Program-made: the position numbers and the translations under genes
Notes under the pieces: generated by a model
What the model was told of the DNA's origin: nothing
Seen by the model: only the letters and a program-made list of their open reading frames with translations
Database searches by the model: none
In this document: one piece after another, positions 1 through 64,000 of the stretch
Layout: every line of letters begins with the position of its first letter
Numbering within the stretch: position 1 is the first letter of the stretch
Assembly: GCA_965205865.1 (NCBI GenBank)
Contig: CBDBHR010000028.1
Span: 416,001 to 480,000 of the forward strand
Length of the DNA stretch: 64,000 nt
Source: a bacterium
GTDB taxonomy: Bacteria; SAR324; NAC60-12
Direction of reading: 5' to 3'

Positions 1-2841
1 GGAGACCTGTCTCTGCAAATCTTCGGCAGCGCGGCCTATTTCCTGGTCAAGGCGTTGCAGTACTTCGGTCAAAGAGAGTTCGACGTGTTCCGCGATGCGT
101 TCGACCTCGGACAGTCGTTCCTTACGCACCTCGTCGATGAACGGTATCAAGGCATGCTCGGTCAACCAGTTGGTAGCCTGCGAAAGAGAGGTGACGTCAG
201 GCAGATCGCTCGCTGGAACTACGGCGGGACTGAGGTTTCCCAGAATGTCCGGATCCCTCAAACGGGGTTGGCGGCCATCCCTTAATTCCACGGTGAACAG
301 CCGTTCGTGAATGACGTGTCCCAGGCCGTCTACGACCTGCGCCCGGTAGAAATCGAGGCGCGCCGGAGCTTCGTGCCCCAGGGAATGAAAACAGGCGCCA
401 CTGGCAAAAGCGTCCCGGGCAAGATCAAGGCCGTGCCGACGAAGAGATTCGAACAGTGGATGACCCGGGGTAACCCATTCGAGGTTGTGCTCGTCTGCCG
501 CGTCCCGGTCCGTCGACAGGCGCGGATAACGAGTGGCCAACTGCGGGAGTTTCCAACCCGGTTCACGCTCGTACTTCTTCAAACAGGACGGTATACGCCC
601 CGGGTCGAAGGTATGCTCCAGACCCTCTACCGGTTTCAGATCCAACCGCGCATTCCGGGCGCCTTCCTTGATGAAACGAGCAATCGTTTCAGGTACGACG
701 CGCCGTTCCTGCGCCCGGGCACGGCGCTCGGTGAGCATCTCGAGATCAAGCTTTTTGGTAGCCAAGCCTTCCAGAGCCGTCTGGCAAATCGTGCGGAAAT
801 GACCTTCATCCACATCCTTCAGAAGCCGGTCTTCGAGGTCAGCGTCGCCCAGCTTGCCCGAATAGTATTCTCGCAGCACACGTTCCACGTGGGCGGACGG
901 CAAGACCTCACCCACGACGTTGAAAACCGAGTCGTCATCGAGGGCGTCACGGATCTCCTGCAGCTTGGCCAAGAGGCGCTGGAGCACCTGTCCCTCGATG
1001 GTGTTGGTGGCAACGAAGTTGAAAATCAGGCAATCGTTCCGCTGTCCGTAACGGTGGATGCGGCCCATGCGCTGCTCGAGCCGGTTCGGGTTCCAGGGGA
1101 TGTCGTAGTTGAAGAGAATGTGACAGCATTGGAGGTTGATGCCTTCGCCAGCCGCCTCGGTAGCCACCAGGATCTGGATGACACCTTCGCGGAATTGCTG
1201 TTCGGCGTAGAGCCGGGTACCCGGTTCGTCTTGCGAGCCGGGTTTCATGCCACCATGGATACAGCCGACGCTGAAGCCCCAGGCTTTCAAATGCTCCATC
1301 AGATGGCCGAGGGTATCCTTGAACTCGGTGAAGAGCAGCAATCGCTGATCGGGACGATCAAAGAATCCCTCATTCCGCATGATCTCACGAAGACGTTTGA
1401 GTTTCGCTTCTCTGCCCGCGCCTTCGACTGCTTTCGCCTCTTCGGCCAGCACCCGGAGTTCGGTGATCTCTTCACGTACCTGATGGGCGTTGCCGGCCAG
1501 CGTGATAGCCTCCAGCAGACGCTCCAGACGCTCGCGCTCGGCGTCCTCCAGTTCCTCGAGATCTTCCGGATCAGGAAGGTCCGGTGGCGCTATTCGCACC
1601 AACTCTTGGGCGCGCTTGAGACCATCCTGTAAACGTCTCGCCCGGTTCTCGAGCGACCGCCGCATGGCGAAGGTACTCGAGGCAAGACGCCTTTGGTAGA
1701 GCGACATCAAGAAACCGACGGCTCGCGCTCGCGGATCATCTTCCTGCGCAGCGGCACGGGCGCTCTGGCGTTTCACGAACCGTGTGATTTGCTGGTAGAG
1801 TTCGAACTCGGGACCGTCGATGGTGAAAGCGGCAGTGCGCGGGATACGTTTGGTGAAGACCGGTTTGGCAGTCCATGTTCCGTCCTGCAGACGTTCCGGA
1901 AAATAAACCATCGCTTCCTTGGCGCGACGCAGGTAGAAGGGCGCTCGCCTCCGATTCATGGCCTCGCGGATAGATTTCACGTCGGCGTATGCGTCCCGGT
2001 CGAGAAGTTGCAGGAACAATGTGAAATTCCCGGGGTCGCCCTTGTGGGGCGTGGCGGTCAACAGAAGCAAGTGATCGGTACTGTCACGCAGCAATTCCCC
2101 CAGCTTGTAGCGCATACTCTTATGGGTCTCGTCACGGGCCGACATGCGGTGCGCCTCGTCGACGATCACCAGGTCCCAGTGCGCCTGTCGTAGTCCGGGC
2201 AAGATATTGGCGCGCTTAGCCAGGTCGAGCGAGGTGATGATCTGCTTATGCTCCAACCACTGGTTGACGCCGAACTGCTCGCGGATATCGCCGCCCTTTT
2301 GAACGAGGAATTTCTCGTCGAACTTTTCCTTCAGTTCTCGCTGCCACTGGAAGGTCAGGTTTGCGGGGCATACCACCAGGACACGTTCGACGAGACCACG
2401 AAGCTTGAGTTCACGGACCAGCAGGCCTGCCATGATGGTCTTACCCGCCCCCGCATCGTCGGCGAGCAGGAAGCGCACGTTGGGCAGCTTGAGGAGGTGC
2501 TCGTAGACCGCTTCGAGTTGATGGGGCAGAGGGTCCACGCGCGAGATGGAAAGCCCGAAATAGGGGTCGAACTCGTGGGCGATACCGAGTGCATAAGCCT
2601 GAAGACCGATTCGCAGAAGCCGTCCGTCGCCGTCGTAGGAAAGAGTGGAGTCAGCGATGCTCAGGTTCGAGATATCAGCCGACGTCAGTGTAACCCTTCG
2701 GAATCGTTCCGATTGCTGACCAACGAGACCGGCATCCCAGGTGCCGGATCCGTTCGTGCGCACGGTTTCCACTCGCATCGGTTCATTGAACTGCGGGCCA
2801 GTCAGAACCTGTCCTTCCCGGATGGGGCTTTCGGTATCCAA
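1..2841 (-). CDS. SNF2-family (DEAH) helicase, 3' end beyond the window; probable defence/restriction-like system component
   Basis: Manual minus-strand translation from TTG at 2841 (RBS GAGGAAAGGA) stays in frame to position 1. Motifs: DPLPHQLEAV, LLADDAGAGKT (Walker A), LVIVDEAH (Walker B), LLLTATPH, ATEAAGEGINLQ, YDIPWNPNRLEQRMGRIHRYGQ. Missing from the ORF track because there is no stop in the window. Confidence 0.92.
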   Translation of the reverse strand, partial: MDTESPIREGQVLTGPQFNEPMRVETVRTNGSGTWDAGLVGQQSERFRRVTLTSADISNLSIADSTLSYDGDGRLLRIGLQAYALGIAHEFDPYFGLSISRVDPLPHQLEAVYEHLLKLPNVRFLLADDAGAGKTIMAGLLVRELKLRGLVERVLVVCPANLTFQWQRELKEKFDEKFLVQKGGDIREQFGVNQWLEHKQIITSLDLAKRANILPGLRQAHWDLVIVDEAHRMSARDETHKSMRYKLGELLRDSTDHLLLLTATPHKGDPGNFTLFLQLLDRDAYADVKSIREAMNRRRAPFYLRRAKEAMVYFPERLQDGTWTAKPVFTKRIPRTAAFTIDGPEFELYQQITRFVKRQSARAAAQEDDPRARAVGFLMSLYQRRLASSTFAMRRSLENRARRLQDGLKRAQELVRIAPPDLPDPEDLEELEDAERERLERLLEAITLAGNAHQVREEITELRVLAEEAKAVEGAGREAKLKRLREIMRNEGFFDRPDQRLLLFTEFKDTLGHLMEHLKAWGFSVGCIHGGMKPGSQDEPGTRLYAEQQFREGVIQILVATEAAGEGINLQCCHILFNYDIPWNPNRLEQRMGRIHRYGQRNDCLIFNFVATNTIEGQVLQRLLAKLQEIRDALDDDSVFNVVGEVLPSAHVERVLREYYSGKLGDADLEDRLLKDVDEGHFRTICQTALEGLATKKLDLEMLTERRARAQERRVVPETIARFIKEGARNARLDLKPVEGLEHTFDPGRIPSCLKKYEREPGWKLPQLATRYPRLSTDRDAADEHNLEWVTPGHPLFESLRRHGLDLARDAFASGACFHSLGHEAPARLDFYRAQVVDGLGHVIHERLFTVELRDGRQPRLRDPDILGNLSPAVVPASDLPDVTSLSQATNWLTEHALIPFIDEVRKERLSEVERIAEHVELSLTEVLQRLDQEIGRAAEDLQRQVS

Positions 2842-3182
2842 TGGAGCTTTCCTTTCCTCAGATCTTTATTTTCAAAAAGTTCAGGACCCAGATTCTTGTA
2901 AGAGAAATGAATCCCCTTCACAAAAAGGAGGGACAATATTACCAGGGAAATATAACACGGATTCTATCGGGTTAACAATCGGAAACCATTTAACGTTATT
3001 TTCCCAGGTCTGAAGGCCGAAGTCTGAGACAAAATGCTGGAAACAAGAAATAATTCTGCAACGTTAAGGATTGTAAGAACCCGTTTTGTCAAATAATACA
3101 TTTGGCTGTGATTGTGATCGCTTTCCGGGTCTACCAGGCTGCCGTCATTGCGCAAGAGAATAAGAGACTATGATACGAGAGA

Positions 3183-3540
3183 TCATTGGATGCGCAAGGG
3201 GCTGATATATTCGTTCTCTTCTGTGATGCATCCTTCCAAGTGCTCGAGCGCCTCCGGAGTCTCGAGAATAAGGCCGAGCAACGTGTTGGCGTTAGCGTGA
3301 GCGCACGCTGCCGGTATATCAGGCGCCCCGTACATGCCAAACGCACGCTTTCCTTCGGGGTGGAATTTGGCAAACTCTATCAACCGCCGGGCCTCCGCTG
3401 CGCTCCTGATACTTGGTAGGATCAGACATTGACAGCCGTTGTCCAGCAATCTCGTGATGAAATGTTGCTCCAAGGCAGGAAGGCGTACCATCGGCGTGAC
3501 ACCAGCAAGATGAGCATAATGGACGGTCTCCTCGACTCGA
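3183..3540 (-). pseudogene. HpcH/HpaI aldolase family fragment
   Basis: Reads VEETVHYAHLAGVTPMVRLP...RLLDNGCQCLILPSIRSAAEARRLIEFAKFHPEGKR...ILETPEALEHLE, the central part of an HpcH/HpaI aldolase. N- and C-termini are missing. Confidence 0.7.
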
Positions 3541-3634
3541 ACTCCCTTATCTCATCTCTACCCCTTTCCTTGTTAATGAGGCTGAAAGTTCGGGCTGACC
3601 CAAGGTGATGGCAATCCCTTCATCCCCTTCCGAC

Positions 3635-3684
3635 GAGCCGTTCTCAGGGTGGAAAGGAGTCGTAAGACTCCCGACCTGCCCGAC
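3635..3684 (+). mobile_element. Possible group II intron 3' end remnant (collapsed domain V plus domain VI)
   Basis: GAGCCG-TTC-TCAGGGTGGAAAGGAGTC-GTAA-GACTCCCGACCTGCCCGAC resembles group II intron termini (GAGCCG...GGTTC, GNRA-capped hairpin, ...GACCTACCCGAC) with the interior of domain V deleted. Confidence 0.4.
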
Positions 3685-3739
3685 GGAAATATGAACTTAA
3701 ATTCCCAAAGTCACAGGCCTGACCCCGATTCCCTGATTT

Positions 3740-4696
3740 CTAAGAGAAGGGGTTGATCAGTCTGGAGAGGAAGCCGTTTTTGCGTTTCTTCGCGGTGCCG
3801 TAACTGCTCTGCCCCCCTTTTAATCGGGGATCCAGCAAGTCGCGCATGGCGTCGCCGAACATGTTCAGACTGTAACCGGTAATCGTCAGGGCAAGACCCG
3901 GCCAGAGAGCCAGCCATGGCGCCTGCTCCATGAACTTACGCCCGTCCCTGCTGAGCAGACTACCCCAGCTGGGAACATCCAGTGGCAGACCGAATCCGAG
4001 GAAGCTCAGAGAAGCCTCAGCCATAATCACTCCCCCGACGTTGATGCTGAAGATGATGATTACCGGAGCCGCAATATTGGGCAGCACATGGCGGATCAGG
4101 ATTTGGCTGGTGGGGGTGCCCAGGGCTTTGGCTGCCAGAAAATAGTCATTCTCTTTGACAGCAATAACGGCGCCTCTGACGACTCTTGAGCTGACGATGC
4201 CTCCGGTGACCCCCAGCACCACAATGATCTGGGGGAGACCCCGCTCCACGAGGGACATGATGGTCAACAAAAGCAGCAGCCCCGGGAAGGCCATCCAGGC
4301 ATCAACGAATCTCTGCACCACCAGGTCCACTTTCCCTCCCAGGAATCCGGAGAGACTGCCGATCAGGACCGCGATGAGCACATTAAGCGCCGTCGCGGCC
4401 AGACCGACAGTTAGCGAAATACGAGCGCCGTAGATAATACGGCTAAGGAAGTCTCGACCCAACTGGTCGTTACCAAGGAGATACTGGATTGATGGACCCT
4501 GCAGCCTGTCTACCAAATGTGGTTCATCAATTGGATAAGGGGCCAGAACATCGGCAAAGATAGCCACCAGAATCAATATCAATACGATAATCCCGCAGAC
4601 CATCCCCAGGGGCTTCTCCCGCCACAGCCTGATGAAGAAATCCGCAAACCGGCCCCGTCGCTTGGGCTCACGGATGGGGGAGGGTTTCTTATTCAT
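3740..4696 (-). CDS. Peptide/nickel ABC transporter permease (DppC/OppC-like)
   Basis: LLGNDQLGRDFLSRIIYGARISL, EAA-like loop (YFLAAKALG...ILIRHVLPN), EASLSFLGFG. Confidence 0.93.
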   Translation of the reverse strand: MNKKPSPIREPKRRGRFADFFIRLWREKPLGMVCGIIVLILILVAIFADVLAPYPIDEPHLVDRLQGPSIQYLLGNDQLGRDFLSRIIYGARISLTVGLAATALNVLIAVLIGSLSGFLGGKVDLVVQRFVDAWMAFPGLLLLLTIMSLVERGLPQIIVVLGVTGGIVSSRVVRGAVIAVKENDYFLAAKALGTPTSQILIRHVLPNIAAPVIIIFSINVGGVIMAEASLSFLGFGLPLDVPSWGSLLSRDGRKFMEQAPWLALWPGLALTITGYSLNMFGDAMRDLLDPRLKGGQSSYGTAKKRKNGFLSRLINPFS

Positions 4697-5648
4697 ACCG
4701 CACCCTCGGGTCCAGATAGGGGTAAATCAGGTCAATCAGGAGATTGAGCAGCACCACCCCGGTGGCGAAAAACAGGTTGATTCCGGAGACCATCGGGTAG
4801 TCTCTGTCATTGAGTGCTGTCAGCATGAGATTACCCAACCCCGGCAGGTTGAAGATGTTCTCCATGATGACGGCGCCTCCCACCAGGATCGGCAACTGCA
4901 GGCCAATCAGGGTCACGACCGGGATGAGGGCATTCTTGACGGCGTGTCTCACGACAACCACCCGCTCCTTGAGCCCCTTGGACCAGGCCGTCCGGATATA
5001 GTCCTGCCGAAGCACCTCCAGCATCATGGTGCGCGTCATCCGCATGGTGGCGGCAGCCATGGCGGTCCCCAGAATCAGGCTGGGAATGAGGAACATTCCG
5101 AGATTGCCCAGCGGGTCCTCCGCGAAGGGAATGAGCCTCATCGGTGGCGACCAGCCCCACCAGAGTGCCGGGTAGATCATCACCATGATTCCCAACCAGA
5201 AGTTCGGCGTTACCAAGCCGATGATGGCGGCAGAGCGCCCCACGTAGTCGGCAGCGGTATCCTGCCGAATCGCCGAGTAAATGCCGACGGGCAGGGCGAT
5301 CAAGAGCGAGATGACGATGGCCAGGAGGCCAAGCTCGATGGTTACCGGCAATCTCCCGATTATGATCTCCTCTACCGCCCAACGGCCCATCAGGGATTTG
5401 CCAAGGGTGCCGTGCTGGAAAATATTTCCTATCCACCGTCCATATTGCACGTAGACGGGCACGTCCAGTCCCAGCCTATGCTCAAGAGCTTCACGGTCGA
5501 TCGTGCCGCCGGACATCAATTGCATCCTGCCCAACATTGCGTCTATGACATCGCCTGGGATGAAGCGGACGGAGAGAAAGACCAGGATGGACAATAGAAA
5601 CAGGGTGGGGATTACAAGCAATAACCGCCTGATGATATATGCTCTCAC
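4689..5648 (-). CDS. Peptide/nickel ABC transporter permease (DppB/OppB-like)
   Basis: YIIRRLL start, QDYIRTAWSKGL...HAVKNALIPVVT, ENIFNLPGLG, C-terminal LDPRVRY. Confidence 0.94.
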   Translation of the reverse strand: MRAYIIRRLLLVIPTLFLLSILVFLSVRFIPGDVIDAMLGRMQLMSGGTIDREALEHRLGLDVPVYVQYGRWIGNIFQHGTLGKSLMGRWAVEEIIIGRLPVTIELGLLAIVISLLIALPVGIYSAIRQDTAADYVGRSAAIIGLVTPNFWLGIMVMIYPALWWGWSPPMRLIPFAEDPLGNLGMFLIPSLILGTAMAAATMRMTRTMMLEVLRQDYIRTAWSKGLKERVVVVRHAVKNALIPVVTLIGLQLPILVGGAVIMENIFNLPGLGNLMLTALNDRDYPMVSGINLFFATGVVLLNLLIDLIYPYLDPRVRYE

Positions 5649-5680
5649 TTAACATTCCTCAATGGCCTTGTTTCAATGAG

Positions 5681-5716
5681 AAAGGGAGCTGGAACGTCTG
5701 AGTGCCCCAGCTCCCT
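5681..5716 (-). terminator. Hairpin between the substrate-binding gene and the permeases (terminator or stabiliser)
   Basis: AGGGAGCTGG...CCAGCTCCCT inverted repeat, followed by a short U-rich tail on the minus strand. Confidence 0.5.
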
Positions 5717-5735
5717 CGATTCCTATCGCGGTAGG

Positions 5736-7526
5736 CTATTTGCCCATTTCCCGCTTCAGGTCCTGGTCAATCCAAATGCGAGAGAATATGGTGTTACGGT
5801 CGCCCCATCCCAGATCTACTTCGCCGTTGTAGCCCTTGACCCACGGCTGATTCACGTTAAACCATGGAACCTTGGGGCTCCACACGAGAAAGTGGTTCCG
5901 CGCCAGGTATAGATCTATCTCTCTCACCAGCCTCTGCTGCTCCTCCACCGTGGCCGCGGCCTTGGCCGCGTCGAACATGGCATCGTAGACCGGGTCCCGA
6001 AGTCCAGTATAGTTCTGTTGCCGCCCTGCGCTCGAGTGGTACAAACTCACTGTATGCGTGGCCTCGGCATCAATGGCGGCGAGCCACAAAAACATACCTT
6101 CATAGGTAAGTTCTTTCAAAGCGGCATAAAAAGCAGGATGGTCCAGTACGTTCATCTCGATGTCGACGCCAATCGCATCGAAGTAGGTGGCAGCCAATTG
6201 CGGGTAGTCCAAATCAAAGGTATCTATGAGTAGAAAGTCGGTCTTGAATCGAGTGCCGTCTGCGCCACGAGGATACCCCGCCTCATCAAGGAGCTGCTCC
6301 GCCCTTTGCGGGTTATACGTGTACTCCTCCTTCACATCGTCCGGCCACTCGTCGAACGGAACGCTGTAGCCAACGTGCGCATCTCCTAGCAGCGTTTGCG
6401 GGGTTGCGCTTGCATAACCCTTGTAGAACGTGTTGTTAATTGTCTCGAGGTCGAGCGCCAGCTGCATTGCTATGCGGACATTGACGTCGTTGAAGGGAGG
6501 CTCCATGAGTTTGAACGAGATAGCATTTTCCGCTCGTTGAAAGAATTGCGTAAGCTCGAGCTCTGGGTTGCTTTTGCTAAGCGCGTCTGCCCGATCGATA
6601 GAATCTATCTGAGCGCCGCAGCCGCCCGGCAGACCGATGTAATCTATGCTGCCTGATCGCAATCCGGCATCAATTGTTGCCGTGTCACTCATGAATAGGG
6701 CCGTTAGCTCGTCGATGTAGGGCAGGCGGTTCTCCGGATACTTTTCGTCGAAGCGCCAGTAGTCAGGATTCTTGGTCCACGTGATAGAGCTGCCCTCGAC
6801 GGCGTCGGTGAGCATGTAGGGCCCGGTGCCGACCGAATTTCTCCAGTCCTGCAGGTCGCCATGTTCCTCGATTACCTCGGGCGGGTAAACCCAACTGGAG
6901 TGGTGGACGAGGAGCGTATGCAGTAGACCCGATTGTGGCTCGGTCGTCTTGAATACAACCGTGTACCGATCGGTAGCCGTTATCGACTCAAATGGTATGT
7001 CCTTGAGAGCCTGACTGGGTGAACCTCCGGCTGCGGTGAATTCGCCCATACCCACCATGCGGTGCCAGTTAAAAACTACGTCCTCGGCGGTCAATTCCCT
7101 TCCATTCATTGGTGCCTTATCAAACCAGCGAACGCCCTCACGGATGCGGAAGACATAGGTGTTCGGGTCTGGTTGCTCCCAGCTCTCAGCCAGCGCACCT
7201 CCGATGACTGATACGGGCACGTAGGTCTTTCTTAAACTGAACTGGTCCCGATCGATTTCCCACCTGGCGATGCCGAGCTTCTCGGTAACGCCGGCCTGGG
7301 TGGAACCAGAGAAGCCACCGAACCAGCTGTCAACCATGATAGTCTTGCAGCCTCGATTGGCGAACGTCAATGTCCCACCATACGCCGGCTCGGTCACCAT
7401 CTTGCCGGTGGTGGGATCTTTGACCATCTTGGCTGCCCAGACCTGGCCAGCCATGAAGACGCTTGCTCCCATGATGAGAGCCAGCAGGGTTGCGCTCAAT
7501 TTTGAGCTGCTTTTTAGATTAAACAT
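5736..7526 (-). CDS. Peptide/nickel ABC transporter substrate-binding protein (family 5)
   Basis: Signal peptide after MFNLKSS at ATG 7526 (GGAG upstream). Motifs YGGTL, LAESWEQPD, FRIREGVRW, VGTGPY, KNPDYW, RIAMQLALD. The ORF-track extension to 7733 runs through a repeat. Confidence 0.92.
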   Translation of the reverse strand: MFNLKSSSKLSATLLALIMGASVFMAGQVWAAKMVKDPTTGKMVTEPAYGGTLTFANRGCKTIMVDSWFGGFSGSTQAGVTEKLGIARWEIDRDQFSLRKTYVPVSVIGGALAESWEQPDPNTYVFRIREGVRWFDKAPMNGRELTAEDVVFNWHRMVGMGEFTAAGGSPSQALKDIPFESITATDRYTVVFKTTEPQSGLLHTLLVHHSSWVYPPEVIEEHGDLQDWRNSVGTGPYMLTDAVEGSSITWTKNPDYWRFDEKYPENRLPYIDELTALFMSDTATIDAGLRSGSIDYIGLPGGCGAQIDSIDRADALSKSNPELELTQFFQRAENAISFKLMEPPFNDVNVRIAMQLALDLETINNTFYKGYASATPQTLLGDAHVGYSVPFDEWPDDVKEEYTYNPQRAEQLLDEAGYPRGADGTRFKTDFLLIDTFDLDYPQLAATYFDAIGVDIEMNVLDHPAFYAALKELTYEGMFLWLAAIDAEATHTVSLYHSSAGRQQNYTGLRDPVYDAMFDAAKAAATVEEQQRLVREIDLYLARNHFLVWSPKVPWFNVNQPWVKGYNGEVDLGWGDRNTIFSRIWIDQDLKREMGK

Positions 7527-7568
7527 ACGAGATTCTCCGTTTGGATGTTTAAAAATATTAAGGATTGA

Positions 7569-7729
7569 TTTGAAACCTGCCTTCATGCCCGAAAGCACGT
7601 TCTCGACGATTTCTCTACTTTTTTGACGGTTCAAGGTGCTCCTTTCTGCTTTTTGATTAAAAACAAGATTGCGGGTTGCTTTAAAACCTGCTTTTGTTCC
7701 CGAAAGCACGTTCTCGACGATTGCTCTAC
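7569..7729. repeat. Two ~50-bp direct repeats, 111-bp period, in the leader of the substrate-binding gene
   Basis: aaacctgc(c/t)tt...cccgaaagcacgttctcgacgatt(t/g)ctctac at ~7569-7618 and ~7680-7729. Confidence 0.9.
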
Positions 7730-7915
7730 ACATTGGGTCTCCTTCATTTTCAAGTGATCAAAAAACCGATTCATTGCCTCCAGGATTGGGCAATGAACCA
7801 TAAACCGACGCACTCAGGCGCCGATGATTTTCCAAATTCCCCATTGCCGTTCCCGGAACGGGGAACGAGGGATCTTAGGGATCTCTCCCTGATGTCGAGA
7901 TAAGATAAGGGGGTA

Positions 7916-8010
7916 GAACTTGGGATTGGGGACTTGTGACTTGTTGCTTGGAACTTATTACTGGGAACTGGGAACTGGGAACTGGGAACTTATTGGAACT
8001 GGGAACTGGG
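7916..8010. repeat. Heptanucleotide tandem repeat tract (GGAACTG)n with degenerate units
   Basis: ctgggaactgggaactgggaactgggaacttattggaactgggaactggg, preceded by ACTT-containing 7-mers. Confidence 0.85.
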
Positions 8011-8232
8011 TGTTTAAGATTACTCTCATATCCACCTTATTATCAAGGGATTTTTTAAAAAGATGATTCATTTAATAATTGAGTATTTTCTTATGGTTTT
8101 TAAAGAGTTTACGGACATTTGGGAAGATAAGAATAATTTGATTATTCACTCATCCCTGAAGCTCATTCAATCTAACCTGTAGCAGCAATCATTTTTTTTA
8201 AAAAATCGTAAATATTCAGGTCTCTGAAAAAC

Positions 8233-8443
8233 CCGTTTAGTTCAATATCATTAAAAAAGATTCCCTGGGAGGACCGATCGTTTTCAATTCCTCTCACGAT
8301 ATTGTTCAATCGATCGGGAACCTTCTCTTTCACTGAAACAACTTAATGATGGCTTAAATACAGCACAAAACAACGCAATGTCAACCCCCTGAGGTAAAAT
8401 AAATGCGGGATTCGCAAAAAAAACAAAAAATCAATAAATCTGC
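8233..8443 (-). repeat. ~230-bp dispersed unit, copy 1 (contains a degenerate 36-mer at 8290-8327)
   Basis: Aligns by eye with the copy starting at 8467 (offset 234) and with the reverse complement of 46192-46487. Confidence 0.85.
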
Positions 8444-8466
8444 TCAAATCCGGGGACAGTCAGAAG

Positions 8467-8834
8467 CCGTTCAGTTCAATATCGTTTAAAAAATTCCCGG
8501 AGAGGATCCATCTTTTTCACGTCCTCCCACGATATTATTCAATCGATCAAGCGGGAACCCTCTCCTTCCTTAAAACAACAAGGCATAATTTTAACACTTA
8601 AATACGCAGGGTCAAGCCCCAAATGAAATAAATGCAGGATTCGTAAAAAAAACGATAAGGAATGAAATTTAAATAAGTCAGAAGTATGGATACGCAAATT
8701 TAGGGGACAGGTAACAGCAGGAAAACAGTAGAGTTGGGATGCCGCTGTACATGTCCCCCAATTTTGCTCACACCATTGGAAGAATTACAGGTTATTTAAG
8801 GTTTGTTCCTAAATCAAAAAATCAAGGAAATCCG
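8467..8834 (-). repeat. ~230-bp dispersed unit, copy 2 (36-mer at 8523-8564; end interrupted by a MITE)
   Basis: Shares aaaacaacaaggcat-att-tta, caagccccaaatgaaa and gcaggattcgtaaaaaaaa with the 46.2-kb copy. TTGACC-N16-TAAAAT on the minus strand at 8615-8588. Confidence 0.85.
8656..8812. mobile_element. MITE-like element, copy 1 (TAA-flanked)
   Basis: TAA-GGAATGAAATTTAAATAA...TTATTTAAGGTTTGTTCC-TAA imperfect terminal inverted repeats and an internal GGGGACA...TGTCCCC hairpin. Near-identical to 17906-18069. Confidence 0.85.
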
Positions 8835-8976
8835 CTTCTTTATGATTATGAGCCAAAAAGCAATTGTCCGCTCCACAGTCTCAGACCATTCCTGATCGCT
8901 TGAGTTGCTTGGATACATAAATCTCCTTTTAAAAAATGGAAATTAGTAAACATGCAATTTTTTATCCAAACAGCTT

Positions 8977-9477
8977 CTAAGAGGAGGAGGGTTCTAAATC
9001 GGACTGATTCTTCGTTTTTCCAAACATAGTGGATAGGATGAAAAAACAGATCCCGACGCTGATGAAACAATCTGCCAGATTATTCACGAAAAAACTGAAA
9101 TCATACCAACGGAAATGAAGAAAATCCGTCACTGAGCCAAAAATCGCCCGGTCAATCAAATTTCCCAACGCCCCCGGAATGATCAATACCAACGCCGTTT
9201 TCATGATACGGTCACTCTTTTTCCAATACCAAATCAGGTAATAGAGCATCCCCACCACCGCGATCGTCGAAATGGACAGCAGAAGTGGCAGGCGAACGGT
9301 TTCCGGCCAATCGGACATAAAACTGAAGCTCACGCCTTTGTTTTGTACCAGCGTCAATTCCAGAAAATTGGGCAGGATAGGGATCATGTGGTATGAATCG
9401 ACATGCTGGCGCACCCAAATTTTAGACCCTTGGTCCAGCAGCACCAGCAAACTGATTGCTAAGAACGCAATTCGCAT
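8977..9477 (-). CDS. lspA: Lipoprotein signal peptidase II
   Basis: DQGSK, NKGVSFS, GALGNLIDR, GSVTDF, NLAD motifs. Confidence 0.95.
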   Translation of the reverse strand: MRIAFLAISLLVLLDQGSKIWVRQHVDSYHMIPILPNFLELTLVQNKGVSFSFMSDWPETVRLPLLLSISTIAVVGMLYYLIWYWKKSDRIMKTALVLIIPGALGNLIDRAIFGSVTDFLHFRWYDFSFFVNNLADCFISVGICFFILSTMFGKTKNQSDLEPSSS

Positions 9478-9516
9478 CAAGCATTTATCAAGCGAAAGGT
9501 CATGAACATAATGGGA

Positions 9517-10794
9517 TTATTTGCTCTTTAAGAGGAGGTCTTCAATAGAAATATTTTTTTGTTGGCGGGTTTTCAAGTCTCGTAAGACCACTTCTCCATG
9601 CGCCAGTTCCTCAGGAAAAAGCAAGACAGCCTTGCTGACATTCATTGTATCAGCCCGTTGCAGAATTCGTTTGACTTTTTTCAGGCTGTAGTCACACTCC
9701 ACTCTTTTTCCTTGTCGCCGTAGTCGATTACTGATGTTGAGGGCCATGCCTTCTTCTTCTGCGGAAAATGGGATTACCATATAATCCACATTCCGGCTCA
9801 ATACCGGCAGGCGTTTCAGATCTGACAGCATATCTAAAATCGCAATATCTCCGAATCCAAAGCCCACGGCCGGAATCGTATCGCCTCCATAAGTAGAAAG
9901 CAAAGAATCGTAACGGCCTCCTCCGCAGATGGAGCGATGGGCTTTGTGAATATCCTTCACTTCAAAAATCACTCCCGTATAATAGGACAGTCCCCGAACA
10001 ATGGAGATATCAAATTTCAAGTATTCCCCAAAACCCGCCTGAGTCAGCATTTGCATCACCGTAATTAGGGATTGCAGCGCCCGGCTACCAGCCAACTTTT
10101 CTGCCAACTCATTGATCGTCGTGATTGCCAGAAATCCATTCAATCCATGGATTTGCGAATGAGTGAGTTGCTCTTTTTGCAGCAGTTCGGCAAATGCGTC
10201 TTGGGAAATTTTATCCCGTTTGTCCATTACGATCATCACTTTATCATGCAGGATTTCAGGGACATCCAGAAAAGTGAGAATTTCATTAAGAATTTGACGA
10301 TCGTTTAAGAAGAGACGAATATCTTGCGAAGTGAGTCCCAGATTCTGGCAGCCCATCAGGAGTAATGAAAGAATTTCCGCTTCTGCGGTCACGCTTGATT
10401 CTCCAACGACATCGGCATTCCATTGAAAATGTTCCCGTCTTCGTCCACGCATCATGCGTTCATAGCGAAAACATTGTGGAATGGAGAACCATTTCAACGG
10501 ATACGACAGGGCTCTTTGTTGTTGAAGAACCATCCGGGCCAGCGAGGGGGTCATTTCGGGGCGCAAACTCAGATGACGCCCTGCTTTGTCCTGGAAGGCA
10601 TAAATCTGCTCGGTTATTTCATCTCCCGCTTTGCGTGTGTAAAGCTCTGCGTGTTCCAGGATACAGGCGTCATATTCTTCGAATCCAAATTGTTGAGCAG
10701 TACCGCGCCACATGTCAAACAACCAATTTCGTAATCGCATCTCTTCCGGATAAAAGTCCCTGGTCCCTTTCACGCCTTGTACTTCAATTGCCAT
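9517..10794 (-). CDS. hisS: Histidine--tRNA ligase
   Basis: KGTRDF, LRPEMT, FRYER, RGLSYYTG, GGGRYD, AVGFGFG. Confidence 0.97.
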   Translation of the reverse strand: MAIEVQGVKGTRDFYPEEMRLRNWLFDMWRGTAQQFGFEEYDACILEHAELYTRKAGDEITEQIYAFQDKAGRHLSLRPEMTPSLARMVLQQQRALSYPLKWFSIPQCFRYERMMRGRRREHFQWNADVVGESSVTAEAEILSLLLMGCQNLGLTSQDIRLFLNDRQILNEILTFLDVPEILHDKVMIVMDKRDKISQDAFAELLQKEQLTHSQIHGLNGFLAITTINELAEKLAGSRALQSLITVMQMLTQAGFGEYLKFDISIVRGLSYYTGVIFEVKDIHKAHRSICGGGRYDSLLSTYGGDTIPAVGFGFGDIAILDMLSDLKRLPVLSRNVDYMVIPFSAEEEGMALNISNRLRRQGKRVECDYSLKKVKRILQRADTMNVSKAVLLFPEELAHGEVVLRDLKTRQQKNISIEDLLLKSK

Positions 10795-10844
10795 TTGCCG
10801 TCCTATTTAAATGATTTGTAAGCACTCGAGTCGAAGCGGGATGC

Positions 10845-11666
10845 TCACTTGGTCTGATGAGCGTTTTGTTCGAAGCACAAATAACGAATTTTTTTAAAAT
10901 CATTCCATGCCAACGCCATTGCTGAAGAATTACGCAAGAGGTAAGCAGGATGGAATGTTGGTAACACGCTCCACTGTTGATAGGAATAGAGTTGTCCGCG
11001 AGATTCGGTTATCCCCGGCGCGTTGGGGGCTAAAACCCGGGTGGGGACATTGCCCAGCGTGACGATCAGGCGGGGATCGATCAATTCAATTTGACGCTGC
11101 AAAATTGGAAAACATTTTGCGATTTCTTCGGGTTGGGGATTCCGATTGCCAGGAGGGCGGCATTTGACGACGTTGGCAATATAGACATCAGGACGGTCAA
11201 TCCCAATGGATTGGATCATGGTGGTGAGCAGTTTGCCGGCCCTGCCAACAAAAGGCTCACCCAGCCGGTCTTCCTCCGCACCAGGAGCTTCTCCGATGAA
11301 AAGCAGCACTGTATGGCGATGACCCACTCCAAAAACAAAATTGGTGCGGCCGGCACCCAAGGGACAACGTTGACAGGTACAGTATTGCTGCTCTAAGTTT
11401 TCCAGAGAATCGAACCCGGGAATCGACGTCGGAGAATGAGTTTCAGAAGAGGGACGGTCTCGATTCCTCTTCCGTAGAGGATCATCACTCAGTTTAGCAA
11501 TGGAGGAATTATTCTCTGGCACTATGCCCATCATGGCTTGCAATCCCAGGGTCAGTTTACGAGATTCTTCCGTGGCAAGGGGTGCCAAATTCAAACGCTT
11601 GTATTTTTGCTGTCGAAACCACTCCAACTGATTTTCCAAGCGCCTCAAGAGTGTCTTGGTTTCCAT
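10845..11666 (-). CDS. Uracil-DNA glycosylase family 4 (Fe-S type)
   Basis: [38 protein letters not shown]. Confidence 0.93.
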
Positions 11667-11683
11667 GGCAGTCGCATCAAAAA

Positions 11684-13024
11684 TTACAAAATATAACGCG
11701 TCAGGTCCTGATCTTTCAACAATTCCGAGAGACGATCCTGGATATATTCGGGAGTCACGGTGATCTCTTGTCCCTGCATTTGTGGAGCCTCAAAACTGAC
11801 TTCCTCCAACAATTGTTCCATGATTGTGTGCAAACGGCGGGCTCCGATATTTTCTGCCTGTTCATTCACTTCACAGGCAATCCTGGCGATTTCCTCAATG
11901 GCTTCATCAGTGAAATTCAAAATCACTTTTTCAGTGGCAAGCAATTCGGTGTATTGCACAATGAGAGCGTTTTTTGGTTCAGTGAGAATACGGATGAAAT
12001 CTGCTTTGCTCAAAGATTTCAGTTCCACACGAATAGGAAAACGTCCCTGCAATTCCGGGATGAGATCCGACGGTTTGGCGGCATGAAATGCACCGGCTGC
12101 GATGAACAAGATATGGTCCGTTTGCACGGGACCATATTTGGTATTGATGGTCGAACCTTCGACAATCGGCAATAAATCGCGCTGGACGCCTTCCCTGGAA
12201 ACATCCGGCCCCTGGGCCGAACTGCGCGTGGCAATTTTATCTATTTCATCCAGAAAAACGATTCCCGTTTGCTCTACGCGAAGGATAGCCTCGCGTGAGA
12301 CTTCCTCCATGTCGAGCAACTTGTGTATTTCCTCTTGCTCGAGAATACTCCGCGCGTCCCCGATTTTAACTTTTCGACGTTTACTGCGCTTGGGCATCAT
12401 ATTGGAGAGCATATCCCGAATATTCATATCCAGATTGTCATTGAGAGAAATGGGCATCATTTCGATAAATGATCCGGATCCCTTTTCAGGAACATCTAGT
12501 TCGACAGGCTTGTCATCGAGCTTGCCATTGCGCAATTTTTGGCGAAATTTTTCTTTGGTCGAATTATTTTCTTCAGATTCGCGGGGGTTCGTTGAAGGAA
12601 CGAGTAAATCGAGGATTCGTTCTTCAGCCTGCGCCTGTGCCTGGGTTTGAATTCTTCTGGTATGTTCATGGCGGACCATGTTGACAGCCATTTCTGCAAG
12701 ATCCCGGATGATCGACTCCACATCGCGTCCGACATATCCAACTTCGGTGAATTTAGAGGCTTCTATTTTGGTGAACGGAGCATTGACCAGACGTGCCATC
12801 CTCCTGGCAATTTCTGTTTTTCCCACCCCTGTTGGTCCGATCATAACAATGTTTTTTGGCAAAATTTCATCCCGCAGTTCTTCACGGACTTGAAGCCGAC
12901 GCCATCGATTACGCAAGGCAATTGCCACCGCCTTTTTTGCAGCTTCCTGGCCAACAATGTATTTGTCCAATTCTTCTGCAATTTCCCGGGGCGTTTGATT
13001 CTGATGCGAAAGAGTGTTTTCCAT
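11684..13024 (-). CDS. hslU: ATP-dependent protease ATPase subunit HslU
   Basis: [45 protein letters not shown]. Confidence 0.98.
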
Positions 13025-13042
13025 GAATGCTTTCGATATATT

Positions 13043-13564
13043 TTAGTAATTGAGTTCTTCAAAAGAGAACTGCTGGTTGGTATAGAGGCAAATGTCACCG
13101 GCAATTCGCATGGCTTTTTCCGCAATGATTTTTGCCGGCAAGTCACTGTCCAACAATGCGCGTGCGGCCGCCAGGGCATACGGGCCACCTGCACCAATGG
13201 CTATAACTCCATCATCCGGTTCTATCACGTCTCCATTCCCGGAAATTATAAGCGCCGCTTCTTTGCTGGCAACTGCCAACAAGGCTTCCAGGTTTCTCAA
13301 CATTTTGTTTGTTCGCCATTCTTTAGCCAATTCTACAGCAGCTCGCACGATCTGTCCGCTGTATTGTTCCAGTTTTTCATCAAACTTCTCAAACAAGGCA
13401 AACGCATCCGCCGTAGAGCCGGCAAAGCCGGCAAGTACTCTACCATCGTAAGTAGTTCGAATTTTGGTTGCAGTGGATTTCATCACTGTGTTGCCCATGG
13501 TCACCTGGCCGTCTCCGGCCATAACCACGGAATTGTCTTTTCTGATACAAAGGATGGTGGTCAT
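13043..13564 (-). CDS. hslV: ATP-dependent protease subunit HslV
   Basis: N-terminal [18 protein letters not shown]; adjacent to hslU. Confidence 0.98.
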
Positions 13565-13599
13565 GGTAATAACGTTTGGATCAAAATTCGGGTTTCAGT

Positions 13600-14805
13600 C
13601 TATCTATGCGTTTTTTGCTGTTTCCAATAAGATTCTTCAACAACGCTAAAAATATGATTAAGGGAAATTCCATGCGCAACGGCAATTTTTCGACAGTCCT
13701 CAAATTCCGGGCTGAATCGGGACTGCTCTTCGAAGACGGATTGCTTCCCTCGGACCTTGCCCCAGGGGGTTTGCACTTCCACGATAGCGCGTTTCAGGAA
13801 AGTGCGGTGAAAATTTCGGTATCTTATCCCTAAGGATGTTGTTTCCTGGAAAACCAAGCGGTGTAATTGCCAACGTTTTTCTGGCGCATGTAAGATTTGT
13901 AGCAACACTCCCGGACGATTTTTTTTCATTTGAATCGGAATGAACCACACGTCCAGTGCCCCTGCGGCCATCAATTGTTCGTGCACAAATCCTAAACATT
14001 CAGGGGTACAATCGTCTATGTTGGTCTCGGAGCATTCCACCAATTCAAAGAGTAAGCTATCCTCAGAAACCCGAGATTCCTTTTGAAAGCCGAGAATGCA
14101 ACGAATGATATTGGGAACTTCACTCCGGTCCTGACTTCCCGTTCCAATCCCGATACGATCGACCCTGTACCGTAATGCGTCAGATTGTGGTTCTGCCAGA
14201 GCGGCCAATATGGCTGCTCCTGTCGGGGTGGTACGCTCAAAAGGAAGTGTATCCTGTATAATATCAAACCCATGTAGCAATTCTAAGGTGGCTGGGGCTG
14301 GAATCGGCATCATCCCATGCGCTGTTTTAACAAACCCTGCGCCCAGTGGAATCGAAGACACATAAATACCAGCTATTTCTAAATAGTCCAGACATAAGGC
14401 CACACAGACAATATCTGCAATCGAATCCCAGGCGCCGACTTCATGAAAATGTACGTCCTCCGGGAGCTTATTGTGAATTTTTCCTTCGACAAGGGCCAGC
14501 TGCTTAAAAATCTTAAGCGCTAATTCCTTCACATGGAAGGAGAGAGACGAATTTCCAATCAATTGCCGGATTGTTTGAAAAGATCGATGGGGATGGGCGT
14601 CCCCCGTCAGACTTTCTACATGAAAATGCGTGCCCGAGATTTCATGCCGTTTTGTTTTTTGGCGAGAAAGTCGCAATGGTAGACTTTCCAATTGGCTCAT
14701 TCCCTCCTCGAGAAGGGCAAAAGGGACTCCCAAATCCAAGAGTCCTCCTACCACCATATCTCCCGCAATTCCACCAATGACATTTAAATGTAAGATTCTA
14801 CGCAT
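13600..14805 (-). CDS. larC: Nickel pincer cofactor biosynthesis protein LarC
   Basis: GIAGDM, VHFHEVGAWDSIADI, HGMMPIPAPATL, TPTGAA, ETNIDD, MKKNRPG, ETTSLGIR, PEFEDC. ATG at 14805 follows AGGA. Confidence 0.93.
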   Translation of the reverse strand: MRRILHLNVIGGIAGDMVVGGLLDLGVPFALLEEGMSQLESLPLRLSRQKTKRHEISGTHFHVESLTGDAHPHRSFQTIRQLIGNSSLSFHVKELALKIFKQLALVEGKIHNKLPEDVHFHEVGAWDSIADIVCVALCLDYLEIAGIYVSSIPLGAGFVKTAHGMMPIPAPATLELLHGFDIIQDTLPFERTTPTGAAILAALAEPQSDALRYRVDRIGIGTGSQDRSEVPNIIRCILGFQKESRVSEDSLLFELVECSETNIDDCTPECLGFVHEQLMAAGALDVWFIPIQMKKNRPGVLLQILHAPEKRWQLHRLVFQETTSLGIRYRNFHRTFLKRAIVEVQTPWGKVRGKQSVFEEQSRFSPEFEDCRKIAVAHGISLNHIFSVVEESYWKQQKTHR

Positions 14806-15217
14806 AGTCGTTTCCTGATTTTTCATAGGCAGCATCATATGTTGGATCCACAAAACTTTCCAGTATTTCGCAGGAATTGCAAAATGAAAAACCTGTTATT
14901 GAAAAACATACCAAAAAGTACGTCACTTCAATTACTGACAACTTTTTCTATTGTAAAAAAGCTTGAGGATGACGTAGAATTGAAGAATGATATATTTAAC
15001 ATATTCAGGGAAGTAGGGGAGTATAATACACAAAATATTGATTTTATTGAGGAAATTTCAAATTTTATTAAATTGGATAATCTGAATTGACAGAAAATAC
15101 GAAAATTTCAAAACAGGAATTCAATGGTATCGGTGTGAGTTAGTCTTGACTCGCTGGTTCCGACGTAGTATTTGGCACAGTATAATGACTCTACTAAATC
15201 AGCAGGGATGCTGATGT

Positions 15218-16621
15218 ATGGAGGAAGTATCAAACTCACTTTTGTTTAGAAAGCGAGACCGTATGAATAAATTTTCGATCATTTTCATAAAAGATTCTCA
15301 TGCCTCCGTACGGCAGTACTCAATGAGTTATCGACTCTTTTTTGTGTGTGGGTTTTTGTTCATTAGTTCTGTTATTGCTTTGGGGTCGCTTTATTATTCC
15401 CAGCATCAAAAAATCGTTGCCCAACAATATCGACTGGAGAAGAATGAGACGCTGCAAGCAAACATGCAAAAAGAAATAGGGGGTTTTGCTGAAAAAGAAA
15501 AACGCCTCAAATTTTTAGAATCTTATTTGGAGGAATTGAAATGGACAGCGTATAAAAGCGAAAATTCCTTAAAAAAGTACGTTGCCCAATACAAAACGAG
15601 TATCAACAAATTGACGGGTCTTCACCGCTACATTTGTCAGACTATGGAGACAGATTGCGTGGTTAATATTGATAATCCGCAGCGAGTTCCTACCTGGACG
15701 GAGGCCGATCAAGTGAGTGCCTGGATGGAAAAGGCTCAAACCAATTTTGAAACGCTTGCTAAGACGGTGGCGGACTTCAATGAAAAAAAGATCACTATTG
15801 AAGATCAGGAAAAAACGATTTCCCGCTTGGAACTGCGGATCTCCCAAATTGAAGCACAAATGAAGAGACATTTGCAATTGTTGAAGGATAAGGAAATAGC
15901 CATTGGACATTTCTCCAGCAGGATTCATGAAGTCACGGGAATTAAAATCGACTTGGCAGAACAATTCATGCCCAAAACTGACAATTTCGAGAATGAGAAA
16001 GGGCGAGGTGGCCCCAGCGTATCCGATCATGCGGTTGATTTCGCCGATTTTAGCGAATTCAGTTACTTGCAAAGATATCTTGAAGAAACAGCGCAATATT
16101 ATGAAAATATTGTCAAGTCGATTGACAAATTGAGCAAGTCGATTGACCAAGACAGCCGGCTTTGGCAAAATACTCCTACCATTCGCCCCGTCAAAACACG
16201 TTCAATATCAGATCGATTTGGAAGACGGGTACATCCCGTAACTCGCAAACCTGATTATCATCGAGGAGTCGATTTCCCGGCAAAAACCGGGACTTCGGTT
16301 TATACGCCTGCAGACGGAGTCGTCACCAGGGCGGCTCGCTGGGGTGGGTGTGGCCGTTTTATTGAAATCCAACATGGGCTGGGGTTTTACAAGAACAAAC
16401 GTAAGAAAGTGTATTTCACGACTCGATACTGTCATCTGCACCGCATCAAAGTTAAAAAAGGCCAGAGAGTAAAACGCGGCCAGATAATTGGGCTTGTGGG
16501 AAATACTGGCATAAGTACGGGCCCACATCTTCACTATGAGATCATACTCAATAAAAACGATAAGAAATACGTTGATCCTCTCAATCTCATTTACCATTTT
16601 GAATCCCATCTGAAAAACTAA
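15218..16621 (+). CDS. M23 family metallopeptidase with N-terminal TM segment and coiled coil
   Basis: HRGVDF (HxxxD), GNTGISTGPHLHYEI (HxH). The start may be at 15263. Confidence 0.9.
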   Translation: MEEVSNSLLFRKRDRMNKFSIIFIKDSHASVRQYSMSYRLFFVCGFLFISSVIALGSLYYSQHQKIVAQQYRLEKNETLQANMQKEIGGFAEKEKRLKFLESYLEELKWTAYKSENSLKKYVAQYKTSINKLTGLHRYICQTMETDCVVNIDNPQRVPTWTEADQVSAWMEKAQTNFETLAKTVADFNEKKITIEDQEKTISRLELRISQIEAQMKRHLQLLKDKEIAIGHFSSRIHEVTGIKIDLAEQFMPKTDNFENEKGRGGPSVSDHAVDFADFSEFSYLQRYLEETAQYYENIVKSIDKLSKSIDQDSRLWQNTPTIRPVKTRSISDRFGRRVHPVTRKPDYHRGVDFPAKTGTSVYTPADGVVTRAARWGGCGRFIEIQHGLGFYKNKRKKVYFTTRYCHLHRIKVKKGQRVKRGQIIGLVGNTGISTGPHLHYEIILNKNDKKYVDPLNLIYHFESHLKN

Positions 16622-16665
16622 TCAAACCCACTAAAGCTCCGACTCACGTTGGAGTAGAATGCAGC

Positions 16666-17835
16666 ATGGAACGCTATCAAATTCGTGGGGTTTCGGCAAA
16701 TAAAGCAGACATCCATCAAGCTATTCTGCATGTTGACAAAGGGATTTTTCCTTTGGCCTTTTGTAAGGTGGTCGCAGATCATTTAGGAGGCGATCCTGCC
16801 TACTGCAATATCATGCATGCTGACGGCGCAGGTAGTAAAGCCTCTTTGGCTTATCTCTACTATAGGGAAACAGGAGACCTATCTGTTTTTGAAGGAATCG
16901 CGCGGGACACGACTGTGATGAACGTAGACGATCTGCTTTGTGTCGGTGTTTATGATCATCTGCTGCTATCGAGTACCATTGGACGGCATGCGAAAAGAAT
17001 TCCCAGCGCAATCATCAAAGCTGTCATCGAAGGGCACGAAAAGGTTGCGACACACTTTACCGCCCTTGGTATTTCTCTGGTCACCACCGGAGGAGAAACT
17101 GCCGATTTGGGGGATTTGGTGCGAACCTTGGTTGTTGATTCTACCATCACCGCCCGTTGGCCCCGCAACCGAATCCTGACAAATGAGCGAATCCAGCCTG
17201 GAGATATCATCATTGGCTTGTCCAGCTTCGGACAAACATCCTATGAAACTCAATACAACAGCGGCATTGGCAGCAATGGCCTCACTTCTGCGCGGCACGA
17301 TTTACTCCATCGAGATTATGGCGAACGATTTCCTGAAAGCTATGATCCTGAAATGTCTCCGGAGATGGCCTATGCCGGACCTTATCGCCTCAATGATTCC
17401 CTGGAAGGCACCCCCTTGACCATCGGACAAGCCCTGCTCTCCCCTGCCCGGACTTATGCGCCGGTACTCAAGGACCTACTGGAAACACATTTTCACAAAG
17501 TTTCCGGTGTGATCCACTGTACGGGAGGCGGACAGACCAAATGCTTGAAGTTCGGACAGGGAATCCACTATATCAAAGACCGGCTTTTTCCAATCCCGCC
17601 ATTGTTTCAGTACTATCCAACGGGTGTCCCAAACGTCTTGGCAAGAAATGTACGAGTGTGTTCAATATGGGACATCGCATGGAGATTTTAGGACCGCCTG
17701 ATTTGTTACCGGTGAGCAAAATCCATTGGAGAAAAATATAACCTCGCCGTTAGGCAGGTTGGCATTTGTGAAGCAAGCTCGGCAAACAACAGGTTGCAAA
17801 TAGTTTCAGAAGTTGGAAGCTTTGACTTTGAATAG
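16666..17835 (+). pseudogene. purM: AIR synthase PurM, 3' region frameshifted (possibly sequencing error)
   Basis: HADGAGSK, MNVDDLLC, GGETADLGD, IHCTGGGQTK. After PPLFQ the expected sequence continues in other frames (TIQRVSQTSWQEMYE, then VFNMGHRME, then ...SEVGSFDFE*). Confidence 0.85.
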
Positions 17836-17905
17836 TCACCAAGGTCTGATTTCGAGAAAATAGATGGTAGAAATCAAGGCGTAATTTCAATTCCACATCG
17901 ATAAT

Positions 17906-18069
17906 TAAGGAATGAAATTTAAATAAGTTAGAAGTATGGATACGCAAAATTAGGGTACAGGTAACAGCAGGCATAAAACAGTAGAGTTGGGATGCGCAGC
18001 GGTGTACCTGTCCCCCAATTTTGCTCACACAATTGGAATAATTACAGGTTATTTAAGGTTTGTTCCTAA
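17906..18069. mobile_element. MITE-like element, copy 2 (TAA-flanked)
   Basis: Near-identical to 8656-8812 with small indels; ends 15 bp before the livG-like start codon. Confidence 0.85.
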
Positions 18070-18084
18070 GTCCCGACTACTAAA

Positions 18085-18870
18085 ATGGACATAAATGATC
18101 ATTCCGGAGCGCCTTTGATGAGGGTCTCCAACGTGACTGTGAAATTTGGGGGAATTACAGCACTGCAGCGAGTTTCTTTTGACGTCCGGCAGGGAATCAT
18201 TTTTGGACTGATTGGTCCCAATGGTGCGGGAAAGACGACCCTCTTCAATTGCATGAGCCGCCTTTATGATACCAGCGAAGGAGATATTATATTTGAAGGG
18301 AGATCCATTTTAGGACTCCCCACCTATAAGGCGTGTACCGTCGGGATTGGGCGTACATTTCAAAACCTGGCCTTGTTCAAGACCATGAGTGTAATGGACA
18401 ATGTGTTGGTAGGCGGGCACCATCACACCAGGAGTGACTACGTCAGCAATGCGCTCAAGCTTCCATGGGCCTGCCGGGAAGACCGTCTGTTGCGTGAGGA
18501 AACCTTGGAACTGCTCCAGTACTTGGATCTGAGCGAGCAGGCCCATACTCCGGTTTTGACTTTGCCCTTTGGCACGCAAAAGCGTGTCGAACTGGCCCGT
18601 GCACTGGCGACCCGCCCCAAACTATTGCTACTGGATGAACCAGCTGGCGGTCTGAATCATGATGAGATCAACCATTTGATTGGCCTGATTCTCAAAATTC
18701 GGAAAGAAAAAAATCTCACCATTTTAATTGTAGAGCATCACATGCGCCTCGTCATGCGGGTCTCAGAACAAGTTGCAGTGCTCAATTTTGGTCAAAAAAT
18801 AGCGGATGGTTCCCCGGAAGCCATTCAAAAGGACCCGGCAGTCATTGCCGCCTATCTCGGCAAAGGATAA
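18085..18870 (+). CDS. livG: Branched-chain amino acid ABC transporter ATP-binding protein (LivG-like)
   Basis: GPNGAGKTT, GIGRTFQN, LLLDEPAGG, IVEHHM, C-terminal VIAAYLG. Confidence 0.9.
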   Translation: MDINDHSGAPLMRVSNVTVKFGGITALQRVSFDVRQGIIFGLIGPNGAGKTTLFNCMSRLYDTSEGDIIFEGRSILGLPTYKACTVGIGRTFQNLALFKTMSVMDNVLVGGHHHTRSDYVSNALKLPWACREDRLLREETLELLQYLDLSEQAHTPVLTLPFGTQKRVELARALATRPKLLLLDEPAGGLNHDEINHLIGLILKIRKEKNLTILIVEHHMRLVMRVSEQVAVLNFGQKIADGSPEAIQKDPAVIAAYLGKG

Positions 18871-18872
18871 TC

Positions 18873-19586
18873 ATGGCTGCTTTGCTGGAGGTGAAGAGGT
18901 TAGTAGCCTTTTATGGGGAGACCAAAGTCTTGCACGGGGTTGATTTTTCTTTGCAGCCTGAAAATATTACAACCCTCCTGGGTGCCAATGGTGCGGGAAA
19001 AACCACCACTTTGCGTGCCATCTGCGGGATGGTTGAGACCAAAGGGGAGATCATTTTCGATGGTGTTTCACTCCTGGGGAAAGCCACCGAAAACATCGTT
19101 CGCCATCGTATTGCCCATGTTGCGGAAGGTCGAGAAACTTTTGAACGATTGACCACGGCGGAAAATCTGCGGCTTGGGGCGATCACTCGTAAAGGCAGTT
19201 CTGAGATCGAAGAAGACATCGAACGCATGTATGGCTATTTTCCAGTCCTCAAAAAGCGTCACAATCAGCAAGCCGGCACTTTGAGCGGAGGAGAACAACA
19301 GATGTTGGCGATTGCACGGGCCTTAATGCTCCGTCCCCGCCTTTTGCTTTTAGACGAGCCTTCCTTTGGATTGGCGCCCATGCTGGTGAAAGCCGTATTT
19401 GAAAATCTCCGTCAAGTCAATGAAACGGAACAGGTCTGTATGCTGATTGTCGAACAGAACGCGACACTGGCACTGGAACTGGCAAGTCATGCTTATTTGC
19501 TGGAAACTGGTAAAGTGGTGATTTCAGGAACTGCCGAGGAAATCAAAAACGACCAGTCGATACGCCGTTCTTATTTGGGATATTGA
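18873..19586 (+). CDS. livF: Branched-chain amino acid ABC transporter ATP-binding protein (LivF-like)
   Basis: GANGAGKTT, LSGGEQQM, LDEPSFGLAP, IVEQNA. Confidence 0.9.
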   Translation: MAALLEVKRLVAFYGETKVLHGVDFSLQPENITTLLGANGAGKTTTLRAICGMVETKGEIIFDGVSLLGKATENIVRHRIAHVAEGRETFERLTTAENLRLGAITRKGSSEIEEDIERMYGYFPVLKKRHNQQAGTLSGGEQQMLAIARALMLRPRLLLLDEPSFGLAPMLVKAVFENLRQVNETEQVCMLIVEQNATLALELASHAYLLETGKVVISGTAEEIKNDQSIRRSYLGY

Positions 19587-19596
19587 GCGCCCGGTT

Positions 19597-19647
19597 CTCC
19601 CCTCCCCTTGAGGGAGGGGTCGGGGGTCAGGTGTCGCGGGGAGGGGT
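19597..19647. repeat. REP-like GC-rich palindrome
   Basis: CCCCTCCC-CTTG-AGGGAGGGG...GGGGAGGGG; a related copy lies at 25590-25624. Confidence 0.65.
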
Positions 19648-19649
19648 AA

Positions 19650-20525
19650 ATGGAACTTTTTCTACAGCAAGTATTGGCAGGTCTGGCCAACGGGGCGATT
19701 TATGCCAGTCTCGGACTAGCCATTGTAATGATTTATCAAGCCATCGATCATATCAATTTTGCCCAGGGCGAAATGGCAATGTTCAGCACTTATATTGCCT
19801 GGTCTTTGATTGTCGACTACGGCGTCCCTTATTGGCTTTCTTTTTTTATAACTCTCTTGATTTCCTTCATTGGAGGAATGGTCATCGAACGCTTGGTGTT
19901 TGCTCCACTGCGCAAAGCCCCTTTTTTGAGTCATCTGATTGTTTTTCTGGGATTGTTTGCCATCTTCAACAGTTTGGCCGGAGAGATTTGGGACCATAGC
20001 ATTCGGAGTTTTCCCAGTCCATTTCCCGACTATTCATTTCGTGGGTTGATCGGCGGTCACCAAATTGGCACAGTGGCGATCGTGCTTGTGCTATTGGGGG
20101 TGATCTACGGTTTTTTTCGTTTCACGAGAATCGGCCTTGCTATGCGTGCTGCCGCATCGAATGCGGGAGCGGCCCGCTTGGTTGGGATCAAAGTGGCTTG
20201 GATGATGGGCCTGGGATGGGGATTGGCGGCTGCGTTAGGCAGTGTTTCAGGTATGTTGGTGGCTCCAATGATTTTTCTGGATCCGAATATGATGGGAGGG
20301 ATCCTGATCTATAGTTTTGCGGCAACATTGATTGGGGGAATCAACAACCCGATAGGAGCAGTCAGTGGTGGATTCTTGTTTGGCGTCTTGGAAAATCTGG
20401 TCGGAACCTATGTCGATCTTATCGGCAGTGAATTGAAGCTGACTTTCGCCCTGCTCGTGATCACGCTGGTGTTGTTGTTCAAACCCAATGGTCTTTTTGG
20501 ACGCAAGATCATTACAAGAGTCTGA
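19650..20525 (+). CDS. livH: Branched-chain amino acid ABC transporter permease (LivH-like)
   Basis: INFAQGE, TRIGLAMRAAASN...ARLVGI; multiple hydrophobic segments. Confidence 0.9.
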   Translation: MELFLQQVLAGLANGAIYASLGLAIVMIYQAIDHINFAQGEMAMFSTYIAWSLIVDYGVPYWLSFFITLLISFIGGMVIERLVFAPLRKAPFLSHLIVFLGLFAIFNSLAGEIWDHSIRSFPSPFPDYSFRGLIGGHQIGTVAIVLVLLGVIYGFFRFTRIGLAMRAAASNAGAARLVGIKVAWMMGLGWGLAAALGSVSGMLVAPMIFLDPNMMGGILIYSFAATLIGGINNPIGAVSGGFLFGVLENLVGTYVDLIGSELKLTFALLVITLVLLFKPNGLFGRKIITRV

Positions 20526-20534
20526 TCATGGCAA

Positions 20535-21506
20535 GTGATTCCAAAACAAAAGAAACCTGGCGCTTGCTCGAGCTATCTGTTATGCTTGGCAGTCGCGGTC
20601 GCTATCCCATTCATTTTTTCGGGATTCACCGTATTTCAATTCACCTTGGCAGGCATCTATGCCATTGCAATTCTGGGTTTGAATCTATTGACCGGTTACA
20701 ATGGACAGTTTTCCTTGGGGCACGGCACATTTTATGCGATCGGAGGATACGCCGCGGCAATCCTGATGAGCAGGTTTGAGATGTTGATTTACCTGACAAT
20801 ACCAATAGCCGGTATTATAAGTTTGGCTGCGGGGTTTCTTTTCGGCATCACCGTGACTCGCCTGATAGGAATATACCTGGCACTGGCCACGTTCGCTCTC
20901 AGTATTGCCACGCCCCAAATCCTCAAATCCAGGCATCTTGAAGCATTCACAGGTGGAGTGCAGGGATTGGACTTATTCAGGCCAGAGGTCCCTTCCTTAA
21001 TCCCTTTGGATTTGGACCAGTGGTGGTATTTTGTCATGCTGATTATTCTCTTGTTTTTGTTATGGGCTTCAAGCAACCTGATCAACAGCCGTTCCGGGCG
21101 AGCGATGATTGCCATTCGGGATAATCCAATCGCCGCCCGTTCCATGGGAATCAATACCACTTTTTACAAAGCCATCACTTTTGGGGTAAGTGGTCTTTAT
21201 GCTGGCATTGCAGGTGCCCTGTCTGCAATCGTTATTGAATTTGTCGCTCCGGACAGTTTTACATTTATCATTTCATTCACTTTTCTGACGGGAATGGTGA
21301 TAGGCGGCATTGCTTCGATCCCCGGAGTAATTTTCGGCGCGTTGTTTGTTTTGTTTGTTCCCAATATTGCAGAGGATTTTTCTAAAAACCTTGCTTATGG
21401 CGTATTTGGTTTGTTGCTCATTTTAACAGTTTATGTGATGCCGACCGGATCGGCCGGTCTCACCCGCATGATCATTGCGCTTCTCAGAAAAAACATCAGA
21501 CGTTAA
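20535..21506 (+). CDS. livM: Branched-chain amino acid ABC transporter permease (LivM-like)
   Basis: LGLNLLTGYNGQFSLGH, YLALAT, GRAMIAIRDN. Confidence 0.9.
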   Translation: MIPKQKKPGACSSYLLCLAVAVAIPFIFSGFTVFQFTLAGIYAIAILGLNLLTGYNGQFSLGHGTFYAIGGYAAAILMSRFEMLIYLTIPIAGIISLAAGFLFGITVTRLIGIYLALATFALSIATPQILKSRHLEAFTGGVQGLDLFRPEVPSLIPLDLDQWWYFVMLIILLFLLWASSNLINSRSGRAMIAIRDNPIAARSMGINTTFYKAITFGVSGLYAGIAGALSAIVIEFVAPDSFTFIISFTFLTGMVIGGIASIPGVIFGALFVLFVPNIAEDFSKNLAYGVFGLLLILTVYVMPTGSAGLTRMIIALLRKNIRR

Positions 21507-21667
21507 GAAATCCATGTTCTTTGTGAGAAAAAAGAGGTAAGATTTTAGTTGCTTGCGCTGCTTTCTTGATCGATAGAAAAGCGTATTTGTTATGCTGTTT
21601 TTTATTGAAGATAGGCGCCTTTTTAATATTTCTCAATGAAACATTCGATGACTCTCTTGGAGGAAGT

Positions 21668-22897
21668 ATGAAAATTCTCAAACAAATGATGATCAGTCTG
21701 GTTTTCTGTTCCCTTATTTTTACTGTTGGCAATACATTCGCTCAAAAAGATTATGCTCCTGGCGTATCGGACATCGAAATCAAAATTGGCAATACCAATC
21801 CATATAGTGGTCCTGCCTCTTCATACAGTACCATTGGAAAGGCCATTAAAGCCTACTTTGACAAAGTCAATGCCGAAGGGGGAATCAACGGCCGTAAAAT
21901 CAACTTCATCTCTTTAGATGACGGCTACAGTCCGCCAAAAACCAAGGAACAATTCCGTAAACTGATTGAAAAAGAGGAAGTATTCGCCATTTTTCAAAGT
22001 TTGGGAACGCCTACCAATTCGGCGGTTCATCGCTACATAAATCGAAAGCAGGTCCCGCATTTGTTTCTCGCAACTGGAGCCGCCAAGTGGGCAGACCCCG
22101 AAAATTTCCCATGGACCATAGGATTCCAGCCCGATTATCAGGTGGAAGGTGCCATTTTTGGCTCTTATCTCTTACAAAATCACTCCAACGGCAAAATTGC
22201 TATTCTCTATCAAAACGATGATTACGGAAAAGATTACGTGACAGGCTTGAAAAATGGACTGGGTAATAAAGCCGATTCCATGATCATTGCCGAGGAAAGT
22301 TATGAAGTGACCGATCCCTCTATTGATTCTCAAATTATTAAATTGAAAGCATCTGGGGCAGATATTTTTTATAATGTAACCATTCCCAAATTTTCCGCGC
22401 AAGCCATCAAGAAAATGTACGAACTGCGATGGAAACCCGTGCACCTGTTCAATAGTGTTTCCAACTCGATTGCGGGGGTCTTGAAACCAGTGGGCTTTGA
22501 AAAATCACAGGGAATTATTTCCACGCGCTATCTACTCGATCCCAATGATCCCGAGCATGCGCAACATGAGGATATTCTCGACTGGCAGGAGTTCATGGAC
22601 CAATACTATCCCAATGGAGACCGTAAAAGCCCATTCAATCTCTATGGATACGTGGTGGCTCAAACATTGGTACATGTCCTGGAAAAATGTGGGGATAACC
22701 TGACTCGAGAAAACCTGATGAAACAAGCCACCAACATCAAAAACCTGAGAGTGCGAGGGCTATCTCCTGGTATTTTGATCACGACCACGCCCACAGACTA
22801 CCGACCGATTGAATCGATGGAATTGATCCAGTTCAAAGGAGATGGTTATATTAGTTTAGGTGGCGTCATTAAAGGTGGCAATGATCTGAACTTATAG
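21668..22897 (+). CDS. Branched-chain amino acid ABC transporter substrate-binding protein
   Basis: GGAGG then ATG at 21668, signal peptide, PYSGPAS, NAEGGINGRKI, DDGYSPPKT. Confidence 0.9.
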   Translation: MKILKQMMISLVFCSLIFTVGNTFAQKDYAPGVSDIEIKIGNTNPYSGPASSYSTIGKAIKAYFDKVNAEGGINGRKINFISLDDGYSPPKTKEQFRKLIEKEEVFAIFQSLGTPTNSAVHRYINRKQVPHLFLATGAAKWADPENFPWTIGFQPDYQVEGAIFGSYLLQNHSNGKIAILYQNDDYGKDYVTGLKNGLGNKADSMIIAEESYEVTDPSIDSQIIKLKASGADIFYNVTIPKFSAQAIKKMYELRWKPVHLFNSVSNSIAGVLKPVGFEKSQGIISTRYLLDPNDPEHAQHEDILDWQEFMDQYYPNGDRKSPFNLYGYVVAQTLVHVLEKCGDNLTRENLMKQATNIKNLRVRGLSPGILITTTPTDYRPIESMELIQFKGDGYISLGGVIKGGNDLNL

Positions 22898-22920
22898 TTC
22901 TTGTATTTTCTTGAATGGGT

Positions 22921-24282
22921 TCATTGAAACAACTCCAGGTTCGCGTTTAAAATGTCATGAAACTCCCGGATTCGCTGGACGTAGCGCACGGGTTCTGAAC
23001 CCCGGGCATATCCTCTTTTCAGTGTTTTATAATATTTACGCTGTGATAAGAGCGGCAAGACAGTTTTCAGATCATGCCATTTGTTGGGATTCTTGCCAAA
23101 TTGTTTCGCCAGCGTCCGGGCATCATAGACATGCCCCATGCCTACATTGTAAGCTGCCAGAGCAAACAAAAGGCGATCGTCGCCTTGCACTTCTTGAGGA
23201 ATTCGATCAAATAATTGAGCAAGATACTTGGCTCCTCCCATAATGCTTTGCTCTACGTCCAAGCGGTTTTTAATGCCCAATTGTTTGGCCGTCTTCAGAG
23301 TCAACATCATCATCCCTCGTACTCCTGTCGGACTCTTGGCCCTGCTATTCCAATGAGATTCTTGATAGGCTTGCGCGGCCAAAAGGGTCCAAGGAAAATT
23401 GTGTTTTTCTGCCGCTTTTTTAAAAAGAGGTAACAAGGAAGGTAATCGCTCTGAAAGACGTTTGTGGAAGGTACGGATATCCACATAATCGAAGATTGGC
23501 AAATAGCTATAATAGCGTTCATACAATGCAGCAAGATGGTGGTTGGATTCATACTTCTCCAGCCAGCGGATGCTTGCCTCTTTCAGATCTTCGGCGCCAG
23601 GACGGATGATCCATGCGATTGGCAGAGCATCGGTGAGCGGAAATGCGATTTCCAATTCCGGGAAATAACGGCGATTGATTGCCACGATATTGGAATCCGC
23701 AACGACACATTCGAGTTCCTTTTTCCATACTTTTTCCAGCAGTATTTCCGTGGACATGTCTGTCACCGCCGTCCACTGAATTTCAGGCACCTCTTGTTGT
23801 AACTCATACAAACGTTCTTCATGACCACTGTCTTTGACGATGGTGATTTTGAAATTTGGCAATTCGTCGATGCTGCGCGGTATTTCTCCACCACGATGGC
23901 ATACTACCTGTTGCTGAACCTGGAAATAATCCGGTCCAAATAGATATTGAAGTTCCCTTTGTTCGATACGAGTCAATCCTGCCGCGGCAATATCCCCTGT
24001 TCCCTCTTTTATGGCTTCCAGGATTTCTGAGACACTATCCAGCACCTCGAACTGAGCGTTGACGCCTAAGTAGGCAGCAAAATCAGAGGCCAGGTCATAT
24101 TCAAATCCCGCCAGGCCGTCCTGTGCTTCATAATAAGTGGTGGAAGTATTGTGCGTCAGAACAACCAACACGCCTTGTTGACGAATCTTTTCGAGAGGCG
24201 AAAGTGGATCGGATTTTTGGAAAACATCGCATCCGGATGCTAGCACAACCGATAATCCGGCGAGACAAAGATACCACTTCAT
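22921..24282 (-). CDS. mltF: Membrane-bound lytic murein transglycosylase F
   Basis: Lipobox LASGC, SBP-like N domain (GFEYDLA), SLT motifs YQESHW, SPTGVRGMMML, AAYNVG, GYARG. Confidence 0.93.
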   Translation of the reverse strand: MKWYLCLAGLSVVLASGCDVFQKSDPLSPLEKIRQQGVLVVLTHNTSTTYYEAQDGLAGFEYDLASDFAAYLGVNAQFEVLDSVSEILEAIKEGTGDIAAAGLTRIEQRELQYLFGPDYFQVQQQVVCHRGGEIPRSIDELPNFKITIVKDSGHEERLYELQQEVPEIQWTAVTDMSTEILLEKVWKKELECVVADSNIVAINRRYFPELEIAFPLTDALPIAWIIRPGAEDLKEASIRWLEKYESNHHLAALYERYYSYLPIFDYVDIRTFHKRLSERLPSLLPLFKKAAEKHNFPWTLLAAQAYQESHWNSRAKSPTGVRGMMMLTLKTAKQLGIKNRLDVEQSIMGGAKYLAQLFDRIPQEVQGDDRLLFALAAYNVGMGHVYDARTLAKQFGKNPNKWHDLKTVLPLLSQRKYYKTLKRGYARGSEPVRYVQRIREFHDILNANLELFQ

Positions 24283-24317
24283 GAAACGCTCCTTGAGAGT
24301 CTTCGGGAAACGATATT

Positions 24318-25475
24318 TCACAACCGTCCGGGAGAGAGCATTGCTTCGCTGATACCCGCCTCAACCACATGTTTGGGAAAGCGGCGTTCCCGGATAAGGG
24401 AAGCGCAACAGACTGCCATGATTGGAGAAGTTTTGATCCCATATCCACCTTGTCCCACTAACCAGAAAAAATTTTGCACTTGGGGGTCGAATCCTAAGAC
24501 GGGAATACGGTCGCGGACGAAAGAGCGCAATCCGGCCCATTTGTGGCTGACATGTTGAATACGAAAATTAATAGCGGCATGGATTCTGTCGATACCAATC
24601 GCGATATCCAGATCATCCGGCCTGGCATCGTGGGGAGCCACGGGAGTCTCGTCGGCAGGAGAACCGAGAAATTTTCCGGAATCGGGCTTGAAATAGAATT
24701 TTTCGTCAATGTCTATAATCATGGGCCACTTGTCGATTTGGTATACTTCGGGAGGGTTCCCACCCGGTCGATGGCACAATACTGTGGGAGGATTGAACAA
24801 GAATGCCGTTCTTTTTTTGGGGACAAGACCGATTGATTTTGCCCCTGCTAATGTTCCAATGGTCTCTCCCCAGGCACCGGCTGCATTGACAATTAATTTG
24901 CAGGAAAATTCTTCTTTTTCAGTTATCACCAGCCAACCCTCTTGCAAAGATTGCAAGGCAATCACTTTGACATTGGTCGTCAGAGTCCCTCCCTGTTGCC
25001 TCATTGAATGCAGAAATCCTTGATGAAGGGCATGCACGTCAAGGTCCTTCGAATGCGGGTCATAGATGCCTGCCATTGCATATCCCGGTGTCAAAGCAGG
25101 AAAAAGGGAAAATAAATCGCTTTCTTGAAGTTGTTCGACTTTCCTTCCAGCCGTATTGATCCTACGAATTTCACTGTCCATTTGCTCTTTTTGATCTGCA
25201 CGAATAAGAAAGAGGACACCCCTGTCATTCAATAGAGGAAATTCACTGAACCCTTCAGGCGGAGACTGGAGAAATGGTTTGCTCAACTTGGCGAGTCTGC
25301 GAATCACGGAATTGCCGTAAAATTCCGTGAAAAGAGCCGCTGATCTACCCGTCGAATGATAACCAGGGTGCCCTTCCATTTCAAGAACCATCACTTTATG
25401 ATCCTTTGCCAGTTCAAATGCAGCCGAAGTCCCCGCAATGCCTGCGCCAATGACGATGATGTCGATATCTGTCAT
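24318..25475 (-). CDS. FAD-dependent oxidoreductase (DAO/DadA-like) carrying a 36-bp repeat insertion
   Basis: IGAGIAG, GYHSTGRSAA, NAAGAW, WAGLRSF, GQGGYG. The extra segment NPP-TVLCHRPGGNPP is encoded by the repeat. Confidence 0.92.
   Translation of the reverse strand: MTDIDIIVIGAGIAGTSAAFELAKDHKVMVLEMEGHPGYHSTGRSAALFTEFYGNSVIRRLAKLSKPFLQSPPEGFSEFPLLNDRGVLFLIRADQKEQMDSEIRRINTAGRKVEQLQESDLFSLFPALTPGYAMAGIYDPHSKDLDVHALHQGFLHSMRQQGGTLTTNVKVIALQSLQEGWLVITEKEEFSCKLIVNAAGAWGETIGTLAGAKSIGLVPKKRTAFLFNPPTVLCHRPGGNPPEVYQIDKWPMIIDIDEKFYFKPDSGKFLGSPADETPVAPHDARPDDLDIAIGIDRIHAAINFRIQHVSHKWAGLRSFVRDRIPVLGFDPQVQNFFWLVGQGGYGIKTSPIMAVCCASLIRERRFPKHVVEAGISEAMLSPGRL
24750..24791. repeat. 36-bp hairpin repeat, intragenic copy with GGGAGG direct repeat at both ends
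   Basis: GGGAGG-GTTCCCACCCGGTCGATGGCACAATACTGT-GGGAGG; 29/36 identical to the unit at 46332. Confidence 0.9.
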
Positions 25476-25589
25476 GATCGATTTTTATGCGTATTTGAAG
25501 GTGGCCTTGATTCTTTTTTCAATTTAAGGAGCGAGGTCACAACGTCGAGCTCTCCAATGCACGAAAACTCTGCGGAAACATCCGGAAAA

Positions 25590-25624
25590 TCCCTTCCCCT
25601 TGCGGGACGGGTCAGGCGAGGGGA
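25590..25624. repeat. REP-like palindrome related to 19597-19647
   Basis: CCCTTCCCCTTGCGGGACGGGTCAGGCGAGGGG. Confidence 0.55.
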
Positions 25625-25654
25625 TATGAAATTTACCCTGCAACCGCGCGGGTT

Positions 25655-25696
25655 GTGAGGGTTCCCACCCCCATCGATCGGACAATATGTGGGAAT
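25655..25696. repeat. 36-bp hairpin repeat, intergenic copy
   Basis: GTGAGGGTTCCCACCCCCATCGATCGGACAATATGT-GGGAAT. Confidence 0.8.
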
Positions 25697-25716
25697 GCGC
25701 AATACAACAATAAATC

Positions 25717-26886
25717 TCAGTTGATCGTTAAAAGTTCTGTGATTTCCGAAAATCCGTTCTTATGAGCGATCATGAGAGCGGTCAGCCCCTTAAAATTTCT
25801 GGATTTGGTATCAATGCCTTTGTCAATGAGAAGTTGTACTGATCCAATATGGTGCTTGGCCACGGCAAGGGTGAGGGCGTTGTCGCCATCTTTTTGTTGG
25901 GCATTGATATCGGCACCCGCTTCGAGAAGCAGAGTAAGAATTTTCGGATGATATCCGGATGCCGCCAACATCAGCGCGGTCCAGCCTTCATTGTCTTTGG
26001 CATTCACATCGGCTCCCAGTTCGATCAGGGCACCCGCAGTATCCAGATGTCCCCGGACAGTTGCCAGCATCAAAGCAGTAACCCCGTCTTTCCTTTTCGC
26101 GTCGATGTCAGCTCCCCGTTCAACCAGCAGACGGACAATTGCGCTATCTCCCAAAAAACCTGCGAGAATGAGAGGAGTCCATTGCTCTTCACCGGGAGAA
26201 TTGACATCCAGTCCCTGCACCAGCAGTTTTTGGACTTTTTCAGAATCACCTTTCAGGATGGCATTGGCAACATCTTGCCATCCTTTGGCATCGGTATCCG
26301 AGCCGGAGGAAGTTTGCCACGCAGTGACATAATAATTCGGATTTGACAAGAGATTGATGATATCAAGATGGCCTTGTTCGATTGCCAGGATGAGAGCTGT
26401 TTTGTTGTTGGTGCTTTGCCGGAGGGGGTCAGCTCCTTGAGAGAGAAGAAGACTCACCATTTCTCTTTGATCACTGTAAGCCGCGATCATCAAAGCCGTC
26501 CAGCCGGTATTGTCCACGGATTCGAGATCTGCTCCTTTCTCCAAAAGCAGCCGGGCAATCTCTATGTTTCCCAGCATCGCAGCAGCCATCAAAGCCGTCC
26601 ACCCGTCTACACTTTTTTGATGCGGATCAACAGGATATCGCAGCAGCAATTCCACCATCTGAGCATGTCCCCGAAATGCGGAAATTATCAAGGGAGTCCA
26701 CCCATTTTCATCTCTGACATTCGCATTGGCGCCTCGACTGAGGAATTGGGTAGCAAGTCGAGTATCATTGTTCTCCGCCGCAGACAACAACGTTCTATCA
26801 CTTTGACTCCGGACGGGGGCAAGCATCACCCCAAAAAATGTAAATGCAAGAATCGGCAGGATGGCATAGTGGAGATGAAACAGCAT
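25717..26886 (-). CDS. Secreted ankyrin repeat protein
   Basis: Hydrophobic signal-like N-terminus and about 10 ankyrin repeats (GWTPL/GWTALM...LL..GAD), in two blocks. Confidence 0.93.
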   Translation of the reverse strand: MLFHLHYAILPILAFTFFGVMLAPVRSQSDRTLLSAAENNDTRLATQFLSRGANANVRDENGWTPLIISAFRGHAQMVELLLRYPVDPHQKSVDGWTALMAAAMLGNIEIARLLLEKGADLESVDNTGWTALMIAAYSDQREMVSLLLSQGADPLRQSTNNKTALILAIEQGHLDIINLLSNPNYYVTAWQTSSGSDTDAKGWQDVANAILKGDSEKVQKLLVQGLDVNSPGEEQWTPLILAGFLGDSAIVRLLVERGADIDAKRKDGVTALMLATVRGHLDTAGALIELGADVNAKDNEGWTALMLAASGYHPKILTLLLEAGADINAQQKDGDNALTLAVAKHHIGSVQLLIDKGIDTKSRNFKGLTALMIAHKNGFSEITELLTIN

Positions 26887-27057
26887 GAGGGGTATCTGGG
26901 TAGAGAAAGAATGGTCATTCCTCCAGATTATCAAGGAGTTCAAGAAAGTGACACGTTCAGTTTACACAACAAATCTTAAAAAGGCGAAATTATATTCAGG
27001 CTGATTGTCGGGAGAGTCTCGGTAACTTTATAAAAAGCATATGGCGCAACCGCCACT

Positions 27058-28515
27058 TTATACCAGGGGGGCAGAGACGAGCAATTTTTGGTGGGCTCTC
27101 AATAACCTGGCATTCTTCAATTTATTCCATCGCATCAAATTTCGAACGGAGACTTGGTATTTTTTGGCCAACGCATATAAGGTGGCACCAGGTTTGACAA
27201 CAATTGATTTAGGGACCGGGAAACGTTTTACGGTTCGCTTTGTCTTTTCTCGCAGCAATAATTCATATACGTTTCCGTTGGGACGGTAAATTTTTAGGTG
27301 CTGACCAATCTTGAGGAAGCTTTTTTTATTGATCCTGTTCCAATACCTGAGACGTGCTACGGTGGTATCGTGTTTTTGTGCCAGTTTCCAGAGACTGTCT
27401 CCTTTTTTGACACGTATATACATAAGGTTTCCGTATTTCGTCAGATATTGCAACATTTGGGTGGATTTGTTTGAATTCCTAATTTTAATTTTCCATCGTA
27501 TGTCGGGACCTGGTTGTTTTTTTAAGGACATGGCCAAATGGAGTTCCCGGTTGCGGGGGATATAAAGGGTGTATTTTTTTTCACGGATTGGAGGGATTCC
27601 TTGCTGCAAAGCCGGATTGTGTTGTCGCAATTCCTGAAATGTCATTTTGCTGCGTCTGGCGATCTCCTGCAATGAAAAACCAGTAGAAAGCGTGATTGTT
27701 TTCCAATCGATCGGTGAGGTTTTTACAATATGATCTAACTGATATTCCTCCAGATTCTTTGAAATTATGGTAACAGCCATGTAGTCGGCGACATATCGTT
27801 TAGTTTCTTTAGGTAGAGGCAAAGACCAGTAATCCGCAGGACTTCCTTTGGCTTTTGCTCGTTTGATATCTCGCCGAACGCGTCCTTCTCCTGCATTGTA
27901 GGCGGCCAATGCCAATTCCCATGAATTGAATTTTTTGTATAGATATTTCAAATGACGCGCTGCCGCCCGAGTCGATTTGAACACATCCATTCGCTCATCA
28001 AGCCACTGGTTTTGACGAAGATTGTAGTGAAGCCCGGTTGTCCTTATGAATTGCCAAAGCCCAACAGCTTTTGCTCTAGAACGAGCTTGTGGATTGTAGT
28101 TGCTCTCTGTCGCTGCCAAATATGCCAGATCTTGCGGAATTCCTTCTTCTTTGAAAATCTTTCGGATCAGTGGTAGATATTTTCCGGAACGTTCAATCCC
28201 GGTGATCAAGTTTTTTTTGCCTTCATTCAAATAAAAGCTCAAAAGCAGGTTCACTCTATTATTATAAAGGATGGGGATGTCGTAGTGAACTGGCTTTTTC
28301 TCTTCCTGGAGAGAAGAAATCTCTGGTTTGTCTGCTGCATGAATTTTGAGAGATGGGGAATTTTTTGCAGATTGATGCTTGGAAGCGTCCGCAGGTGTGA
28401 GAATGATTGCTTCCGATTGGGGAGGTATTGGTTCGGAAATGGTACAGGCAGTTACCAGAAAAATGGTAACCGCCCATCCCAACCAACCGTATTTTGGTTG
28501 AATCATGTCCGACAT
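27058..28515 (-). CDS. Lytic transglycosylase with LysM domains (MltD-like lipoprotein)
   Basis: Lipobox VTAC, ESNYNP, AVGLWQF, ALAAYNAG, LPKETKRYV, LysM repeats (VKKGDSLWKLA; VKPGATLYALA). Confidence 0.92.
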   Translation of the reverse strand: MSDMIQPKYGWLGWAVTIFLVTACTISEPIPPQSEAIILTPADASKHQSAKNSPSLKIHAADKPEISSLQEEKKPVHYDIPILYNNRVNLLLSFYLNEGKKNLITGIERSGKYLPLIRKIFKEEGIPQDLAYLAATESNYNPQARSRAKAVGLWQFIRTTGLHYNLRQNQWLDERMDVFKSTRAAARHLKYLYKKFNSWELALAAYNAGEGRVRRDIKRAKAKGSPADYWSLPLPKETKRYVADYMAVTIISKNLEEYQLDHIVKTSPIDWKTITLSTGFSLQEIARRSKMTFQELRQHNPALQQGIPPIREKKYTLYIPRNRELHLAMSLKKQPGPDIRWKIKIRNSNKSTQMLQYLTKYGNLMYIRVKKGDSLWKLAQKHDTTVARLRYWNRINKKSFLKIGQHLKIYRPNGNVYELLLREKTKRTVKRFPVPKSIVVKPGATLYALAKKYQVSVRNLMRWNKLKNARLLRAHQKLLVSAPLV

Positions 28516-28619
28516 CCGTGTCTGACTTATATTGATTCAGCATCATGCTGAAGGAAATAATCATTGGGATGAAAAAATATTCTCTACCTTCTCCCAACAA
28601 TCATGCTGTAAATATTCTA

Positions 28620-28635
28620 TGCAAATGATTTGCCA
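28620..28635 (-). promoter_or_regulatory. Putative sigma-54 -24/-12 promoter for the mltD-like gene
   Basis: Minus strand TGGCAAATCATTTGCA has exact GG-N10-GC spacing, ~105 bp upstream of the start. Confidence 0.55.
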
Positions 28636-28664
28636 TAATCTCTTACATTTACAAAATGATTACA

Positions 28665-29765
28665 TCAGACGGGATTGTATTTTTCCAGAAATGATTGTTT
28701 GAAGCCGGCAAACTGCTTGTTTTCGATAGCAACACGGGCTTTTTTGACCAAATTCAGATAGAAATATAGGTTATGATACGTGTTTAAACGCACAGAAAGG
28801 ATTTCCTTGGAAATGTAAAGGTGCCTCAAATAAGCTCTTGAATAGTGCCGGCATACATAACAGGCGCAGTCGGGATCAGCAGGTAACGAATCTTCTCGGT
28901 ATTGCGCCTGTTTGACGGAAATTTTTCCACGAGACGTGAACAAACAACCATTGCGGGCATTACGGGTTGGTAACACGCAATCGAACATGTCAATTCCGTG
29001 GTCAATCGCTTCCAGCAAATCTTCCGGCTCGCCAATTCCCATCACGTAGCGTGGTTGCTTCTCCGGAAGCAAAGGTGTGATTGTTTCCAGTATGCCATAC
29101 ATTTCATCCTTAGATTCCCCAACACTCAATCCTCCAATAGCATAGCCATCGAAGCCGATTTCCAACAACTCTTGCAAACTGCGTTTGCGCAAATCAAGAT
29201 GCAATCCTCCCTGGACAATACCAAACAACGCATGGCTGTTTTTACGAGCATCTTTACAGCGTTTCGCCCAAGATGAGGTCAGGGATAGCGATTTTTCGAT
29301 TTCTGCATAGGAGGCTGGAAGTCGTAAACATTCGTCAAAGCACATCATTATGTCAGATCCCAGATTCTCCTGAATGGCAATCGATTTTTCCGGAGTGAGT
29401 AAAATTGTGTTCCCGTTGAGATGGTTCTGAAAAACCACACCCTCTTCAGAAAGTTTGCGCAACTTCGCCAAAGAGAAGACTTGGAATCCTCCGCTATCAG
29501 TCAGGATGGGGTATGGCCAGCCCATGAATTGGTGCAATCCTCCTAATTGACGCACGACCTCATCTCCCGGACGCAGATGCAAGTGATAGGCATTTCCTAA
29601 AATAATTGATGCCCCTACCTCTCTCAATTCCTCCGGGGTCATAGCTCTGACAGTTCCAAGTGTACCGACGGGCATGAAAACAGGGGTGGAAATGTGTCCC
29701 CGGGTTGTTTGGATACGGCCTTTTCTTGCAAGACCGATATGCTCTTGCTGTTCAAACGAAATCAT
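28665..29765 (-). CDS. tgt: tRNA-guanine transglycosylase
   Basis: TPVFMPVGT, TDSGGFQVFSL, GGLSVGE, DMFDCVLPTR, CxCxxC Zn site. Confidence 0.97.
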   Translation of the reverse strand: MISFEQQEHIGLARKGRIQTTRGHISTPVFMPVGTLGTVRAMTPEELREVGASIILGNAYHLHLRPGDEVVRQLGGLHQFMGWPYPILTDSGGFQVFSLAKLRKLSEEGVVFQNHLNGNTILLTPEKSIAIQENLGSDIMMCFDECLRLPASYAEIEKSLSLTSSWAKRCKDARKNSHALFGIVQGGLHLDLRKRSLQELLEIGFDGYAIGGLSVGESKDEMYGILETITPLLPEKQPRYVMGIGEPEDLLEAIDHGIDMFDCVLPTRNARNGCLFTSRGKISVKQAQYREDSLPADPDCACYVCRHYSRAYLRHLYISKEILSVRLNTYHNLYFYLNLVKKARVAIENKQFAGFKQSFLEKYNPV

Positions 29766-29815
29766 AAATGATCAAGGCAGGTGGTTTCTGGTGCTTCCTC
29801 TTACAAAACAACGCC

Positions 29816-30601
29816 TTATTTGCCGGTGAAAGACTGAGTTGAGAAGACGGTTGAAGAATCTGAGGGTTCCCACCCGGTCGATCGAACAATACCGGAGGAG
29901 GAACAGGGTGTTTGCAGGTCTTGCCACTGTCCCCGGACGAGTACTTGCGCGGGACGGTATTCGGCCTTGTAGTTCATTTTGTAAGAATCTTTGACCCAAA
30001 ATCCCAGATAGAGCCAGGGAATCTTTAATTCCCGGCAGTATTCGATTTCATAAAGAATTGAATAGACTCCCAAGCGACGGAATGCGAAATCAGGGTGGAA
30101 GATGAAATAAACAGAACTGATAGCGGACGGCAAGCGATCAATCCAACTCACTCCGACGAGAAGATCTCCCAAGTAATAATGCGCCATCTCCGTATCTACC
30201 GGGCTTTCAATCAAAAAATTTTGAAATTCCCAAAAATCCGGCTTCTCGGAATTGTGATGCCATGCCACTTGATATTTCTGGTAAAGCTCAAAGCTCTCCC
30301 GGGAAAAATCAACAGGGTAATGTTCGATGCAAAGATCCTGGTTTTTTTGCCATGTCCGGCGTTGGCTCTTTGTCATGCGAAACTGCTTGACATCCACTCG
30401 AAGTGGGATGCAGAGGTGGCAATTGTTGCAGATAGGATGGTACACGGAACAACCGCTGCGCCGAAAACCATGGTTGAGTAATTTTTCGTAGGTTGCACCA
30501 GGGAGCGTTTCGGTTTCGAATGTGAGGTTCTCCCAAATACCCTTGTTTCGATAAGGACAAGGGCCATTGTTGGTGTGATAAAGTTTAAAATTCAGTGTCA
30601 T
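29816..30601 (-). CDS. Arginyl-tRNA-protein transferase family (bacterial Bpt-type aminoacyl transferase)
   Basis: GPCPY, GFRRSG...YHPICNNCHLCIPLR, SQRR, SSVYFIFHP, YLGFWV, KMNYK. The C-terminal tail contains a 36-bp repeat. Confidence 0.9.
   Translation of the reverse strand: MTLNFKLYHTNNGPCPYRNKGIWENLTFETETLPGATYEKLLNHGFRRSGCSVYHPICNNCHLCIPLRVDVKQFRMTKSQRRTWQKNQDLCIEHYPVDFSRESFELYQKYQVAWHHNSEKPDFWEFQNFLIESPVDTEMAHYYLGDLLVGVSWIDRLPSAISSVYFIFHPDFAFRRLGVYSILYEIEYCRELKIPWLYLGFWVKDSYKMNYKAEYRPAQVLVRGQWQDLQTPCSSSGIVRSTGWEPSDSSTVFSTQSFTGK
29860..29901. repeat. 36-bp hairpin repeat within the 3' coding tail of the ate/bpt gene
   Basis: CTGAGGGTTCCCACCCGGTCGATCGAACAATACCGG-AGGAGG; encodes SSGIVRSTGWEPS. 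Confidence 0.85.
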
Positions 30602-30647
30602 AGTTGGCCTGAAATTGAACCAATTTTAGCTTTTTCCCGGAGAATGA

Positions 30648-31625
30648 TCAATCCGGAATGCCGGTAGCAATAATGGTCACCGCCACATTTTCTCCCATTG
30701 ACTCCAGCGTGGTTAATCCAAAAATAAGATTGACTTCTTCATCCGCCAATTCTTCAATGGCACTGACAGCTTCGTTGATTTCTAACATTCCGATATCCTG
30801 ATTGCCTACCACATGTACCAGAATTCCCTTGGCGCCTCGAATATCAGTATCTTGCATGAGTGGACTCTTGATCGCATTTTGAGTTGCTTTCACCATCCGT
30901 TCTTCTCCGGATGCGACCCCTTTGCCAATCACGGCTGTGCCCATGCCTCCCATGATGGTCTTCACGTCGGCAAAATCCACATTGATTTCTCCTACGTTGT
31001 TGATCAAATCGGTAATCCCTTGGATCGCATTGATCAGCACCTCATCGACCAAATGAAAGGCATCCAGTAAACTGGTCGATGGGCTGGTCGCCTCCAGAAG
31101 TTTGTCATTGGGAATAACCAGGAGAGTGTCTGCATACTGACGCAAATTCTCAATTCCCTCCAAGGCGATCCTCATACGTTTGCGGCCTTCGAAGGTAAAA
31201 GGGATGGTGACGATCCCTACAGTCAAAATTTTTTGTGATTTGGCAATCCTGCCGATGACGGGTACAGTTCCGGTTCCAGTTCCACCACCCATACCCGCAG
31301 TGATGAAAACCATATGTGCGCCTTCCATGCTTTTTTCAAGCTCATGTGAACTTTCTTCTGCCGCTTTTTCTCCTGTTTCCGGATCTGCGCCGGCACCCAA
31401 TCCCCGGGTAAGATTCCTTCCCAATTCTATTTTGACATTTGCATTTGTGCTCTCCAGCGCTTTGATATCGGTATTGCAAGCAACAAAATCCACATACTTG
31501 ACATCCAAGTTCACCATTTTTGTTATGACATTACACCCTGCCCCGCCAGCTCCCGTGACAACGATTTTAGGGGTAAAGACACCCTGCGCTGAAACGAAGA
31601 CATTTTCATCAGATTGCTCTACCAT
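30648..31625 (-). CDS. ftsZ: FtsZ family GTPase lacking the C-terminal tail (probable paralog)
   Basis: GAGGAGCN, TRGLGAG, AGMGGGTGTG, PFTFEG, NVDFADV; ends at IATGIPD. Confidence 0.9.
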   Translation of the reverse strand: MVEQSDENVFVSAQGVFTPKIVVTGAGGAGCNVITKMVNLDVKYVDFVACNTDIKALESTNANVKIELGRNLTRGLGAGADPETGEKAAEESSHELEKSMEGAHMVFITAGMGGGTGTGTVPVIGRIAKSQKILTVGIVTIPFTFEGRKRMRIALEGIENLRQYADTLLVIPNDKLLEATSPSTSLLDAFHLVDEVLINAIQGITDLINNVGEINVDFADVKTIMGGMGTAVIGKGVASGEERMVKATQNAIKSPLMQDTDIRGAKGILVHVVGNQDIGMLEINEAVSAIEELADEEVNLIFGLTTLESMGENVAVTIIATGIPD

Positions 31626-31908
31626 TGTATTTCCTGTTTTTGTTACCGAAGATCGGAAACGTTATCACGAAAACGTTTCCTCTGATCGTCAAATTGCGGT
31701 GAGAGCGTTTTTGGCATTATTGTGTACTCCATTCCTGTATTATTGAGAATGTACCACGATGAGGCGTATTTTCAAGAAATAGTCTTTTGCATCTGCATAC
31801 AAATGATGTTAATTATGAGTAAATTTTGTTTATTTACCCTCTCCTTTCTAAATGCCCACAAGGGATACCAAGTGGATTTGGCCTAACTGTAGCAACCTGT
31901 ATAAGACC

Positions 31909-32208
31909 ATGGGGACGAAAACGGTTATTGAGCCCAAAACCAAACCCAAACTGGATTATCCCAAACAGTACAAAGTTCTTTTGCACAATGATGACTTTAC
32001 TCCAATGGAATTTGTTGTCAGAGTAATGGCTGCTGTTTTCCAATTGAGTGAACCGCAAGCAGTTGAGTTTATGTTATACGTCCATTTCCATGGTGTCGGC
32101 GTATGCGGAATTTATAGTTACGAAATAGCGGAGAGTAAAATCAATCAGGTCCATGAAATGGCAGAAAAGAAAAATTATCCTCTCTTGTGCAGCATGGAAG
32201 AAGCTTAA
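31909..32208 (+). CDS. clpS: ATP-dependent Clp protease adaptor ClpS
   Basis: YKVLLHNDDFTPMEFVV, MLYVH, YEIAESK, YPLLCSME. Confidence 0.96.
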   Translation: MGTKTVIEPKTKPKLDYPKQYKVLLHNDDFTPMEFVVRVMAAVFQLSEPQAVEFMLYVHFHGVGVCGIYSYEIAESKINQVHEMAEKKNYPLLCSMEEA

Positions 32209-32226
32209 ATGCTCCTCCTCTTGAAA

Positions 32227-32601
32227 TCATTCAATTGATTTCATTCCAAGTTCTTTCGCCGAAACCTTTGCCGCGACCTGAAACAACGCTTTGGGGAATT
32301 CCGCATGATGGATTTTGCCATCTTGAATCCATTCCGTCTCTTCAAAAGTGAAGCCGTGGAAACTCACTCTTTGAAAATCATACCAAACCCCATGCCGTTG
32401 ATGCTGTAATTTGTCAGCAACGAAACAAGTTCCTGTTTCATCCCGAAAACCAATTTTTTTATTCGCGATAACCTCTGCTTTGCTAGTTTTGCGAAAATAT
32501 AAACGAAAATCGAACTTTCCCCACAAGAAATACACCAAGGGTATTGATGTATCTTTATCAAAAATGAAATAACTGTTGTTTTCAATTTCGTATTTGTTCA
32601 C
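32227..32601 (-). CDS. Hypothetical protein
   Basis: 124-aa ORF with GAAGGAG RBS and protein-like composition; no family recognised. Confidence 0.6.
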   Translation of the reverse strand: MNKYEIENNSYFIFDKDTSIPLVYFLWGKFDFRLYFRKTSKAEVIANKKIGFRDETGTCFVADKLQHQRHGVWYDFQRVSFHGFTFEETEWIQDGKIHHAEFPKALFQVAAKVSAKELGMKSIE

Positions 32602-32985
32602 AGTGCATACTCCTTCACAGCGTAATTTTTCCAGAAGACATAATCAATGATGCAATTTCTATCAATAAAAGAGGTTTTCATGAGTGTCAAGTTCAGAAGA
32701 AATCCGAGTAGGCTTGTAATGTCTTTTCCACACTAATTTTAACCGTAGTCAGCAGTTGTCCGGTCAAAAAGGATATGGAGAAAACGCGCCCGACTGTAAT
32801 ACTTCCATTTCACAAAATGAGGAACTCGGGCAACTGCTCAATTCTCTTCAAATCTTGTGTAGGAATTCTCGACTCGTCTGCAATTTCTATATCTTTGTCC
32901 TTTTTTCATCAATGTGTCAGGATCAGATCCTTGTTGAATTCAACTTCCCACACAAAACATTATTTCCTGATTCTCGAGATACGCT

Positions 32986-33630
32986 ATGATTAAAGCAATT
33001 TTTTGTGATTTTGGAGGGGTATTGACGACCAGCCCTTTCGTCGCCTTCAACCGTTACGAAGCGGAACACGAAATTCTTCAAGATACTATTCGGAAGATAA
33101 ATGCCACCAATCCGGATCAGAATGCATGGGCGCGTTTTGAACGCAGTGAAATCAACTTGGATGCCTTTGACCAGGAATTTGCGGCCGAAGCCAAACAGCT
33201 CGGTTATACTATTCCGGGACGCGACGTTATTGCCTTACTGTCCGGCGAGTTGATTCCTGAAATGGTGGAGGCGCTGCACCACTGGGGAAAGTACTTCAAA
33301 ACTGCCTGCTTGACCAACAATGTCCAAGCCGAAGATGGACCTGCCGTGCATTTTTCGATTAAACAGATAGAGAAAATCAATCAAGTGATGGCACAGTTTG
33401 ACTTTGTCATCGAATCAAGAAAAATTGGTCTCCGTAAACCAGATCCAAAATTTTACAAAATCGCTTGCCAAAAAGTGGAGGTGGAGCCGGTTGAAGTCGT
33501 CTTTCTCGATGACTTGGGAATCAATCTGAGACCCGCACGGGCCATGGGTATGAAAACAATCAAAGTTCTGCATCCCCGCCAGGCCCTTGAAGAACTGCAA
33601 TCATTTCTCAATTTTCCTCCAAGGGTATAA
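32986..33630 (+). CDS. HAD-superfamily hydrolase (HAD-IA)
   Basis: DFGGVL, LTNN, RKPDP, FLDDLGINL. Confidence 0.9.
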   Translation: MIKAIFCDFGGVLTTSPFVAFNRYEAEHEILQDTIRKINATNPDQNAWARFERSEINLDAFDQEFAAEAKQLGYTIPGRDVIALLSGELIPEMVEALHHWGKYFKTACLTNNVQAEDGPAVHFSIKQIEKINQVMAQFDFVIESRKIGLRKPDPKFYKIACQKVEVEPVEVVFLDDLGINLRPARAMGMKTIKVLHPRQALEELQSFLNFPPRV

Positions 33631-33827
33631 CACCCGATTCCCCACAGAATCTTGTAAAAACATTGCGGAAAATAAAAACAGAAGTGGTCTCGCGCCCATG
33701 TGACAGTGTTCTTTCCAGATTCGTAATCAAGACGAGAGTTGATCATTGCTTAAAATTGCTTTAAAACCTTGGAAACGCACCGTTTTTAAAGCAACGGATA
33801 AACCAATCACAAACGGTAAAAGGGAAT

Positions 33828-35012
33828 ATGGGTGAAGTTTTGGAAGGCATCCGGGTATTGGATTTCGGGCGCTATATCGCCGGTCCATTTTGCGCAACCT
33901 TGTTGGGAGATTTTGGCGCTGAAGTGATTCGCATCGAAAAAGTGAGAGGCAGTGAAGATCGCTATGTTTCTCCCATCAACGACGCCGGAGAAGGATCATT
34001 ATTCATGCAAATGGGTCGCAACAAACTGGGAATGACCCTCAACCCCATGAAAGCGGAAGGACGTGAAATCGTAAAAAAACTGGTGAGCACTGCCGATGTC
34101 GTAGTCGCCAATCTTCCTCCCGACACACTGGTCACAATGGGATTGGATTATGAAAGTTTGAAGGCCAGCAAAGCGGATATCATATTGACCACAGTCTCTG
34201 CTTTTGGCTCCGGTGGTCCCTACAGCAATCGGGTGGGATTCGACGGATTGGGGCAAGCCATGTCGGGTCAAATGCACCTGACTGGTCCGGCCAGTCAACC
34301 TGTCAAATCATTTTCCCCTTATGTCGATTACGGCACTGCCTCCCTGTGCGCGTTCGGTACCTTGGCCGCGTTGATGGAACGCCAAAAAACGGGAAAAGGA
34401 CAGGTCGTGGAAGGTGCACTGCTCACCACTGCCCTCTCGTTCAACAACAGTATGTTGATCGAACAAAGTGTTATTCAGGCAAATCGTGTTGGCACGATGA
34501 ACCGTTCGCAGAATTCGGCGCCTGCGGATACCTTTAAAACCAAAGATGGCTGGGTGCTCATCCATACCGTGGGACAACCTTTGTTTGAGCGCTGGGTTCG
34601 ATTGATGGGAGAAAATCACTGGCTTGAGGACCCGCGTATGCAGGATGATCAGTCCCGTGGTGATCATGGCGAAGTGATCAGCGAAAGGTTGGCTGACTGG
34701 TGTGCAGAAAGGACCACGGATGACGTCCTACATATCTTCGAGGAAGCACGCTTGCCGGCCGGTCCTATACTCACTCCTCAGCAAACACTGGAGGATCCGC
34801 ATGTCCTTGCAAAAAATCTTTTCAAGAAATTAGACTATCCCGGACTAGCAAGTCCCGCTCCGGTAATGGACACCCCTGTCCGCCTTTCAGAAACCCCCGG
34901 ATCCATCCGCAGACGGTCTCCTATCCTCGGAGAACACACGAACCTCCTTCTCGGCGAACTGGGTTACACAGTGGCAGAAATCAATGACCTACGCCAAAAA
35001 AGAGTAGTCTGA
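33828..35012 (+). CDS. Family III CoA transferase (CaiB/BaiF)
   Basis: LEGIRVLD, AGPFC, GAEVIRIE, RNKLG, ADVVVAN, P.LGEHT. Confidence 0.93.
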   Translation: MGEVLEGIRVLDFGRYIAGPFCATLLGDFGAEVIRIEKVRGSEDRYVSPINDAGEGSLFMQMGRNKLGMTLNPMKAEGREIVKKLVSTADVVVANLPPDTLVTMGLDYESLKASKADIILTTVSAFGSGGPYSNRVGFDGLGQAMSGQMHLTGPASQPVKSFSPYVDYGTASLCAFGTLAALMERQKTGKGQVVEGALLTTALSFNNSMLIEQSVIQANRVGTMNRSQNSAPADTFKTKDGWVLIHTVGQPLFERWVRLMGENHWLEDPRMQDDQSRGDHGEVISERLADWCAERTTDDVLHIFEEARLPAGPILTPQQTLEDPHVLAKNLFKKLDYPGLASPAPVMDTPVRLSETPGSIRRRSPILGEHTNLLLGELGYTVAEINDLRQKRVV

Positions 35013-35039
35013 AATCGGATCAAAATTAGGGAGAACCAT

Positions 35040-35870
35040 ATGGAATTCAGCGGCTCGGAAAAGTACTATCTCAATCCTGAGATAGGGATGATCGTCAATA
35101 TGGCGGTACGGATGGAAAAGCCTCTGTTACTGACCGGGGAACCAGGTACCGGCAAAACCCAACTTGCTTTTGAAGTCAGTCAAGCCCTGAACATGCCGAT
35201 TGAAGTACTACGCGCCAAGTCCACGATCAAAGGGGAAGAAGTTTGCTACACGCAAGACACCGTGTTGCGTTTAAACGATGCGCGGTTCGGAGCAGGTGGG
35301 AGCCAACGCAATGTCAATGAATTTTATGATTATGTGATCTGGGGACCCATTGGTCGAGCCTTTCGCAGTGAAGTCCGCGTGGTCTTACTGCTCGATGAAA
35401 TCGATAAGACTGAATCCGATGTTCAAGACAATCTCTTGGATGTCTTGGAAGACTGCGAATTCACCATTCGCGAGGTCAATCATGTAATCAAAGCCAAACT
35501 CCGTCCCGTGATCGTCATCACATCCAATGCCAAACGTGAGTTGTCGGATCCTTTTTTGCGTCGCTGTTTTTGCCATCACATTGCTTTTCCTAAGCCGGAT
35601 GAAATGGAGCAAATCATCAGGCTTCATTTCCCGGATGTCTTGCAAGGTCTGCTGGAAGCGGCATTGAAGATTTTCTATGAATTGCGCGAACGAGGTTATG
35701 AAAAGCCTCCTGCAACGGGGGAATTATTGAATTGGATTGAAGCCTTGCAGATTTCCGGAGAATTTCCCCAAGATGCCAACAACGCTCCTTACTTGGGAAC
35801 ATTGCTCAAACGTACCAATGATATTCTGGGCTACCGCAATGCGGGAAATTTTCAACAAAAACGATGGTGA
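35040..35870 (+). CDS. MoxR-like AAA+ ATPase
   Basis: GEPGTGKT, LLDEIDK, ITSN..RELSDPFLRRC. Confidence 0.92.
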   Translation: MEFSGSEKYYLNPEIGMIVNMAVRMEKPLLLTGEPGTGKTQLAFEVSQALNMPIEVLRAKSTIKGEEVCYTQDTVLRLNDARFGAGGSQRNVNEFYDYVIWGPIGRAFRSEVRVVLLLDEIDKTESDVQDNLLDVLEDCEFTIREVNHVIKAKLRPVIVITSNAKRELSDPFLRRCFCHHIAFPKPDEMEQIIRLHFPDVLQGLLEAALKIFYELRERGYEKPPATGELLNWIEALQISGEFPQDANNAPYLGTLLKRTNDILGYRNAGNFQQKRW

Positions 35871-35893
35871 TCCCTTAAACGAAGAATTAAACC

Positions 35894-37087
35894 ATGCTCA
35901 CTGTTTTTTGTAATTTACTACGAGACTATGGAATTCCAATTTCCCTGCATGAAGTGATGGATTTTCATCAGGGTCTGGAAAAGGGATTAGTCAATGATCT
36001 GGACGAACTTTACCTGTATGCGCGTCTCTCCATGGTCAAACGGGTCGAACATATGGATTTATTCCAACGAGCCTTTGCTTTTTATTTTTATGGCGTGGAC
36101 TTACCCGCTGTTGGAGAAGACGATCCGGAAATATTCAAAACATCACAATTCCAGGAATGGTTACGGAATGCCATTCAAAACGGAGAAATTCCAAGGAATG
36201 CATATTGGAATGTGCCGGCCGAAGAATTGATGAAAAAATTTTGGGCCACGGTCAAAGAACAAATGAAGGCACATCATGGCGGCAATAAATGGGTCGGTAC
36301 CGGGGGAACTTCTCCCTTCGGCCATTCCGGATTTGCTGAGCGCGGAATCCGGGTTTTCGGTTCTTCAGGAGATCACTCGGCCATCAAGGTCATTGGAGAT
36401 CGCAATTATATCAATTACTCGGCCGATCAAACTCTGAGCGGCGACAACATACGCCAGGCTTTGGAAAGCCTTAAATATTTGAGAAAAACCGGTGCGGAAG
36501 ATGAATTGGATCTTGATGAAACCATCTACCGCACTGCGCGCAATGGTGGAGAAATCGACCTGATTTTTCACTGTGAATTGAAGGACAAAATCAAAGTGGT
36601 GCTCTTGATCGATAATGGTGGATACTCCATGACCCCGTATGTCGACGTCACTCGTTTGCTCTTTTCCAAAATGCATGCGCGTTTTCAGGAGTTCACTACG
36701 TATTATTTTCATAACACCATTTACAATCGAGTCTATCAGGACCCTCGACGAACCAAACCTTTTCAGACAAATGATCTGATAAAAAAACCGAGAAGCACTC
36801 GAATCATTATTTTGGGCGATGCCAGCATGGCCCCCGAAGAACTGCTGCAACCTCATGGATCCATCTATATTGATGACCATCAACCTCTTTCAAGCTTGGA
36901 TTGGCTCAAGAAATTAAAAATACGTTTCCCATACATCGTCTGGTTGAATCCTATTCCTCGTCATGAATGGAATTACGGTGTCCGGACTTTGGACAAAATT
37001 CGGGAACTCTTTCATATGGAAGAATTAACGCTTCGCGGCATCAAGCAAATGGTCGACTTTCTGAATGCCCGATCCGCCGTGGATTAA
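35894..37087 (+). CDS. VWA-domain (CoxE-like) partner of MoxR
   Basis: HHGGNKWVGTGGTSPFGHSG, ELDLDETI, LLIDNGGYSM, GDASMAP, VWLNP; follows the MoxR gene. Confidence 0.88.
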   Translation: MLTVFCNLLRDYGIPISLHEVMDFHQGLEKGLVNDLDELYLYARLSMVKRVEHMDLFQRAFAFYFYGVDLPAVGEDDPEIFKTSQFQEWLRNAIQNGEIPRNAYWNVPAEELMKKFWATVKEQMKAHHGGNKWVGTGGTSPFGHSGFAERGIRVFGSSGDHSAIKVIGDRNYINYSADQTLSGDNIRQALESLKYLRKTGAEDELDLDETIYRTARNGGEIDLIFHCELKDKIKVVLLIDNGGYSMTPYVDVTRLLFSKMHARFQEFTTYYFHNTIYNRVYQDPRRTKPFQTNDLIKKPRSTRIIILGDASMAPEELLQPHGSIYIDDHQPLSSLDWLKKLKIRFPYIVWLNPIPRHEWNYGVRTLDKIRELFHMEELTLRGIKQMVDFLNARSAVD

Positions 37088-37107
37088 ACTGGTTTTATGG
37101 AGTTCCT

Positions 37108-37991
37108 ATGATTTCCAGCGAAGAACGTTTTTCCAAAAAACAAGCATCGATTCTCGGTTCTCAAATAAGCTATGTGGAGGAGGGGAGCGGGGACCCCATT
37201 GTTTTCCTGCATGGCAATCCGACCTCTTCCTATCTCTGGCGTAACGTCATCCCGTTTGCCCTGAACCTCGGGCACTGCATTGCTCCGGACCTGATTGGCA
37301 TGGGCGACTCGCAAAAACTGGCAAACAGCGGACCGTCTTCTTATACGTTGAGGGAACACCGGCGATACCTCGATACCTTGCTCGCCTATCTGGAAGTAAA
37401 CGAAAACGTCACTTTCGTGGTCCACGATTGGGGCTCTGCTCTCGGCTTTGACTGGGCCAATCGTCATCGTGAGCAGGTCAAGGGCCTGGTTTATATGGAA
37501 TCGCTCGTTTATCCCCTTGAATGGGAGGACTGGCCGGAAGTGGCCCGCAATGTATTCCAGGGATTTCGTTCCCCGGGGGGGGAGAGTATGATTTTAGAAA
37601 AAATTTTTTTGTGGAGAAAGTGCTCCCCCGTTCGGTGATGCGTGAACTCACTGAAACGGAAATGGTGGTCTACCGTCGTCCCTATCTGCAAGCGGGAGAA
37701 AGTCGCCGTCCTACTTTGACTTGGCCCCGTCAAATCCCCATTGCAAAAAAACCTGAAGACGTCGCGGCCATTGTTACGGATTACGGCAAATGGTTGTCTT
37801 GCTGCCAAGTTCCCAAATTATTCATCAATGCGCACCCGGGAATGATTCTGGTGGGTCAGCAACGTGAATTTTGTCGACTCTGGCCAAATCAAAAAGAAAT
37901 AACGGTCAAAGGGTTGCACTTCATTCAGGAAGATTCGCCCGCTGAAATTGGCGCAGCCCTGGCTGATTTTCTGAAAAAGATAAGCACTTGA
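37108..37991 (+). pseudogene. Haloalkane dehalogenase, single frameshift near 37600 (possibly sequencing error)
   Basis: FLHGNPTSSYLWRN, APDLIGMG, VHDWGSALG in one frame; NFFVEKVLP...PTLTWPRQIP...GLHFIQEDSP in another. The shift lies in an A/T homopolymer. Confidence 0.88.
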
Positions 37992-38051
37992 ACCAATCGC
38001 TGTTTCAGAAAAATAAAGACCCTGTATTATCCTCAATCACAAAAAAATCCT

Positions 38052-38648
38052 ATGCAACTCGTCGAAGATATCCTCCATTTCTGGTTTGGTGATTTGCAGA
38101 CAGACGATCAAATATCTGAGGCCAAACATCGAATTTGGTTCAATAAAAATGATGAAATCGATCAGGCGTGCAGCCGGTTCGAAGCCGAACTCCTCAAAGT
38201 AGCCCAAGGCGACACGGAAACCTGGAAAACTTCTCCCAGAGGCATTCTGGCTTTGATCATCCTCCTGGATCAATTCTCCAGAAATATCTACCGCAACTCT
38301 CCCAAGGCATTTGCTCAGGATCCACAGGCGTTGGCATTGTCCCTGAAAGCGGTGGAGACTGGAGTGGATGCTGCCCTGCGACCAATCGAGCGCATCTTTC
38401 TTTACATGCCGCAGATGCATTCAGAAAAGTTGGCACACCAGAAACAAAGTATCCGACTTTTTGAAAACTTGCTGGAAACGGCACCCCTGAACTTGAAGGA
38501 GATCATGAAAGCATCGTTGGATGCGGCGCATCGTCATTGTGAAATCATTGAGCGCTTCGACCGCTTTCCTCATCGCAACGAAATCCTGGCACGTCCCAAC
38601 ACCCCAGAGGAAGAAGCATTTCTCACACAACCAGGGTACCGTTTTTAG
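38052..38648 (+). CDS. DUF924 family protein
   Basis: FWFG, ILLDQFSRNIYR, FLYMPQMHSE, RFPHRN. Confidence 0.92.
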   Translation: MQLVEDILHFWFGDLQTDDQISEAKHRIWFNKNDEIDQACSRFEAELLKVAQGDTETWKTSPRGILALIILLDQFSRNIYRNSPKAFAQDPQALALSLKAVETGVDAALRPIERIFLYMPQMHSEKLAHQKQSIRLFENLLETAPLNLKEIMKASLDAAHRHCEIIERFDRFPHRNEILARPNTPEEEAFLTQPGYRF

Positions 38649-38743
38649 CACCAGAACCCATGAAGAAGGACAAGCCAAAGCTCTGGCACAGGGCCCCTTT
38701 TTTAGTACCAGAACGCGTGAAGAAGCACAAACCAAAGCCCTGG
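38642..38743. repeat. Two ~45-bp direct repeats with 57-bp period
   Basis: tttttagcaccagaacccatgaagaaggacaagccaaagctctgg versus tttttagtaccagaacgcgtgaagaagcacaaaccaaagccctgg. Confidence 0.75.
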
Positions 38744-39201
38744 TATTTATACCATTGAAATGCGCAGGACGGTTATGCAGGCTCACCCAAACGAAAAATT
38801 CACATCAAACCCTTCGATCCCTGTTTACTACGGGGCGCTTATCTGGCAGGCGGTTCGGATTGGAAGACTCCGGATACCCCCTAAAATTCAGTGCTGGGTC
38901 TCATCCTCTATGCCTCCCCCTTTACCCAATCCGACCAGAATTATTACACGTTCTTTGATCGATACGATACGGAAGCGCTCGGTCGACGGAAGATGGTGAG
39001 CGTGGAGCGACTTGTCGACTTTGATCGCGCGTGCTGGCAGCTGGAACGCAATTGCCTGGGAATGTCAGCGGCAGCAATAGATGGCACGATTGAAAAAATC
39101 CTCAGCTGGCATTATCGAGAAATTGCAGAATCGGCGATACGCCGCCTCGCGACTGGCCTTGAATGATCCCCATTGCAGTTTTATCTTTTCCCGGAGTTCC
39201 A

Positions 39202-40182
39202 TTATCCCTCTTTATTCAGAAATTCTTGTAAGATCGGCAGCACTTTGGGTACCCGGTGTCGGCTCATAGGGAGAGCGTCTACCTGATCTCCCATAAAAAT
39301 CCGGTAAGACCTGGCCGATTGTTCGAGATGAGAAACATGGGCCAAGTTGATCACATGGGAGCGATGAATCTGTATAAAAGTACTCGCAGGCAATTGTCTG
39401 AGCGCCTCTTTAAGGGAAATACGCACTTCGATCTCTTCCAAAGCCTGGTCCGTTTTTACAAATATGCGGGAATAATGCTCTTCTACACTAATGTGGCTGA
39501 TAGCTCCCGGCTCCAGGGTGTCCGCCCCATTGCTTCCCGGAATCCTGAACGATTGAGGTTCCGACTCGGAGGTTGAAAAAGATCGAGATGCTTGTTGAGA
39601 AGATATAGATTTACTTCTCCCAAGCGTCGCAGTTGCAAATTCACTGTTTCTTTGCTCCAGAAGCCGGTTGATCTGCCTGGCCTGCTCCAGGCTACCTGCC
39701 AGATTCTTCTTGATTTCCATCTGAAACACGACAAAGGCGATAAAAAACCACAGTGGCAGGATTTTCAAAAAAAGCCCCCATGTTCCGATTTCCTCATTGA
39801 CCTTTGCATATTCGGGGTAAACCTGCGGGACCAGCATGCCGCTCACCATGATGAACACCCCATATCCCGCCAGAAAATTGACGAATGTTAAGGGCCATTG
39901 CTGTCCTATCTTCCTTTTTCCTGAATACCGCTTTCCCCTGGAGATGAAAAAAATTGAGACTTCACCTAAAAGCCACTGGCTCCCTCCAAAACTCGCGGCA
40001 ACGATTCCCCAGGAATAAAAGATACTGAAGGAAAAAGAGAAGCTGGGATTGAACTGCAGGACTACCATGAGGACCACCCCAATCAGCAGGGTGACTTTGA
40101 AATTGAGGCGCAAGCGTTTCTGAAAATCGTAAACAAGTATGGGAGTGTCCCAGTACTCACGAAATGCGTTGATGATTGCCAT
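39202..40182 (-). CDS. Membrane-anchored LytTR-domain transcriptional regulator
   Basis: About 4 N-terminal TM segments; C-terminal LytTR (EEHYSRI, SLKEALRQLP, FIQIHRSHVIN, LPMSR). Confidence 0.9.
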   Translation of the reverse strand: MAIINAFREYWDTPILVYDFQKRLRLNFKVTLLIGVVLMVVLQFNPSFSFSFSIFYSWGIVAASFGGSQWLLGEVSIFFISRGKRYSGKRKIGQQWPLTFVNFLAGYGVFIMVSGMLVPQVYPEYAKVNEEIGTWGLFLKILPLWFFIAFVVFQMEIKKNLAGSLEQARQINRLLEQRNSEFATATLGRSKSISSQQASRSFSTSESEPQSFRIPGSNGADTLEPGAISHISVEEHYSRIFVKTDQALEEIEVRISLKEALRQLPASTFIQIHRSHVINLAHVSHLEQSARSYRIFMGDQVDALPMSRHRVPKVLPILQEFLNKEG

Positions 40183-40485
40183 AAAATTTTCTGAGGATTT
40201 GGTGTTTTTAGTTGAAAAAACATATCAACTTTTTTCGGAGTTTCCAATGGATATTCGACTCTGCCCATTCATGAAATCAAGAAAAATGTTTTAATATCAA
40301 TTATTTTCCTGCCCTTCTACCCATTCAAGACAAGTTTTATCCGCTTCATGGGGATTGCCCATTGACGACAGGGTCCGACCACTCGTGACATTTCTCTTGT
40401 CAGCTATTTCTTCCGTCGTTAGGGTGATGACGGTATCGAATTTCTCGGTAAATTTTTTCAAAAACTTTATCACGGAGTAGCGAAC

Positions 40486-41166
40486 ATGGCCGTCGTCAAA
40501 TTGAATAACGTACACAAAGGCTATCCTCTGGGAAAGACCCGAGTCATGGCACTACGGGGGGTTTCCCTGGAAGTTGGGGTCGGAGAGTTTCTGGCTATCG
40601 GTGGTCCAAGCGGAAGTGGCAAATCGACGTTATTGAACCTCATCGGCGCCCTCGACCTGCCGGACCGGGGAACGGTTGAAATCGCAGACAGGAATCTGGG
40701 AAATCTGGGAGACGACGAATTGTCGAGACTGCGGGTGCAGCAGCTGGGGTTCATTTTTCAATCATTCAACCTTATTCCCGTACTCACTACTCTGGAGAAC
40801 GTTGAATACCCCCTCCTTCTGGCGCGAACGTCCCATGCCAGAGAACGGGCGTCGGAAGCTTTGTGGCACGTGGGTTTGCAGGATTTTGCCAGACACCGTC
40901 CCAATGAACTTTCCGGAGGACAGCAACAACGCGTCGCTATCGCACGGGCTCTCGTGGGAAAACCTTCTCTTATCCTGGCCGACGAACCAACGGCTAATCT
41001 GGACTCGAAAACCTCGCAGGAAATCATTCATCTGATGTTACGGATCAATGCGGAGGACGGCGTTACTTTTATCTTTGCCACCCACGATTCCCTGATCATG
41101 CGTCATGCCCATCGATTGGTGAGTCTGAAAGACGGGGTAGTGGCGAAAGAAATCAAGAAAAAATAG
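40486..41166 (+). CDS. ABC transporter ATP-binding protein (LolD/MacB-like)
   Basis: [46 protein letters not shown]. Confidence 0.95.
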
Positions 41167-41179
41167 AAAAGGAGATAAG

Positions 41180-41854
41180 ATGAAAAAAGTCTTTTTTTTC
41201 TGGAGCAACTTGCTTTTCTTCGTTGCTCTCCCGCATGCCATGGAATTGACGACGTTGACGACTCCGGGGGCTGAGCGAGATCGACTGGAACAAAAATTTC
41301 TGTCCCAGTTGAATTCCGGTCAGACCTCTGTGCAGGCTTCGCGCGCACTGGGCATTATCTACCATATGAAGGCCGTGGAGGGGCCGGACAATATTCAATT
41401 TATTCAAGAGTCTCACTCCCTGCTGAAAAAAGCGTACGCCAAAGACAAAACCCACGCAATCACAAAAGCCTACTTGGGAAGCATCACTACTATGATGGCC
41501 ATTACCGTGGAGGGAGGTTTGCAAAAAATGAAATTTGTTAATCGGGGAACACGTCTCTTGGATAAAGTGGTTAGAGATTACCCTGACAATATCGAAGTGC
41601 GTATATTGAGGGGCAGAAACTCCCTGAATTTGCCGAAAATTTTTAATCGTGCGCGCATTGCTGTACAGGATTTCAACCACATTTTGAAATTAACAAAAAA
41701 TTCTTCTGTAGAATTCAAAGCGCGACTCCATTTCAATCTGGGCCAAGCAAATGAACTGAATGAAGCCTTCGAAAAAGCGGCTGCTCATTGGAAACAAGTC
41801 ATCCGCTTGGCGCCGGATTCTCCTGAAGCACTGCAAGCCCGGAAAAAAATTTGA
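41180..41854 (+). CDS. Secreted TPR-like helical protein
   Basis: Signal peptide, helical repeats, C-terminal TPR-like LGQA...AAAHWKQVIRLAPDS. Confidence 0.8.
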   Translation: MKKVFFFWSNLLFFVALPHAMELTTLTTPGAERDRLEQKFLSQLNSGQTSVQASRALGIIYHMKAVEGPDNIQFIQESHSLLKKAYAKDKTHAITKAYLGSITTMMAITVEGGLQKMKFVNRGTRLLDKVVRDYPDNIEVRILRGRNSLNLPKIFNRARIAVQDFNHILKLTKNSSVEFKARLHFNLGQANELNEAFEKAAAHWKQVIRLAPDSPEALQARKKI

Positions 41855-41877
41855 ATGCAATCTTCAATCGGAGAAGA

Positions 41878-42588
41878 ATGATGGAAACAATTTTATTGAG
41901 TTATGTCATAGGATTTGCCATGGCCTGGATTTTCGGAGCCGCCCCGCAAGATTTTCCGCAAATTCCTATGACTGCCGAAAACAGCGTGGAAATAGTCCAG
42001 TTACAGCAGGAAATTCAAGACGATCCTGAAGATGTGGTAAGCCGGTTGCGCCTGGGACAAATTTATTTTTTCCACAACCATCTGGAAGCGGCGGATCATC
42101 AATTCACGAAAGCCAGAGCCATGGACTCGCAAGGAGGAATCGTCTTGACCTGGTGGGGAACCAACCAGGCAAAACGGGCGGGAGCCGCCCTCCCCTGGTG
42201 CTGGGGGATATGTAAAATCCTTGCCCTTAAGGAGGGGGTGGTCGCTCTCAATGAAGCCGTTGCCCTGGCTCCGGACGATCCCGTTGTACGCCTGGTCCGC
42301 ATCAATACTCTCACTGCCCTAGAAGGGCGATTCAGCGATTTTAATCTGGTATTTGAGGATGAACAATATTTCATTTCCCAATCCCCCGAAAAGCTCGACT
42401 CACTGCCGGAAGAACTGATGGCAGAGGTTTATCTCGCTTTGGCTTCCGCCTATTTCTGGAAATTCAAAGAAGCGGGAAAAAATCCGGATAGCCCTTACCT
42501 ACGGCAGGTCTTGGCTTATTTGGAACAGGCTGAACAAAAGAACAGTGAAATTCGCAAAGAAACCAAAATAATTCGTCAAAGTCTCTAG
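41878..42588 (+). CDS. TPR-like helical protein with N-terminal hydrophobic segment
   Basis: DPEDVVSRLRLGQIYF, LNEAVALAPDDPVVRLVR; in operon. An alternative TTG start lies at 41851. Confidence 0.75.
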   Translation: MMETILLSYVIGFAMAWIFGAAPQDFPQIPMTAENSVEIVQLQQEIQDDPEDVVSRLRLGQIYFFHNHLEAADHQFTKARAMDSQGGIVLTWWGTNQAKRAGAALPWCWGICKILALKEGVVALNEAVALAPDDPVVRLVRINTLTALEGRFSDFNLVFEDEQYFISQSPEKLDSLPEELMAEVYLALASAYFWKFKEAGKNPDSPYLRQVLAYLEQAEQKNSEIRKETKIIRQSL

Positions 42589-42603
42589 AATCCGGAGTGC
42601 CCT

Positions 42604-43833
42604 GTGACTCTTCTATCCAAAATTGCCATGCGCAACATACTCCGTAACAAACGGCGTACGGGATTGACCATGACTGCTATTGTCTGTGGATGCGTCGCCC
42701 TTATTTTATTCGGCGGATTCATTCAAGCCAACTACGAGGGACTGCGGGAAACCACTATCAATTCCCGGCTGGGTCACATTCAAATCTTCAAGGCAGGCTA
42801 TCAGGAACACCACGCTTCGGATCCCGAAAAATTCTTGCTCACCCCTCGAACCGTGCAAAAAATAAAAATCATCCTTAAAGAAATCCGGGGAGTACGAATC
42901 ATCACCACACGTCTGGAGTTTTCCGGACTATTGAGCAATGGCAAGACGTCCATTGCCGTGATCGGCATTGGGGGAGAAGCAGAAAAAGAAGCCGAAATGA
43001 GCGAGGGATTGACGCTTATCGAAGGTGAAACACTTTTTGAAGACGACTTGGATAATGTTCTCATGGGAAAAGGACTGGCCGCCTCCATGCATGCCAGTCC
43101 CGGAGACGTCCTCACCCTGCTCGGCTCCACCGGCGATGGAGCCATTAATGCGGTTGACGTGATTGTTACCGGAATCTTCGAATCCTTTTCCAAGGAGTAC
43201 GATGAACGCGCCATGCGCATGAATCTGCGCCACACCCAGTTTCTCTTGGACAACGAAGGAGTGACGAACGTCGTCGTCCTGCTTGATGAAACCGCACGCA
43301 CCAGTGCCGTTGCCAAACGACTTGTCACCGAGTTTCAACAAAAGGAATTGGAGGTTGAAATCAAAACCTGGAGCGAACTTGCCACTTTTTACCACGCGGT
43401 GGTGAAATTGTATGACGGATTGTTTGGATTTCTCCAGGTAATCGTGATGGTCATTGTCTTTTTGGGAATTGCCAACACCATGATGATGACCGTGATGGAA
43501 CGCACCCCGGAAATCGGAACCATTCGCGCTCTAGGCACCCAAAAGAAAGGCGTAATCCTGCTTTTTCTCCTGGAAGGAATGCTGCTTGGCATTCTCGGGG
43601 GGATCGTGGGAATTTTGCTGGGGATTGTGTTTGCGGAACTCATCACTGCGGGACAATTCATGATGCCTCCGCCTCCTGGTTCCTCCATGGGTTTCCCCAT
43701 CATAATCCGCATCGTTCCATCCGTCCTGGCAATCAGCTTTTTATTGGCAGTTGGCGCTGCGTTGCTATCCAGCATTTATCCCGCACTGAGAGCGGCTCGA
43801 TTGAAAATCGCGGACGCCCTGCGATTTGCGTGA
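42604..43833 (+). CDS. ABC transporter permease (FtsX/LolC-E/MacB family)
   Basis: RNILRNKRRT, large periplasmic loop, VMERTPEIGTIRALG, YPALRAARL. Confidence 0.93.
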   Translation: MTLLSKIAMRNILRNKRRTGLTMTAIVCGCVALILFGGFIQANYEGLRETTINSRLGHIQIFKAGYQEHHASDPEKFLLTPRTVQKIKIILKEIRGVRIITTRLEFSGLLSNGKTSIAVIGIGGEAEKEAEMSEGLTLIEGETLFEDDLDNVLMGKGLAASMHASPGDVLTLLGSTGDGAINAVDVIVTGIFESFSKEYDERAMRMNLRHTQFLLDNEGVTNVVVLLDETARTSAVAKRLVTEFQQKELEVEIKTWSELATFYHAVVKLYDGLFGFLQVIVMVIVFLGIANTMMMTVMERTPEIGTIRALGTQKKGVILLFLLEGMLLGILGGIVGILLGIVFAELITAGQFMMPPPPGSSMGFPIIIRIVPSVLAISFLLAVGAALLSSIYPALRAARLKIADALRFA

Positions 43834-44621
43834 TTATGAGAAAGGCGATCATGAGGACATCAGCAATCAGTAACCATCTTTTTCTCCACTTCGGTTCTCT
43901 GCTCTTTGTATTGTTGTTATGGATTCCGCATTTTGCTTTAGCCGTAGGGCCGGGTAGTCAACAACTGATCCGGGATGCCGATCGTTTCCGTGGATTTCCC
44001 GGGCAAGGTTTCAAATTTAAACTGGAAGTGACCAGCATCATTCCCGGCGAAGCAAAGCGCACCAATCGCATGTCCGTTTTTGTCCGGGAAGCTGCCAGCT
44101 TGGTCAGGTTTGACGCCCCTGCCCGCGACAAAGGAAAAGCCATGCTTTTCAAGGACCGCGCACTCTGGTTTCATATACCCAAAACCAGAAAGTTGATTCG
44201 GATCGCTCCCCTCCAGCGTCTCCTCGGAGATGCGTCCAACGGCGACGTGGCAGGGACGCAGTTTTCTACTGACTATCAGGCTGAAATAATAGGCAGGGGC
44301 TCCATCGACGGAGAGCCCTCTTACGTGTTGGATCTGAAAGCAGTGGATCGCAAAGTGACTTATGCCCGCTTGAGATATTGGGTTTCCCAGAAAGACCACC
44401 GTCCCCTCAAGAGTGAACATTATGCAATCTCCGGAAAACTCTTGAAAGTGGTTCTATATCAGAAATTCATGGAAACCCCTGATGGACCGAAGCTGGCTCG
44501 ACTGTTGATTCTCAATCCGCTCAAAGAAGGGCATCGAACTTTCATGGCCTATAGCGATTGGGAACCCGTCAATCTTTCCCCTGCCATGTTTCAAAAAACA
44601 TATCTGAAACGCTTGAAATGA
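43830..44621 (+). CDS. Outer membrane lipoprotein-sorting (LolA-like) protein
   Basis: Signal peptide, LVRFDAPARDKG, QRLLGDASNGDV, YVLDLKA, SGKLLK, C-terminal FQKTYLKRL. Confidence 0.85.
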   Translation: MIMRKAIMRTSAISNHLFLHFGSLLFVLLLWIPHFALAVGPGSQQLIRDADRFRGFPGQGFKFKLEVTSIIPGEAKRTNRMSVFVREAASLVRFDAPARDKGKAMLFKDRALWFHIPKTRKLIRIAPLQRLLGDASNGDVAGTQFSTDYQAEIIGRGSIDGEPSYVLDLKAVDRKVTYARLRYWVSQKDHRPLKSEHYAISGKLLKVVLYQKFMETPDGPKLARLLILNPLKEGHRTFMAYSDWEPVNLSPAMFQKTYLKRLK

Positions 44622-45994
44622 AGGTTTCGCTTGCCACGAGGTTTTGTTGCTTCACTGTGTGCTGGCTAATCTTTTGTATGCCTGCCCATAGTTTGGAATT
44701 TTGGGACTTTAGTGGAGAATGGCAGGTCGAATTGCAACAAAATACGCAGAGAAAAAATTATTGGTTACGAACACCGGAAATAGCGCTGCCCCCATGGCAT
44801 GCCAGCGCATCAATGGTTGGCGAAGTCCGGGGGGAATGGCATCCTCGCTTGCGTTACAATTTCCGCGGAGAAGCAAATTTTCAGGAAACAGAGAGGCTAT
44901 TCTTCCACCGATTTCGCTTGATCGAAGGAGCCATTCACTATGAACTCAATCCGCTCGTTTTTTTGGACATCGGTAAAGTCTTGGAAGAATGGGGAACAGG
45001 CTATGCGTTCAATCCGGTCAACGTCCTCCTTCCACCCAAAAATACTTCGGATCTACAGGGAAATCGTCCCGGAGTGACACTGTTGAAGTTGGAAATTTTA
45101 GGGGAAAGAACCACATTCAGCATCATTCTGGCAGGCGTTGCCGACGAAAACACCGCGGAGCAAGCTTTCGTGATCCCGGATTCCAAAAACAAAAGACGGG
45201 TTGCCTTCAAGTGGGATCATACTATTGGTGATCTGGATCTTTCCTGGATTCATGCGCAGGGAGGTATTGAAGGGAAAAGTTTGCAGGATTATCTCAGGGG
45301 AAGCCCTCTTGAGCCGCAAACTCTGCCCGCGTTAAGCGGCCTTGCCTGGACCACGGTGCTGGGGGAATCCCTGGAAATCCACGGGGAATATGCGCTGCAA
45401 CGAGGACGTGGTCGTCCCATCGTTCTGATGGCTACGCCGCCACTAACTGAGGAAAGTACCCTGGGGAATCCATCCCGTTTTATTTACCAGTATGATAATG
45501 CCGGCAAAGACCGCCTGTTCTCCCGGTTTTTACTGGGAGCCCAATTCACTTTCAGCAATGGCTTCAACCTCGCCGGTGAATGGCTCTACCATGAACCGGG
45601 TTATACCCGACAAGAATGGAGACGCATTCGTCAGGGGATTCAAACGGCGCGCGAAGCTCGAAGGGGAAACTCTTTAATTTCAACAAAACGCGATCCTTTT
45701 TCGGGATTTTTATCCCAAACGCGATTCCTGCTGAAACACGCGCCTTTTCGACAGAATTACATTTTTCTGCGTTTGTTCAGCGATCGATTTGCCAGTGACT
45801 ACGAATCAGAAAGCGTCGTATTGTTCAATGCCGACGACTCCGGTTTCCTCTTTCATGAAAGATTGAGCCTGTTCCGCGGCGCCCACTGGACCCTTTCTTT
45901 GGAATGGACTACTTTCCAAGGACCCGCCTTCAGCGAATTCGCCCTCAATCCTTACCGGAATCAACTCGACCTATCCATTTCTTACTTGTTTTAG
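44618..45994 (+). CDS. Putative outer-membrane beta-barrel protein
   Basis: Signal peptide, GK...WGTGYAFNPVN motif, alternating beta strands, C-terminal ...LSISYLF. Confidence 0.8.
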   Translation: MKVSLATRFCCFTVCWLIFCMPAHSLEFWDFSGEWQVELQQNTQRKNYWLRTPEIALPPWHASASMVGEVRGEWHPRLRYNFRGEANFQETERLFFHRFRLIEGAIHYELNPLVFLDIGKVLEEWGTGYAFNPVNVLLPPKNTSDLQGNRPGVTLLKLEILGERTTFSIILAGVADENTAEQAFVIPDSKNKRRVAFKWDHTIGDLDLSWIHAQGGIEGKSLQDYLRGSPLEPQTLPALSGLAWTTVLGESLEIHGEYALQRGRGRPIVLMATPPLTEESTLGNPSRFIYQYDNAGKDRLFSRFLLGAQFTFSNGFNLAGEWLYHEPGYTRQEWRRIRQGIQTAREARRGNSLISTKRDPFSGFLSQTRFLLKHAPFRQNYIFLRLFSDRFASDYESESVVLFNADDSGFLFHERLSLFRGAHWTLSLEWTTFQGPAFSEFALNPYRNQLDLSISYLF

Positions 45995-46191
45995 CACCAA
46001 TCCTAAGCGGCCGTTTGGTAAAAATATTGCTTGTCTACTAAATTTCCATTTTTTTCAAAAGGAGATAGCTGAGCTCCATTGTTGCGCAATCCTGCTGATT
46101 CTGACTTGCTTAAGGAATTTTTTAATCTTCCGTATTTGTTCCCCAATAGCTCCTTTTACTTTATCCATATCATAAAGGAGCAGATCTCCCT

Positions 46192-46487
46192 GATTTATTG
46201 ATTTTTTAATTTTTTTTACGAATCCTGCTTTTTTTTCATTTGGGGCTTGAGGCTGCGTAGTAGTGCTAAAATCATGCCTTGTTGTTTTAAAGAAGGAGAG
46301 GATTCCCACCCGATCGATTCAAAATAGGCGCGGGAGGGTTCCCGCCCGTTCAATTGAACAATATCGTGGGAGGGTTCCCGCCCGTTCAATTGAACAATAT
46401 CGTGGGAGGGTTCCCGCCCGTTCAATTGAACAATATCGTGGGAGGACTTGAAAGCGATGGATCCTCCCCGGGAATCTTTTTTCAGAG
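46192..46487 (+). repeat. ~230-bp dispersed unit, copy 3, expanded by tandem 36-mers
   Basis: Reverse complement aligns with 8233-8443 and 8467-8653. Confidence 0.88.
46296..46445. repeat. Tandem array of the 36-bp repeat (1 divergent and 3 identical units)
   Basis: GGGAGGGTTCCCGCCCGTTCAATTGAACAATATCGT at 46332, 46368 and 46404; divergent unit at 46296; terminal GGGAGG; no spacers. Confidence 0.95.
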
Positions 46488-46502
46488 TGTGTCCCACTTA
46501 AT

Positions 46503-47876
46503 CTACGTGGGATGAGCCCTTGGAGGGGGCAATTGATGTACAGTCCAGCCGAGATACTTCACGGCCTGATAGATCCGCAGACAATTGTCCCGACCCTTCT
46601 CGGAGCGAAAGCCGTCGTGTTCGATTTCCAGTCGTCGCAGAACTCGTATGCCGCTTTCGGCCAGAGAATTGCGCCGGACCCCGTCCTTTCGCAAGTACTC
46701 GGTCATCCATTCGAAATGGGACTCCAAGAACCGGAGGACTTTCTCAAAGGGCTTCGAATGGCGTTGATCCCGCGGCATCTGTTTCAAGGTGTCCAGCGCC
46801 GCGCGGGCTTGCTCTTCGTCCTGACTGTCTTCGAAGATGTTCCGGACACCACCCAAGAAGGCGCGCAAGCGACCGATCTGCTCATCGACCTCGACGATCT
46901 CGATCAAGCGCTGCTTTTCTTCGGGGCTCATTCGCTTTTCGGCTTTGAACAGCAGGTAGCGGTTCTCCCACAGGCTCTGGGCCAAGGTCTCGAGTTTCTT
47001 CTTGTACCATGACGTGGTCACTTTCTCGCTCCGGTTTTTGATCCGCCGCCGCCGCGCCACATCCCACTTTCCCAGATGTCGCCAGACGTTCCGCAGAATG
47101 TGAAAGTAGTCATACTGGATCGCCACCTGAGATCCGAAGACTGTGCGAATGGCGTTGTAGTAGGCTTTGCAACCATCGATGTAGAAGGTCTTCAGGTTCA
47201 GACCCAAGTCCTTCATCTGTTGCAAGAACCGGATCACGGTCTGCTCGTTGCGCTTATCAACCTCTTGGGTGGCCAGCAGGCGGCCATGCTCATCTTTGAG
47301 GACCAGGACACGGCGCGAGGTACCCCGGGGAAAGATTTCATCGAAATGAGCCTCGGTGATCGGCTGGTCCTGATCGAGAACTTAGATCATCTCCTGGCGA
47401 GAGGGCAACTGGCAGGCCATCTCTTCGACCCAGCGATGCAGTGCCGATTTCGAGGTCTCGATATGGAAAAGCTGGTGCAACAGCCAAGCTGTCCGCCGAT
47501 ACCCCACGCCGGCAATGACGACCAACAAGGCCGCGGCGCGCATCACCACCTCCGAGAGCCCGCGATGGGCATCCGGACCCCGAGCGCTCGTCGTGAAATG
47601 CACCCGCTGGCTCTTCTGGAGGTAGTAGCCATCACGGGTGATCACGCGGTAACGAATCGGCCAAGTCAATCCACTCAACTCTTGGACCTCGAACCTATGC
47701 TCGGCCCCCCAATGGAGCCGCGTCTTGCTGCCCAGCCCCAAGCGCTGATGGACATTTTGACCACGGGTATCGATTGTGATCACCAGAACCCCGTTTTCAT
47801 AAGCCCCACTGAGGGCACAGTCGGCATTGGATTCAATGAATTCGGTGCGAATCGGGACGGTGACAAATAGTGCCAT
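46503..47876 (-). mobile_element. DDE transposase (ISL3/Mutator-like), interrupted by one in-frame stop
   Basis: ORFs 47382-47876 and 46503-47237 share a frame joined through TAA at 47382-47384. Motifs HFDE, YIDG..AY..AI, QYDYFH, NSLAESGIR...DGFRS; GC-rich. Confidence 0.8.
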
Positions 47877-47961
47877 CTCTGCCTCTTTTTTCGGGTGGCG
47901 GTTGCAGTCACCCTAATAGGAGATAAGCAGGAAAGTCAGTTTGTCAAGTCCTTTCAATCAG

Positions 47962-48183
47962 TTAGGCCTGATTCAAGATAGATTCAGTGGAACACACCCT
48001 TTTTAACCAGGTACTTAAGGTTTTCTCTGTGATATGGTACAAACGGTATATTTCACTGTGAGATAAACATCGACTCTTCAGGTAAAGCGTTTCCATCCTT
48101 CTTTGAATCTGAGGATGAGGATAATGATAGCGTTCATAATCCAGCTTACGAATGATTTCTTCAGTAAACGATACTTTAATCAT
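47962..48183 (-). pseudogene. IS630-family transposase N-terminal fragment
   Basis: YERYHYPHPQIQRRMETLYLKS...TLSTWLK HTH region, truncated after about 60 aa. Confidence 0.7.
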
Positions 48184-48551
48184 GAGAGGCTCCTTCGAAT
48201 TTGAGATTTTAAAAAGTATCTCATGAATATGATAAAATTAATCGTCTAAAGTATATCATTGACATCAGCCATGAAAGAAACTCATGGCGCCAATTGTGGC
48301 CAATCCTCAAACGCGGTGATGTGATCCTGGCAGACTGAGGGTTTTGCGGCTATGCCGATTATTGGTGTTTATTGCAGCAAGGAATTGACTCAGTGATGCG
48401 CCTCTATCAACGCCGCAAAGCCAGAGACAAATCTCAATTTGAAGGCGCAAAAGGACTTGATATACTTCTGCTCATGGGCGGTGGGGTCTTGCGGATTCAT
48501 TTGAAAATTTGATTCTTTTCCAGCAACGCTCCACATAGGTAAAAAAAAAGT

Positions 48552-48579
48552 TTGACAAAAGGTTTTTTTTCTATATAAT
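48552..48579 (+). promoter_or_regulatory. Sigma-70 promoter of the rRNA operon
   Basis: TTGACA-N16-TATAAT with an A-tract upstream, ~155 bp before the 16S gene. Confidence 0.85.
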
Positions 48580-48733
48580 GTCTCTTTTGCGTTAAAACGC
48601 AATCAAATCATGTTGATCTTAGACAAGGGAATCGGAAGAAAATTACAAGAACGGGCCAATGGTTCTTCAGATGCAATTTGTGGAACCATTCAATATTATG
48701 CTGAATTATATCAGCAAGTCATATCAAACTTTA

Positions 48734-50259
<1,526 letters not shown>

Positions 50260-50500
50260 AATTTCTTGAATTTATTCCAAGAGATAAGGTCGATGCCCTT
50301 CTTGTTTTTTTCGTCTGACCCCTTGTCGTAAGATTATTTACCTTTTGGTATGTTGGTGGAAAAATAGAAGCAATTCTGTTTTTGTGTCTCCAGTCTAAAG
50401 GTTTTTAGTTGTTCTTAGAAAATGGAATCAGAAAATTGTTTAAACTTTCACCCGGGTAGAGGTGAAGGTTTTATCTTCAAGAGAAATTTGGTTTCAAGAG

Positions 50501-53440
<2,940 letters not shown>

Positions 53441-53500
53441 TGAAAAACCAAATATTCTTTGATAAAACCTTCACCACTTTCAGGGTGGGCAACTAATTGC

Positions 53501-53621
53501 TTTCCGGTGCTTATGGCAAGGGGGATATACCTGTACCCTTCCCGAACACAGAAGTCAAGTCCCTTTGCGCCTATGGTACTGCCAGGGAAACCGCGGTGGG
53601 AGAGTCGGACGGTGCCGGAAA
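53501..53621 (+). rRNA. rrf: 5S rRNA
   Basis: TTTCCGGTG...CCGAAC...GAAGTCAAG...GGGAGAGT...GCCGGAAA following the 23S gene. Confidence 0.95.
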
Positions 53622-53662
53622 TCTTTAATATAGAAGAATCGATAATAACAATCCTCGCGGTT

Positions 53663-53749
53663 GCCGAGGTGGTGAAATTGGTAGACGCGCTGGATTCAAA
53701 ATCCAGTGGGGGCAACCCCGTGCCGGTTCGATTCCGGCTCTCGGCACCA
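53663..53749 (+). tRNA. tRNA-Leu (CAA)
   Basis: GCCGAGG acceptor stem, CTGGA-TTCAAAA-TCCAG anticodon arm, long variable arm, GGTTCGATTCC, CCA end. Confidence 0.97.
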
Positions 53750-54010
53750 CTCGGATCAACCCTCTTTTGTTTCCATAAACCTTGTCTAGTTTTTGCTGAA
53801 AATCGGTTTTTTTAATTTCCAACTTTTTTCTGTTGATTCAATTACTTTTTTTCACACCAGGCACTTGAATCAATTGCCTTGAGTTTTCTGGGTCGCGAAA
53901 TTGCATGTTGAAACATCTTAATTATTTTACTTGAAAGTTCACTCGTTTTATAGGATACTTACAGGTTTTATGGAAATACACTTACTTTCATTTGAGTCCA
54001 ATTTTGCGAT

Positions 54011-56494
54011 ATGAGTACATACCATCCTAGCGAGATTGAGAGGAAGTGGCAGAAAAAATGGGAGGAAGACGGGCTTTATCGGACAACACCGTTTACTTCC
54101 AATCCAAAATTCTACATGCTGACCATGTTGCCTTATCCCTCAGGGGACTTACACATAGGGCACTGGTATGTCATGACTCCTTCTGATGGGATAGCTCGAT
54201 ACAAGCGTATGGAAGGCTATAATGTATTTTTTCCAATGGGTTTTGATGCATTTGGATTACCTGCAGAAAATGCGGCAATTAAGCACAATATTCATCCAAA
54301 AGAGTGGACTTATAAGAATATGGAACGCATGCGCGAGCAACTTCGTTCCATGGGGGCTATGTTTGTCTGGGAGCATGAAGTGGCCTCTTGTGATCCTGAC
54401 TATTACAAATGGAATCAATGGTTCTTTCTCAAATTTTATGAAAACGGGTTGGCTTATCGGGAATATGCACCAGTGGATTTTTGTACGACTTGTAATACAA
54501 CCCTTGCTAGGGAACAGGTAATCGGGGAGCAACGCCTTTGTGAACGTTGTGAAAATCCTGTTGTCAAAAGGGAACTCAATCAATGGAAACTGAAAATCAC
54601 CCAATATAGCGAAGAACTCTTGAATTTTGAGGAGATGGAGTGGCCGGAACCGGTTAAACTTATGCAGACCAAGTGGATTGGCAAAAGTGAAGGTGTTGAA
54701 TTCAGCCTCCAAGTTCCTGGACAAGATGGACAGGCTATTCGTGTCTTTACGACCCGGCCAGATACAGTTTTTGGCATGACATTTTGTGTGCTTGCGCCAG
54801 AGCATCCGTTAATTGAATTCATTACGACGGAAGAACAGAGTCAAGCAATGCGGGACTACAAGGAAATGGCTGTTCGAAAATCGGAAATTGAACGTACTGC
54901 AGAAGGAAAAGAAAAAGACGGAGTTTTTACGGGTACCTATACCATCAATCCGTTAAACCATCAGCGAATCCCAATTTGGGTTGCCGATTATGTGCTCGCA
55001 ACCTATGGGACGGGAGCCATTATGGCAGTTCCTGCCCATGATCAGCGTGATCTTGAATTTGCACGCAAATACCATCTCCCTGTCACAGTGGTCATTCGAC
55101 CGAAAGACACTAGCAAGGCCGTTCCAACCGGCGAGCAAATAAGCGAAGCCTTTGTCAGCAAAGAAGGTACGATCACGGTTAATAGTGGAGAATTTAATGG
55201 CTTGGAATGGCCACTTGGATTTGAAAAAGTAGCTGAATTCATGGAGGTGCAAGGTATAGGGGAACGGAAAGTCAATTTCCGTCTTCATGACTGGCTGGTC
55301 AGCCGGCAGAGGATGTGGGGGACTCCTATTCCGTTTGTGCATTGCTTTGATTGTGGAGCAGTGCCGGTTCCCTATGAAGATCTTCCTGTCACGCTACCCG
55401 ACGATGCCGAATTTAAACCAACAGGTGAGAGTCCGCTCAAATACCATGAAGGGTTTTTGAAAACAACTTGCCCACAATGCGGTACGCTGGCAGAACGGGA
55501 ATCCGATACAATGGACACGTTTTTCTGCTCATCTTGGTATTATTATGCGTATCTTTCACCTTATTGGAAAAAAGGGCAAAAACTGACACGAGACGAATTG
55601 CCTTGGGATAAAAAGCTCGGGGATTATTGGTTGCCTGTGGATCAATACACTGGAGGTATTGAACATGCCACGATGCATCTATTGTATTTTCGCTTCTTTA
55701 CCAAGGCGTTGGCAGATATGGGACTATTGCCATTTCGGGAGCCGACGAAAAGACTTTTCAATCAGGGAATGATTCTAGGAGAGGATCATGAGAAGATGTC
55801 AAAAAGCCGGGGAAATGTGATCAATCCCGACAGTATTGTCCAACAAAATGGAGTCGATGCGGTGCGAGCTTATTTGATGTTTATAGGACCATGGGAGGCC
55901 GGAGGTCCTTGGAACTCGAGAGGAATTGAAGGAATTGTCCGATTCCTCAAGGATGTTTGGAATCTTTCCGCTGCTCAAAATTCGGGGGCTACTGTATTTG
56001 ATGCGGAGGATATCAAATTGCTAAAAAAAACAACTCATCAAACTTTAAAGAAAGTCACCCAAGATTACAATCAATTTAAATTTAACACCGCCATCGCTGC
56101 CCTCATGAGTTTCCGCAACGTCATGAAGGAATTGGAGCAAAGGACATGTGCTACTCCCGTATGGGATCAAGCCTTGGATACTTTGCTTTTGATGCTTGCT
56201 CCCATCACTCCTCATATCGCTGAAGAACTGTGGCAGAAACGGCATGCTGGAGATTCTATCCATCTCCAGCAATGGCCACAATTTGATGAAGAACTTGCCA
56301 AAGAAAAATTTACCACACTTGTCGTGCAAGTAAATGGGAAGTTACGAGATCGATTGGAAATCCCCATGGATTTGGAACAATCTATGGTTGAAGAGAAAGT
56401 GCTCAGTTCTCCCAAAATTCAACCCTACGTGGCTGATCATACTATTCGTAAACTCATTGTAATCAAAAATAAACTTGTCAACATCGTTGTTTAG
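54011..56494 (+). CDS. leuS: Leucine--tRNA ligase
   Basis: PYPSGDLHIGH, FTTRPDT, YGTGAIMAVPAHDQRD, KMSKS. Confidence 0.98.
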   Translation: MSTYHPSEIERKWQKKWEEDGLYRTTPFTSNPKFYMLTMLPYPSGDLHIGHWYVMTPSDGIARYKRMEGYNVFFPMGFDAFGLPAENAAIKHNIHPKEWTYKNMERMREQLRSMGAMFVWEHEVASCDPDYYKWNQWFFLKFYENGLAYREYAPVDFCTTCNTTLAREQVIGEQRLCERCENPVVKRELNQWKLKITQYSEELLNFEEMEWPEPVKLMQTKWIGKSEGVEFSLQVPGQDGQAIRVFTTRPDTVFGMTFCVLAPEHPLIEFITTEEQSQAMRDYKEMAVRKSEIERTAEGKEKDGVFTGTYTINPLNHQRIPIWVADYVLATYGTGAIMAVPAHDQRDLEFARKYHLPVTVVIRPKDTSKAVPTGEQISEAFVSKEGTITVNSGEFNGLEWPLGFEKVAEFMEVQGIGERKVNFRLHDWLVSRQRMWGTPIPFVHCFDCGAVPVPYEDLPVTLPDDAEFKPTGESPLKYHEGFLKTTCPQCGTLAERESDTMDTFFCSSWYYYAYLSPYWKKGQKLTRDELPWDKKLGDYWLPVDQYTGGIEHATMHLLYFRFFTKALADMGLLPFREPTKRLFNQGMILGEDHEKMSKSRGNVINPDSIVQQNGVDAVRAYLMFIGPWEAGGPWNSRGIEGIVRFLKDVWNLSAAQNSGATVFDAEDIKLLKKTTHQTLKKVTQDYNQFKFNTAIAALMSFRNVMKELEQRTCATPVWDQALDTLLLMLAPITPHIAEELWQKRHAGDSIHLQQWPQFDEELAKEKFTTLVVQVNGKLRDRLEIPMDLEQSMVEEKVLSSPKIQPYVADHTIRKLIVIKNKLVNIVV

Positions 56495-56839
56495 TTATTT
56501 CAAATGATCTTGAAATTGAATTGCGCTCCAATGATTAGGACGTTTGAAATATCAAGATTTGGGAAGTTAAGGAAATCAGGGCTTTATGTTTTGTCCCAAA
56601 AATTTAATTTTATATTGCTAAACAGCAATTTATTTGTTACAAATATCGATTAAAAAAATTGTATAATCAATTCAATCGTTGAAAGATTCTTACCTGTTTT
56701 GAGAGAGTTATGCAGGATGTTGTGATCTGGTTCTTCGAACTTCATGGAAACTCAACAGAGAAATTGACCTCAGGATTGAAACCGATTCACGCAGATTAAT
56801 GCTGCGCTATAAAAGACTTCAGGCACGGGAACTTTCAAT

Positions 56840-57208
56840 ATGCCGACATTAAATCAACTGGTTCACAAAGGACGGGCAAATAAGACATCCAAATGCGATA
56901 CACCTGCTCTCCAGGGTTGTCCTCAAAAAAGAGGAGTGTGCATGAGAGTTTATACATCTACTCCAAAAAAACCGAATTCGGCTTTGCGGAAAGTGGCACG
57001 GGTTCGTTTGAGCAACGGGATTGAAGTGACAAGCTACATTCCTGGAATTGGACACAATCTACAGGAACACTCTGTTGTCCTGCTCCGTGGAGGACGGGTC
57101 AAAGATTTACCTGGGGTTCGCTATCACATAATTCGAGGTGCTTTAGACACAGTTGGAGTGTCCGATAGGAAGCAGGGGCGCTCAAAATACGGAACCAAAC
57201 GCAACTGA
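56840..57208 (+). CDS. rpsL: 30S ribosomal protein S12
   Basis: [20 protein letters not shown]. Confidence 0.99.
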
Positions 57209-57224
57209 GAGGTGAGCAAGTAAT

Positions 57225-57698
57225 ATGGCCAGACGGCATGCAGCAGAAAAAAGGGAGGTATTGCGAGATCCCAAATATAAAGATCAACTGGTCGGTAAGT
57301 TTGTCAATTGCCTAATGAAAAGCGGCAACAAAAGCACAGCTGAAAAGATTTTGTATGGTGCGTTTGAAATAATTAAAAAAAGAGAAATGGAAGCCCTACC
57401 CCTCGAAGTTTTTAGAAGTGCCGTTAAAAATGTGTGCCCGGTCTTGGAAGTGAAATCTCGTCGTGTTGGAGGATCCACGTATCAAGTTCCCATTGAAGTG
57501 AGATACGATCGCAGTCAGGCATTGGCAATTCGTTGGTTGATTTCATATGCAAATGGACGCAGTGGTAAATCAATGAGGGGAAAATTAGCTGAAGAATTAC
57601 TTGATGCTTTCCACAACAGAGGATCTTCCGTGAAGAAAAAAGAGGACACTCATAAGATGGCAGACGCGAATAAGGCATTTGCTCATTATCGATGGTAA
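57225..57698 (+). CDS. rpsG: 30S ribosomal protein S7
   Basis: [21 protein letters not shown]. Confidence 0.99.
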
Positions 57699-57720
57699 CT
57701 TCGTTGCGTAGTAGCGTGTT

Positions 57721-59829
57721 TTGATTCACTCAAGATCCAGGCGAAATATTGGGATCATGGCCCATATCGATGCTGGAAAAACAACGACCACTGAACGGAT
57801 TTTGTACTTCACAGGACGGATTCACAAAATTGGAGAAGTTGACGACGGTGCTGCGACGATGGATTGGATGGAAGAAGAACAGGAGCGTGGAATCACCATC
57901 ACATTGGCAGCGACAACTTGTTTTTGGGAGGTGGACAATCAAGATTACGGGATCAATATTATCGATACTCCCGGGCATGTCGATTTTACTTTTGAAGTAG
58001 AGCGTTCCTTACGTGTTTTAGACGGAGTGATTGCAATATTTTGCGGAGTTGCAGGGGTTCAATCCCAATCAGAAACTGTTTGGCAGCAAGCAGATCGCTA
58101 CTTGATTCCACGGATTGCTTTTGTTAATAAAATGGATCGGGTTGGAGCTGATTTTTACAGAGTTCTGTCCATGATGGAGGAGAGACTTGGAGCGAAACCG
58201 GTGGCAATTCAGCTTCCCCTTGGTCAGGAAGACGACTTTCAAGGAGTGTTCGACCTGATCAAGATGAACGCCATTTATTTCGATGAAACGACGTTAAGGA
58301 CAGATTTCGGCATCAAAAATGTTCCCGAAGAGTATCGAGAACAAGTCGCTAAATATCGGGAGCATTTGTTGGAGGTCGTTGCAGAATTGGACGAGCATTT
58401 GATGGAGAAGGTCATAGAAGAAAAAGAGATTGATCCAAAAGAAATTGAGTCTGCTTTATGCCGAGGTACTTTGCAAAATCTAGTGATCCCGGTTTTATGC
58501 GGTTCCTCTTTTAAAAATAAGGGAGTACAGCCACTGTTAGATGCTGTGATCAAGTATTTGCCTTCTCCTTTAGATTTTCCAACAGTGACGGGGATCAATC
58601 CGGAGACGCATAGGAGCATTTCACTGAAAACAGTGGACGAGGAGGCGTTGTGCGCAATTGCTTTCAAGATTGCTTCGGATCCATTTGCCGGTCAATTAAC
58701 CTTTGTGAGAGTCTACTCAGGCATTTTAGAGTCAGGTAAATGGGTATACAATCCACTGAAAAAGAAAAGTGAGCGGATTGGATCGTTGTTGAAGATGCAT
58801 TCCAACAAGCGAGAAGAGGTAAACAAAATTGGTTCTGGGGATATAGGAGCTGTCCTTGGTTTTAATTTCACAACCACCGGGGATACTCTTTGTACAAAAA
58901 AAAAACCGTTACTCTTGGAACAAACCCATTTCCCCGAGCCAGTCATTGATATTGCCATTGAGCCGAAAACCAAAGCAGATCAGGTCAAGTTGGCACAAGC
59001 GCTGGAGAAGCTCACAAGAGAAGATCCTTCTTTCCATTCAAGAATCGAAGAAGAGACAGGTCAGACCTTGATTTCAGGAATGGGTGAGCTTCATTTGGAA
59101 ATTGTTGTAGGACGATTACAAAAGGAATTTCGGGTTGCTTGCAATGTGGGAAACCCCCGGGTGGCTTACCGGGAAACCATTACCACTGAAAAGCGCATCG
59201 AAAGTGAGGTGAATCAGGCGATTGGGGGAAAAGAACAATATGCTTATTGCCATCTGGAGTTAATCCCTTTGGAACCAAGAATGGGTTTCATATTTGAAAG
59301 CAAAGTACAGGGAGCGATTGAGGAGAGATTCATTGCAGCAATTGAACAGGGACTCGAAGAAGCCTTGGAAGGCGGGGTCCTTGCCGGATATCCATTAATC
59401 GATTTGAAAGCGGTGCTGCTTAAAGGAATTGCACTGGAAAATGTATCGACAGAGATGGCTTTCAAAATGGCTGGTTCTTTGGCTTTGAAAGAGGGGGTTC
59501 GGCAAGCCAACCCAGTGATTTTAGAACCCATCATGGAAGTAGAGGTCGTAGTTCCTATAAAATTTATGGGAGATGTCATCAATGACTTGAACGCCCGCAA
59601 GGGCCGTGTACGGGGAATGTCGGAACGTTCCGGTGCACAGGTTGTCTTGGCAGAGGTTCCTTTAGCCGCAATGTTCGGCTATTCCACAGATGTTAGATCG
59701 GCAACCCAAGGGCGTGCCGTATATTCAATGCAATTCAGCCATTATGAACCTGTTGTTAAAAAAATAATTGGGGACATAGCGAGGATATCTCAAAACCTTA
59801 GTATAAAAGAAATCTCAAGAGCTCGTTAA
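57721..59829 (+). CDS. fusA: Elongation factor G (divergent domain IV)
   Basis: [35 protein letters not shown]; located in the str operon. Confidence 0.95.
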
Positions 59830-59847
59830 TCATATTAGGAGAAGAAC

Positions 59848-61047
59848 ATGGCAAAAGAACAATTTAATCGGTCCAAACCACATGTGAATATTGGGACAAT
59901 TGGGCACGTTGATCACGGAAAAACCACGTTGACCGCCGCTATTACAAAGGTTTTGAACATGAAGGGCATGGCAAAAGTGATGGAATTCGGTGAAATTGAT
60001 GCAGCTCCGGAGGAACGGGCTAGAGGAATCACGATTGCAACTGCTCATATAGAATATGAAACAGAAAATCGACATTATGCTCATGTGGATTGTCCAGGAC
60101 ATGCGGATTATGTCAAAAACATGATTACCGGCGCTGCTCAGATGGATGGTGCGGTAATTGTAGTATCTGCTGCCGATGGACCAATGCCTCAAACTCGCGA
60201 ACATATCCTCTTGGCCAGACAGGTGAATGTTCCTTATCTGGTAGTTTATTTGAATAAAGTCGATCAGGTGGATGATGAAGAACTGTTGGAACTGGTTGAA
60301 TTGGAAGTCCGCGAATTATTGAGCTCTTACGAATTTCCCGGAGACGATATTCCAGTGATCAGGGGTTCTGCATTACAAGCTCTGGAATCAGGAAGTACGG
60401 ACCCCACTAGTGGAGATTTCGTGTCTATCTTGGAGTTGATGGATGTAGTCGATAGATACATACCGGAACCGATGCGGGATTTGGATAAAGATTTCTTGAT
60501 GTCTGTTGAAGATGTTTTCACAATTTCTGGTCGAGGTACCGTGGCAACAGGTCGGATTGAACGGGGTATTGTCAAAGTTGGAGAAGAAGTAGAAATTTGC
60601 GGTATTCGAGATACCAAAAAAACCGTAGTCACAGGAGTAGAGATGTTCCGCAAGACCTTGAATGAGGGACAAGCCGGAGACAATGTCGGACTGTTGATTC
60701 GAGGGTTGAAACGCGATGAAGTTGAGCGCGGACAGGTGATTTGCAAGCCAGGAAGTATCACCCCACACACCAAATTTAAGGGGCAGGTTTATGTGCTCAC
60801 TAAAGATGAAGGTGGACGCCATACTCCGTTTTTTACCAACTATCGACCGCAATTTTATTTCCGTACCACAGATGTGACGGGAATGATCTATCTTCCTGAA
60901 AATATTGAAATGGTTATGCCTGGAGACAATGTGGAAATTACGGTAGAATTGATCACACCTATTGCAATGGAAAGGGAACTCCGTTTTGCAATTCGTGAAG
61001 GAGGACGAACTATCGGCTCCGGTGTTGTCACAGAAATTATTGCTTAG
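59848..61047 (+). CDS. tuf: Elongation factor Tu
   Basis: [31 protein letters not shown]. Confidence 0.99.
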
Positions 61048-61064
61048 AATAGTTGTGAGGCAGC

Positions 61065-61373
61065 ATGGAGCATAAAATTAAAGTTCGGTTCAAAGCATAC
61101 GACGATAAATTGTTGGATCAAACCGTCGGTGAAATCGCCCATACTGTTAAGAGAACAGGGGCTCAGATTGTTGGACCAATTCCACTGCCTACTCGAATCA
61201 ACAAATACACTGTTTTACGGTCTCCTCATGTCGACAAAAAGTCGCGAGAACAATTTGAAATGAGGACCCATAAACGCTTGCTTTATATACTTGATACCAC
61301 TCCACAGACAATGGATGCGCTCATGAAGCTTGATATTTCTGCAGGGGTGGATATTGCGATCAAACAGGAGTGA
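61065..61373 (+). CDS. rpsJ: 30S ribosomal protein S10
   Basis: [21 protein letters not shown]. Confidence 0.99.
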
Positions 61374-61417
61374 AGCATGGAATATGGTTTGAGAATAGTT
61401 AAATGTGAAGGAAAATA

Positions 61418-62041
61418 ATGGCAAAATTTCCGATTTTCCATTTTGACAATACTGCTGTTGGAGAGATTGAATTCAGCGATCAATTGCTGGAAACGCCTTA
61501 TAAACCTCATTTGATCCAAGAGGCTGTTGTGCATTATCTCGCTGGTCAGCGTCAAGGCACTCATGCTACCAAAGCACGATCTCAAGTGTCTGGCAGTACA
61601 AGAAAACCATGGAAACAAAAAGGGACAGGACATGCGCGAACAGGCAGTACTAAATCCCCTATCTGGCGTCAAGGTGGAGTAGTTTTTGGTCCTCATCCGA
61701 GGAGTCATGCCAAATCGATCAACAAAAAAGCGCGCAAACAGGCATTGTGTTCTGCTCTTGCGGAGAAAGTTCGCAATAATCAAATTATCGTCTTGAATCA
61801 CCTACAACTGGAAGACCATAAAACCAAATTGTTTCAAGCAATTCTTGTCAATCTGGAATGTCCGCAAGTTCTTATTGTCGTTGATGAATTGCCACGAAAT
61901 TTACAATTGGCAGCCCGTAATCTTCCTCTGGTTCAAGTCATTAATTATCACACGTTAAACGTATATAAGTTGCTGCGGTACGCAAAAGTGATATTTATCA
62001 AAAATGCACTCAGCGCTGTCGAACAAAGATTATTGTCATGA
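61418..62041 (+). CDS. rplD: 50S ribosomal protein L4
   Basis: RQGTHATK.RSQV, KPWKQKGTGHAR, GGVVFGP. Confidence 0.98.
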   Translation: MAKFPIFHFDNTAVGEIEFSDQLLETPYKPHLIQEAVVHYLAGQRQGTHATKARSQVSGSTRKPWKQKGTGHARTGSTKSPIWRQGGVVFGPHPRSHAKSINKKARKQALCSALAEKVRNNQIIVLNHLQLEDHKTKLFQAILVNLECPQVLIVVDELPRNLQLAARNLPLVQVINYHTLNVYKLLRYAKVIFIKNALSAVEQRLLS

Positions 62042-62325
62042 ACCTCTACAATGTTATTAAACGACCCCTGCTGACTGAAAAAACGACTTGGCATCATGAA
62101 TTTTCTAACCAAGTCATTTTTCAGGTGCAAAAACATGCTAACAAAGTGCAAATCAAAGAGAGCATTGAAAAAGCTTTTAATGTGACTGTCCTTCAGGTCC
62201 AGACGATTAATGTCAAAGGGAAACCAAAAAAGTTGGGGCGCTATCTGGGAAAACGGTCTGATTGGAAAAAAGCAATCGTGACTTTGAAAGAGGGTGATAA
62301 AATCGAATATTTTGAAGGTGCGTGA
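62038..62325 (+). CDS. rplW: 50S ribosomal protein L23
   Basis: PLLTEK, WKKAIVTL. Confidence 0.98.
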   Translation: MNLYNVIKRPLLTEKTTWHHEFSNQVIFQVQKHANKVQIKESIEKAFNVTVLQVQTINVKGKPKKLGRYLGKRSDWKKAIVTLKEGDKIEYFEGA

Positions 62326-62344
62326 CTGCAATAGGTAAAGAATT

Positions 62345-63169
62345 ATGTCGATTAAAAAGTATAAGCCAACCTCGCCAGGCCGACGGGGAATGAGTGGCTT
62401 TGGATTTGAAGAAATCACGACATCGAAACCGGAAAAATTATTGTTGGCGCCTCTAAAAAAAAAGGGGGGGCGTAACAACCACGGACGAATTACAGTTCGT
62501 CATCGTGGAGGTGGCCATAAACGCCGATACCGCATCATTGACTTCAAACGAAACAAGTTTGATATACCTGCAAAGGTGTTAACTATTGAATATGATCCCA
62601 ACCGCAACGCTAGGATATCATTAGTTCGCTACATTGATGGGGAAAAACGTTACATTATCACTCCAGAGGGTTTGAAAGTCGGAGATACAATCATCGCTGG
62701 CACTCAAGCGGAAATCCGAGTTGGAAATACTATGCCGTTGAAAAATATTCCTTTGGGCACCGTTATTCATTGTGTGGAACTCAGGCCACGAAAAGGTGCT
62801 CAGTTGGCGAGGAGTGCTGGTGCTTCCTTACAATTGATGGGAAAAGATATAGACTATGTTCAGTTGAAACTGCGTTCCGGAGAAATTCGAACGGTGCGTG
62901 CAGAATGTTTGGCAACTATCGGCACGGTGGGCAATGCCGAATATATGAATATGAAGCGAGGCAAAGCGGGCCGATGTCGATGGATGGGAATTCGGCCCAC
63001 AGTACGTGGAGTGGTGATGAATCCTGTTGATCATCCGCATGGTGGTGGAGAAGGCCGCACTTCAGGAGGACGGCACCCTGTCAGCCCATGGGGAGTGCCA
63101 ACTAAAGGATATCGAACTCGAAACAATAAAGCCACCGACAAATATATCATCCGGAGACGTAATGCATAA
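62345..63169 (+). CDS. rplB: 50S ribosomal protein L2
   Basis: [19 protein letters not shown]. Confidence 0.99.
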
Positions 63170-63178
63170 GGAGAGTTC

Positions 63179-63457
63179 ATGCCTCGATCTTTGAAAAAAG
63201 AACCTTTTGTTGATAGCCATTTAGAAAAAAAAATTTTCGCTGCCCAAGAAAAGCAAGATCGTAAATTGATCAAAACCTGGTCTCGTCGCTCAATGATCAC
63301 TCCCGACTTTATCGGACTCAATATTGCGGTCCACAACGGTAAGCAATTCATCCCCATCTTTGTTACTGAGGAAATGGTGGGTTACAAATTGGGAGAATTT
63401 GCTCCAACACGTACATACCGCGGACATACCAGTAAAACCGATAAGCGGACACATTGA
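63179..63457 (+). CDS. rpsS: 30S ribosomal protein S19
   Basis: [15 protein letters not shown]. Confidence 0.99.
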
Positions 63458-63466
63458 AAATTAATT

Positions 63467-63805
63467 ATGGAAGCAAGAGCACTAGTCAGAAATGTTCGAA
63501 TAGCTCCGCGAAAAGCGCGTTTGGTGTTGAATTTGATCCGGAGAAAAGATGTCCTCCAAGCTTTAGCCTTTCTTGAAGCAACTCATCGAAAGGCGGTACC
63601 TGTCGTAAAGACACTGCTCAAATCGGCGATTGCAAATGCTGATGAAATTCACCCGCATGTGGATGTCGACAACTTGATTATTATAGCAGCTTATGCAGAT
63701 GAAGGAGCAACTCTGAAACGCTTCAGAGCACGGGCAATGGGACGTGGTGCCCGAATCAACAAACGCACCAGTCATATTACTTTGATTGTTGGAGATACGA
63801 TCTAA
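63467..63805 (+). CDS. rplV: 50S ribosomal protein L22
   Basis: APRKARLV, RAMGRGARINKRTSHI. Confidence 0.99.
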   Translation: MEARALVRNVRIAPRKARLVLNLIRRKDVLQALAFLEATHRKAVPVVKTLLKSAIANADEIHPHVDVDNLIIIAAYADEGATLKRFRARAMGRGARINKRTSHITLIVGDTI

Positions 63806-63828
63806 TTTTCTTGTTTATAGAGGCAATT

Positions 63829-64000
63829 GTGGGTCAAAAAGTTAATCCCATCGGGTTGAGGCTTGGCATAACGCATACTTGGAATTCAAAGTGGTATGCA
63901 GAGAAAAAATATGTGGAACATTTGAAAGAAGATATAGATATTCAAAAATTCGTTAAGAAGCAACTCAAACATGCGGCAATTTCGAAAATAGAAATAGAGC
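63829..64000 (+). CDS. rpsC: 30S ribosomal protein S3 (partial, runs off the window)
   Basis: GTG start; MGQKVNPIGLRLGI. Confidence 0.97.
   Translation, partial: MGQKVNPIGLRLGITHTWNSKWYAEKKYVEHLKEDIDIQKFVKKQLKHAAISKIEIE

Follow-up and report, generated by a model that had tools for sequence, protein, structure and literature searches.

Sequence evidence for in-frame insertion of a genus-specific 36 bp repeat into an oxidoreductase gene

Comparison with related genomes and proteins indicates that 36 bp within a gene for an FAD oxidoreductase are a lineage-specific insertion, corresponding to one period of a dispersed repeat that appears specific to one genus. The gene lies in the window (the whole 64,000 nt stretch of DNA that was analysed), and the genome it belongs to is 4.74 Mb in size, in 30 contigs, with 48% G+C. 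An inspection of the window sequence had already proposed that the segment is inserted DNA (the original prediction), and this reading is supported by the evidence presented below. The overall explanation that we favour, with a probability of about 55%, is that single periods were added to individual lineages at GGAGG-like sites, perhaps by copy-in at microhomologies, and that selection then filtered the products.

The repeat unit in the oxidoreductase gene

The copies of the repeat in the window, and the gene that carries the one of main interest, are:

24318..25475, minus strand: host gene, a DAO-family FAD oxidoreductase, DauA-like by similarity (PF01266; PDB 3nyc; AlphaFold2)
24750..24791, plus strand: repeat unit in the oxidoreductase gene, with GGGAGG on each flank and an exact 36 bp gap in the G001 ortholog
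25655..25688, plus strand: intergenic solo copy, truncated on the 3' side, flanked by the ankyrin-repeat gene and the oxidoreductase gene
29860..29902, plus strand: solo copy in the arginyl/leucyl-tRNA protein transferase (Bpt) gene at 29816-30601 (minus strand), read antisense as residues 234-248
46296..46447, plus strand: array of four units with an exact 36 bp period (Tandem Repeats Finder: period 36, 4.1 copies)
8288..8327, minus strand: leader-type unit with a repeat form 4 nt shorter, upstream of the SBP_bac_5 gene at 5736-7733 (minus strand)
8521..8564, minus strand: another leader-type unit, on the same strand and 233 bp upstream of that at 8288..8327

The copy in the oxidoreductase gene (24750-24791, plus strand) consists of GGGAGG, 30 bp and a second GGGAGG, and two placements of the inserted 36 bp, 24756-24791 and 24750-24785, are equally possible. 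The copy contains a TCCCAC/GTGGGA inverted repeat, and all six of its frames are free of stop codons. The surrounding ORF (24318..25475, minus strand, 385 aa) reads the unit antisense as TVLCHRPGGNPP, in the context ...KKRTAFLFNPP TVLCHRPGGNPP EVYQIDKWP... The sequence and its translation thus confirm the in-frame arrangement FNPP-TVLCHRPGGNPP-EVY that was described originally, with its GGGAGG-flanked 36 bp and TCCCAC/GTGGGA pair.

The host protein matches Pfam PF01266 over residues 5-359 (E 2.7e-48), and its nearest solved relative is the D-arginine dehydrogenase DauA (PDB 3nyc, E 8.4e-91, residues 3-385); by this full-length similarity the gene is assigned to the DAO family. It is 385 aa long, compared with 373 aa for the ortholog of the same genus (G001). 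The AlphaFold2 model has a mean pLDDT of 89.9, with values below 50 for the insert residues, and it places the insert as coil between two confident strands (residues 218-227 and 252-255). The 12 residues are therefore modelled as a low-confidence loop, which agrees with the earlier suggestion that the insert adds a peptide loop to the protein.

As the original prediction anticipated, homologs are found without the 12 residues. In an alignment of 17 proteins (the best 13 and 4 lower-ranked of 120 listed), a clean 12-column gap is present in 16, at identities from 81% down to 48%. The insert is shared only by P0001, a protein from another source that is 97% identical and of equal length, with three of the insert residues changed. 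DauA (3nyc) is also without these residues, and its alignment skips them. The DNA of the G001 ortholog (79% identical) shows just one gap relative to this gene, exactly 36 bp long, and the empty site there carries one CCTCC. The only close homologs with a name among the 120 listed, 62% and 55% identical, come from SAR324 MAGs, and a protein-guided scan of public genome contigs, in a collection that leaves out the window's own genus, returned only relatives with 37–49% identity. Contigs were examined from 4 of the 24 public runs listed, and those of three, from different studies, cross the insert site gap-free; a 36 bp deletion allele at this site was found in none of the four.

It could be argued that the relatives have lost 12 residues that were present ancestrally, or that the insert is an artefact of assembly, as assemblers can be misled by short repeats. 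Formally this is possible, but it is hardly credible given that the residues are missing in 16/17 homologs over such a range of identity (81% to 48%), that the inserted DNA belongs to a family of 236 copies, that gap-free contigs from three other runs of different studies span the site, and that the 97% identical protein of other origin carries the insert as well.

Size and distribution of the repeat family

A search of the genome with the exact 36-mer, allowing up to 3 mismatches, returned only the self-match (0 expected by chance), so the other copies must be diverged. A profile built from the copies gave 236 hits at E<1, compared with 0 in the reversed genome, and these merge into 176 loci, of which about 105 are leader units (described below) and 71 are others, namely lone units or short tandem arrays found at operon junctions or within genes. 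All nine copies listed for the window in the original prediction were recovered by this profile, i.e. the further copies at 8290, 8523, 25655 and 29860 and the four at 46296-46445 in addition to that in the oxidoreductase gene. A repeat search also grouped the oxidoreductase copy with 29859-29904 and with the four tandem units at 46295-46448. The Bpt copy (29860..29902) falls in the non-conserved C-terminal tail of the protein, and the array at 46296..46447 is part of a leader-type unit whose end is formed by a GGGAGGA/TCCTCCC hairpin with a T run.

Of the 49 near-full-length copies at non-leader loci, 43 have the standard length of 36 bp. The best other copy matches the oxidoreductase unit at 32–33 of 36 bases; no donor can be named for this reason, and the family may be inactive today. 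The absence of stop codons in six frames, pointed out earlier for the oxidoreductase copy, holds for that copy, and is seen in 6/43 of the ungapped non-leader units and in 0/66 of the leader units. It is a trait of this copy and not of the family.

A covariance model of the repeat was used to search 31 relatives, scoring 150 candidates per genome; at E<=1e-3 four of the 31 had matches among these candidates (136 in G000, 81 in G001 and one marginal match in each of two others). At E<=1e-5, matches were found in 2 of 88 genomes of the phylum, both of the same genus. Within this sample the family is seen in a single genus, to which it appears to be confined. A search with the array and its flanks found nothing in collections of plasmids and phages. 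In Rfam, the whole window returned only rRNA and tRNA at the gathering score, and the region 7700-8900 gave three chance-level hits at E<=1, which rules out a known RNA family. No description of the 36 bp family emerged from the literature searches, consistent, like the Rfam result, with the earlier impression that it is not a described family.

Leader units upstream of transporter genes

About 60% of the loci (105/176) belong, as modules, to a conserved unit of greater size, ~235 bp. Its layout is a TTGACA/TAnAAT-type promoter-like pair, ~35 nt, one to four repeat units, a GGGAGGA/TCCTCCC hairpin with a T run, and a conserved tail. The repeat form that is shorter by 4 nt occurs in 48 of 134 near-full-length leader copies. 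Leader units are chained on the same strand, with 2–4 per chain and a spacing of 230–280 bp, and their downstream flanks are themselves repeated at 82–97% identity, which leaves it ambiguous which leader units of this genome and of G001 are orthologous.

An ORF of one paralogous family is located within 2.5 kb of 51 of the 71 chains. Where such ORFs are on the same strand as the chain, 51/53 lie downstream of it, and 18 begin 104–124 nt past the last unit. The three family members checked with Pfam are SBP_bac_5 binding proteins of ABC transporters, and the paralogs have a median identity of 46%, much less alike than their leader units. The promoter-like and terminator-like parts of these units are predicted from the sequence. 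A promoter/terminator scan of 7700-8900 gave counts near the shuffle level (5 against 2.2 expected and 1 against 1.2 expected), and the folding energy of one leader was not better than that of shuffled sequences (z -1.48).

The suggestion that the 36-mer is a minimal mobile element is consistent with the one-period insertions seen in both species (below), but the leader context of some 60% of the loci, where the repeat is a module of the ~235 bp unit, had been missed in that proposal.

Copies inside genes

Gene calls for the whole genome were approximated by the longest ORFs, and on this crude map 38 non-leader hits lie in 30 ORFs. Pfam families could be assigned to 13/13 and 11/15 ORFs in two sets of host ORFs. 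Genes were accepted as hosts if they had Pfam support and a copy that either scored E<=0.03 or was verified by a gap; five weak partial hits (E 0.1–0.9) in five more genes were left out, together with three hits in ORFs that Pfam did not support. In-frame copies are then present in one IS66-type ORF and in 18 Pfam-supported genes, which are:

Lpd-like; PurL (near the 3' end); GlgA; PheT; RecC; RecB; AlaRS
DUF255 protein (copy possibly upstream of the true start); phage-type integrase; acyltransferase; DauA-like; Bpt
5'-nucleotidase; SNF2/NOV_C helicase (4 copies); Lhr; cupin protein; Tricorn-like protease
MFS transporter, with a 72 bp composite resembling one unit within another

The N-terminal ORF of IS66 type has seven copies with an identical internal unit. 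Across the host genes all six frames of the repeat are read, and the other genic copies are situated in the stretches separating Pfam domains, behind a signal peptide or in tails. As 36 is divisible by three, insertion of a unit always preserves the frame. On the crude ORF map, 81.5% of GGAGG sites are within ORFs, compared with 33 of the 71 non-leader loci, which suggests that insertions in genes have probably been purged for the most part by selection. Sense copies outnumber antisense copies by 26 to 7, IS66 duplicates included, which is near the 60% sense bias of the GGAGG motif itself. Orientation relative to GC skew (17 vs 11) was the same as for genes (60%), and no clear replication-strand bias was found.

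Presence and absence between two species

One further genome of the genus (G001) was available for comparison, with a protein divergence of about 20% between the two species. Seven exact 36 bp presence/absence differences were found, five with the repeat in this genome and two with the repeat in G001. The sites occupied only in this genome are in the oxidoreductase gene, AlaRS (site 1), RecC (sites 1 and 2) and Lhr, and those occupied only in G001 are in PheT and upstream of recC. AlaRS site 3, RecB, the recC/recB junction and C25:94553/94326 are common to both species. At one orthologous solo site a single unit here corresponds to two in G001, which indicates that arrays gain or lose whole 36 bp periods between species. 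Several comparisons were less clear. GlgA has 12 extra residues relative to G004, as a gap split into 7+5, and a G001 match was not found; the Lpd copy lies in a variable linker and is ambiguous; the Bpt tail is not conserved relative to G004 and is ambiguous as well, its G001 ortholog not being found with the query used; and one G001 site shows a 35 bp gap in a badly aligned spacer.

Judged from these alignments, every clean insertion amounts to exactly one 36 bp period, or 12 codons, and insertion occurred in both lineages, before and after the species split. We infer mobility of the repeat from this presence/absence between species. The proposed scan of the genome and its relatives has thus yielded, besides the 236 hits, 17 more host genes with Pfam support and six further sites of exact 36 bp presence/absence. 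We looked both for the same residues in homologs from genomes free of the repeat and for a lack of other genic copies or empty sites; the former were absent, and further genic copies and empty sites exist.

Target sites and unit structure

The empty sites are runs of the TGGAGG, GAAGG-, GAAAGG-, GGGGA- and GAAGAAG-type. The alignments indicate that insertions occupy short, GA-rich, GGAGG-like sites, leaving a GGAGG-like motif on each side. The repeats at the junctions are 4–6 nt, vary in sequence and length, and overlap the element's own end. They look element-like, unlike a fixed-length target copy, although junction differences may also reflect later mutation given the ~20% protein divergence between the species. 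In the MFS-gene composite, one unit seems to lie within another, and the site it occupies does not resemble GGAGG.

At least six solo loci place the start codon of an ORF of at least 250 aa at 4–8 nt past the 3' GGAGG. In several solo copies the first bases are the TGA that terminates the upstream ORF, and several are exactly at Shine-Dalgarno (SD) positions. One junction copy, ahead of the ORF at C27:107280, has two units. Where a solo unit occupies a stop/SD junction in an operon, its 3' end re-creates the SD, and the downstream gene would in this way retain its ribosome-binding site. Targeting of SD-like GGAGG/CCTCC sites, as first proposed, fits both the GA-rich, GGAGG-like empty sites and the solo copies at SD positions.

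The inverted repeat is 6–7 bp around a 20 nt loop, with 84–99% pairing at six positions in 82 distinct copies, and a 6 bp pair is very short for the terminal inverted repeat of a MITE. For the TCCCAC/GTGGGA stem, 85.7% of cells pair, compared with 46–62% after sliding of the partner. Even diverged copies retain the central TCGAT and both ends. RNAalifold applied to 20 copies did not predict the stem, covariation in the stem did not exceed that in shuffles, and the folding of four unit contexts was no better than that of shuffled sequences (z +0.99, +0.33, +0.70, -1.09).

Mechanism of insertion

The unit is bounded by GGAGG, and any GGAGG-like site would accordingly resemble an array of zero units. 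The boundary motif of a donor may pair with such a target, and one period could be copied in from an existing unit, by copy-in or template switching during replication or repair; the same type of event would extend an array from n to n+1 units. Selection would then retain copies that are stop-free in the frame that is read and that lie in tolerant loops, linkers or tails, and a unit arriving at an operon junction would land in the SD and restore an SD at its 3' end. We prefer copy-in because the junction bases look derived from the element and the flanking repeats vary, but for the specific step, guidance by the unit's own boundary motif, we would put the odds slightly below even. No event has been caught in progress; the oxidoreductase insert is present in every contig spanning the site in three other runs, and with the closest other copy at 32–33/36 no donor can be named. 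Template switching to a distant locus on 4–6 nt of homology is not established as frequent in bacteria, and the nested-looking MFS composite occupies a site that is not GGAGG-like. The clean single-unit insertions at many of the 71 non-leader loci could equally be a sign of an enzyme, and conservation of the central TCGAT and the ends could signal recognition by a protein.

Such an enzyme, acting in trans (HUH/Y1-like or a site-specific recombinase), would move the unit as a non-autonomous nano-element, recognising the inverted repeat and the central palindrome and inserting beside GGAGG-like sites, comparable to REPs or IS200/IS605 ends. The identical unit boundaries in seven independent events, the restriction to one genus, the conserved ends and TCGAT, the retention of the 6–7 bp inverted repeat (84–99% at six positions in 82 distinct copies), the nested-looking copy and the presence of 15 Y1_Tnp (PF01797) matches in the genome are all consistent with this, but we regard it as rather unlikely. 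All 15 Y1_Tnp matches are more than 2 kb from any copy (2,070 bp for the closest, over 5 kb for the remainder), the orientation bias does not go beyond that of genes (17 vs 11 on the G-rich strand; genes 60%), the flanking repeats are uniform in neither length nor sequence, and the ends are without a GTAG or CGTC tag.

Regulation is a different matter, since it concerns the retention of copies rather than their insertion and is compatible with either mechanism. The unit might spread as a useful, portable regulatory module, the genic copies being by-products; the 5' UUCCCAC would pair with the 3' GUGGGAG(G) and mask the SD, or the unit would be a factor-binding site common to the leader units of transporter genes. 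The solo loci at start codons (at least six), the 105 loci in conserved leader units before SBP genes and the 85.7% pairing in the named stem against 46–62% when slid would fit such a role. We nevertheless consider it improbable: predicted folding is no better than for shuffled sequences in the four unit contexts (z from -1.09 to +0.99) or in the leader (-1.48), the stem is missing from the RNAalifold prediction, its covariation does not exceed that of shuffles, and the copies in 18 genes, which between them use all six frames, cannot have a regulatory role.

More speculative still, and in our view doubtful, is that the unit may be the smallest self-spreading, coding-compatible bacterial element yet described, with the more than 100 leader units serving as a transcribed reservoir. 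Leaders would yield short RNAs containing the unit, and the RNA, or cDNA made by the reverse transcriptases of the genome's group II introns, could template one-period insertions at GGAGG-like sites. If that were true, an anti-SD/SD hairpin at ribosome-binding sites would retune translation, and units within genes would supply ready-made loops of 12 residues.

Significance

Under the preferred reading of one-period insertion followed by selection, selfish DNA within genes would reach down to a unit of 12 codons, in a free-living or symbiotic lineage that belongs to a different phylum from Rickettsia. The seven exact one-period sites between two species form a natural data set for the insertion of small repeats without a linked transposase, a question that is open also for the SDRs of cyanobacteria. 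Landing in an SD and regenerating it would tie the spread of the repeat to ribosome-binding sites and to the evolution of loops in essential enzymes such as AlaRS, PheRS, RecBC and Lhr. For annotation, inserts of this kind would explain odd 12-residue gaps in alignments, and they may break metagenome assemblies. Contigs from an RNA library end at 24756 and resume at 24789, i.e. metatranscriptome contigs terminate on both sides of the oxidoreductase repeat.

Comparison with known repeat families

The closest parallel for genic copies is the Rickettsia palindromic element (RPE; Ogata et al. 2000), summarised in a review (PMC10969869) as a dispersed palindromic repeat of ~100–150 bp that is found in frame in many genes. 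Reviews describe small repeats that have become fused in frame with genes, among them RPE, ERIC, BOX/RUP and others (PMC10969869, PMC3184786). Like RPE, the 36 bp unit is in frame in unrelated housekeeping genes, as tolerated peptide segments, and also occurs between genes. RPE, however, is ~100–150 bp long and has its own conserved peptide, whereas the present unit is 36 bp, is read in six frames and is found in a different phylum; unlike RPE, it also forms tandem arrays, occupies GGAGG-like sites and has most of its copies in the leader units of transporter genes.

The SDRs of Nostoc are reportedly 21–27 nt long and seemingly mobile, with short target motifs (SDR5 in HIP1) and nested copies. 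We know of no enzyme for them, nor of a description of SDRs as frequent in-frame inserts in genes. The 36 bp family resembles them in its specific short target motif, evident from the GA-rich empty sites, and in the one nested-looking composite of 72 bp in the MFS gene. They are presented as very small dispersed repeats in two articles (PMC3116915, which cites Elhai et al. 2008, Genome Res 18:1484, and PMC5861425), the second of which gives Nostocaceae as the only group in which they have been reported. The SDRs differ from the present family in size (21–27 nt against 36 bp) and in occurrence (Nostocaceae, as opposed to one genus of a different phylum), and the targets here are SD-like.

REP/REPIN sequences are portrayed in the articles consulted as 20–40 bp repeats of high copy number with hairpin potential, found at operon junctions (PMC3116915, PMC3733652), and those associated with RAYT are tagged at one end by the tetranucleotide GTAG or CGTC (PMC3733652). 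The 36 bp unit is in the same 20–40 bp size class, has many copies (236 hits) and is present at operon junctions, but its stem is only 6–7 bp around a 20 nt loop. Identity with REP/REPIN-RAYT was considered and rejected: the GTAG/CGTC tag is absent (the ends are of GAGG/GGAGG type), there is no flanking Y1 gene, and the copies are not limited to the extragenic DNA typical of REPs, 18 genes carrying them in frame.

The BOX elements of Streptococcus pneumoniae consist of boxA-boxB(n)-boxC modules. The leader units are similarly built from a fixed 5' part, 1–4 internal units and a fixed 3' part, but unlike in BOX the internal unit here is also found alone at many sites and in genes, and the modules are specific to SBP genes.

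MIRUs overlap stop and start codons, and to our knowledge have not been reported as in-frame inserts in many genes. They are outlined in a review (Supply et al. 1997, via PMC3184786) as repeats of 40–100 bp, often in tandem, with variable copy number, located in operon spacers. Tandem units, variable unit number and location in operon spacers are shared with the present family, although MIRUs are longer. The kind of element described here, RPE-like and SDR-like, is already known, and the 36 bp family itself is new and unusually small.

Leader units before transporter genes

Copies of the 36-bp repeat are also contained in a larger repeated sequence of ~235 bp, here called the leader unit, which is found at ~105 loci genome-wide and is often chained on one strand. 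Each unit combines promoter-like and terminator-like sequence, and has 1–4 copies of the 36-bp repeat within it. Those of the window are:

8288-8564, minus strand, leader units
46230-46490, plus strand, leader unit

An ORF for an SBP_bac_5-type ABC-transporter binding protein (SBP) lies close to 51 of the 71 leader chains, and typically starts 104–124 nt downstream of the chain. The proteins encoded behind the chains share only ~46% identity, whereas the leader units are much more similar to one another. The same units are carried by a second genome of the genus (G001), and a search of Rfam gave no match for the leader unit. The unit could serve as a shared regulatory leader, belong to a family of small-RNA genes, or act as a mobile cassette with a promoter.

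Several other repeats were seen in the window. A direct repeat (86 bp, 78% identity, 111 bp apart) occurs within the 5' part of the SBP gene at 7533-7729, and a 7-bp tandem repeat (~6.9 copies, 7960-8010) separates the gene from its leader units. Two more dispersed modules of 66 and 73 bp (93–95% identity) are each present at 8656-8815 and 17906-18072, and one of them was found again upstream of a leader unit at 1020 kb of contig C30. The array of four 36-bp repeats lies 2.3 kb upstream of a complete rRNA operon (16S, 23S and 5S) with a tRNA, at 48734-53746.

Transposable elements

Transposase remnants of the IS66 type are found upstream of 21 leader chains. The genome holding the window (G000) has seven copies of an IS66-type element, each with one 36-bp repeat in frame in the N-terminal ORF (DUF6444 region):

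C17:4232-4771
C23:449-982
C25:140474-140998
C25:257222-257701
C28:64384-64863
C28:116377-116820
C30:489680

The same genome has 15 matches to Y1_Tnp, none of which (0/15) adjoins a copy of the 36-bp repeat. Within 24 kb (C29:722638-745882) there is a cluster of five paralogous 335-aa ORFs that have a Y1 transposase domain.

A possible gene variant and a divided gene

Within the tRNA-protein transferase gene, 510 bp (window 30135-30646) are skipped by one contig of public sequencing run X13 and one of the RNA-library run X17, with nine letters shared at the joint; this may be a deletion variant of some strains. Elsewhere in the genome, a PurL-type ORF of 1029 aa (C24:212941-216030) ends 23 codons past a copy of the 36-bp repeat, and the glutamine-amidotransferase-like part follows as a separate ORF in a different frame. 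This division may be natural, or the gene may have been broken at the 36-bp repeat.
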